Source: Ginglymostoma cirratum
Lineage: Eukaryota
Assembly: GCA_024137785.1 (NCBI GenBank)
Contig: JAHRHZ010000085.1
Location: 14,360,609 to 14,424,608 of the forward strand
Length of the DNA stretch: 64,000 nucleotides
Direction: 5' to 3'
The number at the start of each line of letters is the position of its first letter. The stretch's first letter is position 1. The position numbers were made by a program, and so were the translations under genes. The notes below the pieces were generated by a model that saw only the letters and a program-made list of their open reading frames with translations, was not told where the DNA came from and did not search any database. Of this stretch, positions 1-64,000 are shown one piece after another.

Positions 1-400
1 TTTGTCCATGTTGGAACCAAGGCTTCATTGAAGTCAGGAGGTGATTGGCCCTGGCGGAACCCAAACTGGGCATCACCGAGAAGGCTATTAGTGAGCTGGT
101 GCTGCTTGATAGCACTGTTGATGACACATTGCATCACTTTACTGATGATTGAAAATAGACTGATGGGATGGTAATTGGGCAGGTTGGATTTGACATGCTT
201 TTGTGTACAGGACATACCAGGGCAATTTCCACATTGTCAGGTAGATGCCAGTGCTATGACCGTGCTGGAAAGGCTTGGCTGAGGGTTTGGCAAGTTCTGA
301 GTACAAGTCTTCAGTATTTTTGCTGGAATGTTGTCAGGGCCATTGGCTTTGAAGTATCCAATGCTTCCAATCATTTCTTGATATCACATGGAGGGAATTG
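1..400 (-). mobile_element. CR1/L2-group LINE reverse-transcriptase fragment
   Basis: Minus-strand translation reads NYHPISLFSIISKVMQCVINSAIKQH...LLGDAQFGFRQG, the RT domain 1-2 pattern. Confidence 0.75.
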
Positions 401-409
401 AAGTATTGC

Positions 410-2110
410 AGAAAATAGGTTATGGTGTAAGCAGCATGCTGGCATTTATAGAAAATTGGCAGGCTAACAGGAAGTAGAAAGTAGACATATACTTTTTTTT
501 CTAGGTTGGCAAAACATAATGTGGTGTTCCATAGTTACTGTTGCTGGGACTTCTTCTGTTTATTCTTTATATCAATGACTGAGATGAAGGGGCAAAAGGT
601 ATGGTTACCAAATTTGCTGATGACACAAAGATAGGCAGCAAAGTAAGTTGCGACAAGGATATAAGGAGTCTTCAAACAGATATAGACAGTTTAAGTGTGT
701 TGCCAAAGGGTGGCAAATGGAGAGTGGGAAAATACGAAATTGTCCACTTTGGCAGAAAAATGAAAAAGCACCACATGATGTAAGTGGTGAGAGGTTGCAG
801 AGCTCTGAGATGCAGCGAGATCTGTGTGTCATTGTGTATGACTCGTAAAATGTTAGTATGCAGGTGCAGCAAGTAATCAGAAAAGCTAATAGAATGTTAC
901 CATTCATCACAAGGGAAACTGTGCAGAAACTGTAGAAAAATCCTCGTTCCAGCTGGTACACTGGCCCTCTCCCACAACTCTCTTCTCGGTACATCGATGG
1001 CTGTTTCTGTGCCACTTCATGCTCCCACCTGGACATTGAAAAATGTTCATTTTGCCACTAGTTTCCACCCCTCTATAACTTTCACATTGTCCATTTCCAA
1101 CACTTTCCTTGATCTTTCCATCTCCACTGTCATCCACCACAAAGCCACGGACTCCCACTGTTACCTTCACCACAGCTCGTCACAGCCCACATCGCTACAA
1201 GGACTCCATCCCATTCTCCCAGTTCCTTCACCTATGTCGCATTTGTTTGGATGATACTACCTTCCAAAGCGGTGCTGCTGACATGGTTACCCACTGTTAT
1301 TGACAGGGCCCTCAACCATATCCAACCTATCACCCGTGATTCCACCCTTGCCCCTTCCCATCACTCACAACAGCGTTATCAGGACCCCCTTGTCCTCACT
1401 TTTCATCCCACCAGTCTCTGCATTCAAAGGATCATTTCAAACAACTCCAGCAGAAGGTCACCAATAAACACATCTTCCCCTCACTCCCCCTGCCTGCATT
1501 TCACAAGGATTGTTTCCACTGGGACACCCTAGTCCAGTCCTCGACCACCAACACCAGCCCCTTCTGATGGCACCTTCCCATGTAAACCGCAGAAGGTGCA
1601 ACACCTGCCCCTTCACCTCCTCCCTGCTCACCATCCAAGGGCCTAAACAGTCTTTCCAGGTGAAGCAGCATTTCACCTGTACCTTCTGAACTCTGGGTCT
1701 ATCATCAATGGAGTTTAGAAGGATGAAGGGAAATCTAATTGAAACTTACAAAATACTGAATAGCCTGGACAGAGTGGATGTTGGGAAGATGTTTCCATTA
1801 TAAGAGTGACTAGGAACCGATGACATACCCTGAGAGTAAAGGCAAGACCCTTTAGAACGGACATAAGGAGAAACTTCTTCAGCCAGAGAGTGGTGAATCT
1901 GTGAAATTCACTGCCACGAAGGCTACGGAGGCCAGGTCATTGAGTATATTTAAGACAGAGATAAGATAGGTTCTTGATTGTCAAGGGTTATGGGGAGAAA
2001 GCGGGAGAATGGAGTTGAGAAACTTATCAGCCATGATTGCATGGCACAGCAGACTCACTGGGCCGAGTGGCCTAATTTCTGCTCCTATACCTTATGGTCT
2101 TATGGTCTAA
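410..2110 (+). mobile_element. CR1 LINE 3' fragment, split by a Penelope insertion
   Basis: KFADDTKIG at ~610; GNLIETYKIL...DRVD after 1700; ends in a (cttatggt)2 tail near 2090-2107. Confidence 0.85.
925..1690 (+). mobile_element. Penelope-like element fragment (RT C-terminus to pre-GIY-YIG cysteine region)
   Basis: Degenerate LRYID, FLDLSI, DSIPFSQFLHLCRIC, PLVLTFHP and CNTCPF...QGPKQSFQVKQHFTCT motifs; homologous to 54350-55805. Confidence 0.8.
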
Positions 2111-2225
2111 AGCATTTGTGTGATCCTTTCTCGGGGGATAATTAACGTGAAAATGTTATCAACAGGTGGACAATGTAACATTTTTATTCCAGCATGTTTC
2201 ATTACTGCATTGAGAAAATACTTAC

Positions 2226-2367
2226 CCATCTGAAATTGGCAGTTACCTTCAAAGTGCCACTGTGACTCATTTTGATTACAGCAACCTTGACACTTAGAAA
2301 TACAAAAGTTTTACTGTCCATTGGAACATCAATTTTTATCAGGATCTTGTGTTGATGAGACATCAGG
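2226..2367 (-). CDS. ADGRG1: ADGRG1/GPR56-like adhesion GPCR, coding exon 4 (GAIN region); gene continues beyond window start
   Basis: Acceptor tgtctgtttgtcctccAG, donor TGG|GTAAGT; 142 nt, phase 2 to 0. Encodes LMSHQHKILIKIDVPMDSKTFVFLSVKVAVIKMSHSGTLKVTANFRW, alignable by eye to GPR56 [26 protein letters not shown] (recalled). Could be a paralog within the ADGRG1/3/5 group. Confidence 0.75.
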
Positions 2368-4011
2368 CTGGAGGACAAACAGACAGTTAACATTGGACTG
2401 GATAAGAAACACAGGAATTCACACACTGGCGTAGATATATTTTGTATGATTGTGGAACACTGGGAATAAAAGTTGAGAGATGGTTTTACGAGATTGCAGC
2501 AGGTCAACATCAGCCTTTGGATTGCTTCTGTGACTGGATTGCTGATGGAAGCTATGGCAAGTTACAGCTGCAATAATTCCATCTTTTTGCTTCTCCTGGG
2601 TAAGCTGTACCAAAAAATTTACTTTATCACACCTCACTTGTCATCGTGATACAGTGTATACCTATGCTGTGGTGTAAAATACTTACATTCACCTTAAATG
2701 TAAATTTGCAAGCATAACCATACCCTAAGATACGCCACATTAAAAATTCTTGTTTAGTTTGGAAATAAACTACTTTGAATTTGAATCAAATTTTCCTACA
2801 AAATATTTGAAAGTCCTTTGCAGCTTCAAGCTCAACATTACCCAAATTTCCTGTCCTCTGCGATTTGCATATTTCAGTAGGATAATAACAGAAACCTATG
2901 TAAGTAAATTCTTGCAAACCATTTTATATATTCATCATGTCATTAAAGTTGGGGGAAGATTTGATAGAAATGTTCACAGTCATGAGGGGTTTGGATAGCT
3001 TCACAGCAGGAGGCTTGAGAACCAGTGTATAGCTTTCCTCTGATTGCCACTGCTTGTTCCTCAAGGTACTACCACCTTTATTAGTCTGTGGCACAGGGTA
3101 AGGTTTGTTTGTGGTAGTTTGTTGCCACCAATCATCTAGACTGTTTTTGTTTTGTTTACTTGTGGGAAGTGGGAATCACTGCCTGGCCGAGTTTTCATTG
3201 TCCACCACTAGTTGCCCTTGCGAAGGTGGTGGTGAGCTGCCTTGTTAAACCGCTGCAGTCCACCTGCTGTAGTTTGACCCACAATGTCCTTCGGCAGGAA
3301 ATTCCAAGAATGTTTCTAAGGCCTTATCTTGTGAATCGCAGGACAGAATACGCCACTGCTGAGTCTTTACAGAAGAGGTACTGAATTAATGATGACTTGT
3401 TTCATTGTTAACAATCATTACAATATACAACGCTTGTCAGCCATAATTAACAGGACTCTCAGAATCTCTACCAAATACATCTGCTCCTTGCAAGAACTAG
3501 TGTTGACCTTGCTGTAACAACCACAAATTGGGTGAGACATCATCAGAATACAGCTTAATGTGGCATGAACATTATCTCCTTCAGAACCATTACCTTATAC
3601 ATTTTTTTAATAACATCTCAGAACAGGTTATTACACACCTCTGGAACAGGAGGGACCGGAATCCAGGACTCTTGGCCAAGAGGTAGGGACGCTGCCACTG
3701 TGCCACAAGACCCATTGTACCTTATACAACATACAAGGCAATGATTAAAAGGCAATTGGTGAAAAAAGCAATAGTGAGGTGAGGAAACTTCTGTTATTCA
3801 CCAAATGTTTAGGATCCGGACTGTACTTCCTGTGAGTGAGACTTCACCTACCACTTTGTATGACATAGTGTGCATCAGTTACATGATGCATCGCAACATC
3901 TTGCCATAGTTTCAGCACCTCACAAATCTGAAAACTCCTAGAGGGTCAAGGGCAGCAGGTGATTGGGAACACCATCAACTCCAAACTCCCCAGCAAACTC
4001 CACCTGGGAAA

Positions 4012-4189
4012 TACAAGGTGTAGAGCTGGATGAACACAGCAGGCCAAGCAGCACCTTCTTCAGAAGAAGGGTCTAGGCCCGAAACGTCAGCCTTCCTGCT
4101 CCTCTGATGCTGCTTGGCCTGCTGTGTTCATCCAGCTCTACAGCTTGTATATCTCAGATTCTCCAGCATCTGCAGTTCCTACTATCTCT
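4012..4189. mobile_element. Short Penelope terminal-repeat hairpin insertion with 14-bp TSD
   Basis: Inverted partial copies of the repeat ending the Penelope at 55680-55805; flanked by ctccacctgggaaa at 3998-4011 and 4190-4203. Confidence 0.8.
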
Positions 4190-4479
4190 CTCCACCTGGG
4201 AAACATATTGCGGTTACTTCATCAATGTTGGGTCAAAATCCTGGAATTCTCTCTGTAAAAGCCCAGTGAGAATAGCTTCACTCTCCAGACAGTACAAACA
4301 TCTCTGCACCACCTTCTAAATTAGGCAAGTGTAGTAAATGCTGGCCATGCCAGAGTTACCCAAATCCCACAAGGAATTTCAAGAACAATATTGCTGTAAG
4401 TTTTCCTTTGTTGATGGTTCAAATGTAATAATTTAAGTATTCACCATAATATAGGTGTTAGGTTTAGTTCAGAGGTACC

Positions 4480-5612
4480 ATAGAGTATTTGGGTTGTACA
4501 GCACAGAAACAGACCCTTCAGTCCAACTCATCCATGCCAACCAGATATCCTAAATTAATCTAGTCCCACTTGCCAGAATTTGGCCTAAACCCCTTTGTTT
4601 ATTCATGTACCTATCCAGATACCTTTTAAAATGTTGTAGTTGTACCAGCCTCCACCACTTCCTCTGGCAGCTCATTCATACACGCACCATCCTCTGCGTG
4701 AAAATGTTGCCCCTTAGGTCCCTTTTAAATCTTTCCCTCTCACCTCAATCATATGCCCCCTAGTTTTGGACTCCCCTACCCTGGGGAAAAGACCTTTGCT
4801 ATTCACCTTATCCATGCCCCTCATGATTTTATAAACTTCTATAAGGTTACCCCTTAGCCTCCGACACTCCAGGGAAATTAGCCCCAGCCTATTCAGCCTC
4901 TCTCTTTATATCTCAAGCCCTCCAACCCCAGCAACATCCTTGTAAATCTTTTTTGAATTCTTTTAAATTTAACAATATCTTTCCTATAGCAGGGAGACCA
5001 GAATTGAACAAGGTATTCCAAAAGTGGCCCAACCAGCGCCCTGTACAGCTGCAACATGACCTCCCAACTCCTATACACAATGCACAGACAAGTGCATACT
5101 AAATGCCTTCTTCACAATCCTATCTACCTGTGACTCCAATTTCAAGAAACTGTGAACCTACAACCCAAGGTCTCTTTTATCGGCAAAACTCCATGTTATT
5201 TAAGTCCTGCCTTGGTTTGCCTTACCAAAATGCAACACCTCACATTATCTAAATTGAAGTCTATCTGCCACTCCTCAGCCCATTGGCCCATCTGATCAAA
5301 GTCTCATTGTACTCTGAAATAACCTTCTTCACTGTCTTCTACACCACCAATTTTGGTGTCATCTGCAAACTTGTTAACCATACTTCCTATATTTACACCC
5401 AAATTATTTATATAAATAACAAAAAGCAATGGGCTCAGCACTGATCTTTGCGGCACACTGTCGGTCACAGGCTTTCAGTCCAAAGAACAACCTTTCACCA
5501 CCACCTCCTATCTCCTACCTTCAAGTGAATTTGGTATCCAAATGGCTAGTTCTCCCTGTATTCCATGTGATCTCACTTTGCCAACCAGTCTACCACGTGG
5601 AACCTTGTTGAA
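4480..5612 (-). mobile_element. CR1 LINE 3' portion
   Basis: Minus ORF LQLYRALVGPLLEYLVQFWSPCYRKDI; KFADDTKIGG near 5350-5370; typical 3' UTR. Confidence 0.9.
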
Positions 5613-5789
5613 CCACTCTTAGAAAGCTGCGTGTTCAGGCTGCAGACAACAGTCTTAATACAAAACCTGAGCTAACACAATTGTTAAAAGCAGGAATAGG
5701 CCACTTGGCCCCTCAAATCAGCTTCACCATTTGATATGATTATAGCTAATATAGTTAAGATTGCATTTTACATAGTTTAAGGGGGGGAA

Positions 5790-6740
5790 GAGGTGTGGGT
5801 CCAAGACTACCATTTTGAATTTAAACAAGGGCTATTATAAGGGCATGGATGTAGAGCTAATGAAAGTGAGCTGGCAACTTAGATTAAGGTGTAGGTCAAC
5901 AGAGATATAAATGCAAACATTTAAAGGGATATTCCAGAAAGTGCAGAATAGATACATTCCAATCAACAAGAAAAATTCTAAAGGATGGATCCAGCATCTG
6001 TGGTTAAGTAAAAATAAGTCAAAGATTGGATCAAAATCTAAGAAAACACATATAGTTGTACAAAGATCGGTGGCAGGTCAGATGATTGGAGAGAATATAA
6101 ACCACAGCAAAGAATTACAAGAAGATTAATGAGGAAGGAAAGTACAAGAGAAAATTAGCCAAAAATATAAAAACAGTTCTTTTCAGATATTGAAAAATAG
6201 AAAATAGTTTTAAAAAGTGTTGGTCTGATTGAAATTGAGTCTGAGAACCCTCAACAGAGGTTAAGGGGATGTCAGACAACTTGAATAAATATTTTGTGTC
6301 AGTCTTCTCTAGAGATGAGCCAAGTAACTTCCTGGGAAAATAGTAAATGAGGAATCGAAAAAGAGGAAGGATCTCAAGATAATTACAATTTACCAGGGAA
6401 GGAGTTCTGACCACTACTGAGTTGGAACTGCGAGTTGGCAACTCCCCAGGTTTTGATGGATTTTATCCTAGGGTCTTGAAAGAAGTAGCTAGTGAGATAG
6501 TTGATGTATTGCTTTCAATTTTCACAAACTCATTAGATTCAGGGAAGACACCTTTAGATTGGAAAATAATGAATGTAACTCCTTTATTCTTAAAGGGAGG
6601 GAGGAAGCAGAAACCTACAGGCCACTTAGCTTAATATCTGTGATAGCTTCTAACATCTTCCCTATCATTAAAGATGTTATAACGAGGCACTTGGATAAGT
6701 TCAAGGTCAATAGAGAGAGCCAACATAAAATTGATCATGG
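5790..6740 (+). mobile_element. CR1 LINE ORF2 central fragment
   Basis: SPGFDGFYPRVLKEVA...WKIMNVTPLFLKGGR; YRPLSLISV. Confidence 0.85.
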
Positions 6741-7269
6741 ATTTGGAACTGGACTAAATTAGTGGAATGCACTGTTCACGTACGTTTGTGGTGGGAATAT
6801 AAATTAGAGGGTGCCTGAACACATTTCCAATGTATCTTAAACGAGTTCCTTTTCTTTGAGATATTTATTGAAATTAACATATCACATGAACTGGAAAGAA
6901 CGATGATACATTGTATTGGCCTGTGCAGGAACTTGAAACTGGATGAACGATGCTCACAGGTCATGTTTCTTAAGTTACAGAAAAACAGAAAGACCAAGAA
7001 TGACTCTTAAATTTTCCAATCCCTCTTCCAGCCTATGGAGTGTGTCTGTGTTGTAGCTAAAGTAACTAAAAAGTTTGAAGAATGTTGCCTCTATCTCGAG
7101 GTACATCTCTCTTTCTTGGAAAAACCGGGCTGTTTCTAAGCTGGAGGACCTCTTGTTGGACTGTCAGGTTTGGTGTCAGTTTCAAGTCCAGCCATTCACT
7201 AGAATGTGCCCTTTCTGGACTATTATCTTTAAAAACACTTTTTCTCAACTTCCAATTTTTAACACTTAC

Positions 7270-7414
7270 CAGTTTGAAATGCACTTGTTGCATCCCTTCA
7301 TGTTTCTTTTGGGAAGGAACATTGTGCAGCAAGCGCCATTTAGTTTCATTAGCTCTATCCTTAAGAATTCAGTCAATCTGAATATTTGAACTTTGCAAAG
7401 AGTCCATGGTGATT
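7270..7414 (-). CDS. ADGRG1: ADGRG1-like coding exon 3 (PLL-GAIN linker / GAIN helix)
   Basis: Acceptor tttttttctattAG, donor TG|GTAAGT; 145 nt, phase 1 to 2, joining both neighbours in frame. ESPWTLCKVQIFRLTEFLRIELMKLNGACCTMFLPKRNMKGCNKCISN; CxxxxxxLxxFL resembles GPR56 MCELKRDLQLLSQFL. Confidence 0.72.
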
Positions 7415-7534
7415 CTAATAGAAAAAAATTTAATATATTAGGAACAATTAGCAGTAATTTGAATTCTAATGCAAACATTATGAATAAATTTAACAAATCA
7501 TTTAAAGGAGAATACATCGACTAATGTAAGACCA

Positions 7535-8085
7535 GAGTTATAGACTCAGAGTCAAACAACATGGAAACAGACCTTTTGATCCAACTAATCCACGCTGACC
7601 ACATGCCCAAACTAAACTGGACCCACCTGCCTGCGTTTAATATCCCTCCAAACCTTGTCTATTCATGTACTTATCCAAATGTCTTTTAAACATTGGAACT
7701 GTAGCTGCATTCACCAATTCCTCTGGCAGTTCATTCTTCATACCAACTGCTCTCTGTAATTAAAAAAAAGTTGCCCCTCGTTTCCATTTTAAATCTTCCT
7801 CTTCTCACCTTAAAAATACGCCCCTAGTTTTGAACTCTCCACCCTGGGAAAAAGACTCTTGCCATTCACCTTAACTATGCCCCATATGATTTTACGAACT
7901 TCTATAAGGTCACCCTTCAACCTTCTATGCTCCAGTGAAAAAAGTCTCAGCCTATCCAGCCTATTTTTATGACTCAAACCCTCCATTCCTGGCAACATTC
8001 TGGTAAATCTTTTCTGAACCCTCTCCAGTTTAACAATGTCCTTCCTATAACAGGGTGAAAAGAAGTGCACACTTTACTCCAGAAG
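7535..8085 (-). mobile_element. CR1 LINE 3' end
   Basis: SPCYRKDIVKLERVQKRFTRMLPG...LKGDLIEV. Confidence 0.9.
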
Positions 8086-8089
8086 GGGC

Positions 8090-10510
8090 CTCACCTTTGG
8101 CCCATTGCCAGTACCTGTTAATGGCCATCTTGGCCAGGCCCAGGAGCAAAGCCGCAAGAAGGCTCCTAGACTTGCCTGCCCCTCCCTGTGCTGGGTGCCC
8201 ATAGATAAGGAATGTGGTGCTGAAGTGCAACCAAAATCTTAACAACAGCCCCCTCAAATAACTAAAAAAGGGCTGCAGATGAATGCACTCGAGGCCACAG
8301 AACATGCTTGTAGTCTGGCCACCGGTAAACTTGCTCACTCATCAGTTGCATGGGCCCACCACGTGCAGCACTCTTCACCCCAGATTCCCCAATGTAAGAG
8401 GGGACAACCACTTCGTAGAGGGCCCTCCACTTGGGATCTCTGCCGCCACAGGGCAAAACATTACGCCAAGTCATGTCCAGGTAGTGGGCGAAGGCATAGC
8501 AGTGGAGAGTATGCAGGTTCAACCCGTACAAATAACGCCTCTGTGCCGTTCAAAAGGGTGCCGGGAGGATATCCCTGAGATGGCTCAGATTGTGGGGCAG
8601 CCCGTCATGGGGCCAATGTCATATTCCAGAAGGACAGGGATCAGTTTGTCCAGATGACCACCGCGTGCCTGAGCTGCCTTGAGCGCACGCAGGTGTCGGG
8701 GCTGAGTGCCTTGTCCATCAGGCTCAGGATGGCTAAGGCCGCGACCTGGAGGTGGACTGACACCCTGACCGCCAACTACACCAGCGTTATCCGGCCAGCT
8801 CCTCTGTCATTCAGCCCACGGTCAGCCCTGCATCCCGAGCACTCTCCTCTCTCGGCCAGCACTAACTGGGCTCAAGCAGGAACCTGTTCCTGGACAGCGG
8901 CTCCCTGACAAGAGCTGCCACTCCCATAGGGGGAAAAGCTCCGGTGTGGGCCAACTGTATCCCAGACTGTGGTCAAGTCCAGGTAGAAGACAGGAAGAAG
9001 ACCCAAAGCCAGGGCCTCTCTATGATCAGGAACTGTGAGCTGTAATGGAGGCCACACACCTGATGGAAGAAATACATCAGCAGGGCGCACCTCCTTGGGA
9101 GAAGGCTCAACCTAAAGGTATTGCTGCAGGGTCTGAAGGTGGAAAGTTGCTACCTGGGTGTGAAGGCACACCAGAGCCTGTCCACACTCCTCAAATGGGA
9201 GACTCAGAACCGCAGCTGCAACCCAGTGTTGCCCTTTGTCCCAACAAAACTCAACAGGCTTTCTCCGGACAGTGGTGACAAAGCCAAGGGGAGGGACCAA
9301 AGTGACCAGCCGGTACCACAACATGGTGGCCAACAGCTGGTTTATGACCCGCACTGGCACCCTGTAGGACCATGCTCTGAACTGTCCCATCCAGCATGCT
9401 AGGCGAGTTTCCAACTTGTGCTAATTCTCCAGCCGGGATTCCTCAGCAGGGCAAAGGTGGGCTCCTAGGTAGAGGTGGTGAGTGGTACTCCACGTGAAGC
9501 ATCGGACTTCCTCTGGCAGGGGGTCTGTCTGCCACGGACCAAGCTGAAGTCCCAAACACTTGCTCCAGTTGGTCCTTGTGGAGAACACCACAGAGTAGAC
9601 CTCCTGGCACTCGCGCATCCTCTGTAGATGAGCTGGCTCTGTGAACACGAGGAGCGCATTGTCAGTATACACTGAAAGAACCACCTCCAGCCCTGCCCTG
9701 TGCAGAATCAAACCCGGCAGCTGCAGATGCAAGAGGCGCAGAAGTGTCTCCACGCAGAGATAGGGGGCAGCCCTGATGTACTCCTCTCCCAAAGCATAGG
9801 AGCTCTGTCACAGACCCGTTAATCCTCAGTAGACACTCCGCAGAGGTGTACAGAAGTCGGATCCAGGCGACAAAGTGCGACGCGCACCCGAAAGCTTGCA
9901 GAGTCTCGAGCAGCTATTCGTGATCCACTCTGTGAAACACTCTTTCCCGACCGAGGGAGAGAAAGGCACTCGACAGGCCAGCCCTCTGGGAATAATGGAT
10001 CACGTCCCAGACAGGATGGATGTTGTCTTGGCTGCTTCAGCCCGGGATGGTGTTATCAGTACTGGACTCCCCTAGCCCCTCTGACCCGGAGGAGGGGCGC
10101 CTTATCCGGGAGGGTGAGGACGCAAGAGACATCTCCATCTCTCCACTGTCCCCCGCCCTCCATCCCCTTCAACCTTCCTCCCTTTCTTTCCTGTCGCAAT
10201 TTTCAGGTCAGGCGAGGGGTTAGGGGTAACTGGGGGGACACCACCTATTCACTCATGTGAATATCATCGACAGGCCCTGGGCCGGGGGAGAAGGAACTCG
10301 GATGGTATAAAGAGTGGGCTGTTAGATAAAGTGACCCTCGAACAACCACCTCCAGAGGGTCAACAGGCAAGAACGTCCCACCAACAGTAAGCCCATTCTC
10401 CAGGGTGAGGTGTACTATCTGTTCAGTCTTCAGGGACAACACTGCTTTGCCACAGATCTTCGATCCACAACAATGGTAGGGGTGCCAACTACCCCTGCCA
10501 AGGCCGCTCA
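8090..10510 (-). mobile_element. Tx1/L1-clade non-LTR retrotransposon, internally deleted and frameshifted
   Basis: RT motifs (VDHE*LLETLQAFG...WIRLLY, GVHQGCP, SVYTDN), INQLLATMLWY, LLGLAKMAI; ORF1-like LKTEQIVHLTLENGLTVGGTFLPVDPL at 10350-10440; no endonuclease domain seen. Confidence 0.8.
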
Positions 10511-11439
10511 GTGGTCAGTCCCTTAGGCAGCCATGTTCTGATCCGCTATCCAACCCAAAAGTCCAAACAATAGTTCTCCAAAGCCCAAAGGCGACAGCTC
10601 AGGCCCCAAACTGTCATTGTCCAGGCCCGAGTCCCCCGGCTAAAGAAAGGAGTCCAGGATCTGGGAAAAAGCCTCCCCAGCAGCAGGCAGAAAAGTCCAG
10701 GCTCCAGGAACGGGCCCTCCTAGGCACTGGCTGGGGAGATATACAGGACACCAGACTTCTCACAGCGGTAGCAGCCGCAAATCCCAAACTCAAGTCCTTC
10801 CAGGCAAGCAGGCCCCAGCCTCTATGCCTCAATCAGCTCCAGCTGCTCCCAGTTGCAGCAGATGTTGCCCATTCCAGCCTCCGAGTTCCAATTCCAGCAG
10901 CAGCAGCAGAGTGCAACCTCCCAGTACACTGCCCTCTACAGCGAGAACAACCTTCCACCAGGTCCAACCTCTATGTCCCACCTTAGAGTTAATTTTGATT
11001 GATTGATTGAATGGGTTTTTTTGTTACGTGCGTTCAATGTAAAATACAGTGGAGTGTTTGTACCATCGCCATGAATCGGTGCCATTGTCATCAACTTAGA
11101 ATAAAAAAAAGGATAACTTAAAGAGAGCCCAACTTTCCCTTCTCCACCGCCACAGTCCCACCAGCCTATGCCACGCTATTGTCCCCGAGTCTCATTCTGG
11201 GCTACACCAGCCCACTCCATTCTGCTGCCCCAGAGTGCCAGGCCGGCTGTCCTGTTGCCATGCTGCCTCTGAAGATGGAGCCGCTCTGGACCCCATCGAA
11301 GCTGCCTCCCTACCGAAGAGTTCTCCATAGAAGGTACGTTTAAACAAAAACTGTGAAGAGGTGGAGGAAAGAAAATGAAAGGAAAAGGTGGATGAAGAGC
11401 ACAAGTCCAGGCACAGGAGCCCTTTCACTGCCTGCTCTG

Positions 11440-12546
11440 CTGCCATCATCCTGTATGTTTTGTAACCAATTAGCTAGCTCAACCCAAATCCCGTGTGATC
11501 TAACTTTACAAATTAGCGTACCATGCGGAATCTTATCAAAGGCTTTACTAAAGTCCAAGTAAACAACATTTAACGCTCTTATTGACTATAAGATCCCTGA
11601 TTGGGGCTGTTAAACTGGGCTAATCAGGGAGCCCTGGCTGACGGATATAAACAGGAGTCTCAGAAAGTGTCCTCCCTCTAGGAACTGGCTCTGAGCTGGC
11701 TGGTCAGAGACCACTTACGGTGCATATGTAGTTAAAGGGTGTCTTTAACATCAATTTTTTTGGTTACTTCCTCAAAAAACTGAATCAAGTTTGTGAGACA
11801 TGATTTCCCTCATACAAAACCATGCTGACTATCCCTAATCAGCCTTGCCTCTCCAAATGCATTTAAATCCTAACTTTCAGAATCACCTCCAACAACTTAC
11901 CCACCACCGATGTCAAACTTACAGGTCTATAGTTGTCTGGTTTCTCCTTACAAACTTTCTTAAACATTAGTCACTCTCCTGTCTTCAGCACCTCACCTAT
12001 GATTATTGAAGATACAAATATTCCTGCCTTGCAATTTCCTCCCTAATTTTGCACAACGTTCTGAGATACGCTAGATCAGGTCCCAGAGATATATCAGTCG
12101 TAGCAAAAACTGCAGATGCTGATATCAGAATCAGTACAGTGTGGAGCCGGAGGAACACAGCAGGTCAGGCAGCATGAGAGGAACAGGAAAGTCGACATTT
12201 CGGGTTTACACCCTTCACCAGCCTTTGTCTGACCTGCTGTGTTCCTCCAACTCCACACTGTATTGACCCAGAGATTTACCCACCTTTGTGTTTCCTAAGA
12301 CATCTAGCACTTCCACTTTGAAATGAGATCTATTTTCAAAACATCAATATTTACTTCGTTGGGTTCTCGAGCCTCCATTTCCTTCTCCACAGTAGAAACT
12401 GATGCAAAATATTCATTTAATATCTCTCCCATCTCCTGAGGTTCAACACAAAGACGACCTTGTTGATCTTTAAGGGGCCCTGCTTTCTGTCTATTTGCTC
12501 TTTTGCACTTAATGTATTTGTGGAATCTCTTTGGATTATCCTTAAC
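11440..12546 (-). mobile_element. CR1 LINE RT fragment interrupted by an inverted LTR piece and a Penelope hairpin
   Basis: LDFSKAFDKIPHG; continues as CLTNLIQFFEEVTKK on the far side of the 11581-11745 insert. Confidence 0.85.
11581..11745 (+). repeat. 165-bp inverted copy of part of the adjacent Gypsy LTR
   Basis: Reverse complement of 12582-12746 with only two mismatches seen. Confidence 0.9.
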
Positions 12547-14975
12547 TGAAATAACTGCATAGAGGCTGGTATCCCATCACCAAGACACCCTTTAACTGCA
12601 TATGCACCGTACGTGGTCTCTGACCAGCCAGCTCAGAGCCAGTTCCTAGAGGGAGGACACTTTCTGAGACTCCTGTTTATATCCGTCAGCCAGGGCTCCC
12701 TGATTAGCCCAGTTTAACAGCCCCAATCAGGGATCTTATAGTCAATGAGATCCACCTGACTTTGTTCCGTTCACTACATTCCTTCCCCACAAGGCTGAGA
12801 ATGTAGGCTTGTTCTTTCTCTTGTAACTTCTCTTGGGACGTACTCGCCACAGATCCAGTTCCTCCGACTCTGCCTCAGACACGGGCGGTGTGAACCAGAC
12901 TGTAGCCCATCTCATGCACCCAGAGCATCTCAGGGGGGGCTTCCTCCTCCTCTTCTGGCGGTGATGGTATTGAGGCCACGCCCATCTCAGACTCTGAGGT
13001 TTCTTCGACATTAGGGGGAGGAGGAGAAGCCTTGGTTTCTGACAGCCTTTCTGGCTGTTCCCAGGGGTCAGGTATGTTTTCCTCCCCCCCTATTATGATG
13101 TAACAGCTTTCACGTGACCCACATATTTGTTCAGGACCACCTCGCCTACCCAAGCTTTGTATGTCGCGGGACCTGACTTTGTGTCGACCTCATCTTGTCC
13201 CCCAGGCAGGGCCATTTCCCTGGTTTTGACACTTAAACTTCATTCCCTGAAGTAAAATGTCCAGCATTGGTGTTGCTGATGCCGTTTCACCCTCAACCCC
13301 AGATCTAGGAAAATCTGGTTTAACCTGATGCTGAGTCTTCTCCCCAACAGCAGCTCTGCTGGAGTTATACCTGTAGTTGCATGAAGGGTGGTCCTATATT
13401 CAAATAGGAACCAGGACAGTTTGGTATCGAATGAAACTGTAGGCTGTTTCTTTCAGCCTGAGTTCAACATTTGGACTGTTCTTTCACCAGGCCGTTGGGT
13501 GATGGATGATATGAAGCTGTCCTTACATTTGAATGCCATTTGACTTCAGGAAAAGCTTGAAATCCCTGCCTGTAAATGACATCCCATTGTTTGTGACTGA
13601 CACTTCCAGGAGTCCATGTTTTGCGAATGATGCTCGCGGCTTTCTGATCGTCATCCCTGAGTTGCCAAATGAACTTTGTGCATGTCAAACCACTTTGAAT
13701 GGGCATCCACAGTGACCAAGACTACTGAGCCCATGAAAGGACTGGCATAGCTGACATCTAACCAGGTCCAATGTTTACCCTGAAATTCCCACAAAAGTGG
13801 GGGTGCAGCTGGCAGTACATTTTTCTGATGAAGGGTTTAGGCCCGAAACGTCAAGTTTTCCTGCTCCTATGATGCTGCTTGACCTGCTGTGTTCATCCAG
13901 CCCCATGCTTGTTATCTCGGATTCTCCAGCATCTGCAGTACCTTTTATCTCTGGTACATTTTTGTGCTTGTTGGCACTTTGGGCCCTGGCCCCCCCCCCC
14001 CCCCAAAGCAGCTATGTCGGCATCCAATCCTGGCCACCAGGCATGACTTCTCACTAACATCGTCATTTTGGAAATCCTTGGATGACCCTGGTGGAGTACC
14101 GCCAGTATCTGGCAACAACCTTTGCTCAGGACAATCAACCCATGGTAATGTGCCGTCCTCTATTGTGTCACTGGGCCCAGAAAGGTTTCGAATCTGATTG
14201 TCATGGCTCTTTAGTTTCCATCACAACCACCAGCTGTTTCAGTTTTACCAGGATGGGATCGTTTTGTGTCCATAGTCGGATAATGTCAGCGGTGACCGTA
14301 AGAGTGTCCAGAAAGTTCAAAACCAGAACACGCTATTCCAGGACAGGCACCACTGGTGAAGTATCTGCCAGTGGGAGGCGACTCTGCATTTGCCACTTGG
14401 CTTCCTGGATGGTGTTCCCACTTGCAATTATGTGCACAGAGAATAAGGGCCCACCACTGAATTTAACCTGAAGCTATGGGTGGCACTGCCTTCTCTTCTT
14501 TAAGTAGCCTTAGGGGTTTGCGGTCTGTTACTGTGACAAATTCCTCTCTGTAAAGGTACTAGTTGAATTTCCTCACACCGAAGATGACTGCCAAACCTTC
14601 CTTTTCTATCTGGGCTTGTTTGTGTTTGGCCTCAGCATACCTTATGGGGCGTTCCTCTCCGCCGGGTCACTGGTGAGCCAACACTACCCCAATACCATAA
14701 GGAGAGGCATTGCACGTCAGCACCACTTCCTGCTTCGGATAGTAGTGCGCCAACACCTTAGATGACGATAGCTGCTTTTTCACTTCCCTAAAGGCTACAT
14801 CTTGGCTACAGGTTCAGTTCCAAGGCTGAACCTTGTTCAATAGCAGGTGTAAGGGTGCCAAGATGGAGGCCATTTTTTTTATGAACTTTCCATAATAATT
14901 CACCAGGTACATAACTACGCTCTGGTACAGACGTTGGAGCTGGGGCTCCTTTGATCACCCTCACTTGCTCTTTCA
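12547..14975 (-). mobile_element. Gypsy LTR retrotransposon, 5'-truncated (RT end, RNase H, integrase, PPT, 232-bp 3' LTR at 12547-12778)
   Basis: LTCNASPYGIG, AQIEKEGLAVIFGVRKF, LHQGHP...RSHAWWPGLDADI, YHPSPNGL; purine tract ggggaaggaa before TGTAGTG...TTTCA LTR with TATA-like GATATAAA. Confidence 0.88.
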
Positions 14976-14996
14976 ATGAGTGTAACCTGGTTTTGT

Positions 14997-15170
14997 CATA
15001 GAATCATTGAATCCCTACAGTGTGGAAGCAGACCCTTCAGCCCAACAAGTCCACACCAACCCTCAGAGCATCCCACCCAGACCCATCCCCCTATAACCCA
15101 TGTAATCTACACATCCCTGAACGCTACGGGCAGTTTAGCATGGCCAATCCACCTAACCTGCACATCTTTG
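14997..15170 (-). mobile_element. HE1-type SINE, 3' fragment
   Basis: Reverse complement of the 3' half of the SINEs at 37452 and 49291. Confidence 0.8.
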
Positions 15171-15201
15171 ATTCACAACGTGTCATTTATTATTCACTCA
15201 C

Positions 15202-15621
15202 CAGATGCTGCTTCAATTCCAGTAAATATCAAATAAAAAGCACTTTCTTTGTGAAGAGGATTGAAGCATGATTGATGAAATGATGAATTGTTGTACAAAG
15301 TGGTGAGAGAGAAATTTTGACATTTCCCATCAGTGGACGTGGCAGCTGAATGAGAGTTTACAACATCACCTCGGGTTATGTAGAGTTGGCCAACGTGTCC
15401 TTTCCAAGTGATGCAGATTCCTGATGAAGCTTCAGGTGTAGTTGCTGCAGTATCTTGTGTACAGAATGATGCACCCTTCCAAATGAGATGGGCTTCTATT
15501 TCTAAGCCCCTTGTGGTTCCGGACACTTTCAATGAACATAGGCCTGGGCCAATGTAATGACGAGATTTATTAATGGTACTGTTCAGGTGGCCACAAAATG
15601 TAAATTCACCTCCAACTATTG
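15202..15621 (-). CDS. ADGRG1: ADGRG1-like coding exon 2, PLL (pentraxin/LNS-like) domain
   Basis: Acceptor gtatttgcAG, donor G|GTGAGT; 420 nt, phase 1-1. EFTFCGHLN and ICITWKGHVGQLYITRG match GPR56 DFRFCxQRN and FCLYWNRHAGRLHLLYG; size is close to the mammalian PLL exon as recalled. Confidence 0.85.
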
Positions 15622-15849
15622 CTGCAAATACAATCACAAGGTCAGCATTAATCAACCACGTGAGAAACTGTCTAAGAAGCTTTGTAAATTTTACGCTGTG
15701 ACTTTGCTGGAAAATTGAGGGAAATCCCACACAAATTGCATCATCAGGAATTGGTAATCAGCTAGAACAACAACTTTTAGTTCCACAGCACCTTTCGAGC
15801 GACACAAAGTTCCAATGCACTTCCCTGGAGCGCTCTCTAACAAAACTTT

Positions 15850-15995
15850 GATGCCATTGTCAGGTCACGTTGACATCAGTAAAACAAAGGTTAAAATATT
15901 CAGATATTTTTATCGGCCGGGAGTACATAATGATGGAGTCAAGTTTTGCCAGATGCGCTGTACATGTCAGGTGTTGGGGAAACTGCAACCTTCAA
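15850..15995 (+). mobile_element. Gypsy integrase zinc-finger fragment
   Basis: GHVDISKTKVKIFRYFYRPGVHNDGVKFCQMRCTCQVLGK fits the H2C2 region. Confidence 0.65.
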
Positions 15996-16382
15996 TTTTT
16001 GTTTTGATTACCACGGACCATGCTCCCTTGGCTGATGTATTGGTCCTGCTCCATGTTGAATAACATTTGGAGGAATCACTGAGCGTGGCGAGGGCACAAA
16101 ATGTACAGGATTTCAATGTCCAGCTCAGCACTGATTTAGCTGGCTGGGTCCTAAAGGACATCGCTGCTGGACTCAGTCTGTGGTAGGTAGAAAAGGAACT
16201 AACAAGAGGGAAAAACATGCTTTTCTCATCCTTCCCAATCTGCCAGCTGCAGATGCATCTGCCCATGACGGCACCAGGAAGAGTGACCAGAACATAGTCC
16301 TGGTGGAGACAAAGTCTTGCATTCACATTGTGAATAATATCCATCTTCAGGGTTTGAGTGAAGATTTGTAGCTCGGCTGCTG

Positions 16383-16519
16383 GTTGTAGATGTTGGTGTG
16401 TTCTCTGAGCTGGGAGGTTTGATAGCAGACGTTTCATCCTAGTAGATGTCACCTAGTAAGGGGACGAAATATCTGCGATCAAACCTCCCAGCTCGGTGAA
16501 CACACCAACATCTATAACA
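16383..16519. repeat. Imperfect palindrome (~58-bp arms), probably the terminus of a second Penelope family
   Basis: tgtagatgttggtgtgttc..gagctgggaggtttgat versus atcaaacctcccagctc..gaacacaccaacatcta. Confidence 0.7.
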
Positions 16520-17959
16520 TCCATTTATTGTGTGGCACTATCACTGTGCTAAATGGGACAGACCTTGAACATATTGAGCAACTCAAGACTGGGCACCCAT
16601 GGGGCGCTGAAGGTCATCAACAGCAGCTGAATTATCCTTGAGCACAATCTGCAAACTCATGTCCTGGCATATCCCCAACTCAACTATGACCATTCAACCA
16701 GGGGATCAACTCTGGGTCAATGGAGAGTGCAGGAGGGCGTGACAGGTGCAGCACCAGGCATCTGAGGTGAATCTCCCAAACAGGATGCCTTACTTGCCAA
16801 ACAGCACAAGCTGCAAATGATAGCCAGAGCTAAGCAAACCCACAACCCATCAAATAGGCTTGTAGGAGTAAATTGTATTTGCCTATCCCTATATTCAAAG
16901 AGGTATGCTTTAATGGGTGGGTTACAGGAGAAAGGGTTGGTAAAGAGGCTTAGGATTTCAGTGAGACAATTTCAGATTATGGGACCTTATTGATGAAGGG
17001 AAGGGGGCCAATGGGAAGACAAAGGGTGATGAGATGCACAAGATCGTGAGAGAGAGAAATGGAGAGGACTGGACGGTGATAGCTGCAGGGCTGAAGGGGC
17101 TAACAGAGAGAGAGGAGGTACAAGACCAGGATGGGAAGTTTAAATTTGTGACTTTGGAGGATAGATGAGGGTGCAGGTCAATGGGACCTGGATGTTTATC
17201 AAACAGGATTTTGTTCAGGATTGGAATGCAGTGGGAGGAACTTGGATGAACTGAGGTTTACACAGGGTGGTAGGGGAGGGCGACCAGGAGAATCAGGAAG
17301 ATGGAACTGCCAATGAGGTGAGAAAGAGTATCAGCTCCAGATGAAATGAGGTCAGAGCAGAAATGAGGACATCGGGAGTCTTTGCGATGGAGAGGATGTG
17401 GGTTCAGAATCTCCGATTGGGGTAATTGGAACACTGAGTTTGGGAACAATTTCTTTTCCCTTCCATTGTCAAGGAGGGAGGATCACTTGAGGAACAGGTT
17501 AATAAGTGCATGATCGGGTGAAAAGGTTGAATAAATTTCACTTCGTTAAGGGTTACATTTTAATGGTGAAAGCAAACAGGAACCAAGATGTACAAAGGCA
17601 GCGAGAAGCACAGGAGCCACATTATCAGCAAGATCCACCCCCCACCTTGGGAGCAATACAGGTAGTGCCTGTGCATTACACGATGTTGTAATATATTATA
17701 TACAGCGGGGTGTTGTCGTTAACCCTGTGGAGTTGAGTTTACATTCCATGATGATATGACTAGCTGTCGTTGTATATGCGTGAAAATAAGTAAATAAGTT
17801 AACATTTCAAGTTCAGTGACCCTTCATCCAGACTTCTTAATGGATTCAAAATGTTACCTCTGTTTCTTTCTTCACCAATGCTGCCAGAACTGCTGAGTTT
17901 CTCCATTTTTTCTCTCAGATCTCCAGTATCTGGTGTTTTTTGTTTTGAGGATAGTTTTT

Positions 17960-19180
17960 CTCTTGCCTGATTAATTTGGACTTAGGTGTAAAGATTGAGA
18001 GTAATGACTCTCGGTTTGTTAGTGATACAAAGCTAGGTGGGAATGTAAGTCTTGCAAAAGGCCACAAAGAGATCATAGAATAGAGTCTTTACAGTGTGTT
18101 AACAGGCCATTCAGCCGATTGAGTCCACACTGCCCTTCCCAGGAGCATACCACCCGGATCCAACCGCCTACCCTATCCCTGTAACCATTCATTCCCCATG
18201 GCTAATTCACCTAACCTGAACATCCCTGGACTCAATGAGGGAATTTAGCATGGCCAATCCACCTAACCTGCATGTCTTTGGACTGTGGGAAGAAACTGAG
18301 CACCCAGTGGAAACTCACACAGGCACAAGGAAAACATGTCAACTCCACATGGACATTCACCCAAAGCTGGAATCAAACTCATGTACCTGGCGCTGTGAGG
18401 CAGCAGAGCTAACCACAAAGCCACTGTGCCATTCACAGATGATGGATAGGTTAACTGAAAGTGCAACAAAATGGCAGATATGATATAATGTGGGCAAGTG
18501 AAGGTTAGTCACTTACCATAAAAACAGAAAAGCAAAATGATTTTGAAGGTCATGAAGCCTGTCAATGTTGATGCTCAGAGAGTCTCAGATCAAGTTGTAT
18601 AAGGAGAACGTTAACATGTCAGTGTAGCAAGCAATTAGGAAGACAAATGGCATATTGACGTTTCTTGCAAGGAGATTGGAGGATAAGAACAAATAAGTCC
18701 TGCTACAATGGTATGGGATTCTGGAGATATTACAGCTGCAGTATTGCACTGAATTTTGGTCTGCATATCTGAGAAAGGATGTACTGGACTTCGTAGTGGT
18801 ACGAAAGAATGAAGGGTGATCTCATTGAAACATACAGGACTCTCAAAGGTGGGCTTGTTAAGATACACACGAAGAGATCATTTCCCTTGGATATGAATCC
18901 AGTACATAGAGGCATAGCCTCAGAAAAGGGGCCAAATGTTTAGGACTAAGATGAGGAGAAATTTCTTCATGTCTTCACTTATCAGGCTTTGGAATTGCCT
19001 ACCTCAGGATGTTCCATCACTGTTCAAGACAGATATTGATCGATTCTTGATTGGTTCGTGAATTGAGGGACATGGGAAACGGGCAGGGAAATGGAGTTGA
19101 GGTAGATGATCAGCCCTGGCCACATTGAATAACACTGCAGTCTCAAAGGGGCTGCTCCTATTTAATAAGTCCTTACATTT
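17960..19180 (+). mobile_element. Old CR1 fragment with nested HE1-type SINE (18074-18430, minus)
   Basis: Degenerate FVSDTKLGG, KWQI*YNV and KGDLIETY motifs on either side of the SINE. Confidence 0.75.
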
Positions 19181-19853
19181 TTGAACAGTCTGTCAATGTA
19201 GAGGCAATAGATAGATCGAGAGGGAAAACTAGCATTGTTAAGTTATCCTGTTATTTTGATGAAATGAGCTTGGCTGAGATTTTGCACTGGAAGATCATCG
19301 CATGTTTAGAGAGTTCACAATATTCCCTCCTGCTGCCATGTCTGTTCACTTCCTCAGCCTGAGCCTGTCAGCAAGGAAGTAGCTCAGGAACACAATCTCA
19401 TGTAATATGCTAGTCATTAAGAAAGACTTTAATAAAACTGGAAGACTTTGCTGCAGTGGAACTTAGCAGACTTTTATAGTCACTGCAGGAAAATAGAGGA
19501 TTCAGGAAGATAAATTAACTCATGAAGTTTCTAATCTTTTAGTCCGTTATTGCACTCCAGTATTTGTCTTCTATCTTTGTTTCTGTAATTATCTTAGCTA
19601 TTTTATCCTGTATAAAGCAGTGTAGCATAGTGTTCATTTTCTGTCTTTTCTTTTAACTTTTGATTATGGGAAATGTACAGAAATCACATTACATAATGTT
19701 GTGATTAGTTAGTGTCAACGTTCGTATTGAGATGCACAATTCATTTGGCTTGAATCCACGTTTCCCATTTGATAACCAGCCTGACACAACCATTGAGAAT
19801 AAAATAGGATTTTAAATGAAGTAAAACAAAGGAAGTGATAAGAAATGAATTAC

Positions 19854-19938
19854 CTTTTCCAATGTGAAAGCTGAAGAAATGAAAGAGAAGACATCGATAG
19901 TTCGTCAGTCTGTGATAGGGACTTGCTTTGAGAGGCAT
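19854..19938 (-). CDS. ADGRG1: ADGRG1-like coding exon 1, signal peptide (exon starts at 19957 with 19 nt of 5' UTR)
   Basis: MPLKASPYHRLTNYRCLLFHFFSFHIGK, phase-1 donor G|GTAATT joining the PLL exon in frame (…IGKAIVGGEFTFCG); in-frame TAA two codons before the ATG; acceptor ttttccAG implies an upstream non-coding exon that was not located. Confidence 0.65.
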
Positions 19939-20019
19939 CTTTTACTGGATTCGTCCTCTGGAAAATCAACATTGTGAGTATGACAGCACAGGGTGAGTAT
20001 CACACAAATGATGGTTAGA

Positions 20020-21190
20020 AACTTGGAAAATAGGAGCAAGAGTAGGCCATTTGGCCCTTTGTGTCTGATCTGCTGTCATTCAATATGATCATGGCTGATC
20101 ATCCAGCTCAGTACGCTGTCCCTGCTTTCTCCCCATAGTTTTTGAGCTCTTTAGGCCGAAGTGCTCTATCTAACTCCTTCAAACATTCAGTGTTTTGGCC
20201 TCAGCTGCTTTCTGTGCCAGAAAATTCCATGAGATCACCACTCTGGGGGTGAAGACACTTCTCCTTGTCACAGTGCTAAATGGCCTACTCCTATCCTTAG
20301 ACAGTCATCACTGTTTCTGGATTCCCCGGTCATCGGGAACATCCCTAGGGCATTTACCCTGTCTAGTCCTGTGAAAATTTTATTGGTTTCTATGAGATCC
20401 TCCCTCATTCTCTAAATTCCGGTGAATATGATCCTGACCAATCCAGTTTCTCTTCATACATCAGCTCTGGCATCTCAGGAATCAGTCTGATAAACCTTTG
20501 TTGCTCTCCTTCCACAACCAGAACATCCTTCCTCAGGTAAGGGGACACAATACTCCAGGTGTGGTCTTACCAAGGCCCTGTATAACAGCAGTAAGACATC
20601 CCTACTCCTGGAATCCGTTTACTATGAAGGCCAATATAGCATTTGCCTTCTTCACCACCGGCTGCAGCTGTAAGCTCACTCTCAGTGAATGGTGTACAAG
20701 GACGCCTAGGTCTCATTGCACTTCTCTCCTTCCCAATCTATTGGCAGCCAGATAACAATTTCTGAAGAAGTGTCCTGACCCGAAACGTCAACTTTTCTGC
20801 TCCTCTGATGCTGCCTGGCCTGCTGTGTTCCTCCAGCTCCACGCTGTGTTGTCCCAGATAATAATCTTCCAGTTTTTGCTGCCAAAGTGGATGATCTCAC
20901 ATTTATCCCCCGTTATACTTCATCTGTCATGCATTTGCCCATTCACTCACTTTGTCTAAATAACAATGAAGCATCACTGCATGCTTCTCACAGCTCACAT
21001 GCCCACCCAGATTTGTGTCATCTGCAAACTTGGAGTTATTACATTTACATTTAAGTCATTGATCTATATTGTGAATGACTGGGTCCTTGCACTGAATCCT
21101 GCAGTACCCCACTAATCACTGCCTACCACTCGGAAAAGATCCAATTATTCCCACACTTTGTTTTCTGTCTATCAACCATTCTCTATCTAT
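20020..21190 (-). mobile_element. CR1 LINE 3' portion with Penelope-end insertion (~20760-20852)
   Basis: KFADDTNL near 21010-21030; CR1 3' UTR; insertion flanked by a ccagataa(c/t)aat duplication. Confidence 0.8.
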
Positions 21191-24100
21191 GTTCCACCTG
21201 AAATCACTGTGATTGGTGAATTTTTGTGGGGGAGATCATTGTGATTTTGACGGAGAGAAAAGCTCAGGTGCAGTAGTCAGCCTGCTGGGACTCAGCTGTG
21301 AGAGACCAAGTGAAACAGGGAACGATAGAGGCTAAGGGCAGCTCATCTGTCCTTGTTAGTTCATGGCCAGAGACTGGAAATAAAAATGTAGCCTCGGCTC
21401 GAAATTAAACAGAGATTTTTGGAATTAATCAATTTGAATCGATTGTCATGGTCCATCATTTATTCAGGTGTAAAATTGGGTTGTAATACCTTCAGGTTCT
21501 CAATTAATCACAAAGCTGGCTTGGGTATTGATGTGGAAAAGCTTGAGATGCAGGAAGTTAATGGGTCATTTGATCCACCATTCCCTCCCCTCACTCTTTG
21601 TTGGAGTGATGTGAAGCTAATCCCACTGCCCTGGGCCCTCTCCATAACCACCCGTCAGTCTCTGTTTTAAATACCTGCCCCACCCCAGGAGGTTCTGGAT
21701 GAGCAGGAAAGGAGTCACAATATTGTAACTTCAATGGTATAATGTCATGGTAACAGCCATTTTACATACATATGATCCAAATCATAAAGCGACCAAATGC
21801 AATCTTTAACTATGCTGTTATTCCTCCTAAAGTTTACAGCTTGTATAGTTCAACATGTTACGATCACAGAATAAAGATATACCATTTAGGAAAAATGAGA
21901 CTCCCCCCTCCACCATTCCATGCAAACAGGCAATTGGAAAATACAAATTTTAAGCTGCGTCTGCTGGGCTATTGGCATCATTGTTTGACGCAGTGATTTG
22001 GATGCAATGGGTTTGAAGAGGTGTTTAAGGTTTAAGCTTGGGGATATGGTTATGGGTGAGTAGTTAGGCTGAAGATGTTGATGTTGGCTTTAGCAGCTGG
22101 GAATGGAGCTTCCTTTAACATCAAAGATGGTGATTAATGGGGTGATGGAGGTTTCCCTCACCGACTGGACAGTCAGTAGCTAGGAGCCCTGGGTTACCCA
22201 GAAAAGGCCTACACAGGCATGTTACTGGCTCAATGGTTGGCCTTCCCTCGGTCAAGGACCCCGGGTGGACGGTACCACTCCCAGGAAGGCTGCTGATGAA
22301 TCAGAGGCTGGAGACTGTATTGATGGACAGACCCAACAAGGGGGACCCACACCCCAGGCCTAGTGTTGTTGTTAGATCCCCAAGCCACAGATGAGTGACT
22401 TTGGATGGAGAGGTGCACTGAGGAGCATAGAGAAATGTGGTCATCAGCAGAAGCAATGGGGTAGCTCTCAGTGGGCCCCCACCTCCATCCTAATCCAAGT
22501 CTCTCAATCTGATACTAGGGGCCTTTGAATGAGAGACAACTCTGGGAGTCCACAAGGATGTACCCTTTCCCCCAACCTCACATCCCGGTGGTGGGATAAG
22601 GTCATTGTGTGTGCTTTAAGGGCTGCGATTGGAGGCTAGGACAGAAAGCTGTTCAGGGGGTCCTCCGCCACAACATTAATGGGGTGGAGGCAGATAGATG
22701 GCTGTGCTTCAACCCAATTAAATACCGCTCTGCCATCAAATTCACCATTGGAGGTGGCATTCAGTTCTGCCACAAGAATTGGGGTTAATCTAGGGGTGAG
22801 TGGTTAAACAAAGGTTTAACTGTTGGACCGTAAGTATAGAAAGCATGGTTAACAGGGCTATCTTAGCAGCAGATCATGTTCATCCTGCAGTGGGCAACAC
22901 AATGAACATGACTGCATTCTTTCAAGTATTGCACAATAGTAAATACAATTTAAACACAATTAAAAATACAGTTACAGAACAAACAGACTGAATTGGGTGG
23001 GGGTTATTTAGTAAAGGATCTGAGGATGATGATAGACAAATAATTTTGAATTATCTGAACAATATGAAAGAAAATGGACTTAATGGAGCTTTGGTATGAC
23101 ATGGGCAGAATACTGGACTGTTAGTGCTTAAAAAGTGGGACCAAGGGCTTTACAAATGTTGTGGTCAGATCCTATTTGGATTATTGTTTTCACTTCTGGT
23201 TATCAGAACACAGAGAGTATTTTCTTACGTTGGAGAGGACGCAGGGATGGCCAGTAAGTCTGATCTCCAATTGCAAGGAGAAAAACTGAGAGACACAAAC
23301 TGATCACAGTCTTAAATGACATCTGAGAGATTATCATCAAGGTGTATAAGATGTTCAATATTCCAGACAAGGTGAGCCCACACAATAATCTCAAGTATGT
23401 AAGGAAGACTGTGACTAGAATACACACATTAATATTCCATGTGTTATAATTCAAGACAGCCATGAGGTAGAACATCTTGATTAAGGAGCAAACAGAAAAA
23501 AATTAGAACATTCTTTCACACAGCAAAGTGAAAGCAAATGGGGCAGCCTAATGTCAACCAGGTGCCTAAATGTTCAATATAAGTGAGAATGATCTTGCCT
23601 AACACATGCCCAGTGTGACGTAATCTGTGTACCTCTGTCTAAGTTTTTTTTGTTGCCCTATGATCTATATTTCTTTGCTTACTACGATCTGCCTGTACCG
23701 CTCGTAAATAAAGCTTTTTAACTGTACTTAGTTACATGTGACAATTAATCAATCAAAATGTCTCACTCACCATACTGTAACAATAAAGGGATCAGCAAGT
23801 TACATTTCACTGATCACAACTTGAGATGCTGGGTCAATGGGAAAAATGTCTTGAACATAAAAATGTAATGGTGAATCTGTATAAAGTTTATGAATATGCA
23901 GTTAGAGTGCTGGGTATTGTTTTAGCCTTTAGACTATAGGAAGAATGTTAATACAATGAGAAGTGTACAGATAAATTAGATGTACTATAGTAACTTATCA
24001 AAGCTCCTCTGACAGCATCTTCCAACTCTGAAAAATACCACCCACTTGATACATGTGAACACCATCATCTGCAAGATTCTGTGTAAGACATCCAAGTCCT

Positions 24101-25069
24101 GGGACTCCCTTCCTATCCGCACTTTGAGTTTCCCCTACACCACAAGCAATATAACGCTTCAAGACAGCAGCTTAGCACCATCTGCTTAAGGGTAATTAGG
24201 AGGGGGACAATAAATCTTGGTCTAGTCAGCAGTGTTCACATCCAGTGAACAAAGAAAAATATTTAATGAGGGTTCTGCCTGGAGTGGGCAAATATAAATA
24301 TGGAAACTTCAACAACTTGCCAGGGAAACTGAGCCAATCACTTTGAAGTTCACACCCATCAAACCAGGAAGTTCAAAACTTATTCCTTTAGCTTTCAATT
24401 TAAATCTTCAGATACTGAAATAAATGACAATGATTGGGTTAAGAGATAAGTTAAAAATAATAAAACTCAAAAAGAAAACAACTTTTTTTTTAGAAAATGG
24501 GAAATATTTTAATACTATGAAGAGATTGACTTTCCCAAATATAAAATTGACTTAGTTAGGGTTTGTGAGGTGTTTAGTGATAGTTATGAAGTTCATACAC
24601 CATTAAAAATGCACTTCAACTTCATTTCAGGTATAATTTTTTCAAAAGGTCTTTTCTGTATGGTTACCTATCAAAGTGGATAGTTTCATTAAAGTATGAT
24701 TGTAATGCAGAACTCTGTATACCACACCCTATGGAACTGAAAGCAACTTCTTATTGTCCCAATTATTTCTTTCAGGCATAGGCTCCCGAAGTTGCTGTCA
24801 GTTTCAGTGGAGAAATGATGGCACACTTTGACAATTCCATTAGTGCCATTACCACAGCAAATACCAACTCGTAGAAACTGGATAGGGATTTTGTTAACCA
24901 GAAAATCATCTTCAAATGTGGGATTAAAATCCCAGCATCTGTGCAGAGTGGATTGCCAAGTGAGTGAGCCACAGCAACATCCACAAAGACCAGAAGGAAC
25001 ATTGATGCATTCAGTTAACCCTCTCTCCCCAATCTTAGGAAGAGGAGTTTAGAGGTTTCTGAGAACATG

Positions 25070-25830
25070 AGAGTCACACCCAAAGTTGTGCACCGATCCC
25101 ACCCTCAACAATGTGATGCCCTCCTGCAGGTCCCACTAATCCTGGCAGGGTCAGTGTTGCAAGGAAATGTGAGACACAATAACAGGCCAAGAAATTCAGC
25201 AACAATTTGCATAACCGCCCATGAAACAGTGCATTGATCAGGGGAATTCAGTGTTTGTAAGACGTTATTAGTCATTGTACTTATAAAAGCTCACTCAAAA
25301 CCTTACACACAAGATCCTCAGAAAATGATTATGAAATCTCCGGTGTACCACACCACACACTTATATTCAGTACTTTCCAAACATTGCAGAAAATAGGATG
25401 AACCCATAACATTCGTGACTTCTAACTCTGTGTTTGTTTAGTGTTTGGATTTAACTCAGGAAGGTTAGGTCGATGACAATGAATTTACCAAGTAGGATTA
25501 CAATTCACATGTCATCCTGCCCTTAAACAGTGAAAATGCATAGTTTAAAAACATAAATGAAGCAATATCAACTCCTTATTTGTGAGTTCCTGATCCTGGA
25601 CGCTGCGTGTGAACAAACAATGCAGGGATTTTTTTGTGCTGGAAATTTGCCTAAGCTGTCAATTTTGCATAAACAATTTTGAGTTCCTGGAATAATGGAA
25701 ACTAGATTTGTTATTCAAATGTAATGTAAATGAACTGTCACACGTGACCAGCCGGTATTCTTGATCTGGACTTTTATCTGCTGGAGATGTCTCCCATTAA
25801 TGGACCAAAAGAATATGAACAACCACTGAG
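25070..25830 (-). pseudogene. Decayed membrane-anchored chemokine-like (CX3CL1-like) relic, copy A
   Basis: Hydrophobic leader-like VVVHILLV (~25800-25826); exon 25580-25686 after ttccAG (TQNCLCKIDSLGKFP, donor mutated to ATAAGG); FLGLLLCL at 25171-25194; SLQH*PCQD*WDLQEGI at 25115-25165. Confidence 0.45.
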
Positions 25831-26029
25831 CCAAATGAGAATTGGATAGACTAGGTTATTTTCTGATATCATTAGGCATTTATGTGACTCATACAGTAAG
25901 ACTACTTGAACTAGATATCAATATTGTAACGGTTTCAAAGGATCAGTTTAATGGGTAAAAATTCTGCAGAAACGAGGATAACACTGAACACAAACATTAT
26001 TAAGAGTTTAATTGAACATAATATATGAA

Positions 26030-27270
26030 ACTTGGAAACATATGCAATAAGGTTTGGCAAAATGAACTAATTAGTAAAGTTAGATCACATAGGATTTATG
26101 GTGACCTTGCCAATTGGATACAAAATTGGCTTTTGGATAGGAGCCAAATGGTGGTGGTGGAGGGTTGTTTTTCAGACTGAAGATATGTGACCAGTGGTGT
26201 TCCACAGGGATCCGCACTGAGTCCACTTTTGTTTGTCATTTATATAAATGATTTAGATGAGAATGTGGAAGGCATGGCTAGTATATTTGCAGTTGACACC
26301 AAAATTTGTAGTACAGTGGACAGTCAAGAAGGCTATTTAAGATAACAAAGACATATTGATCAACTCAGCCAATGGGCTGAGGAGTTGCAGATGGAGTTTA
26401 ATTTGGATAAATGCGACGTTGGTATTGCATTTTGGTAAAAGAAACAAAGGAAGGTCTTATACAATTAATGGTAGGGCCTTGGGTAATGTTTTAGAACAGA
26501 GAGACTTAGGAGTTCGGGTATGTAATTCTTTGCAATTGTGTCACGGGTAGACAGGGTCATTAAGAAGGTGTTTAGCATGCCTGCCTTCATTGCACAGGCA
26601 TTTGATTTTAGGATAACAAAATGTAGAGCTGGAGAAACACAGCAGGCCAAGCAGCATCAGAGGAGCAGGAAAGCTGACGTTTCGGGTCAGGACCCGTGTT
26701 GAGGTTGTACAGGACATTAATGAGGCCTCCTCTGGAGTTCTGTGTGCAGTTCTGGTCGCCCTGTTATAGGAGGGATGTGATTAAACTGGGAGGGTTCAGA
26801 AAAGATTTATGAGGAGGTTGCTGGGAATGGAGAGTTTGAGATATAAAAATAGGCTTGAAAGACTGGGACTTTTTTTCTGGACCTTAGAAGGTTGAGGGGT
26901 GACCTTATTGAGGTTTATAAAATCATGCGGGGCATATATAAGGTGAATGATAAGGGTCTTTTCCCTAGGGTGGGGGAGTTCAAATCTAGAGGGCATATTT
27001 TTAAGATGAGTGGAGAAAGATTTAAACAGGGCATGGGGGCAACTTTTTTACACAGAAGGTGGTTTGTGTGTGGAATGAGCTGCCAGAGGAAGTGGTAGAT
27101 GCAGGTATGGTTACAATGTTTAAAAGACATTTACAGAAGTACGTGAATAGGAAAGGTTTAGAGGAATGTGGGCCAAACATAAGCAGGTGCGGCTAGTTTA
27201 GTTCGGGAGCAAGGTTGGTGTGAACTGTTTGGACCAAAGAGTCTGTTTCCATGCTGTATGACTATGACTC
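26030..27270 (+). mobile_element. CR1 LINE 3' portion with Penelope-end insertion (~26610-26695)
   Basis: SGVPQGS, YINDLD, RGDLIEVYKIMRG; (ctatga)n-type tail. Confidence 0.9.
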
Positions 27271-28816
27271 TAAGAGCAGAAGTAGGCCATTCAGCCCCTC
27301 AAGCCTGGTCTGCCAATCATGATTATCACAGCTGATCAGTTTGTGTTTTGAATTCTACATTTCTTTTTACTCCCTTGATTTCCCATGGCCTGACGAGAAT
27401 CTGTTGCATTGGTGCTAACAATATTCAATGGCCCCACCTATCCCATCTTCCGAGGCAGAGAGAAAGAAGTCTCTGGGCACTCCCTGTTGTCAGCTAAGCA
27501 GATCTGAAGGGATGCCTGAGACCTAATGGAACAAAGAAATAATTGACCGATCTAGATATTTTGAATCAACCTGTTCAGGCACACCTCTGGAGCAAGTGGG
27601 ACTTGAATGCAGACCTCCTGGTCCAGAAGGAGGGACACTACCTCTGTACTGTAAGTGCCCCTCAGCTAATAAGTACATTAGTTAAGGGTTAATTGGGTGT
27701 GAGTTGGTTGACTAACTATGAGAATTTGTAATCAGTGGGGTGAGAGGTTATTGGATTATGGCTAATTGGAATAAAACTCTCACTAAAAGTGTGGTCTCAA
27801 ATTCTACTTAAATACAGTAATCTTCTTGTGTATAAGATTAGTTGCCATCGTGGCTGTGGAGTACCAGTGCTGAAAGGGATGTGCAGGTTCTCTTGGCCAA
27901 AATCCTGCAATGGAAGCCACCAACAAAAAATAGACTAGCCATAACACATTTTATAGTGCAAATAAAGAGCTACACGCCCTGGTATATCTCTTCATTGCCT
28001 GTCCTGCTGATGGCTTTGCCTGGCTTGAGCCTCCTCTTCCACTGTCACCACAATAGCTGCTGAATTTCACTTAGATGTCTTTCTGAGCAGCTTTGGGCCT
28101 ATAGGTTGTGATTTTGGACTGTATCACCTCAGCATTGGCTACAGCAGTCTGGTCTGGCTGGCTGAGAGGCTGCAGCAGGAGCATTGTTGGAGCTGCTGGG
28201 ATGGGAGATCAGACACAGTCAATCTTACAAACATCAAAATGTTAGTGTATCACAGAATGACTGGCATTTCCACGGAGTGACACCTCAGTGATTTTGATGT
28301 CTGCTGAAGGACACATGCTGAACTCCCCTTTGAGCACTGATATCTGCAGTCATGTTAACATAAATATCCAGAAACAACAATCTAATAATAACCAAATGTG
28401 CTGAATTTGGTGATACGGAGGCATAAATATTAGCCAGAAAACTAAAGGAAACTCACTGTATTTTCATATATAGTGGTAGGGAGTATAACTATTTTTTTTC
28501 ATTTATTCATGGGTTGTGGGCATCACTGATCTGGTCAGTATTTCTTGCCCATCCCTGGTTGCCCTTGAGAAGGTCACAAGCTGTCTTTTTGAACCATTGC
28601 AGTCCATTGCTGTTAGAAGAGGGAGTTCCAGGATTTTGACCCAGCGACAGTGAAGGAACGGTGATGCATTTCCATGTAGAGATGGTGAGCTGCTTGGAGG
28701 CGATGTTTCAGATAGTGATATTAACGTGTATCTACTGCCTTTGTCTTTCTAGATGGAAGCCGTCATGGGTTTGGAAGGTGCTGTCTAAGGATCTTTGGTG
28801 AATTTGTACAGTGAAT

Positions 28817-29892
28817 TGTAAAGACTGTGTCTGTTATTTTTTCAGTATTTTTAATTGTGGACTAAAATTGGAAAAGCTCCGTGTTGAAGGATTACTGTAT
28901 ATTTTTGAAGCAAGTAACTTAGCACTCATTGTGAGAACTATTTACACAACTGCTGGTTCAAGCAGCAGCAGGAGAAGGTGCAGACCAGTTGAGGATAAGC
29001 GGTGTGTAAGAATTGAGATGGAATTGAGCCGATAACAAGTAGTTGATTGTTCTGTGGACAAGTAACCAGTTATTTATATTAAAGGCCTTCTTCCTGCCAA
29101 CAACAATGTGATTAGTTCTAAGGAACAAAAACAAAGTTTCTGGAAAAGCTCAGCAGGTCTGTGAAGGAAAAAAACAGAGTTAACGTTTCAGGTTCGGTGA
29201 CCCTTCCTCAGTTCTCTGATCAGTTCTCAGGTGGTTGAACAGCGTGGGACCATGAGCAAGATACAGAGAAATCACCAGATCTCCACCAACCCAAAATCTC
29301 TCTCTGTCCTCTGCAGCAAAACCCACTTTAAGCCTGAAGAAAACTGACTTATTTTATCTTCAGCAGTTGCTATAGGCTGTCACTTGTAATTAATGTATTA
29401 GGGAACATCTATAAGTATGAACCATCCAATCTGTGCCTTCTGTAAAGGAGTGGAAGTATCCGGAGGAGGAAGACTGAGAAGCAGTATTCTCATCCGCACA
29501 AGGATCATCTCAGCAATCTTGAGAATAGGAAACACTGAGCTGCCTTCCTTGTCTTTCTCTCCACCTATAACACCCAGGTTTGTTTTCCCTTGTTTGTGTC
29601 AGTGTGTGTGTATGTTTATAAGGGAGAGTTAATAAAGAGATTAGTGTTTTAACGCATGGAGTTATATGCTGATGGTTCATCATTGTTTACCTGCAGCTAG
29701 AGTCTATTTATTGGTAATAAGTAATAATTCTTGTAAAGTACAGAAACCTAAACCATGCTTTATGCCAACCTGGGTCTAAAAGACAGGTACACTGCAGAAT
29801 TCAGTGTACTTTTTAAAAATCTCTCCACTTTCTGATAACCCCTGGAATAGGGGGGCACGATTTCCAGTCAACTATCCCAGTGAGGTGTGGCA
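28817..29892. mobile_element. Probable solo LTR (ERV-type) inserted into an older LINE-tail repeat
   Basis: TG...CA termini, near-TSD gaat/gcat; host repeat (28495-28816) resumes at 29893; AATAAA at 29631. Confidence 0.6.
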
Positions 29893-30649
29893 GCATCTTG
29901 TAGCTGGCACACACTGCTGCTACTGAGTGTCAGTAGTGGAGGGAATGGATGCTTGTGGATGTAGTGACAATCAAGTGTCCACTCTCTCCACCATGCTGAC
30001 ATCTTTGTTTAACACCAGAATCTGCTGATTTGTCTTGATTTTTGTTTCAGTCTTTTTTTCCTGCAGTTTTCTTCCAAGACAAAGAAGAACAGAAACTGAC
30101 CTTTACTCATATCCCATTGCCAGCATTTTGCTCCCTCCCAGTGCAGTTATTACATTGTCGTTGGGTTAAGTTCACAAAATTAACGTGAGCCCAGTATGAA
30201 CTGAGCAGCTTCATATCGCTTTGAAATTTGAACAATTTGACTCTTTTCATGCCAGGTCTGATTTTGATGTCCTTGGACAGGCTGGAGTTTGTCTGAGAAG
30301 GGTGGGCCATAATTTAAATTTAATATTGAGGTGGAGGACATTTCACTGGGAGTCTGTCAGTCATTAACTTTTTAAGGATTTACTGTCTCATCTAAAGGAC
30401 ACAGCTCCAAGCCACCAGACTTGGCATTATGTACTTAATGCCCAGAGTAAGGCTTGAACTCACAACCATTTGGGGGGCTCAGAGGCAAGAACATGACTCA
30501 CTGAGCTATGGCTGTTACTAGTCAGCTATCTAATCCATTTTCCAATCTGTCACATGTTGCCTGTTTAATTGGCTCCACATTTTGATTACCAATCACAGCC
30601 TGAGATCAGGAGCTGGGAAGATGGGTTATCCTTCAAGACCGTAACAACA

Positions 30650-31190
30650 CAAGGCAGAGGTAAGCCATTCAGCCCATCAAGTCTGCTCCGCTATTCAATG
30701 AGGTCATGGCTGATCTAACTATCCTCAACTCCACTTTCTTGTTTTTTCCATATAACCCTTGATTCTCCTACTGATTGAAAATCTATCTATCTCAGCCTTC
30801 AATACGCATAATTATCCAGCCTCAACAGCCACCTGCAGTGAAGAATTCCACAGATTCACTATTGTCTGAGAGAAGAAATTCTTCCTCATCTCTGGGTTAA
30901 ATGAGTGACCCCTTACTTTGAGAGTATGCCCTCTGCTCCTAAACTGTTCTGCAAGGGGAAACGACCTTTCCACATCTAACCTGTCAAGTCCCCTTAGAAT
31001 GTTGGATTTCTCAATAATGCTGCCTTTCATTGTTCTAATCTACAATGAGTACAGTCCAAACCTACTCAACCTCTACTCATGCAACAATCACTTAATGGTC
31101 AGGATATAAATTAGTGAGCCTTCTTTGGACTACCTCCAATTCTAGTGTATCTTTCCTTAGGTAAGGTGTCCAATATTGCAGTGCTGGGGC
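30650..31190 (-). mobile_element. CR1 LINE 3' end
   Basis: ILRGLDRLDVERSFPL...RKNFFSQTIVNLWNS. Confidence 0.85.
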
Positions 31191-31329
31191 AGCACATTGA
31201 GTGATACAGTCAGGTAAGAACACATAGTCCAGTGTTACTCATTTTCTTAAGGACACTGAACCAGTTAAACCATTGAGAGGGTGAATATGACTAGTTATAC
31301 AAACCATTTCCTTTGAATCCGACAGAGTG

Positions 31330-31604
31330 TGTGAACTTTGCTTCATGTACGAGTGTTTGTTCATTATTTATATCAGAGCAAAGTTCATGAATTTGAGACA
31401 GACTAGACTGAATATTTGGTCACGACCTGTCCACCTTTGAGTTGCTGTCTTGATGGAACAAGAAGGCTAGAGTTGAAGAATTTAAGTTACCCTGCTGTCT
31501 TTATCCTGAACTGAAACTCACTCTCAGCTACATTCCCAACACTGTGAATTCATTGCACTTTTAAAATAGTTTTCTTATAATAAAGATGTTCTGCCCTCTG
31601 TTGG
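31330..31604 (-). promoter_or_regulatory. Conserved promoter-like block, copy A (TATA, HNF4-type DR1, CTCF-like)
   Basis: TATAAATA (minus) 31365-31372; AGAGCAAAGTTCA 31375-31387; CCAACAGAGGGCAG (minus) 31591-31604; all three identical in copy B. Confidence 0.45.
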
Positions 31605-32869
31605 TGTCTGGGACAGCATGGGAGTTCCTGAATTCATAAACATTATTATAAGTTCACGATGTATACCCTTCTATAATAGGTTAAACTGAGGAGGATGAGC
31701 CATTGGAAGTGTGCACATAGGAATGGAATGCAAAATGATATTGATTTGCATAAAATAAACACACTAAACTATGAACGCTATGAAATGCATAGACCTGACA
31801 GGCATCCACAAACAATAGGAGTGTTCTCTTCATACCTAAACTAAATTTTTGACATGGCATTCCAAAACCAATCCCATTGTCCCACAGTACCAACACATGA
31901 AAACAAACTTTTGCCTTGAGCTGAGGAATCTTTGAGTAAACAGAATGCGTATGAGCACTTACGGAACACTGTTTTACAGGTGGAGTACAGAAGCAGTTTA
32001 TTTTTCTGGATTGGACAGTCACGGGTCTGGACTAACAATCTACACATGAGTTCAAATCCCAACATGGCATCCGGGGAATATGAATGTAATTAACTCAGTA
32101 AATTCAGAATAAAATACTTGTAACAGAATGAAGCCACTGAATTGTCATAAAAACCTGTCCTTTTTTTATTCATTCGTGTGTGAGGGCATGGCTGGCTAGG
32201 CGACATTTAATGCCCATCCTAATTGCCCAGAGGGCAGTTCAGAGTTAACCATATTGCTGTGGGTCTGGAGTCACATGTAGGCCAGACCAGGTAAGGATGG
32301 CAGTTACCTTCCCTAAAGGACATTAGTGAACCAGATGGGTTTTTCTATCAACTGGCAATGGATTCATGGTCATCATTAGACTCTCAGTTCCAGATGCTCT
32401 TGCTCATTGATGATATTTAGGGAAGCACATCTTAGCACTTCCCCTCAACACAACAATGCAGTTGATTTCTCTCTGCCCTCAGAAGTTGTCGAACAACAAC
32501 TCAGTTATATTCAAGAAGGTAGCTCAACTTGTCCACAGCAATAAAATCCTGGTCTTACTGGTGATGACAAAGGCTCCCACTGTATGAGTAAAAAATTTAG
32601 TCACTTCGTAAAGGATTGGGAAGTTCAATATCACATATTATCTCTATATTAGTCAAATGGAATAAGCTGCGAAACCAGTGAAAAAAATTAAAGAAATTAT
32701 GCAAATCCAACACAGATGTACGCAAGGCAATCCTAGAGTTAAAGAAACACACCTCTTGAAAATGTTGAAAGCAGTCCAGTACAAAGCCTAATATCACACT
32801 CCACATAAAATGCACTTTCAATATTGGAAAGGTTACTGAATCTAGAAATTCTAATGGTTATGAGTGACA

Positions 32870-34150
32870 AAGTCAAGACGAAATGGACGAAAGTTAAATT
32901 GCCTTTGTCAAGACTCCCAGACCACAGTCAGAGTTGAGAATTGACAAACCAATCGGGGTAAAAGCCTTCAACACTTTTAACAGGAGTCAGCCCACATGAT
33001 AACTGGGGACTTGCTGTAACAGCCTCCTGGCTGCTAAAACACAGATAATTTGCCAACTTGGCCAAACAGCAAGGGATGCTGGGTACATTGGCCAAGAGAA
33101 ACTCTGAAATCACAAAACCCACACACCAAGACACAGCAGCCAGGTGATAATGATATTAGCATAATGTAAAAATCAACAGTGTCGTAGACACACATAGACA
33201 CCCGAACAACTTATGCACTAAACAAAGGGCGGCCCAGACAGAAAGGCACCAGGCCCTACTGCACAAAGAAACTGACAGTAGCATGATATCCAAATGATTG
33301 ACTCTTGTTTCAAACTATTAAGTGTATCTCCCTGATTGGTCAGAACTATAGAAAGTTCCAGAAAACGATCTAAAAGGTATAAGAACAGAGTTCAATCGCA
33401 GAGGGCCCTCTTGGAACCTTCTTGGAACCATCTGAGGCATTTTGAGGAGACCAGCATGGCAAGAGGTAGAGACCAGCTGACCATCCAAAGAGAGGGAGGA
33501 AGAAAGCAACCTGGCAGACCCAGAGACAGAGCCACAGAGAGAGCAACTGTGTAAATTTACAAGAGACTTGAGAAATGTTGAAACCGTAAGCGGCCATATA
33601 GGATCAGGGATTTTATGTTTAGTATTAAAAATGATTTTGTTCCTAATAAAGTGGGAATATTTTGCTTTGCTACCGGCTTGTATTCGTATTAGTTGGACTG
33701 CTTTGGTATTGTGGGACACCTGGGCAAATTCATTCATAACATTCTGGTCATAGTTGTCTGCAACTTGTTTGAAGAGGAACCAGACAACACTGCATAGAGC
33801 ATTTGTCACCTCAATCGAATGCGATGGACATAAGCAACCAGATATACCGTTATAACCACAGACACATCTGCACAACTGCACAAGCTGTTCCTTCGCTGCA
33901 GGTGGCTGATCAGGAAGATGTGAGCTCACTATCTGTGCAGGCTCCAAATTGACCACCAATCTGAGAGGGCCCCAACTCCTCAACAACACAACGAGACAAC
34001 AGCAAATACCATGGCAACATGAGGGTGACACTCCATGGAGAAAGAACATCACCCAAATGAACAGGCAATGCCGACAGGCACACATAGTATTATCAGACAA
34101 ACACAAAATTGTGTGTACAATGTATGTGCAACGAGTGATAAGAAATTGCT
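32870..34150 (+). mobile_element. Possible highly decayed retroviral/LTR integrase C-terminus plus env-like start
   Basis: KWTKVKLPL, TGVSPH..ITG, QPGD, SWNHLRH, then a hydrophobic stretch and NQT..C..ICHL; many stops and frameshifts. Confidence 0.35.
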
Positions 34151-34574
34151 AAAATATGAGAACAGTTGTACAAATAATGAGTAACTTGGGTAACTGACTG
34201 AAAATTATCGCGCTTCCAAATTCATTTTAAGTCAAAAAGGCGATGTTGGAATGGAAATGCAGTTCTATATGAATGTGCTTTTGGGCTTATCACGGTCACA
34301 TGATCTCTGCTCAGGAGGGACTCACAGCAGACAGCCATCTCACAAGCAGTTTGAATAAACAGAGGGCACGAACAAAATTACTCCCTTCAACATAAAACAT
34401 GACCCTACTCGGATCCTTATCATTTTTCAGATTCAGATATCAAACTAGTCAGATGTATACGAGAGGAGATTAGGAACATAGAGAGTGATCTTGGAATTTT
34501 AATTCCAATTAGTCAGGCTGCCCAGTGTTTCCAGAGATTTCTACAGGGAGTCTCAACCAACTAATCCCAGGCCA

Positions 34575-34853
34575 GAGATAAAAGGTACTGCAGACGCTGG
34601 AGAATCCGAGATAACAAGGTGTGGAGCTGGATGAACACAACAGGCCAAGCAGCATCATAGGAGCAGGAAAGCTTGACGTTTCGGGCATAGACCCTTCATC
34701 AGAAATGGGGGAGGGGAAGAGGGTTCTGAAATAAATAGAGAGTTCCCCTCCCCCATTTCTGATGAAGGGTCTAGGCCCGAAACGTCAAGCTTTCCTGCTC
34801 CTATGATGCTGTTTGGCCTGCTGTGTTCGTCCAGCTCCACACCTTGTTATCTC
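34575..34853. mobile_element. Penelope terminal-repeat hairpin (111-bp arms) with aggcca TSD
   Basis: Arms 34608-34718 and 34743-34853, four mismatches, 24-nt loop; aggcca at 34569-34574 and 34854-34859. Confidence 0.9.
34759..34786 (+). ncRNA. Minimal type I hammerhead ribozyme core in Penelope terminal repeat
   Basis: CTGATGA-a-gggtctaggccc (stem II)-GAAA-cg-TC with palindromic ACGT helix III; recurs at 13825-13852 and, as CTGAAGA/CTGAGGA variants, in most other copies. Confidence 0.65.
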
Positions 34854-35069
34854 AGGCCAGAACATACAAACCATAAGCCTATGATGGAAATGTACTTATC
34901 TGGGAAATTCACTCCTGATCTGGAAACAAGACTGAACCTTTGTGCAGAGTGGATGACTGTTTGAGTGAGTCATGTCAGCATCCACAGAGAGTAGAAGGAG
35001 TATTTCTGTGTTCATACAGTTCTCACTCCAAATCTTAAACAGGGCAGTGTAGGAGCTTCTGAAAACACA

Positions 35070-36600
35070 GAGCAGGTAGGCACCAGGGTTACATCCAAAG
35101 CTGTGCACCAATCCCGTCCCCACCAATGTGATGTCCTCCTGCAGGTCCCACTAACCCTTTCAGGGTCAGTGTTGGAAGGAACTGTGAGGCACAATAACAG
35201 ACCAAGGAATTCAACAACAATCTGTATAGTTATCCATGGAACAGTGCACAGACAGAGGTTCATAAAATACTTCACAAAGAATGTTCTCCTCCTTGCATTA
35301 CAAAACCTCCATTGTATCAAACCACATATTTGTATTCAGAAACTTGCAAAAAGCATAAAAATACACAATTACCGCTAACATTCCACACACAACATACAGT
35401 GCTGTTCAGAAATAGGAACCGCCGATGCTGGAGGCAGAGACAACACAGTGTGGAGCTGGAGGAGCACAGCAGGCCAGGCAGCATCAGAGGAGCAGGAAAG
35501 TTAATGTTTCGGGTCGGGACCCTTCTTTACCCGAAATATCAACTTTCCTGTTCCTCTGATGCTGCCTGGCATGCAGTGCTGTTCAGTATCTTTCAGGAAT
35601 ACTAGGTTAATGACAATATATTAAAACCAGAAGGTTTACAATTCACATTCTACTTTGTCAACCTGGACTTAAATGGTAAAAATGCACAGGTTAAAAACAT
35701 GAATAAAATAATATCAACTCCTTACCTGTGGGTTGCGGGTCTTGGACGTTTATGAACTGACGGACAATGTAGGGTTTTATATGTGCTAGAAATTTGCCTA
35801 TGCAGTTACTTTTGCATTGACAAGCAGCTTTATTGATTTCCTGGAACAATGGGAGCTGGGTTTGTGTGCATCAGCCTCATTTAAATGAAAATATGGAAAA
35901 AGTGGCATTTTTATTCAATTTCTGATCTGGGCGAAGACCAACATGAAATGTTGCCTGCTGATGGATGGGATGGTGGCTCAATGATTAGCACTGCTGCCTC
36001 ACAGCGCCAGGGACCCGGATTTGATTCCAGACTTGGGCGACTGTGTGGAGTTTGCACATTCTCTCCACTGGATTTCTGCTGGGTGCTCCAGTTTCCTCCT
36101 ACAGTCTAAAAGTGAGCAGGTTAGGTGGATTGCCATTGCTAAAAATTGCCCCGTGGTGTCCAGGGATGTGCAGGTTTGTTGATTTAGCCATGGTAAAAGC
36201 TGATGCAGGGGTTAGGGGGTGGTGTGATAGTCTTTGGAAAGTCAATGCAGATTCAAGGGGGCCATATGGCCTCTTTCTACACTGTAGGGATTCTATAATA
36301 TGAGGAAATGTCGGGTCAGGTGAATCCCAATATGTCAAAGGCAGTACCATCTTCTGATGTTATTGAACACTGAGGTAACTGATGAAGTGAGCCATACTTG
36401 GGCCAAACTTCAATGTTGTGGCAGTTTCAGAGGAGCATTCCAGTGTTTGTGTGTGTGCGTGTGAGAGAGAATGGTGGTGGGGTGGGGGGGTGTTGTTGGG
36501 GTGGGCGGGGACAGGTGAAGAATTGTACACAGAATTAATGTGGATATAAATCCCCATTAAAAGGATATTTACAAACACAGCCTTCTGACTATTTCTTATG
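35070..36600 (-). pseudogene. Decayed membrane-anchored chemokine-like (CX3CL1-like) relic, copy B
   Basis: Leader-like SQKAVFVNILLMGIYI (~36545-36592); exon 35726-35840 with intact AG and GTAAGG, containing CKSNC (CX3C, 35802-35816); FLGLLLCL 35186-35209; SFQH*P*KG*WDLQEDI 35130-35180; CTALDVTLVP ending 35078. Confidence 0.5.
35968..36297 (+). mobile_element. HE1-type tRNA-derived SINE
   Basis: A-box-like tggctcaatgattag, B-box-like gatttgattcc, CR1-like tail. Confidence 0.85.
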
Positions 36601-37451
36601 TAGCAATCTCCAGTTAAGAAAAGCCTCTTTCTCCTCCACACCACTGACAAACCACAAAGTTCAACTTAATGCTTCCAAAGGCCAGTCTCCACTTTTGACT
36701 ACCCACAAACTGCAACTCTATATCTCCATTGTTATCTCAAGTACATATTGCCTTCAACTATTACTTTCCTGATATCTTAGGCTTTCAAAATGCATAAACT
36801 TGTTGGATATATGAAAAAACATAAAACAATAGTCAAGATATTCAGAGTGCTTTACAGATACGAAATTGCTATTGCTCGTAACTGCTCCTGCTGAGTGATG
36901 TGTTGTCATGCTGCGCTACACTAGTCAGTCTTGTGCCACCAGTACACATCCACTGTAGCTTATCTGCAACTCCTTTGTGATATTTGTCATCCAACTACTC
37001 TGCTGCCCTCCACTTTATCCTCTGATAGAGATCGCTGTAGTTTTTTTAGGTTTGATCCAATGGCCAATATATTGATATTTTCTTTTCTGTTTGTAACATT
37101 CAACATTTTTTTTTTTGCCCCTGTCAATTTCCAGCAGGTTTATCTTATGGTCAGCATAAGGAGTTTTTAGCATACATCTTTGCATTGACATTTCAAAGAC
37201 CTCTATCATCTTCCACAGATCTTACTTATTGCCCTGTTCTCTGTCACATGCAGGAGCGTGTCTGGAATGTCACATCTGGTGAGTTTGAAGTGGATGGTGT
37301 CAGGTGGCAGATGTTATAAGGACAGAGATAGACGGAAGCTATTTTGTGAAGGTGAAAAATGTGAGAATAACAAGGAAATTTAAACATGTAAGAAGGAGAA
37401 GAAAACGCATAACAATTTACAGAATTCCACAACATGTTGCCCAAAGCAACA

Positions 37452-37753
37452 GATGGCTCAGTGGCTCAGTAGTTAGCACTGCTGCCTCACAGTGTGAGGG
37501 ACATGGGTTCAATTCCACCCTCGGGTGACTGTCTGTGTGGAGTTTGCAAATTCTCCCTGTCTCTGTGTGGGTTTCCTCCCACAGTCCAAAGATGTGCAGG
37601 TGAGGTGGATTGGCCATGCTAAACTGCCTGTAGTGTTCAGGAATGTGTAGATTAGGTGGGTTGTAGGGGGATGGGTCCAGGTGGGGTGCTCTGAGGGTTG
37701 GTGTGGACTTGTTGGGCCAAAGGGCCAGTTTCTGTACTGTAGGGGATTCTATG
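37452..37753 (+). mobile_element. HE1-type tRNA-derived SINE
   Basis: tggctcagtagttagcactgctgcctcacag...ggttcaattcc; body shared with the 49291 copy. Confidence 0.88.
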
Positions 37754-38569
37754 AATACATATAATGTGTGGAAAAGGGTATGTTTTCATTAATTCAGTCA
37801 CTGTAAACCAGTGATAATGAGAGTATTACATGTTTTTTTAAAATCCACTCATGGGATGTGGATATCGCCGGCTGGGCCAGCATCTATTACCCATCCCTAG
37901 TTGCCCTTGAGAAGGTGATGGTGAGCTGCCTTCTTGAACCACTGCAGTCCATGTGCTGCAGGTTGACCCATAATGCACTTAGGGAGGGAATTTTACTACT
38001 TTGTCCCAAATTGTCTACATCATTTTTGCAATAGACTTTTTATAGATTATTGTTTAACTTACTGTGGAGGTCAATTAGTTTTTGTAAAATTCTGATATTT
38101 GTCATATATAAAAGACTGATGTCACACTTGAATCTGATTGGCATAAATATGGTCAAGATGGAGGAAAAGCAATTTGTCGGCCTGTTGAGGGTGGTGAGGA
38201 CGAGAGGGGAAGCTAATTATCAACAGCACATTTCCTTCCCCATGTTTGACTTGATGCCATGAGTCTTTATGGGAATTGGAGTCAATGTTGATCATTCCCA
38301 GGGCAAGTCACTGGCACATCGTGTGTAAGGTATGACTCTATGAATATGATCATGTCAGGCAGTTGCTTGACTTAGCTGTGGGACTGCTCTTTCAAATTTG
38401 GCAGAAACCTCCAGCAGGGGGGATTTTGAACAAATTGATTTCACCCTGAACACAACAAGAGAGCTTTCTTCTCAGAAACGAAGATATGAACTGGGCAGCT
38501 TCTTCTAAGCGGGTTTTCTTCCAAATCATCGTATACAGTTATCTCCACCCAGATCTCTCCATAAAGTAC

Positions 38570-38915
38570 CGTAAGACCATAACACATAGGAGCAGAAGTA
38601 GTCCATTCTGCCCATCACATGCACTCTGCCATTCTCTGAGATCATGGCTGATCTGATAAACTTCAACTCCACATTCCTGCCTTTTCACCATAACCCTTAC
38701 AGATTAAAAACCTATTGATCTCAGCCTTGAATATTCTTAACGATCCAAACCTGACAGCTATCTGCAATAAAGAGCTCCACAGATTCACTCTCCTCCGAGA
38801 GAAGACATTCCTCTCCAACTCTATCTTAAATGTGCGACCCCTTATTCTGAAATTTAACCCTTTGGTTCTAGACTATCCCACAAGGAGCAACGGCTTCTCC
38901 ATGTCGACCCTGTCA
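38570..38915 (-). mobile_element. CR1 LINE 3' end
   Basis: Homologous to 30650-31000. Confidence 0.75.
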
Positions 38916-38999
38916 GTGCTCATTTCCTCAAGGACATGAACCATTAAGAGGGCACCAATGACTGTTTATACAAACCACACCTTTTGAATCCAAGAGAGT

Positions 39000-39275
39000 G
39001 CATGAGCCTTGCTTCAGGTATGAGCGTTTGCTCATTATTTATAACAGAGCAAAGTTCATGAACCTGAAACTGAACATTTGGTCATGACCTGTCCACTATC
39101 TTGACCTTTGAGTTACTGTCTTGACAGATCAATAAGGTCAGAGTTGAAGAATTTAAATTAATCTACTGTCTTTATCCTGAAATAAAACTCACTCTTATCT
39201 GCATTCCTAGTACTGTGAGTTCATCACACTTTAAAAATAGTTTTTTTATAATAAAGATGTTCTGCCCTCTGTTGG
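39000..39275 (-). promoter_or_regulatory. Conserved promoter-like block, copy B
   Basis: TATAAATA (minus) 39036-39043; AGAGCAAAGTTCA 39046-39058; palindromic TGGTCATGACCT 39079-39090; TGACCTTTG 39102-39110; CTCF-like 39262-39275. Confidence 0.45.
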
Positions 39276-39934
39276 TATATGGGACAGCACTGCAGGCAGA
39301 GAAAGGAACTTAACATCAAATTATTCACGCTTCTCACAACTTGATTATTTAATTCCACCATGGGAGCTCCTGAATTCATCAACATGATGATAAGTTCAGG
39401 CAGCTTCAAAAGAGCAGGAACATTGATGTTACGCATCAAGACCCTTCTTTATTCCTGAATGCCCATTTCTGAAGAAGGGTCCTGACCTGAAACGTCAACT
39501 TTCCTGCTCCTCCGATGCTGCCTGGCCCGCTGTTTTCCTCCAGCTCTATACTGTGTTATTGCTGACTCCAGCATCTGCGGTTCTTGCTATCCCATTGATA
39601 AAAGTTCACTCTGCATGCACCTCTATTACAAACTGAGGGGAGTGAATGATTAGAAGTGTGAAAAATAGAAATGGAATGCAAAATGATGTCGACTCGCTGT
39701 AAGGTTGCCTCTCATTCTTCTATATTCTGTGTACATGGCCAATCTACTCAACCTCTCCTCATACGACCGTCCCTCCTGGTATCATCTGAGTGAACCTTCT
39801 CCAAACTGCCTCCAATGCCAGTATAAGTTTCTTTAGATACAAAACTCAAAACTGTTCACAATATTCCAATTGTGGCCTGACTCATGACATTTGGCCAGGT
39901 GATTGCCCAGTGGTATTATTGGTAGTGGTATCAA

Positions 39935-40960
39935 GATGGTGGCAGTGGTGGAGGGGTACTTTTCAGCCTGGAGGCCTGTGACCCGTGGTGTGCCACAAGG
40001 ATCGGTGCTGGGTCCACTGCTTTTTGTCATTTAGGCAAATGATTTGGATGTGAACGCAAGAGGTACGGTGTGAAGAAGGTTACCTCGGACTATAAATGGG
40101 ATCTTGATGGGATGGGCCAATGGGCTGAGGAGTGGCAGATGGAGTTTAATTTAGATAAATGTGAGGTGCTGCATTTTGGAAAAGCAAATCGATGCAGGAT
40201 ATATTCAGTTAGTGGTAAGGCCCTGGAAAGTGTTGCTGAACAATGAGACCTTGGAGTATAGGTTCATAGCTCCTTTAAAGTGGAGTCACAGGTAGATATG
40301 ATAATGAAGAAAGCTTTTGGTAGGTTTGCTTTTATTGGTCAATGAATTGATTACAGGAGTTGGGAGGTCATGTTGCAACTGTACAGGACATTCCTTCGGA
40401 CACTTTTGGAATGTTGCATGCAATTCTGGTCTCCCTGTTATAGGAAGGATGTTGTGAAACTGGCAAGAGCTCAAAAACAATATGTAAGGATGTTGCCAGG
40501 GTTGGAGGGTTTGTGCTATAGGGACGGGTTGAATTGGCTGGGCCTATTTTCCCTGGAGTGTCAGAGGTTGAGGTGTCACCCTACAGAAGTTTATAAAATC
40601 ATGAGGGGCATGGATAGGGTAAATAGGCAAGGTCTTTCCTCCCAGGTGAGGGAGTCCAAAAATAGAGGGCATTGGTTTAATGTGAGAGGGGAAAGATATA
40701 AAAGGGGCCTAAGATGCAACTTTTTCACAATGAGGGTGCTGCATGTATGGAATGAACTGCCAGAGGAAGTGGTGGAGGCTGGTACAATTACAACATTTAA
40801 AAGGCATGTGGATGGGTAAAAGAATAGGAACGATTTAGAGGGATGTGGACCAAATGCTGGCAAATGGGACTAGATTTATATAAGATATCTGGTTGGCATG
40901 GACGCATTGGACTGAAGGGTCTGTTTCTGTGCTGTATATCTCGGTGACTCTATGGCTCTA
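39935..40960 (+). mobile_element. CR1 LINE 3' portion
   Basis: [13 protein letters not shown]; ORF 40370-40819 LQLYRT...FWSPCYRKDV...WNELPEEVVEAG. Confidence 0.92.
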
Positions 40961-41101
40961 TGGCTGTTAATCCAAAGACATAGATAATGGTCTGGGGACC
41001 GAGGTTCAAATCTCGCCATGGTGGAATTTGAATTCAATAAAAATAAATCAGGAATTAAGAGTCTCATGTTGACCATGATTCCATTGTCAATTGTCCGGAG
41101 A

Positions 41102-41120
41102 AACCCTAACCCTAACCCTA
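41102..41120 (+). repeat. Short interstitial telomere-type repeat (AACCCT)3
   Basis: aaccctaaccctaacccta inside an interspersed repeat whose other copy (32300-32360, opposite strand) lacks it. Confidence 0.6.
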
Positions 41121-42847
41121 TCGTAGGTTCACTAATGTCCTTTAGGGAAGAAACTGCCAGCCCTACCTGGTCACTTTGAATGTTGGTAATTTTATTGTTC
41201 AAATTTAAGATACTCCTGTGTGTACAGTATGCCTGACTTTATTTCAGTTCTGCTTTCTACTCACTGCTTCAGTGATGATGATATATATCCCACACTTGCT
41301 GGCCCAGTGATAGCGGCACAGTCAGAGGACTTACCAGTTCGCAGTAATTCTAATCCACCTTCTCAAATTCCACATATCCCTCATCCCACAAATTGTTTGC
41401 ACCTCTTTCCTTCACCTTCCCCATACGTTACCCTTGAGCACTGCCCCTTTCAGATACCCAAGAGCTACCCCTTTGCCAGGCAGTGATGTGGGAGGCTGAA
41501 GACAAAAGGAAGAAGATGTTGATGAGGAACAAATACTGCCGCTGGACCCGACACTGTCAGCGACCAGCTCAGAAACTGGCACTGCACATTCTATAGAGGG
41601 TGACAAAAAGGAGGAGCTGTACGTAGAGAGTTACCAGGCACAAGAGGGGTGCAGCCAGTGCTGAGGGGAAAGGATTATACATTCCCAGCTCCAAGCGGGG
41701 TATGGTTACAGATGGCTCCTGTTGCAGGCTCCTCAGGTGGGGACTTCAGTTGGAGTGTACAGGAAAACTCTTATCCATATGTATACCGTAATGCTTAGTA
41801 CATTAACAGACTAATCAGCAAGTCTGGGCTCACTGTCAACAAAAAAGGAGCAGCTTGGCTCTGACTTGGCACAAGGCTTTCCTTTCCATCAGGCAAATGG
41901 TGGCCAATTCCAAGGAGGGACACAACCCCATTCCAACATTTGATAATGTGTCTGGGAGGAAGGTCTGGTCTGTAGGCCATCACAAGGCAATCTGCTGAAG
42001 CTGAAGCCCATCCTTTCCAGCAGGGAAATGGTGGCCAATTCCATGGCAGGAATTTTCTTGTCCCATGGGGGCAAGTTTGAAGGTGGGACCAGGAGGAAAA
42101 TCTGTAATATCAATACCAGTCTGTAGATCAATACATTCCCGCCTTTGCCTGAACCTCTGGGAAGACTGTCAACACTGCAGAGGCTAATGGGAATGCGCAA
42201 TGAAATAGAATTCATCAATAACTTCATAGTAAAGGCATTTGAAGGCGACAATGACTTTAACATGATAGAATTTCAGCTCAGCTTGAAGTTGTGAAGTGTG
42301 GGTCTAAAACTAATAATATAAACCTAAATGAAGGGAATTATGAGGACATGAAGGCAGAACTGCTTTGTGAACTCAGTAACTAGGTTAAGGGATACAATTG
42401 TAACGATCAAGTGTCAGAATTTTATGGTGATATTGAATAATTCTAAGCAAGGTCTTATCCTATTGAGAAAGAAAGACTTTGAGAAGAATATGTAATCCAG
42501 ACCTGAAAAGGAAGTTAAGGATATTATCAAATTAAAGGAAACACTGTACAAATCTACAAGGATTTATATTTGTATGCCTTATACAACTACCAACATTCTT
42601 AGCATTTCTTAACTTGTTCCATCACTTTACACTTGGGATAAGGTATCCACATTTATGTTATCTTTTCCAGCAATAACCTTTACGGTAAATGGTTTAAATA
42701 AAAGACTTCGTCTGAGTAGTCTCGCATTTTGAGTTTTAAGTTCTCAATGAATGCCCAGTGGATTCTCAACCATGTAGATTATGGTTCTCTGTCACTGCAT
42801 CGAAAGTAGATTTCAAAGTGTTAAAAAGTTGATAGCAATCCCAAACT

Positions 42848-43561
42848 GAGAGATGGTAGGAAGTGCTGATGCCAGAGTCAGAAATAACAAAGTGTGGAGC
42901 TGGAGGAACACAGCAGGCCAGGCAGCATCAGAGAAGCAGGAAAGCTGACGTTTCGGGTCAGGACCCTTCTTCAGNNNNNNNNNNNNNNNNNNNNNNNNNN
43001 NNNNNNNNNNNNNNNNNNNNNNNNNNNNNNNNNNNNNNNNNNNNNNNNNNNNNNNNNNNNNNNNNNNNNNNNNNNNNNNNNNNNNNNNNNNNNNNNNNNN
43101 NNNNNNNNNNNNNNNNNNNNNNNNNNNNNNNNNNNNNNNNNNNNNNNNNNNNNNNNNNNNNNNNNNNNNNNNNNNNNNNNNNNNNNNNNNNNNNNNNNNN
43201 NNNNNNNNNNNNNNNNNNNNNNNNNNNNNNNNNNNNNNNNNNNNNNNNNNNNNNNNNNNNNNNNNNNNNNNNNNNNNNNNNNNNNNNNNNNNNNNNNNNN
43301 NNNNNNNNNNNNNNNNNNNNNNNNNNNNNNNNNNNNNNNNNNNNNNNNNNNNNNNNNNNNNNNNNNNNNNNNNNCTGCCTACCCGCACTCACCTATCACC
43401 ATCCCACCTATCTTCCCCAGCTCCACCCTTGCTCTCTATTTATTTCAGAGCTCCCTTCCCCCCTCCCCCGTTTCTGAAGAAGGGTCCTGACTTGAAATGT
43501 CAGCTTTCCTGCTCCTCTGATGCTGCCTGGCCTGCTGTGTTCATTCAGCTCCACACTGTGT
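42848..43561. mobile_element. Penelope terminal-repeat hairpin spanning the assembly gap
   Basis: Inverted repeat copies on each side of the Ns; TSD tag(c/t)aatcccaaact at 42833-42847 and 43562-43576. Confidence 0.8.
42975..43374. other. Assembly gap, 400 N
   Basis: Run of N. Confidence 1.
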
Positions 43562-44069
43562 TAGTAATCCCAAACTTGTGTGTTATGCAGTCGTGCGCTT
43601 CTTCTGGCTTATTTCCTTAGATAGGTACTCCACTGTCTTCTCAATTCTTCACTCGTGATCCTGCAACAGGAATGCAGTGATCCCTAAGTCACAGGCATCA
43701 ATTGCCATTTCGAAAAATAAGGGGCAGCCAACACTTGTTCATTCATTAGGATTGTCTTCAGGATCTCAAAAGCTGCCTGGTGTTCTGCTGAAATTGCACT
43801 CAAACTTCAGCAAAAAATCTCATGATTTCCCATTTAATTATAGGAACAGGGAGTTCTATTTGAGCCTTCACTTTTACTGCCTTTGGCAACACAGTCCTAC
43901 AATTTGTCTTAGGTAAGTTACTCTTCTTTTGTGAATTCACCTTTGGCTGAATTTGGTACTAAACCGATCAATAGCAATTGCTTAGACATATCTACCAATT
44001 GTTTCTCGTTGTTTCCAATGTGCTGTATATTGCAACATTGTCTAGATAAATTTAGCAGGACTTGATTAG

Positions 44070-47000
44070 GGAGCTTCAGGTGAATGAGCCCCTTGGGAAC
44101 CGTGACCATAATGTGATCGAATTCATCCTGCAGTTTGAGAGGGAGAGGTTAGAATCAGATATAACGATATTGCAATTGAGTAGAGGTAACTATAAAGACA
44201 TGAGGGAGGAGCTGGCCAGAGTTTTTTGAAAGGAGAGTCTATCAGGGAAGATGGTGGAACAGCGATGGCAGGAACTTTTGGGGGGTAAGTTGGGAGGTAC
44301 AGCAGAAATTCATCCCAAGGGAAAAAAAAACATACTAAGAGGAGGATGAGGTAACCAGGACAGACAAGGGAAGTCAGGAACAACGTAAAAGCAAAAGAAA
44401 AAGCATACAACATGGTGAAGATTAGTGGGAAGCCAAAGGATTGTGAAGCCTTTAAAAATCAGCAGAGAGAGAGTTAGGGAGAAGATGAAATCGGAGGGTA
44501 AGTTAGCTAGTAATATAAAGGGGGACAGCAGTAGTTTCTTCTTACAGATATAAGAAGTAAGAGAAAGGCAAGAGTGGACATCGGAGCACTGGAAAATGAG
44601 GCTGGAGAAATAGTAATGGGGCACAAAGAAATGGAGGAGGACCTGAAAGGATACTTTACATCAGTCTTCACAGTGGGAGACATCAGCAACACATCATAGC
44701 TACAAAGGTGTGGGGGGAGCGGGGGGGCGGTAAAGTGAGTGTAGCGGCCATCACTAAGGAGATGGTGCTGGGGAAGCTGAAAGGCCTGAAGGTGGATAAA
44801 TCACCCAGACCAAAGGGACTACAGCCCTGAATTCTGAAGAATAAAGCTAAAGAGGTTGTACAGGTATTGGTGATGATCTTTCAGGAATCACTGGATCCAG
44901 GAAGGATCCCAGAGAGCTGAAAAATGACTAATGTAAAACCACTGTTTAAGAAGGGAGGAAGGCACAAGACAGGGAACTATAGGCTGGTTGGCCTGGCCTC
45001 AATCGTTGGTAAGATTTCAAGCATAAGATTGCAAAATACATAGAAGTGCATGGTAAAATAGGACCCAGTTATCTGGCTTTATCAAGGAGAGGTCATGTCT
45101 GACAAATCTGTTAGAATACTTTGAGGAGCAAGTTAGAGAAAGGAGAGCTAGTAGATGTGATCTATTTGGATTTCCTGAAGGCTTTTGACAAGGTGCTGCA
45201 CAGGGTTGAAGGGGAGGAAATAAAGTCTTTTTAGACGCTAGGGAGACTGGAAGACAGGACAAACAAAAAGTGGAATGATACCAAAAAGACAAAGTTAAGG
45301 GAACTTTACCTGAACGAATGCAATATTTGCAACAAGGTTAATGATCTAAAGACACAAATAGAGATATATGGTATTGTGTGGTATATTGGACAGTGAAAAA
45401 GATTATCTAAGATTACAAAAAGGATCTTGATCAATTGTGCCAATGGGTCGAAGAGTGGCAGATGGAGTTAATTTGGATAAATGTGAGGTATTGCATTTTA
45501 GTAAAACAAACAACAACTGAACTGATACAATTAATGGTAGGGATCTGGGTAGTGTTTCAGCACAGAGACATCTAAAGGTTCAGTTGCATAATTCATTGAA
45601 TTTTGCATCACGGGTAGGCAGGCTGGTTAGGAAGACATTTAGCAAGTTGCTTTCATTGCTTAGGCCATTGAGTATAGGAGTCGGGACGTCATGTCGAGGT
45701 TTTACAGGACGTTGGTGAGGCATCTTCTGCAGTACTGTGTGCAGTTCTGATGTTCCCTTTATAGAAGGGATATAATTAAACTGGAGTGGGTTCAGAAGAG
45801 ATTTGCTAGGATATTGCTGGGAATAGGGAGACTGAGTTATAATAATAGACCGGGAAGACTGGGACTTTTTCACTGGCATGTAGGAGGTTGAGGGGTGACC
45901 TTATTAAGGTTTATAAACTCATGAGTGGCATAGATAATGTGAACGGAAACGATCTTTTCCCTTGGGTGGGTGAGTTCAAAACTAGGGGGCGTATTTTTAA
46001 GGTGAGAAGAGAAAGATTTAAAAAGGACAAGAAGGGCATTTTTTTAACACGAAGTGTCGTTTGTGTGTGGAATGAAGTGCCGGGGAAAGTGATGGATGCA
46101 GGTGCAGTTACAACATTTGAAAAATGTTTGGATAAGTTCATGACTAGGAAAGGGGTTTTGAGGGATTTGGGCCAAAAATAAGCAGGTGTGACTAGTTTAG
46201 TTTGGGAACATTGTTGGCATGGACTGTCGGACCAAAGGGTCTGCTTCCGTGCTGTATGACTCTATCTATTTGCCTTACAGAAACATGACTGCACGGTGAC
46301 CAGGAGTGGGGACTGAATATTCAAGAATACATGGTGTTAGGATGGATAAACAATATGGATAGGAGTTGCACTGATAATAAAAGACGGGATCAGTACATTA
46401 GTATGAGAGGATTTCAGATCAGAAGGACAAGGCATGGAATCTGTTTGGGTGAAACTAAGGAACAGCAGGGGGCAGCAGACATTGGGTTAGCGTTATTTTA
46501 GACCACCAAATAGTGGTTGTGTGGGGCATAGTATTAATCAAGAGATGGAAGAAGCAAGTAGCATGTGCAAAAGTTGTCATGGTGCCTTCAATCTGCATAA
46601 TGACTGGGAAACCAATTGAACACTAAAGCTGTGGAGGACAAGTTTCTGGAGTGTTAGAGCAGCATGTTGAGGAGCCGACTGCGCAACACTCTATTTTAGA
46701 TTTATTATGACGTAATGAAAAAGGGCTAAGTTTCAGCCTTGCTGTAAAAAAACTTCTACGGATGAGTGCCCACAGTATGACTGAATTTTGTATTTATTTA
46801 GGAAGTGAGGTGGTTCAATCTGAAGCAAGGGTATTAATTTTGAATAAGGGAAATTATAAAGCTGGAACTACTAACTGGCTGGGGTGATATGGAAAAATAC
46901 ATTAAAAGGCATAACTACATACATAATGGAGAGTCTTACAATGAAATGACTAACAGCAACTATGTATTCCTTCAAGGTTTAAAACTTAAAAAATGGTGAC

Positions 47001-47320
47001 TGAGCTTACAAAGGAAGTTCAGGATTGTATAAGATTAAAGAAAAAGGCTAAAAGGTTTCTAGAAATAACAATAATTCCTAATATTGGGAGGTTTTTAGAA
47101 TACAGCAAAGGCGGATCAATAAACTAATTGGGAAAGGAAGAATAGGGATTCAATCTAGCAGAAAACATAGAAACAGACTGGAAACACTTGTATGAGTGTG
47201 TAAAAATGACACATTTGGCTCAAGTGAATGTGGGTCCTTTCCAGGCAGAGTAAGGAGAATTTACAATGGGGAACAGAGAAATGGCAGAGAAACTGAATGT
47301 TTATTTTGGGTTGAATCTTG
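44070..47320 (+). mobile_element. Stack of CR1 fragments (44070-45300 ORF2 middle; 45370-46265 3' end; 46270-47320 endonuclease region)
   Basis: EPLGNRDHNVIEF, LFKKGGR, CLTNLLEYFE, RGDLIKVYKLM, ESVWVKLRN...RPP motifs. Confidence 0.85.
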
Positions 47321-48196
47321 TGTTTCTTTGGCTAAGTCTCAGTTTTGCTGAGTCTTTTTTTTGGGCAGAGTGGTTTGTTGCCACGAATTCTAGTGAGTTC
47401 TCTCACCATGTCCAACTAAACTCTCCTCATTAATTATCTACCACCTCCCTACTGCATCTCTCTCACGGACAATTTATACCCCATCTTACCATGTGCCAAT
47501 CCCTGGATCAACTCGCCACTCCATGGATATCCACTAAAGGAATGGCATCACTTGCGCCCATGCTAGCTTTGACAGTCTGTGGTGCACCTGGACAGGCATT
47601 TTCAGTCTCGAGCTGCCCTGCACAGTTCCTGACATTTTCTTTGGATGTAACAGGCAGGGGGAAATTTGCGCCCTGCTTTGTGAGAAGGGTCTGGGAGGTC
47701 CAGCTAGCACAAGACTTCCTCTTCCCACAAGACCAGCAATGGATGCTATGACACCAGACCACGACAAACTGGTCCAAGGTTCGTACTTGGTTTAAAGTAG
47801 TCTCAACTATCTCAGAAGAATACCCAGCACTACAGGAAGAAGGTTAATGACCCCCTCCAGTCTGCCAGCATAAGTACCTGATACCTGGGATTCACTTGCT
47901 ACACCTGAATGAGTGAGCACGATCACAACAACTGACTGGCTGAAGATACAGCCTGTTCCAGTGCAGGCCACATGTTCCCGAATGCACAAACACTGTCCTT
48001 GCTGCAACATTACAATGAAAGTTGTCAGTGCAGGCGCAGACACAACTGTAAGTGAATCAGAAATGTGTATCCTGAGATACAAGTGCCCAGGTTCTGTCAT
48101 GGAGGTCCTGTGGAACATGTGTGAGTTAAATCTGCCAGGTGTTTGCTCTGGGTTCCTTGTCAAATTTTCTCAACATCAACCTTATTTGTCCAAGAG

Positions 48197-48856
48197 TGAA
48201 TGCAAGAACCTGAGACTCTTAATGCACCCACACGCGAACGTGGGCATAACAATTGAAAGAGTTAATACAAATAGCGTTAAAACTGCAGTAACCAAAATAG
48301 CATGAATGTAATAAAATAATGAGTAAGGGATATATATGTATGTATTTATGAGCAATAGGGAAAGGGGAGAAATTGGGAGGAGGAACTCACAAGCCCGCAT
48401 AGAAATCACGCGATGCGTCCTTAGGTACCTTACACAATGCAAAACCAAGTAATTGACAATAGGGCAAAACTCAAAATAATACATTGACGGATATGTAGAG
48501 TTAAAAGAAAATAATAAGTGATAGCAAACAATAAAGCGGGACTTTGTGGCATGTCGCATTGCCATATATGACGCTGTTTGCTGATTGGCTAGAATTTGCC
48601 GCATAACCATATATGGTACTTTCTCCTTCCTGAAAAACAGGAAGTGCACCTGATTAGCTGCAGTATGAACAATAGAGTGTATGAGAGGTCGGGGATTGTC
48701 TGACCAGATTAGAGAACATATGGCCATCCTGCGAGACTGTATCACGTTGTTTCCCTGCTGTAATCGATTGCTGCTTGAATAAAAGCTACTGGTTAAAGAA
48801 TTGGCTCGGTGCTCTCTTGCTTTATTTTGTGCGACCATCTGCAGTCCACTCCTACA
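48197..48856 (+). mobile_element. Young solo LTR, 660 bp, 5-bp TSD
   Basis: TG...CA termini; AAGAG at 48192-48196 and 48857-48861; CCAAT (reverse, 48584-48588); ETS-like CAGGAAGTG 48638-48646; AATAAA 48778-48783; CpGs retained. Confidence 0.75.
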
Positions 48857-49290
48857 AAGAGACCCATTGTATACTTGTTGCTTCCCCCCCCACCTCAACA
48901 CACACTGCCCCTTCTAAAAAGGCTAGAGGTAGATTGTGCAGCAATGTAATTTAGTTTAAGCTATCATGCTGGGGATTACAGTATGTTTCAGCAAATTATG
49001 TTAGTTACAAATCCAATTTATATTTCCAGCTGATTAATTCTAAATTAATTTTGTTAAGATCGCAGCTAGCCTCATTACTGGACAGGTCAGACCCCAGACT
49101 GAATGTTGGCTTGATAGATCATATTTTGTTAGATTGCTTTGGTTTTAATAATGTGGTTTTTCAGTGAAACATAAACATGCAATGCGGCAGATTTGGTTTT
49201 AAGAACAAGACAATCGTTTATTTGCAAAAGAAATGAAGATAAAATAGAATAATTCCAACACAAGTTTAACATTTAGAAATAGTCAGTAAA

Positions 49291-49615
49291 GGGTGGCACG
49301 ACGGCTCAGCGGTTAGCACTGCTGCCTCACAGCGCCAGGAACCCGGGTTTGATTCCACCTTCGGGTGACTGTGTGAAGTTTGCACATTCTCCCTGTGTCT
49401 GTGTGGGTTTCCTCTGGGTGCTCTGGTTTCCTCCCACAGTCCAAAGATGTGCAGGCTAAGTGGATTGGACATGCTAAATTGTCTGTAGTGTTCAGGGATG
49501 TGTAGATTTTGTGGGTTATAGGGGGATGGGTCTGGGGGGGAATTCTCTGAGGGTCATTGTGGACTTGTTGGACTGAAGGGCCTGTTTCCACACTGTAGGT
49601 TTTCTATGATTCTAT
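49291..49615 (+). mobile_element. HE1-type tRNA-derived SINE, near full length
   Basis: gggtggcacgacggctcagcggttagc (A box) ... ggtttgattcc (B box); ttctatga tail. Confidence 0.9.
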
Positions 49616-49639
49616 AATGAAAATATAATCTGATTAATC

Positions 49640-51860
49640 CTGAATGTTTTGGGATCAGTGACCATAATTCTGTGAGTTTTAAGTCACCTATGGATAATGA
49701 TAAGTATAGTCCTCGGGAGAAGGCACTAAATTGTGGGAAGGACAAGCACCAGATTGGGGGCAGCTGTTTGAGGCAGAGGTATTCATCTAGCATGTGGGAA
49801 TCTTTTAAAAGCCAATTGATTAGAGCTCAGGACCAGCATGTTCCTGTGAGAACGAAGTGTAAGGATGGCAAGATTCGGGAACCTTGGATGACAGGGAAAT
49901 TGTGAGCTTAGTCAAAAAGAAAAAGAAGGCATATGTAATATTTGGGAAATTTAAGACAGACAGACCCCTCGAATGATATAGAGAAAGCAAGAAAGAACTT
50001 AAACAAGGAGTTAGGAGGGCTAAAAAGGGCCATGAAATGTTCTTGGCAAACAGGATTAAGGAAAATCCCAAGATATTTTGTGCATATATAAGGAGAATGA
50101 GGGTGGCTAGGGAAAGGATATGTCCACTCAAGGACAAAGGGGAGAATTTATGCCTGAAGCCAGAAGAAATGAGTGAGGTTCTCAATGAATACTTTGCATT
50201 GGCGTTCACAAATGATAAGGACATAGTAGATAGTGAGTCTAGGGAGAGGTATGCTGATATTCTAGAACAAGACCTAGGAGCTGCTGGGGTTTTTGAAAAG
50301 CATTAAGGCAGAGATGTTCCCAAGACCTGATGCGATCTATCCCAGAATGCTGAGGGAGGCAGGTGAGGAAGTCGCTGGGGCCTGATACAAAATCTTTGTA
50401 TCCTCATTAGTCACAAGAGAGGTCCTAGAGACTGAAGTATAGTCAATATTGTTCCTTTGTTAAAGGAGGGCAATGGGAATAATCTGGGAAAATACAGGCT
50501 GGTGAGCCTTATGTCAGTGTTAGGGAAAGTATTGGAGAAGATTCTTAAGGACAGGATTTACTCACATTTGGAAAAGTATGGACTTATTAGCAATAGGTAG
50601 CATGGCTTCGCATGAGGAATGTCATGACTCACAAACTTGATTGAGTTTTTTGAGGAAGTGACAAAGATAACTGATGAGGGTCAGGTGGTAGATGCTGTTC
50701 AAATGGACTTTAGCAAGGCCTATGACAAGGTCCCTCATCGCAGGCTGATATGAAAGGTGAAGTCATATGGGACCCATGGTGAGTTGGTAAGATAGATACA
50801 GAAATAGCTTAGTCATAGAAGACAGAGTGCAGCTGTGGAAAGAATTTGTTCAGTTTGGAGATCTGTGACCAGTGCTGTTCCCTGTTGTTTGTAAATATAT
50901 ATAAATAATATGGAGCAGAATGTGGGTGGTCTAATTAGTAAGCTTGAGGATGATGCAAAAATTGGATGAGCTGCAGATAGTGATGAGGATTGCCAGAGGA
51001 AACAGCAGGGTATAGATGGACTGGAGACTTGGACAGACATATGGAAGAATGGAATTTATTTTGGACAAATGTGAAGTGATGAATTTTGGAAAGTCTGATG
51101 CAGGAGGGAAATATACAGTAAATGGCAGAATCCTTAAAATCATTAACATACAGAGGGATCAAGCCTGACAGGTCCAAAGTTCCCCAAAAGTGGCAACTTA
51201 AATGGATAACGCGGTCAAGAAGGTATATGGCATGCTTGCCTTCATTGGCCAGGGCATATAGTATAAAAATTGACAAGTCATTTTGCAGCTGTATAAAACT
51301 CTAGTTTGGCCACATTTGGAATATTGTGTATAATTCTGATTGCCACACTACCAGAAGGATGTGCAATCTTTGAAGAGGGTACAGAAATTGTTTACCAGGA
51401 TGTTGCCTGGTTTGGAGGGTATTAGCTACGAGGAGAAATTGGACAAATTTAATTTGTTTTTCCTTGAACATTGGAGGTTGAGGGATGACTGATAAAAGTT
51501 CACAAAATTATGCGAGGTATGGATAGAATGGATAGTCAGAGTCTTTTTCCCAGGGTAGAAATGTCAATTACTAGAGGACATAGGTTTAAGGTAAAAGGGC
51601 GAAAATTTAAAGATGTGAGAGGTGAGTTTTGGACACAGAGGGTGGCACATGTCTGGAATGTGCTGCCAGAGAATGTGGTAGAAGCAGATACTATAGCAGC
51701 TTTTAAAAACCATCTCGACAGATACATGAATAGGCAGGCAAAAGAGGGATACAAACAGCATAGAGGTAAAAGGTTCTTAGGTTAGAATGGTATCATGTGT
51801 CAGCAAAGACTTAGTGAGCCGAAGGACCTGCTACTGTACTGCACTGTTCTTTGTTATTCC
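49640..51860 (+). mobile_element. Long CR1 LINE ORF2 remnant
   Basis: SDHNSV, REPWMT, KENPKIF, YRLVSL, MDFSKAYDKVPH, through to WNVLPENVVEA. Confidence 0.92.
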
Positions 51861-52529
51861 TTTACAGTACTCACGTCAGACAGAATGCCCTTCTTTTTCA
51901 TATCTCTGGAGCTTCATTTAACTGTAACTTCAATTCCTTTTCTTGAAAATCCATTGGCCTCTATCTGGAGCCTTCGTGTAATTGAGCTTACATATCCTCA
52001 GCTTCAAATTCATGCATGGGGTGTAAACAATAACTTCTGGTCTGGAATGTTTGAAACAAAAATTTTCACACTGAGATAATCCATTTCCTAATGATTGTAA
52101 ACTACCTGCCTTCTTTAGAAGCAACTACCTTACACATCTAGCTTCAGTGCACACATCTGTAAAATCTGCCAAACTGCAACCTGAATACTTTTACCTAAGC
52201 TGTGGGTGTTCTCCCTCATCAAAAGAAAAATAAATCAATATCTTACCTTTTAACTAAAGGCCAATGTGTAGCTGTTTACTCTGTTTGCCCAAAAACTCTC
52301 TCAATGGAAAGGAAACTGTATTACACGCCATGAGTCTCCTTCTAATACCGTGTTTTAAAATAAATCACCGCTGCTCCAGCGAGATTTATCTAATAGTAAA
52401 ATTTCCTCACAGACTCAAAGTGAAATCACATGCCACTAGTTCAAAATCCAAATTCTAAATTAAATGATATTAAAATATGTATAAATCACACTGCTAACAT
52501 CGCAATTTTTTTTTGCTGATGTGTATATA

Positions 52530-53540
52530 TGGATATGACAAAAGTCCTCATTTTTTCAGGTGCATTCAAGTCTTGTGTAATGATTCTTAGCATAAAGAGC
52601 TCTTTGAGGGAATAACAAGCAATGTGGATAAAGGGAAACCTGTAGGTATAGTATACTTGCATTTCTAAAAGGTATTTAATGATATTTAAACAGCATGCTT
52701 TTGTTGTAGGTGGCAAAGTATTGGTATTGATAAAGGATTGGGTGGATAACCAAAACAGAAATTGAGGATAAATGGGAAAAGTGGGAGAATCTTTGGATTG
52801 GTAAGTTGTAATGAGCGGATTCTTAATGGGATCAGTATTGAAAGCTGAACTACATACAATTTATATCAATGACTTGGAAGTCTGTAATAGTAGCTAAGTT
52901 TGCTGATGACACCAAGATAGGGAGCAAAGTAGGTTGGGGATTGCAGTTAAAGGGATATGGACAGGTTGGGTGACTGTGCAAAAATTTGGCAGATAATATG
53001 GGAAAAAGTGAAACCAGCCCACTGAACAAGAACAACGGATAGAAGAATGAAAAAGCAATGTATTTGTTAAAAGGAGAGACACTTGTAGAACTTGATGGTA
53101 TAGGGGTATCTGGATGTCCTTGTATGTGAATCACACAAGGTTAGTATTCAGCTTTAGCAAAATGAAATATACAAAATCCTGAGGGGACCTGATAGGATGA
53201 ATGCAGGGATACAGTCCCCTTGTGGGAGATGTGAGAATTAGGGATATTGTTTAGGAATATGAAGTCTTGCTTATACGATGGAGATGAGGAGAATATTGTT
53301 CGCTTATCAGGTCACTGGTCTCTGGAATTCTCTCTCCCGCAAAGCACTGGAGCTGTATCATCAATTGTATATAAGGCTGAGTTAGCTAGATTTTTGACGA
53401 ACAAGGGAGTGAAAGATTATTAGCAGTAAACAGGAGGTTGCTATTGCAAACATAATCAGATTACCCATGATCTTATCATGTGGTGGAGCAGGCTTGAGGA
53501 GCCAAATGGCCTCCATCTGCTCCTATGATCTTGTATTCAC
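52530..53540 (+). mobile_element. Old CR1 fragment
   Basis: IYINDLE...AKFADDTKIG at ~52860-52920; CR1 3' UTR. Confidence 0.8.
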
Positions 53541-54349
53541 ATCTTATGCCACCTGCCTATTGTAGACCATCACAATAAGTAAGTTCCATTTGTGGCCTGC
53601 ACGGGGGCACTTCTGGGATATTTCTGATCAAGGACAGACACGTAACTGAGGAACAAATCATGCAGATGCCTGGAGACAACTTGAGGAGCAGTTTCCCCGG
53701 GTCAGGAGGCAGCATGTGGATCTCTGTCTGGGTGGGGGCCGGGTCTGCAGCGGGTGATGGTGGGGTAGGTGGGAAATACTTGCCACAGAAAGCCATCACC
53801 CATCTGCTCTTTCTCTACCTTCCCTCTCCTGAACTACCGTCACTTTCCTTTGTGTTGAGAGCTGGCGATTACTTTGCTGCCATCCGGTGAGGGGCTGGAC
53901 TGTCAAGGGGCAGCCAGTGCTTCCCCCTGTTCCAGCTGGCAATCTGAGTACAGAGACTGTTGCTGACTGAAGGCTGATGTACTCTCAGTTGGTGCCTATG
54001 TTCCATGCTCCTTTCAAGTGGCCACTCTTCCTGTAGATGGAGATATCAGGGGAAAAGCCAATGACATCATCACTCTGATGTTAGAGGCAGACTCTCACAA
54101 ATCGTGGAAATGGAAAATGCTGGACTACCTCACTTTTTTCTTTCCTGATGCTGCTGCACAAGAGTCCTGTTTGTTGATAGTCCCTAAGGCACAGCACCTC
54201 CATCCAGCTGAAGGGTGCTTGGAAACTCCCTTCCCCCTCCACTGGGGAGAATCCAACTCTGACCTTGTCTCTGTCAATGGCTCCTTCACATTTGCTTCAT
54301 CCTGTGTCAGCCCCAGCCTGGGGGCAAGGGATCACTCTTGTGTATTTCC

Positions 54350-55805
54350 CTGAGCAACTAAACACCATGAGGAGCATTTAACAGTTCATCCACTTCACTA
54401 ACACCTTCCACCCCAAACTTAAGTTCACCTGGACCATCTCTGATAACTCTCTCTCCTTCCTAGACCTCTCTGTCTCCATCTCTGGTAGCCACCTGGAAAC
54501 TACTATCTATTTCAAGCCCACCGACTCCCACAGCTACCTAGACTACACTTCCTCTCACCCACCTTCCAGCAAGAATGCTATTCCCTATTCCAAATTCCTT
54601 TGCCTCTGCCCCATCTGCTCCCAAGATGAAACATTCCACTCCGAGACATCCCAGATGTCCTCATTTTTCAAGGATGCAATTTCCCCTCCACAGTGGTCGA
54701 AATTGCCCTCACCGCATCTCTTGCGTTTCCCGCACCTCAGCCCTCACACCCCCTCCCCGTAATAAAAACAAAGACAGAATTCTTCTTGTCCTCACGTATC
54801 ACCCCATTAACTTCCGGATTCAATGCATCATTCTCTGCCACTTCCACCACCTACAATCTGACCCCACTACAAAGGATATATTTCCCTCCGCACCCTTATC
54901 TGCCTTTCAGAAGGACCACACTCTGCACGACTCTCTCATCCACACCACACTCCCCACTAGCCCCACCACCCCTGGCACTTTTGCCTGCAGGAGGTGCTAC
55001 ACCTGCCCCTACACCTCCCCCCCCATCCCAGGCCCCAAGAAAACCTTTGACGTTAAACAGATGTCCGCTAATGTGGTGTATTGTATCCGCTGTTATCAAT
55101 GTGGCCTCCTCTACATCGGGGAAACTAAGTGAAGGCTTGGAGACCACTTTGTGGAACACCTACACTCGGTCCATGACAAATGACAACACCTCCCAGTCAT
55201 GAGCCACTTCAACTACCCCTCCCACTCCTTGGACAACATGTCCATCCTGGGCCTCCTCCAGTGCCACAATGATGCCACCTGAAGGCTGGAGGAACAGCAT
55301 CTCATATTCCACCTGGGAACCCTACAGCCCAATGGTCTCAATGTGGACTTTACTAGCTTCAAAATCTCCCCACCCCCGACCTCATCGTCCCTGGCTCCTT
55401 GACCTGACCATCTTTTTTCCCACCTATCCGCTCCTCCCACCTCAATGACTAACCCCCAACCCCACTTAATACTACTAACCTCATCCCTGCATCCCTGACC
55501 TGTCCATCTTCCCTCCCACCTACCCTACCCTCCCTCCTCACTGACTAACCCCCCATCCCAACTGTTACCTATACTCACCTTTACTGGTTTCATCCCTGCC
55601 TCTTTGACCTGACTGTCTTCTCTCCACCTATCTGCTCCTCTATCCATCTTCTATCCGCCTCCCCCTCTCTCTATTTATTTCAGAATCCCCTTCCTCTCCC
55701 CCATTTCTGAAGAAGGGTCCAGACCTGAAACGTCAGCCTTCCTGCTCCTCTGATGCTGCTTGGCCTGCTGTGTTCATCCAGCTCTACACCTTGTTATCTC
55801 GGATT
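54350..55805 (+). mobile_element. Penelope-like retroelement, 3' half (RT end, GIY-YIG endonuclease, terminal repeat)
   Basis: NVVYCIRCYQCGLLYIGETK*RLGDHFVEH; LEEQHLIFHLGTLQPNGLNVDF; C-rich repeats, then terminal repeat with CTGAAGA...GAAACGTC. Confidence 0.9.
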
Positions 55806-56282
55806 CTTGGGGGAGTGAGGGGGGCGAAGGCAGGGACTGGTCTAATGGAAAGAGTCAGTGAGAGCTGCTGAGAGCCAGGGGCTGGGTGGGTATTGAGGAA
55901 AGTCCACCCCAGGGTGCGGACGGGGTTCCCTGAGCACTAACTACCGGGGGAGGTGAGTGCTGTGGGATCTCGCACAGCCAGCGTCACGGAAAGTGGTGGT
56001 TTCACGCTGAGCAGCTGAGATCTTATACAAGAGGGTAGAGGGAGGAGGGGTGGGGGGCAGGTTTCTTGACTAATGGGGGCGGGGTGATTGATCCTCTGGT
56101 AATATTTCTGCTTTATCTTTCGGGGAGATCTGGCAGATCTGGCAGCTGTGTGTCTGTCTCTCGCTCTATGCGTGTGTGTGTGCGGATCCGAAAACCGCAG
56201 TTTGAAGCTGGGGAAAAGGGATACAGGGAGGGAAATCTCTGCTCTTATCCCTTTTCAGAAGCAGCCTGGCCCCGGTTTGAAC

Positions 56283-56343
56283 ATGAATAGCTGCTTGGCC
56301 GCTCGCTGTAGGCTCGCTGTCCTTTTGACCTTCCTCTGGGCAG
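56283..56343 (+). CDS. VJ-C1 Ig-superfamily receptor, exon 1 (leader)
   Basis: MNSCLAARCRLAVLLTFLWA, phase-1 donor CAG|GTGGGT. Confidence 0.8.
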
Positions 56344-56637
56344 GTGGGTCTCACCACAGTCTCTGGGATCCTTTGCCTTCTCTTCGCCTCCTTCATTTGA
56401 GAGAAGTCCTCTTGTCCCCCTAACTCTGTCTCTCTCTTCCCCCAAGATTCTAAGGACATCCCGCGGTTATGGTGGGGTGGGGGAAGGAAAAAGGCGCTAT
56501 ATAAATATTTTGCCGGCTGTTGAGGAGATCCCGATGTTGATTTCCCTCTGTCCGGTCCGGGTCTGCCGTTTCCGGCACCATTCCTGTTGGTTTCTGTCTC
56601 TGAGAGTTTTGTCTTTTTTTTCTGTCTCTCTCCACAG

Positions 56638-56955
56638 TCCTTGCGAATTCCAGCTTCAAGGTAGCTCAGTATCCCGAAATCCTCAACCAGACCGTCGGCT
56701 CCAACGCGACTTTCTTCTGTACCTTCCCCTTTGCTAGGGATGTGTCCAGGGTCCGGGTGAGCTGGTGGAAGGACGGTGAGCGGGGATTCCTCCGGGAAAA
56801 GAAGGATTCCAGGTATCACTTTGAAATCCGGAATAAAGCCAGCGCCGCTTTCCACCTCCGGGGTGTGGAAGTCTCCGACTCCGGGCTCTATTTCTGCCGC
56901 GTTAGCTATGGGGATAGAGCTGCAAGCGGGAGCGGCACACGACTCCTGGTCACCG
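56638..56955 (+). CDS. VJ-C1 receptor, exon 2: germline-joined VJ-type V domain, NKp30/NCR3-like
   Basis: Long pyrimidine tract plus cacAG; G|GTAAGT; 318 nt, phase 1-1. FKVAQYPEILNQTVGSNATFFCTF...VSWWKD...FHLRGVEVSDSGLYFCRV...SGSGTRLLVT has the B-strand Cys, C-strand Trp, DxGxYxC and GxGTxLxV. Confidence 0.93.
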
Positions 56956-57484
56956 GTAAGTAAATCACATTTACACCCTTACCCCAACCCAACACGGGTG
57001 GGGACGATTCCGCGAACGGGAGGCTTTTGTAATCTTAGTCAGATCCCAGATCAGCGACAGAGAATCCCAGGCAGGAATCTAAAACATTGCTGGCACGCTT
57101 ACTGACCTCCAGCTCCAGGGACAAAAACACAGTTGCTGGAAAAGCTCAGCAGGTCTGGCAGCATCTGTGAAGGAGATAACAGAGTTAGCGTTTCGGGTCC
57201 GGTGACCCTTCCTCAGAACTGATTCATTCATTCAGAGATAGTAAGAACTGCCGATGCTGGAGGCAAAGATAACCCAGTCCAGTTCCACAATGTGTTACCT
57301 GGGACCCATTCATTCCTCTGTCTTCGAGACTGCCATCATTTCACACCGGGAATATTGGCCCGAGGACAGAGGGACGGGGATTACAATGTGTTTAAGTCAT
57401 GGGTTATTTCTCACTCCATTGCAGAGTCAAACTGGAAAACTCTCCACAAAAAAAAATTGTAAATGAGCAAATGAAATTTTGGCA

Positions 57485-57578
57485 GAGATAATAGGTACTG
57501 CAGATGCTGGAGAATCCGAGATAACAAGGTGTAGAGCTGGATGAACACAGCAGGCCAAGCTCTACAGCTTGTTATCTT
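57485..57578. mobile_element. Very short Penelope-end hairpin insertion with 16-bp TSD
   Basis: aaatgaaattttggca at 57469-57484 and 57579-57594. Confidence 0.85.
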
Positions 57579-57589
57579 AAATGAAATTT

Positions 57590-58190
57590 TGGCATTTATT
57601 GCTGGAGGAATAGAGTATAAAAGTGAGGAAATGTTGCCGCACCCGTACAAGGCTTTAGTGAGACCACACACGGAGTACTGCATAAAGTCTTGGCCTCTTT
57701 GAGGAGGGATGTAGTTGTATTGGAGGCAGTTCAGAGGAAGTTCCCAGATTGATTCCAGAGATGAGGGGTTTGTCTTAGGGAGAGAGATTGAGCAGTTTCG
57801 GCCCATACTGTCTGGAGTTTAGAAGAATTAGAGAAGATCTAATCGAGGTGCAGAAGATGCGCAAGGCGATTGACAAAGTAGACATAGAGAGAATGTTTCC
57901 CCTTGTGGGTAAACTAGGAGAGGTTATAATCTTAGGACTGGGGTAGCAGATTTAAAACAGAACTGGGGAGCAATTACTTCTCTGAGGCTCGTGAATCTAT
58001 GAGAATTCCCTACCCCAGTGTGCGATGGATGTCTGGGACACCTAATAAATGTAAGCAGGAGACAGAAGTTTAATGAGTTAATGCGTTAAAGGAAGGCAAA
58101 TGGAGTTGAAGTGAAGCTGAGACCAATGCTGATCATGTTGAATGTCGGAGTAGACTCTGAATTGCTGACTCCTGCCGCTAGTTTTATGAG
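57590..58190 (+). mobile_element. CR1 LINE 3' end in intron 2
   Basis: YKALVRPHTEYC; LEFRRIREDLIEV. Confidence 0.8.
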
Positions 58191-58809
58191 CCTCCGGACC
58201 CTGTGTCTCTGCAGAAGCCTGGGTTTTATGGGAATATTTGAGCAGGGATTGAATATCCCAGGGCTGCAGAATCCCTTTGGATAACCATCTGATGGCGCCT
58301 CTGTGTCCATTTAATCCTCATTCCAATCAGTTTACCCCCCGCTGGCCCTGACCCTGAGTTCCTGAACCTAGCGGAATAACCGTGTAATTTCCAGCCTTTC
58401 CCCGCAATCCTTTCCAACTTTCGCTGAAAGGCAGATGAAACCGGGATTGAAATCCTGTTGAACATGAGCTGTAGCAGATGCCCTGGTTTCTGTTTAGTGT
58501 CACACTGGCGGTATGTAACACATTATCACCAGGAGAGAGGGGAATAGACCTGCGAGTGATTAAACATTTAAAAAAAACTTTAGACTTAAAATTACTTAGT
58601 GGGGTTCTGTATTATAATTAATAAAGGCTAACATGAACATAAAATCAAACTCCATTAATTAGCGGATTAATTTATTCGGTTGTTGTCTACAGTGAGATAG
58701 AATGGACAACAGTTGAAGGTTATGATGAGTTAACGCAGTGGCAATATTTCACAAACGCTTGGCGAGTTTAAATCATTATCTCTCTTGTATCACTTGCGTG
58801 TAATGCTGG

Positions 58810-58975
58810 GGCTATATTCCCTCTCCTTATACTTACATCGTCTCCCCATATCCCTATAATCCCTCTCTTTATCCCTATATTCCATTCCCTAACCCTATAT
58901 TTCCTCCGTTTGTCCCTATATTCCACCCCCGCCCTACATTCCCTCTCTTTATCCCTTTATTCTCTCCCCATTTCC
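58810..58975. repeat. Degenerate pyrimidine-rich tandem repeat
   Basis: Recurrent ccctatattcc / tccctctctttat units. Confidence 0.65.
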
Positions 58976-60566
58976 CTGCTAGGATTTTCCATTGGGTTTA
59001 GTGACAATGGAATTGGAGGCATTTTTAGGAAGACAGTCTCATTGAAAGATCCCAGGAACGGGCCTGATCTTCCACGGGGCACTGACCCAGGGTCGTGATC
59101 TGTGCTGTCCGCCAGCACGGAATCCCCAGCAGGTTTAGGACACACTGCCCTCAGTGCGAATAGCGCTGGGAAGCATCTGGTCGGCAGCTGGCTGTTCCCC
59201 TGAGCTCAGAGACCTCTGCACGTTGGGATACCGGACAGCCACCGAGCGCGGAGTTTTAACCGGGCAGCGGGGCGATGTGTTGTTAAAATAGGGAGGAAAG
59301 GAGCTGGGGTGGGGGAAGTGATTGACCAATACCGACTTTTTTTTTTGGTAAAATGAGGCTCTCCCATAAAACAGAACGTTCCCGTTTGCCAGATTATTGG
59401 GAGATAACAGTGTCCTCGGAATTTCTTTTGTACCCCACCCGCATCTGGTGTTTGTGTGGTACAGCCGCCTCGCCCCCCAGCACATACTGAGAGGTGACTG
59501 AGGGCTCTTTCCAAGAGTGGATTGTCAGCAGGAGAGAGATGGAGTTTGTGAATGAACTGACCACAGGGTGGGTCTGTAGGGGCAGGAGAAGGAGTTACTG
59601 AGGGATCTCCCCGTGATGAAGCGCAGACCCAAGAAAGATGCAGCCCAGACCTGGAGCAGTGGGGAAGGTTTTGCGGGGAGGCTGGGAGCTGCAAGGTGGA
59701 GAGTTTTGTGTGGGGCTACAGAATCGGGGGGCAATGGGGTGTCACAGAAGCTCCAGCCTGAGAGCAGTTCCAAACCACTTTCACTCGGCGTGTGTCATTG
59801 AGCGAAATAGACACAGGGACTGGCTGTGAAACTGCACGGGGATCCTACCATGGGATCTTACCGTGCCATCGCCCTATCGGCTGCACTGAACCGGCGATCC
59901 AGGGCTCACACCAGGACTCAGCAAACGCAGGGAAGGCTGACAGCGAGAGAATGATTAAAGCTCCGCTCGCTATAAAAGACCAAATGGGACAAACAGAAAG
60001 AATTCAGCAGCAGTGCGAAGGAAAAGCAAGAACTGTGGAGACCGGAACCTAAACCAAACTAGGGAAGTGCTGGAGAAACCCGGCAGAGCTAGCAGCCTGT
60101 GTGTGTAGATTGAGTTCACATTTCCAGTTCACTAGCCAGTGTTCAGACTCAGAAGAATTTCTGATGAAGGGTCTAGGCCCGAGACGTCAAGCTTTCCTGC
60201 TGCGATGATGCTGCTTGGCCTGCTGTGTTCATCCAGCTCCACACCTTGTTATCTCAGAAGCAAAGCGGGCCGGTTCTATCAGCTGTAGCCAGTACCGAAA
60301 GAGCAGTGCAAAGTGAACTCGAATCCCCTCAAAAGTCCCGCTCGCTGCAGCTGTTTGGTACCTCAACAGGCTCCCATCTCCTCGGAGGGAGCTTGCTACA
60401 GGTGTAGCGGTAACACTATCCCCGATCCGAGCTGCTGTGTCATTCCGAATTCAGTATCACTCTCGTCCTTTCACGACAGCAGCATAACAGGAGCTTGTTC
60501 AGCCCATCAGCCGTGACCAAATTAAATATCCTGACCTACTCCTCATATCTCTTTTAGCAAATATGG

Positions 60567-60692
60567 TTCACACAAGTCTCAACAGTTACAATTGGTTTAA
60601 TGTCAGTTATTATTGGTTAACACAAGTCTTAACAGTCATAGTTGATTAATTGCTATTTAACAGAAGTCTTAACAGTTACAACTGGTTTAATA
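60567..60692. repeat. Three-copy degenerate tandem repeat
   Basis: aca(c/g)aagtct(c/t)aacagt(t/c)a repeated three times. Confidence 0.75.
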
Positions 60693-62090
60693 TTGATTGT
60701 TATTTGTGAAAGAAGATTTCAAATTTCCTGTGCAGAAGTATTTGTTAGTCTCATTCCTGAAAGGTTTCGTTCTAATTTGTACACCGTTACCCCGTCCTAC
60801 ACTCGCCAGTGGCAGAAATAGCCACTCTGTAATCAGCCTATGTCCCCCAATGCTGATAACTTCAATCACATCGCCCCCTCAGCTACTGAGCTGTAGAGAA
60901 TACAGATGTTCTTTTTTCCCCTGTCGCCGCTTCTTCCTAACTAGCCCTTTCGGGTTCCAGAGGACACTTTGGTAAATGCAAACAGCTTTCTGTCCCAAAC
61001 CAATTCCACCATGCTCAGGACTGTTTCCAGGGGCTACATCAGAGTTTTTTTTAAAGCGGGCACATGAACTGGATCCAATTGTGTTCTAACACTGGACACA
61101 CCACAGCCAGCATTCCACGAGCCTTTTGGTTGTTTTCTGTATCAGTTTATGGCATTTTAATAATTGATCTATCACTCCCAACGCCCGAAATCTCTCTGGA
61201 TGCCGCCACTGATATTCCCCAATTAGAACAGATTCAGTTCTATCCTTTCCAGCTCCAAAGTGAACGGTTCTCACACAAGCCTGTATCGAAATGTGCTTCC
61301 AGTTTCTCCCATTTCCTTAGTCTACCGCTATCTCTTCGTGAAGCTATCCATTCACATTTCTAACCTTTATCTTTTGGACCATCACTGATATGCAGGCTTG
61401 GTTCCCTCCTCCCAAAGTCTAAGTCTAATCAATGTGGTGTGCAGTGCACTCCTATCAGTTCGATTTTCCCCATTCGGCGTTCCTGCCATTCGCCTAATTT
61501 TCCGATCCTTAGTCGGTGAGCGTTAACAGCCGACAGTCTCAGAGCTAGAGATATCCGATACAGTCACCCAACTCCAGCCCCTGGGTTTGTGAGCGACCAC
61601 AGAATTAACCCGAGCGCTTCTCAATAGCATCTGTTTTCACTTGTGATCTAAATGTGTCGAGGCGGACGAGGGTCTTTTTGAAGATTTTAGCGGCGGCCGA
61701 CATATGAAGGAGGGTAAAACCCAGGCGCTGAAACCCACCGAGTGAGTGTGTCTGAGATTAAAGGTATATTTTCTGCTGCCTATCAGTATTCCTGAGGTTG
61801 GGAAAACAGAGAGCGGAGAGGAAAACTCCCGTATCCCAGTCTCTAAAGACCCTCAGAGCGAGGGTGCCGTCGGCGTAAACCTGGGAGAAAGTGTTCTGTG
61901 TGCACAGAAATAAAACAAAAGTTAGATTTAAACTCGTGCCGAGAGAATGTGGGTCAGACAGAGTCCTAAGAGGGATGACTCAAATGAACATAGCAATAAA
62001 AAAAAGGACAATTAAAGCTGCAATTGAACCCAAAGGGATGATCCCCACTGGAAACTGACGCGAGAATGATACTGACTTTCTCTCCCCAAG

Positions 62091-62396
62091 CTTCCGCGGA
62101 TTCTCCCCAGATTGTCCCGACCTTGTTTCGGAGAGACTCCGCAGTCTTCCTGAGACTTGCCTGTATCTCTGGGGCCTTCCACTCGGAGGAGATCACTATC
62201 AATTGGTTTATGAACGGCAGCGAGGTGCTGAGCGGAATCCGCAGTCAGGTCGAGCCGACGCCGGACAAACGCTTCAAGGCTTCCAGTTACCTGGAGGGGA
62301 CGCAGCCTGTTCGCAATGGGACGGTGTACAGCTGCCGAGTGTCGCACCAGGGCAAGTGGGTGGAAACCCGGTACACTTACATCTCCGGTCCTGAAG
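62091..62396 (+). CDS. VJ-C1 receptor, exon 3: C1-set Ig domain
   Basis: Branch-like actgac plus tttctctccccaAG; AAG|GTACGG; 306 nt, phase 1-1. LACISGAFHSEEITINWFMNG...RFKASSYL...VYSCRVSH fits LxCxxxxFxPxxIxxxW and YxCxVxH. Confidence 0.92.
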
Positions 62397-63884
62397 GTAC
62401 GGCGCTTTCCAATGGCTTGTTTGTGGGGTTTTTGTGCCAGTCTGTCTGTTCTAATCCTAATTCCCAGCACTTGGCCCATAGCTTTGTATGCCTTGGCGTC
62501 GCAATCTAAATACTTCTTCGTCAATTTGTCCTCTGAAACTAGTGGGACATGAACGTGGGTCTGCTTTGTAAACTGGTTGTACTACACGCAGACATATTTC
62601 TGTCAGAAAGGTGATGCTTGGAAGATTGGTGACCTAGTAGCTTTCTAAAGGTGATGCCATAGAAGATTGGGAAATGAAATTCGGGGCTCCCAAAGACAAA
62701 ACCAGATTAATAAGCCCCTCAAAGCGAAAGTCTCCTCCAGTGCTATCTGATTTGTTCATGCCCCCTATCAGTGGCATTTCCTTGTCTGAGTAGGAGCAGT
62801 TCATGGAACATGTCTTGAGGTGTTAGTGACCTGCAGCAATAACCATTTCCCACTCTGCCATCTGCCAGCAGATAGCATGTGTAAGGCATAGAAATGAAGT
62901 ACGTTCCTCAGAAGGCCATCTCCCTCTGATCAAACTCCCTGTGCTAATGGAGAAGACCCAGTGAAATAAAACGCATGTATTGTATCTTAACACAGACTTA
63001 CAATCCTGACTGGCTCCTTCATTCAAAATCACTTGGGTGGCCTTCATTTTAAAACCGTTTGACTTCTATCAGCAAGTGCTTACAGCATATTTATATTCTG
63101 TGGAGAGTGAAGACCCTAAAGACTCCCAGTTTTTGCTGCAGTGTTGTATTTTGGGACTGTAATGTAGAGTACATTATTACACCTGTGCCTTGGGATAAAA
63201 TATTTATCAGCAGGGAAATATTTTGCCAAATGCCTGCTCACAAACTTGATGGCTCTTAAAGGTCATGATATTTTGACATTTGGGCTAACTGCTGTCACCA
63301 CAATTCAGAAGTTAAAGTAGAAATTGATCAACCCGAAATGGCGTTGATCAGTTTCAGTAGCTGTGAAAGCTGAGATTGAGTGCAGCTCCGTTAGAGAGAA
63401 ATGTTGACATTAACCCTGAATGCCTTCAGTTCTTTGAACGGACAGAGCACAGACAGGACAGACAGAAGCTCCTCTAGTCCAGGTCTACCACAGAGAAGGA
63501 CCAACATCAATGGTGATCTTGTCCAGTCCATCAGTGGAGAAATGCAGATTTGTTACAGAGGAGACTTTTACAGTGAGTGAGGACACAGTTAGACTAGCAG
63601 AGGACATAAAAGGTCAATTAAAGCATTTCTCCTCTACCCATTGTTCCATTGCCATCCTGACAATTTTACAAACATATATATTTCTAACCAGTAAGTATTA
63701 TTTACAACCGCTACATTTACTGTCAGGATGTGGTATTGACAGATTAAATCACCTTATTGTTCAATGTATCGGTGTTGGAGTGTATGAGTGTTGAAGTATG
63801 CATGTGTTGTATTGTTCACACATTTCCTGTGGTATGATGCTGCTATCATATTGAATTACGTATTTGTACTTTGAGCTTTTGCAG

Positions 63885-63998
63885 AGCCAGCTTCAGGTGT
63901 TCTGCCTTGGTGGATCTATATCTGTGTTGGGAGTGGGGTTTTCCTCCTGCTGCTTCTGATTATTACAATAATACTTTGCAAATTCTGCACGTGCAGAG
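63885..63998 (+). CDS. VJ-C1 receptor, exon 4: transmembrane; gene continues beyond window end
   Basis: Acceptor ttttgcAG; 114 nt, phase 1-1; EPASGVLPWWIYICVGSGVFLLLLLIITIILCKFCTCR; the final two bases of the window are GT. Confidence 0.88.
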
Positions 63999-64000
63999 GT

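What the first reader, a model, noticed from the sequence alone, without database searches (positions are those of the whole stretch)
56283..63998. Non-rearranging VJ-C1-TM receptor: antigen-receptor architecture with an NKp30-like V domain
Seen: intact leader, single-exon V with J-like GSGTRLLV, C1 exon and TM exon, all phase 1, with no recombination signals. Known: V(J)+C1 is the TCR/Ig light-chain layout; C1 domains are largely confined to Ig, TCR, MHC, tapasin, SIRP and some B7 proteins; NKp30 has a lone VJ domain. The V here tracks recalled NKp30 motifs (VxQxPEI, GSxA..C.F, VxWxxD, AxxHxRxV..D..Y.CRV, GxGTRLxV). Inference: a member of the germline-joined VJ-C1 class proposed to resemble the pre-RAG antigen-receptor ancestor, likely to be auto-annotated as SIRP-, tapasin- or Ig-like.
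Basis: partly seen in the sequence, partly recalled or inferred. Interest (0 to 1): 0.8.

Follow-up and report, generated by a model that had tools for sequence, protein, structure and literature searches.

The report
Shark non-rearranging VJ-C1 receptor gene
This is a real, spliced shark gene for a membrane receptor built like one pre-joined antibody light chain or T-cell-receptor chain; it is the conserved single-copy member of a large shark and ray family that annotation pipelines call "SIRP-like", and it is not specifically related to NKp30.

Summary
Leader, single-exon V with a J-like GSGTRLLV strand, C1 exon and transmembrane exon are all intact, phase 1 and bounded by GT-AG. The gene carries no recombination-signal heptamer. 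One RNA contig joins leader to V directly, and other contigs break exactly at the V and C1 exon edges.

The layout is that of one antigen-receptor chain, and Foldseek's best matches are antibody light chains.

The "NKp30-like V" claim does not hold up as specific. Both domains nest inside a chondrichthyan V-C1 family. Within it, the gene falls in a one-hit-per-species orthologue group (nine species found) that runs from skate to sharks. Human NKp30 scores 28 bits against the V profile and TCR V-alpha 35. No NCR3-named shark protein appeared in any named hit.

It is not a SIRP member either: it has one C1 rather than two, an uncharged transmembrane segment, and orthologue tails without a conserved canonical ITIM.

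The scan has already found this family several times on other DNA of this genome. This copy stands out for old orthology, a very conserved transmembrane segment and a non-ITIM tail. The function is inferred.

The parts
56283..56343 (+). Leader exon (coding part): MNSCLAARCRLAVLLTFLWA plus 1 nt; phase 1 donor CAG|gtgggt. The 5' UTR runs on upstream.
   Evidence: An RNA contig joins it to the V exon and extends upstream of 56260 (X2 record 1). 17 of 20 residues are identical to orthologue P0162.
56638..56955 (+). Single V(J) exon, 318 nt, phase 1-1. V-set domain with Cys27/Cys86, the WW(K/R)DGE C strand and three N-glycan sequons.
   Evidence: (V-set E 7e-8). 90.5% identical to P0162 and 52-75% to the other orthologues. 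Contig X7 record 8 covers exactly this exon.
56928..56951 (+). J-like G strand, GSGTRLLV (GxGTxLxV), contiguous with the CDR3-like loop. The Phe of the canonical FGxG is replaced by Ser.
   Evidence: G97, L102 and V104 invariant in the orthologues. Full-length matches to TCR V-alpha plus J and to NKp30 run through this stretch.
62091..62396 (+). C1-set exon, 306 nt, phase 1-1. Cys24/Cys81, Trp38 and the YSCRVSH motif.
   Evidence: (C1-set E 9e-12). Contigs X2 record 7 and X7 record 15 begin at 62090.
63876..64000 (+). Stalk, transmembrane and juxtamembrane exon, cut by the window end. Alternative in-frame acceptor at 63885. Uncharged TM LPWWIYICVGSGVFLLLLLIITIIL followed by CKFCTCRG.
   Evidence: (40 of 41 residues identical to P0162; 77-90% to distant sharks). 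AlphaFold2 places a helix at the equivalent residues 240-269 of P0162.

Best explanation
The window holds the first four coding exons of an intact, transcribed gene for a type I membrane receptor of an orectolobiform shark (earlier notes say nurse shark). The order is leader, germline-joined VJ-type V domain, one C1-set domain, short Cys-free stalk, uncharged transmembrane helix. The cytoplasmic tail lies beyond the window.

The gene belongs to a chondrichthyan-wide family of non-rearranging V-C1 receptors that pipelines label SIRP-like. Within that family it sits in an old orthologue group, one hit per species, found from skate to sharks.

Mechanism (inferred). The V domain binds a conserved ligand that is not yet known. 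It probably acts as a monomer or a non-covalent oligomer, not as an Ig/TCR-type V-V dimer. Three things point that way: the interface Phe of FGxG is absent, the conserved interface Gln of antigen-receptor V domains appears by eye to be absent too, and several orthologues carry an N-glycan sequon at that point. The C1 domain acts as a spacer.

The strongly conserved transmembrane segment (PWWIYIC..GSG) probably mediates association within the membrane. Signalling would go through a tail that, in the orthologues, lacks a conserved canonical ITIM. Instead it keeps a juxtamembrane Cys/basic cluster, MxYTAxD, a PxxPPR (SH3-type) motif and (V/L)xYATPxL (a YxxP-type phosphotyrosine site).
For: Anatomy and domain calls. 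No RSS heptamer.

Nearest relatives are all chondrichthyan V-C1 proteins (295 hits at E<=1e-3).

Orthologue group, one hit per species: P0162, Stegostoma, Hemiscyllium, Chiloscyllium, Scyliorhinus torazame, Cetorhinus, Heterodontus, Heptranchias, Leucoraja. The next-best relatives found in Heptranchias and Heterodontus are only 33-37% identical to the query P0002.

Separate trees agree. In the V tree the window sits in the 10-row set of orthologues, which is not resolved as a clade of its own there. That set lies inside a 16-row clade (SH-aLRT 96), which lies inside the 79-row family. In the C1 tree the orthologues form a clade at 99, with branching close to the species tree.

Fold: AlphaFold2 on orthologue P0162 gives confident V and C1 domains and a TM helix. 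Foldseek's best 50 matches are Fab chains, where checked light chains, E about 1e-15.

Conservation and tail motifs. TM identity.
Against: The window's own tail was not seen. The tail motifs come from database orthologues, of which the closest, P0162, is only about 90% identical.

The V-to-C1 junction was not displayed letter by letter. RNA depth is low (about 4 reads on the V exon in the polyA run). Tissue, cell type and ligand are unknown.

The monomer inference rests on missing interface residues, not on a test. The very conserved TM segment could equally mean an obligate partner chain.

The orthologue counts rest on a word-indexed search that can miss copies.
Confidence: 0.75

Rival explanations
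1. It is a member of the NKp30 (NCR3) family that has gained or kept a C1 domain. Its V would then bind a B7H6-like ligand.
For: The V is a non-rearranging VJ-type domain. Human NKp30 chains match it end to end, J strand included (E 4.6e-4 with the single sequence; 28.4 bits, E 1.2e-5 with the profile). Like this gene's J-like strand, NKp30's J (from my memory of it) lacks the FGxG Phe. Sharks have a divergent multigene NCR3 family (Kinlein 2021, cited; paper not held).
Against: TCR V-alpha, VNAR, PD-L1 and CD79b score as high or higher. None of the hits I named from the top 150 HMMER list is a shark NCR3. The only NCR3-named hit (sturgeon, rank 122) falls outside the family clade on a long branch. 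Word searches with V-only family members returned only V-C1 family proteins, and those V-only proteins are C1-skipping isoforms. NKp30 has no C domain and has a TM arginine; this TM is uncharged. Earlier notes place the nurse-shark NCR3 genes on other pieces of the genome.
Confidence: 0.07
2. It is the elasmobranch orthologue of a true SIRP (alpha, beta or gamma) that has lost one C1 domain.
For: NCBI names several orthologues PTPNS1-like or SIRP gamma-like. With a family C1 profile, SIRP gamma is the first hit that is neither Ig nor UrIg (79.1 bits over two C1 domains, rank 20). The wider family contains ITIM-tailed and short-tailed forms, like paired SIRPs.
Against: There is one C1 exon, not two. 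SIRP V domains are absent from the best 60 PDB matches of both the single V and the V profile. Orthologue tails lack a conserved canonical ITIM. A 2026 survey dates the SIRP family to Tetrapoda (PMC13262535). The only neighbour reported is an ADGRG1-like gene, which from my own knowledge does not lie beside the human SIRP cluster.
Confidence: 0.08
3. It is one chain of a two-chain, antigen-receptor-like complex. It would pair, through its C1 domain and its highly conserved TM segment, with the sister paralogue that shares the PWWIYIC TM motif, or with another partner.
For: C1 domains of Ig, TCR and MHC normally pair. The stalk plus TM is the best conserved region (mean pairwise identity 0.73). 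The TM motif is shared with an equally old sister group that has a Lys-rich, Tyr-free tail. In Hemiscyllium and Chiloscyllium both paralogues lie on the same chromosome-size contig. The overall fold is light-chain-like.
Against: There is no stalk cysteine for an interchain bond and no charged TM residue. The V-V interface Phe is missing, and the conserved interface Gln appears by eye to be missing. SIRP shows that C1 domains can exist unpaired. No pairing test could be run.
Confidence: 0.1
4. It is a germline-joined immunoglobulin light-chain or TCR gene, of the kind known in cartilaginous fish.
For: It has a V-J-C1 layout. Ig lambda constant is the best single C1 match (46.6 bits). TCR V-alpha is the best full-length V match. 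Some relatives are named Ig lambda-1-like or TCR beta-like.
Against: The scores are those of distant IgSF kin (about 20-25% identity). The nearest 80 or so relatives are all V-C1-TM receptors with signalling tails, not Ig or TCR. The gene has its own TM and a long cytoplasmic tail, no interchain Cys and no FGxG.
Confidence: 0.02

Closest known systems
SIRP family (SIRP alpha/beta/gamma; PTPNS1)
   Same: Non-rearranging VJ-type V followed by C1-set domain(s), type I membrane anchor, tyrosine-bearing tail. The wider shark family has inhibitory-tailed and short-tailed forms, like paired receptors. SIRP gamma's C1 domains are the best non-Ig, non-UrIg match to the family C1 profile. This is the usual pipeline name for the gene's relatives.
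   Different: SIRPs have V-C1-C1 and SIRP alpha has ITIMs (PMC12975943). Here there is one C1, an uncharged TM and orthologue tails without a conserved canonical ITIM. SIRP V is not among the best 60 PDB matches. SIRP is dated to tetrapods (PMC13262535).
NKp30 / NCR3, including the shark NCR3 family
   Same: Germline VJ-type V with a GxGTxLxV strand that lacks the FGxG Phe. Significant end-to-end match to human NKp30.
   Different: NKp30 has no C domain and, from my own knowledge, has a TM arginine and is MHC-linked. The V here is no closer to NKp30 than to TCR V-alpha or VNAR. No shark NCR3 appears among the named relatives.
UrIg / UrIg2 (non-rearranging elasmobranch antigen-receptor-like genes)
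   Same: Elasmobranch genes with a single VJ exon followed by C1-type domains. UrIg2 is the second-best PDB match of the C1 profile (103 bits over three domains).
   Different: The crystallised UrIg2 construct is V-C1-C2-C3 and forms a disulfide-linked dimer; UrIg is linked to the MHC and UrIg2 to the Ig/TCR complex (PMC12227049). This gene has one C1, a TM anchor, a signalling tail and no stalk Cys.
Ig light chain / TCR chain
   Same: The same V-J-C1 order, with phase-1 exons. Foldseek's best 50 hits are Fab chains, where checked light chains (E about 1e-15). Ig lambda C is the best single-domain C1 match.
   Different: No RSS, V and J in one exon, no FGxG Phe, no interchain Cys, its own long cytoplasmic tail, and only about 20-25% identity.
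[quoted passage not shown] 2019)
   Same: Non-rearranging VJ receptors with tyrosine motifs, discussed as relics of an antigen-receptor precursor (cited in PMC10751288).
   Different: From my memory of the abstract, PRARPs are V-(C2)-TM, not V-C1, and are described from bony vertebrates.

Membership tests
Chondrichthyan V-C1 'SIRP-like' receptor family (unnamed; pipeline-annotated) | Leader / single VJ exon / one C1 exon / TM exon, with the family motifs (WW.xGE C strand, GxGTxLxV, Y(S/T)CxVSH) | tested here: met
   (family consensus).
Chondrichthyan V-C1 'SIRP-like' receptor family (unnamed; pipeline-annotated) | V and C1 each nest inside the family in separate trees | tested here: met
   V tree: family of 79 rows (SH-aLRT 93) and subclade of 16 rows (96). 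C1 tree: orthologue clade at 99. Quick trees on about 105-112 columns, without Ig/TCR/SIRP reference rows.
SIRP | Ectodomain of one V-set plus two C1-set domains | tested here: not met
   One C1 exon and no other Ig exon in the window. Orthologue proteins are V-C1-TM. Definition from PMC12975943.
SIRP | ITIM tail (alpha) or basic TM residue for DAP12 (beta) | tested here: not met
   The TM has no charged residue. Orthologue tails have MxYTAxD and xYATP, and no conserved [ILVS]xYxx[ILV]. The window's own tail lies outside the window.
SIRP | V domain groups with SIRP D1 | tested here: not met
   No SIRP chain among the best 60 PDB matches of the V exon or the V profile.
SIRP | C1 domains group with SIRP D2/D3 | tested here: inconclusive
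   SIRP gamma scores 79.1 bits over two domains (rank 20), comparable to Ig heavy-chain constant domains and below Ig lambda C (46.6 bits for one domain).
SIRP | Binds CD47; synteny with the SIRP cluster | not testable with these tools
NKp30 / NCR3 | Single non-rearranging VJ-type V domain | tested here: met
NKp30 / NCR3 | V followed directly by stalk and TM (no C domain); TM arginine | tested here: not met
   A C1 exon is present and the TM is uncharged. The defining feature itself is from my own knowledge.
NKp30 / NCR3 | V nests with NCR3 V domains | tested here: inconclusive
   Human NKp30 scores 28.4 bits against 35.4 for TCR V-alpha. The sturgeon NCR3-named protein lies outside the family clade. 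No shark NCR3 among the named hits. The deposited nurse-shark NCR3 sequences could not be fetched.
UrIg / UrIg2 | VJ exon followed by three C domains (as in the crystallised UrIg2 construct), forming a disulfide-linked dimer | tested here: not met
   One C1, a TM anchor and no stalk Cys. Definition from PMC12227049.
Rearranging or germline-joined Ig/TCR | RSS-flanked V and J segments, or V and C nested in Ig/TCR clades; FGxG J motif; interchain Cys | tested here: not met
   No CACAGTG in the gene. The J-like strand is SGSG. No stalk Cys. The nearest relatives are not Ig or TCR.

The most novel reading that the evidence does not exclude
This gene and its equally old sister paralogue share the near-invariant PWWIYIC transmembrane motif. 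The novel reading is that they are surviving non-rearranging VJ-C1-TM chains that associate in the membrane like the two chains of an antigen receptor. That would make them an independent relic, beside UrIg/UrIg2, of the pre-RAG receptor layout. They would lie outside the known MHC and Ig/TCR complexes.
Probability: 0.08. Interest if true: 0.85.

Novelty: new variant of a known kind. Interest (0 to 1): 0.4.

Why it matters
Single-exon VJ genes joined to C1 domains are what researchers look for when they ask which gene the RAG transposon split. The current front-runners are UrIg and UrIg2 (PMC12227049), and SIRP and NKp30 are the classic innate examples.

This gene shows that elasmobranchs also keep a membrane-anchored, light-chain-shaped VJ-C1 receptor as a stable orthologue from skate to sharks, found once per species. 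That contrasts with the fast-turnover clusters of the same family that earlier notes of this scan report elsewhere in this genome. A conserved single-copy gene is the easiest family member to study for ligand, expressing cell type and signalling. It should also be included when V and C1 phylogenies of antigen-receptor origins are built.

The gene is not a new kind of system. Public pipelines already predict the family, and this scan has met it repeatedly.

Tried and rejected
Joined model. Full-length work used database orthologues (P0002, P0162) in their place.

Papers not held: Flajnik 2012 (B7H6/NKp30), Ohta & Flajnik 2015, Kinlein 2021 (shark NCR3) and Flajnik 2023 (UrIg). A search for 'PRARP' returned only unrelated uses of the word. 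I found no held paper that describes this shark family.

Low-yield searches. The word search on the V region of P0162 returned only orthologues. The word search with V-only family members returned only family proteins and showed that the V-only forms are C1-skipping isoforms.

Rejected readings: germline-joined Ig/TCR, and true SIRP or NKp30 membership (see the membership tests).

Negative results. There is no second copy in the window. Ten neighbouring ORFs gave no Pfam hit. Rfam gave only a sub-threshold let-7-like hairpin in an intronic repeat. A findings look-up by sequence was blank.


Full report
OBSERVATION

- Leader, 56283-56343 (61 nt): MNSCLAARCRLAVLLTFLWA, donor CAG|gtgggt.
- V exon, 56638-56955 (318 nt): a 105-residue domain ending ...YFCRVSYGDRAASGSGTRLLVT, donor CCG|gtaagt.
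- C1 exon, 62091-62396 (306 nt): contains LACISG...INWF...YSCRVSH.
- Fourth exon: stalk, an uncharged transmembrane helix (LPWWIYICVGSGVFLLLLLIITIIL) and CKFCTCRG. The window ends inside this exon.

Every intron is phase 1. Pfam calls V-set (E 7e-8, above its cut-off) and C1-set (E 9e-12). The whole window has 13 CACAGTG heptamers against about 12 expected by chance. None lies between 54696 and 64000, and the J-like strand is contiguous with the V exon, so no recombination signal separates V from J. tblastn finds no further V or C1 exon in the introns or elsewhere in the window.

One refinement concerns the fourth exon. The exon therefore probably starts at 63876, with 63885 as an in-frame alternative.

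TRANSCRIPTION

I had one call for laying reads (runs chosen).
- A contig of run X2 joins 56340 to 56635. That is exactly the 294-nt intron 1, allowing for three ambiguous letters (CAG on both sides).
- A 540-nt contig of run X7 covers the V exon edge to edge and then carries 30 letters that do not match the intron.
- A contig of X2 has 29 such letters before 62090.
- A 1227-nt contig of X7 starts at 62090.

So the leader-to-V junction is shown. The V-to-C1 junction is implied, and it is the same junction (LLVT-A-SAD.PQI) as in all annotated orthologues. PolyA RNA raw reads give a depth of only about 4 on the V exon.

WHAT IT IS

A HMMER scan of the V exon against 1.84 billion representative proteins gave 295 hits at E<=1e-3. 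Hits with several matched stretches can rank high on summed weak matches. The single-domain hits are almost all V-C1 proteins. Every one of those that I looked up is chondrichthyan: chimaera, sharks or rays.

NCBI names for these proteins include:
- 'tyrosine-protein phosphatase non-receptor type substrate 1-like' (that is, SIRP alpha-like);
- 'signal-regulatory protein beta-1/gamma-like';
- 'immunoglobulin lambda-1 light chain-like';
- 'tapasin-related protein-like';
- 'natural cytotoxicity triggering receptor 3 ligand 1-like';
- 'M1-specific T cell receptor beta chain-like'.

A word search with the best hit (Heptranchias P0002) found one close relative per species in Cetorhinus, Heterodontus, Scyliorhinus torazame, Hemiscyllium, Chiloscyllium and the skate Leucoraja. 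It also found a masked protein, P0162, whose 90% cluster holds Stegostoma. P0162 is 90.5% identical to the window in V, 87% in C1 and 97.6% in the TM region. The next relatives found in Heptranchias and Heterodontus are only 33-37% identical to the query P0002.

Separate trees agree with each other. In the V tree the window sits among the ten orthologues, which that tree does not resolve as a clade of their own. They lie inside a 16-row clade (SH-aLRT 96), which lies inside the 79-row chondrichthyan family. In the C1 tree the orthologues form a clade at 99, with branching close to the species tree. The sister group in the 16-row clade (bamboo sharks, stingrays, chimaera) shares the PWWIYIC transmembrane motif but has a Lys-rich tail without tyrosine.

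The gene is therefore an old orthologue, found once per species, inside a family whose other members earlier notes of this scan report in clusters.

TESTING 'NKp30-LIKE'

- Against PDB sequences, the V exon alone hits TCR V-alpha (E 5e-6), PD-L1, amphioxus IgVJ-C2 and then NKp30 (E 4.6e-4).
- A profile of ten orthologue V domains gives TCR V-alpha 35.4 bits, VNAR 31.5, PD-L1 28.9, CD79b 28.6 and NKp30 28.4.
- SIRP V is not in the best 60 in either search.
- The nearest V domains outside chondrichthyans are reptile and turtle multi-V receptors, some with ITIM-like tails. A sturgeon protein that UniProt names NCR3 comes further out, on a long branch.
- V-only family members turned out to be C1-skipping isoforms of V-C1 genes, and searching with them returned no NCR3-named protein.

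The NKp30 likeness is real. It is the general likeness among VJ-type domains, not a specific affinity. The deposited nurse-shark NCR3 sequences and the papers describing them were not available, so this test is incomplete.

THE C1 DOMAIN AND THE FOLD

- The C1 exon alone matches Ig lambda constant best, then UrIg2 and MR1 alpha-3.
- A family C1 profile scores Ig lambda C at 46.6 bits for one domain, UrIg2 at 103 bits over three domains and SIRP gamma at 79.1 bits over two (rank 20). No TCR C, MHC alpha-3, tapasin or B7H6 appears in the best 60.
- AlphaFold2 on orthologue P0162, with a 40-sequence family alignment, gives confident V and C1 domains, a TM helix at 240-269 and a disordered tail.
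- Foldseek's best 50 PDB matches are Fab chains, where checked light chains, at E about 1e-15 and 16-25% identity.

HOW IT PROBABLY WORKS (INFERRED)

The stalk has no cysteine and the TM has no charged residue. The J-like strand lacks the Phe of FGxG, and the C strand reads WWKD; from my own knowledge, antigen-receptor V domains have a conserved interface Gln at about this point. Several orthologues carry an NGT sequon at the start of the G strand. These points argue against an Ig/TCR-type V-V dimer. They favour a monomeric or loosely associated receptor such as NKp30 or SIRP.

Among the orthologues the stalk plus TM is the most conserved region (mean pairwise identity 0.73, against 0.64 for V, 0.61 for C1 and 0.59 for the tail). 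A D-E strand stretch (FEIRNK.SA.F.L) is invariant.

The orthologue tails keep four features:
- a juxtamembrane Cys/basic cluster;
- MxYTAxD, whose Tyr is lost in the skate;
- PxxPPR;
- (V/L)xYATPxL.

No canonical ITIM is conserved. This agrees with an earlier first-reader note about a tail exon 3.8 kb beyond this window. I read the gene as a ligand-binding receptor that signals through non-ITIM tyrosine and proline motifs, and that probably associates with something in the membrane.

COMPARISON WITH KNOWN FAMILIES

- SIRPs are V-C1-C1 with ITIMs or a DAP12-binding TM residue (PMC12975943), and a 2026 survey dates them to tetrapods (PMC13262535). Membership fails on domain number, the tail and TM, and V similarity.
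- NKp30 lacks a C domain.
- UrIg2 as crystallised is V-C1-C2-C3 and forms a disulfide-linked dimer; UrIg is linked to the MHC and UrIg2 to the Ig/TCR complex (PMC12227049).
- PRARP is cited as another VJ relic (PMC10751288). It could not be tested.

The gene is best described as a variant of the known kind 'non-rearranging VJ(-C1) innate receptor'. It belongs to a chondrichthyan family for which I found no describing paper among those held.

PRIOR NOTES

This scan has already reported the same family several times on other DNA of this genome, in part on the same chromosome piece 4.5-12 Mb away. It has reported the NKp30 family on other pieces. I reached the family independently through.

LIMITS

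The window's own tail was not seen. No reference sequences of SIRP, NCR3, UrIg or Ig/TCR could be placed in the trees. The trees are quick searches on about 110 columns.

Noticed in passing
window 57131-57260, 57484-57584, 60158-60258 (intron between the V and C1 exons): Short repeats that are hugely over-represented in RNA and contig runs: depth 470-1500 in polyA reads against about 4 on the V exon. 57515-57560 and 60213-60258 form a 46-nt inverted pair, 96% complementary. 57515-57584 folds back and gives a sub-threshold let-7-like Rfam hit (32.6 bits; gathering score 53.5). Hammerhead-like strings are visible by eye, but Rfam gave no hammerhead match.
   Followed up: partly
window 63874-63885: Two in-frame acceptor sites 9 nt apart in front of the TM exon. 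Orectolobiform orthologues include the three extra residues (AFA) and other sharks lack them, so alternative or lineage-specific use is possible.
   Followed up: partly
relatives P0165 vs P0161 (Scyliorhinus torazame); P0138 vs P0189 (S. canicula): Annotated isoforms skip the TM exon (a form lacking the transmembrane segment, possibly soluble) or the C1 exon (a V-TM form). The all-phase-1 exon structure keeps such skips in frame.
   Followed up: partly
V exon peptide residues 61-73 (about window 56820-56858): The D-E strand stretch FEIRNK.SA.F.L is invariant from skate to sharks, while the CDR-like loops vary. This is a conserved face away from the usual binding loops, and I have no explanation for it.
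   Followed up: no
window 58810-58969 and 60567-60710: Tandem arrays of degenerate units (21-41-nt spacing, CCCTATATTCC-type) and of 40-50-nt units inside the V-C1 intron.
   Followed up: no
window 40370-40819, 45888-46181, 51510-51785, 54575-55132; gap 42975-43374: ORFs that look by eye like retrotransposon (LINE-like) tails and a GIY-YIG-like fragment lie upstream of the gene. None reaches a Pfam hit. There is a 400-N assembly gap.
   Followed up: partly
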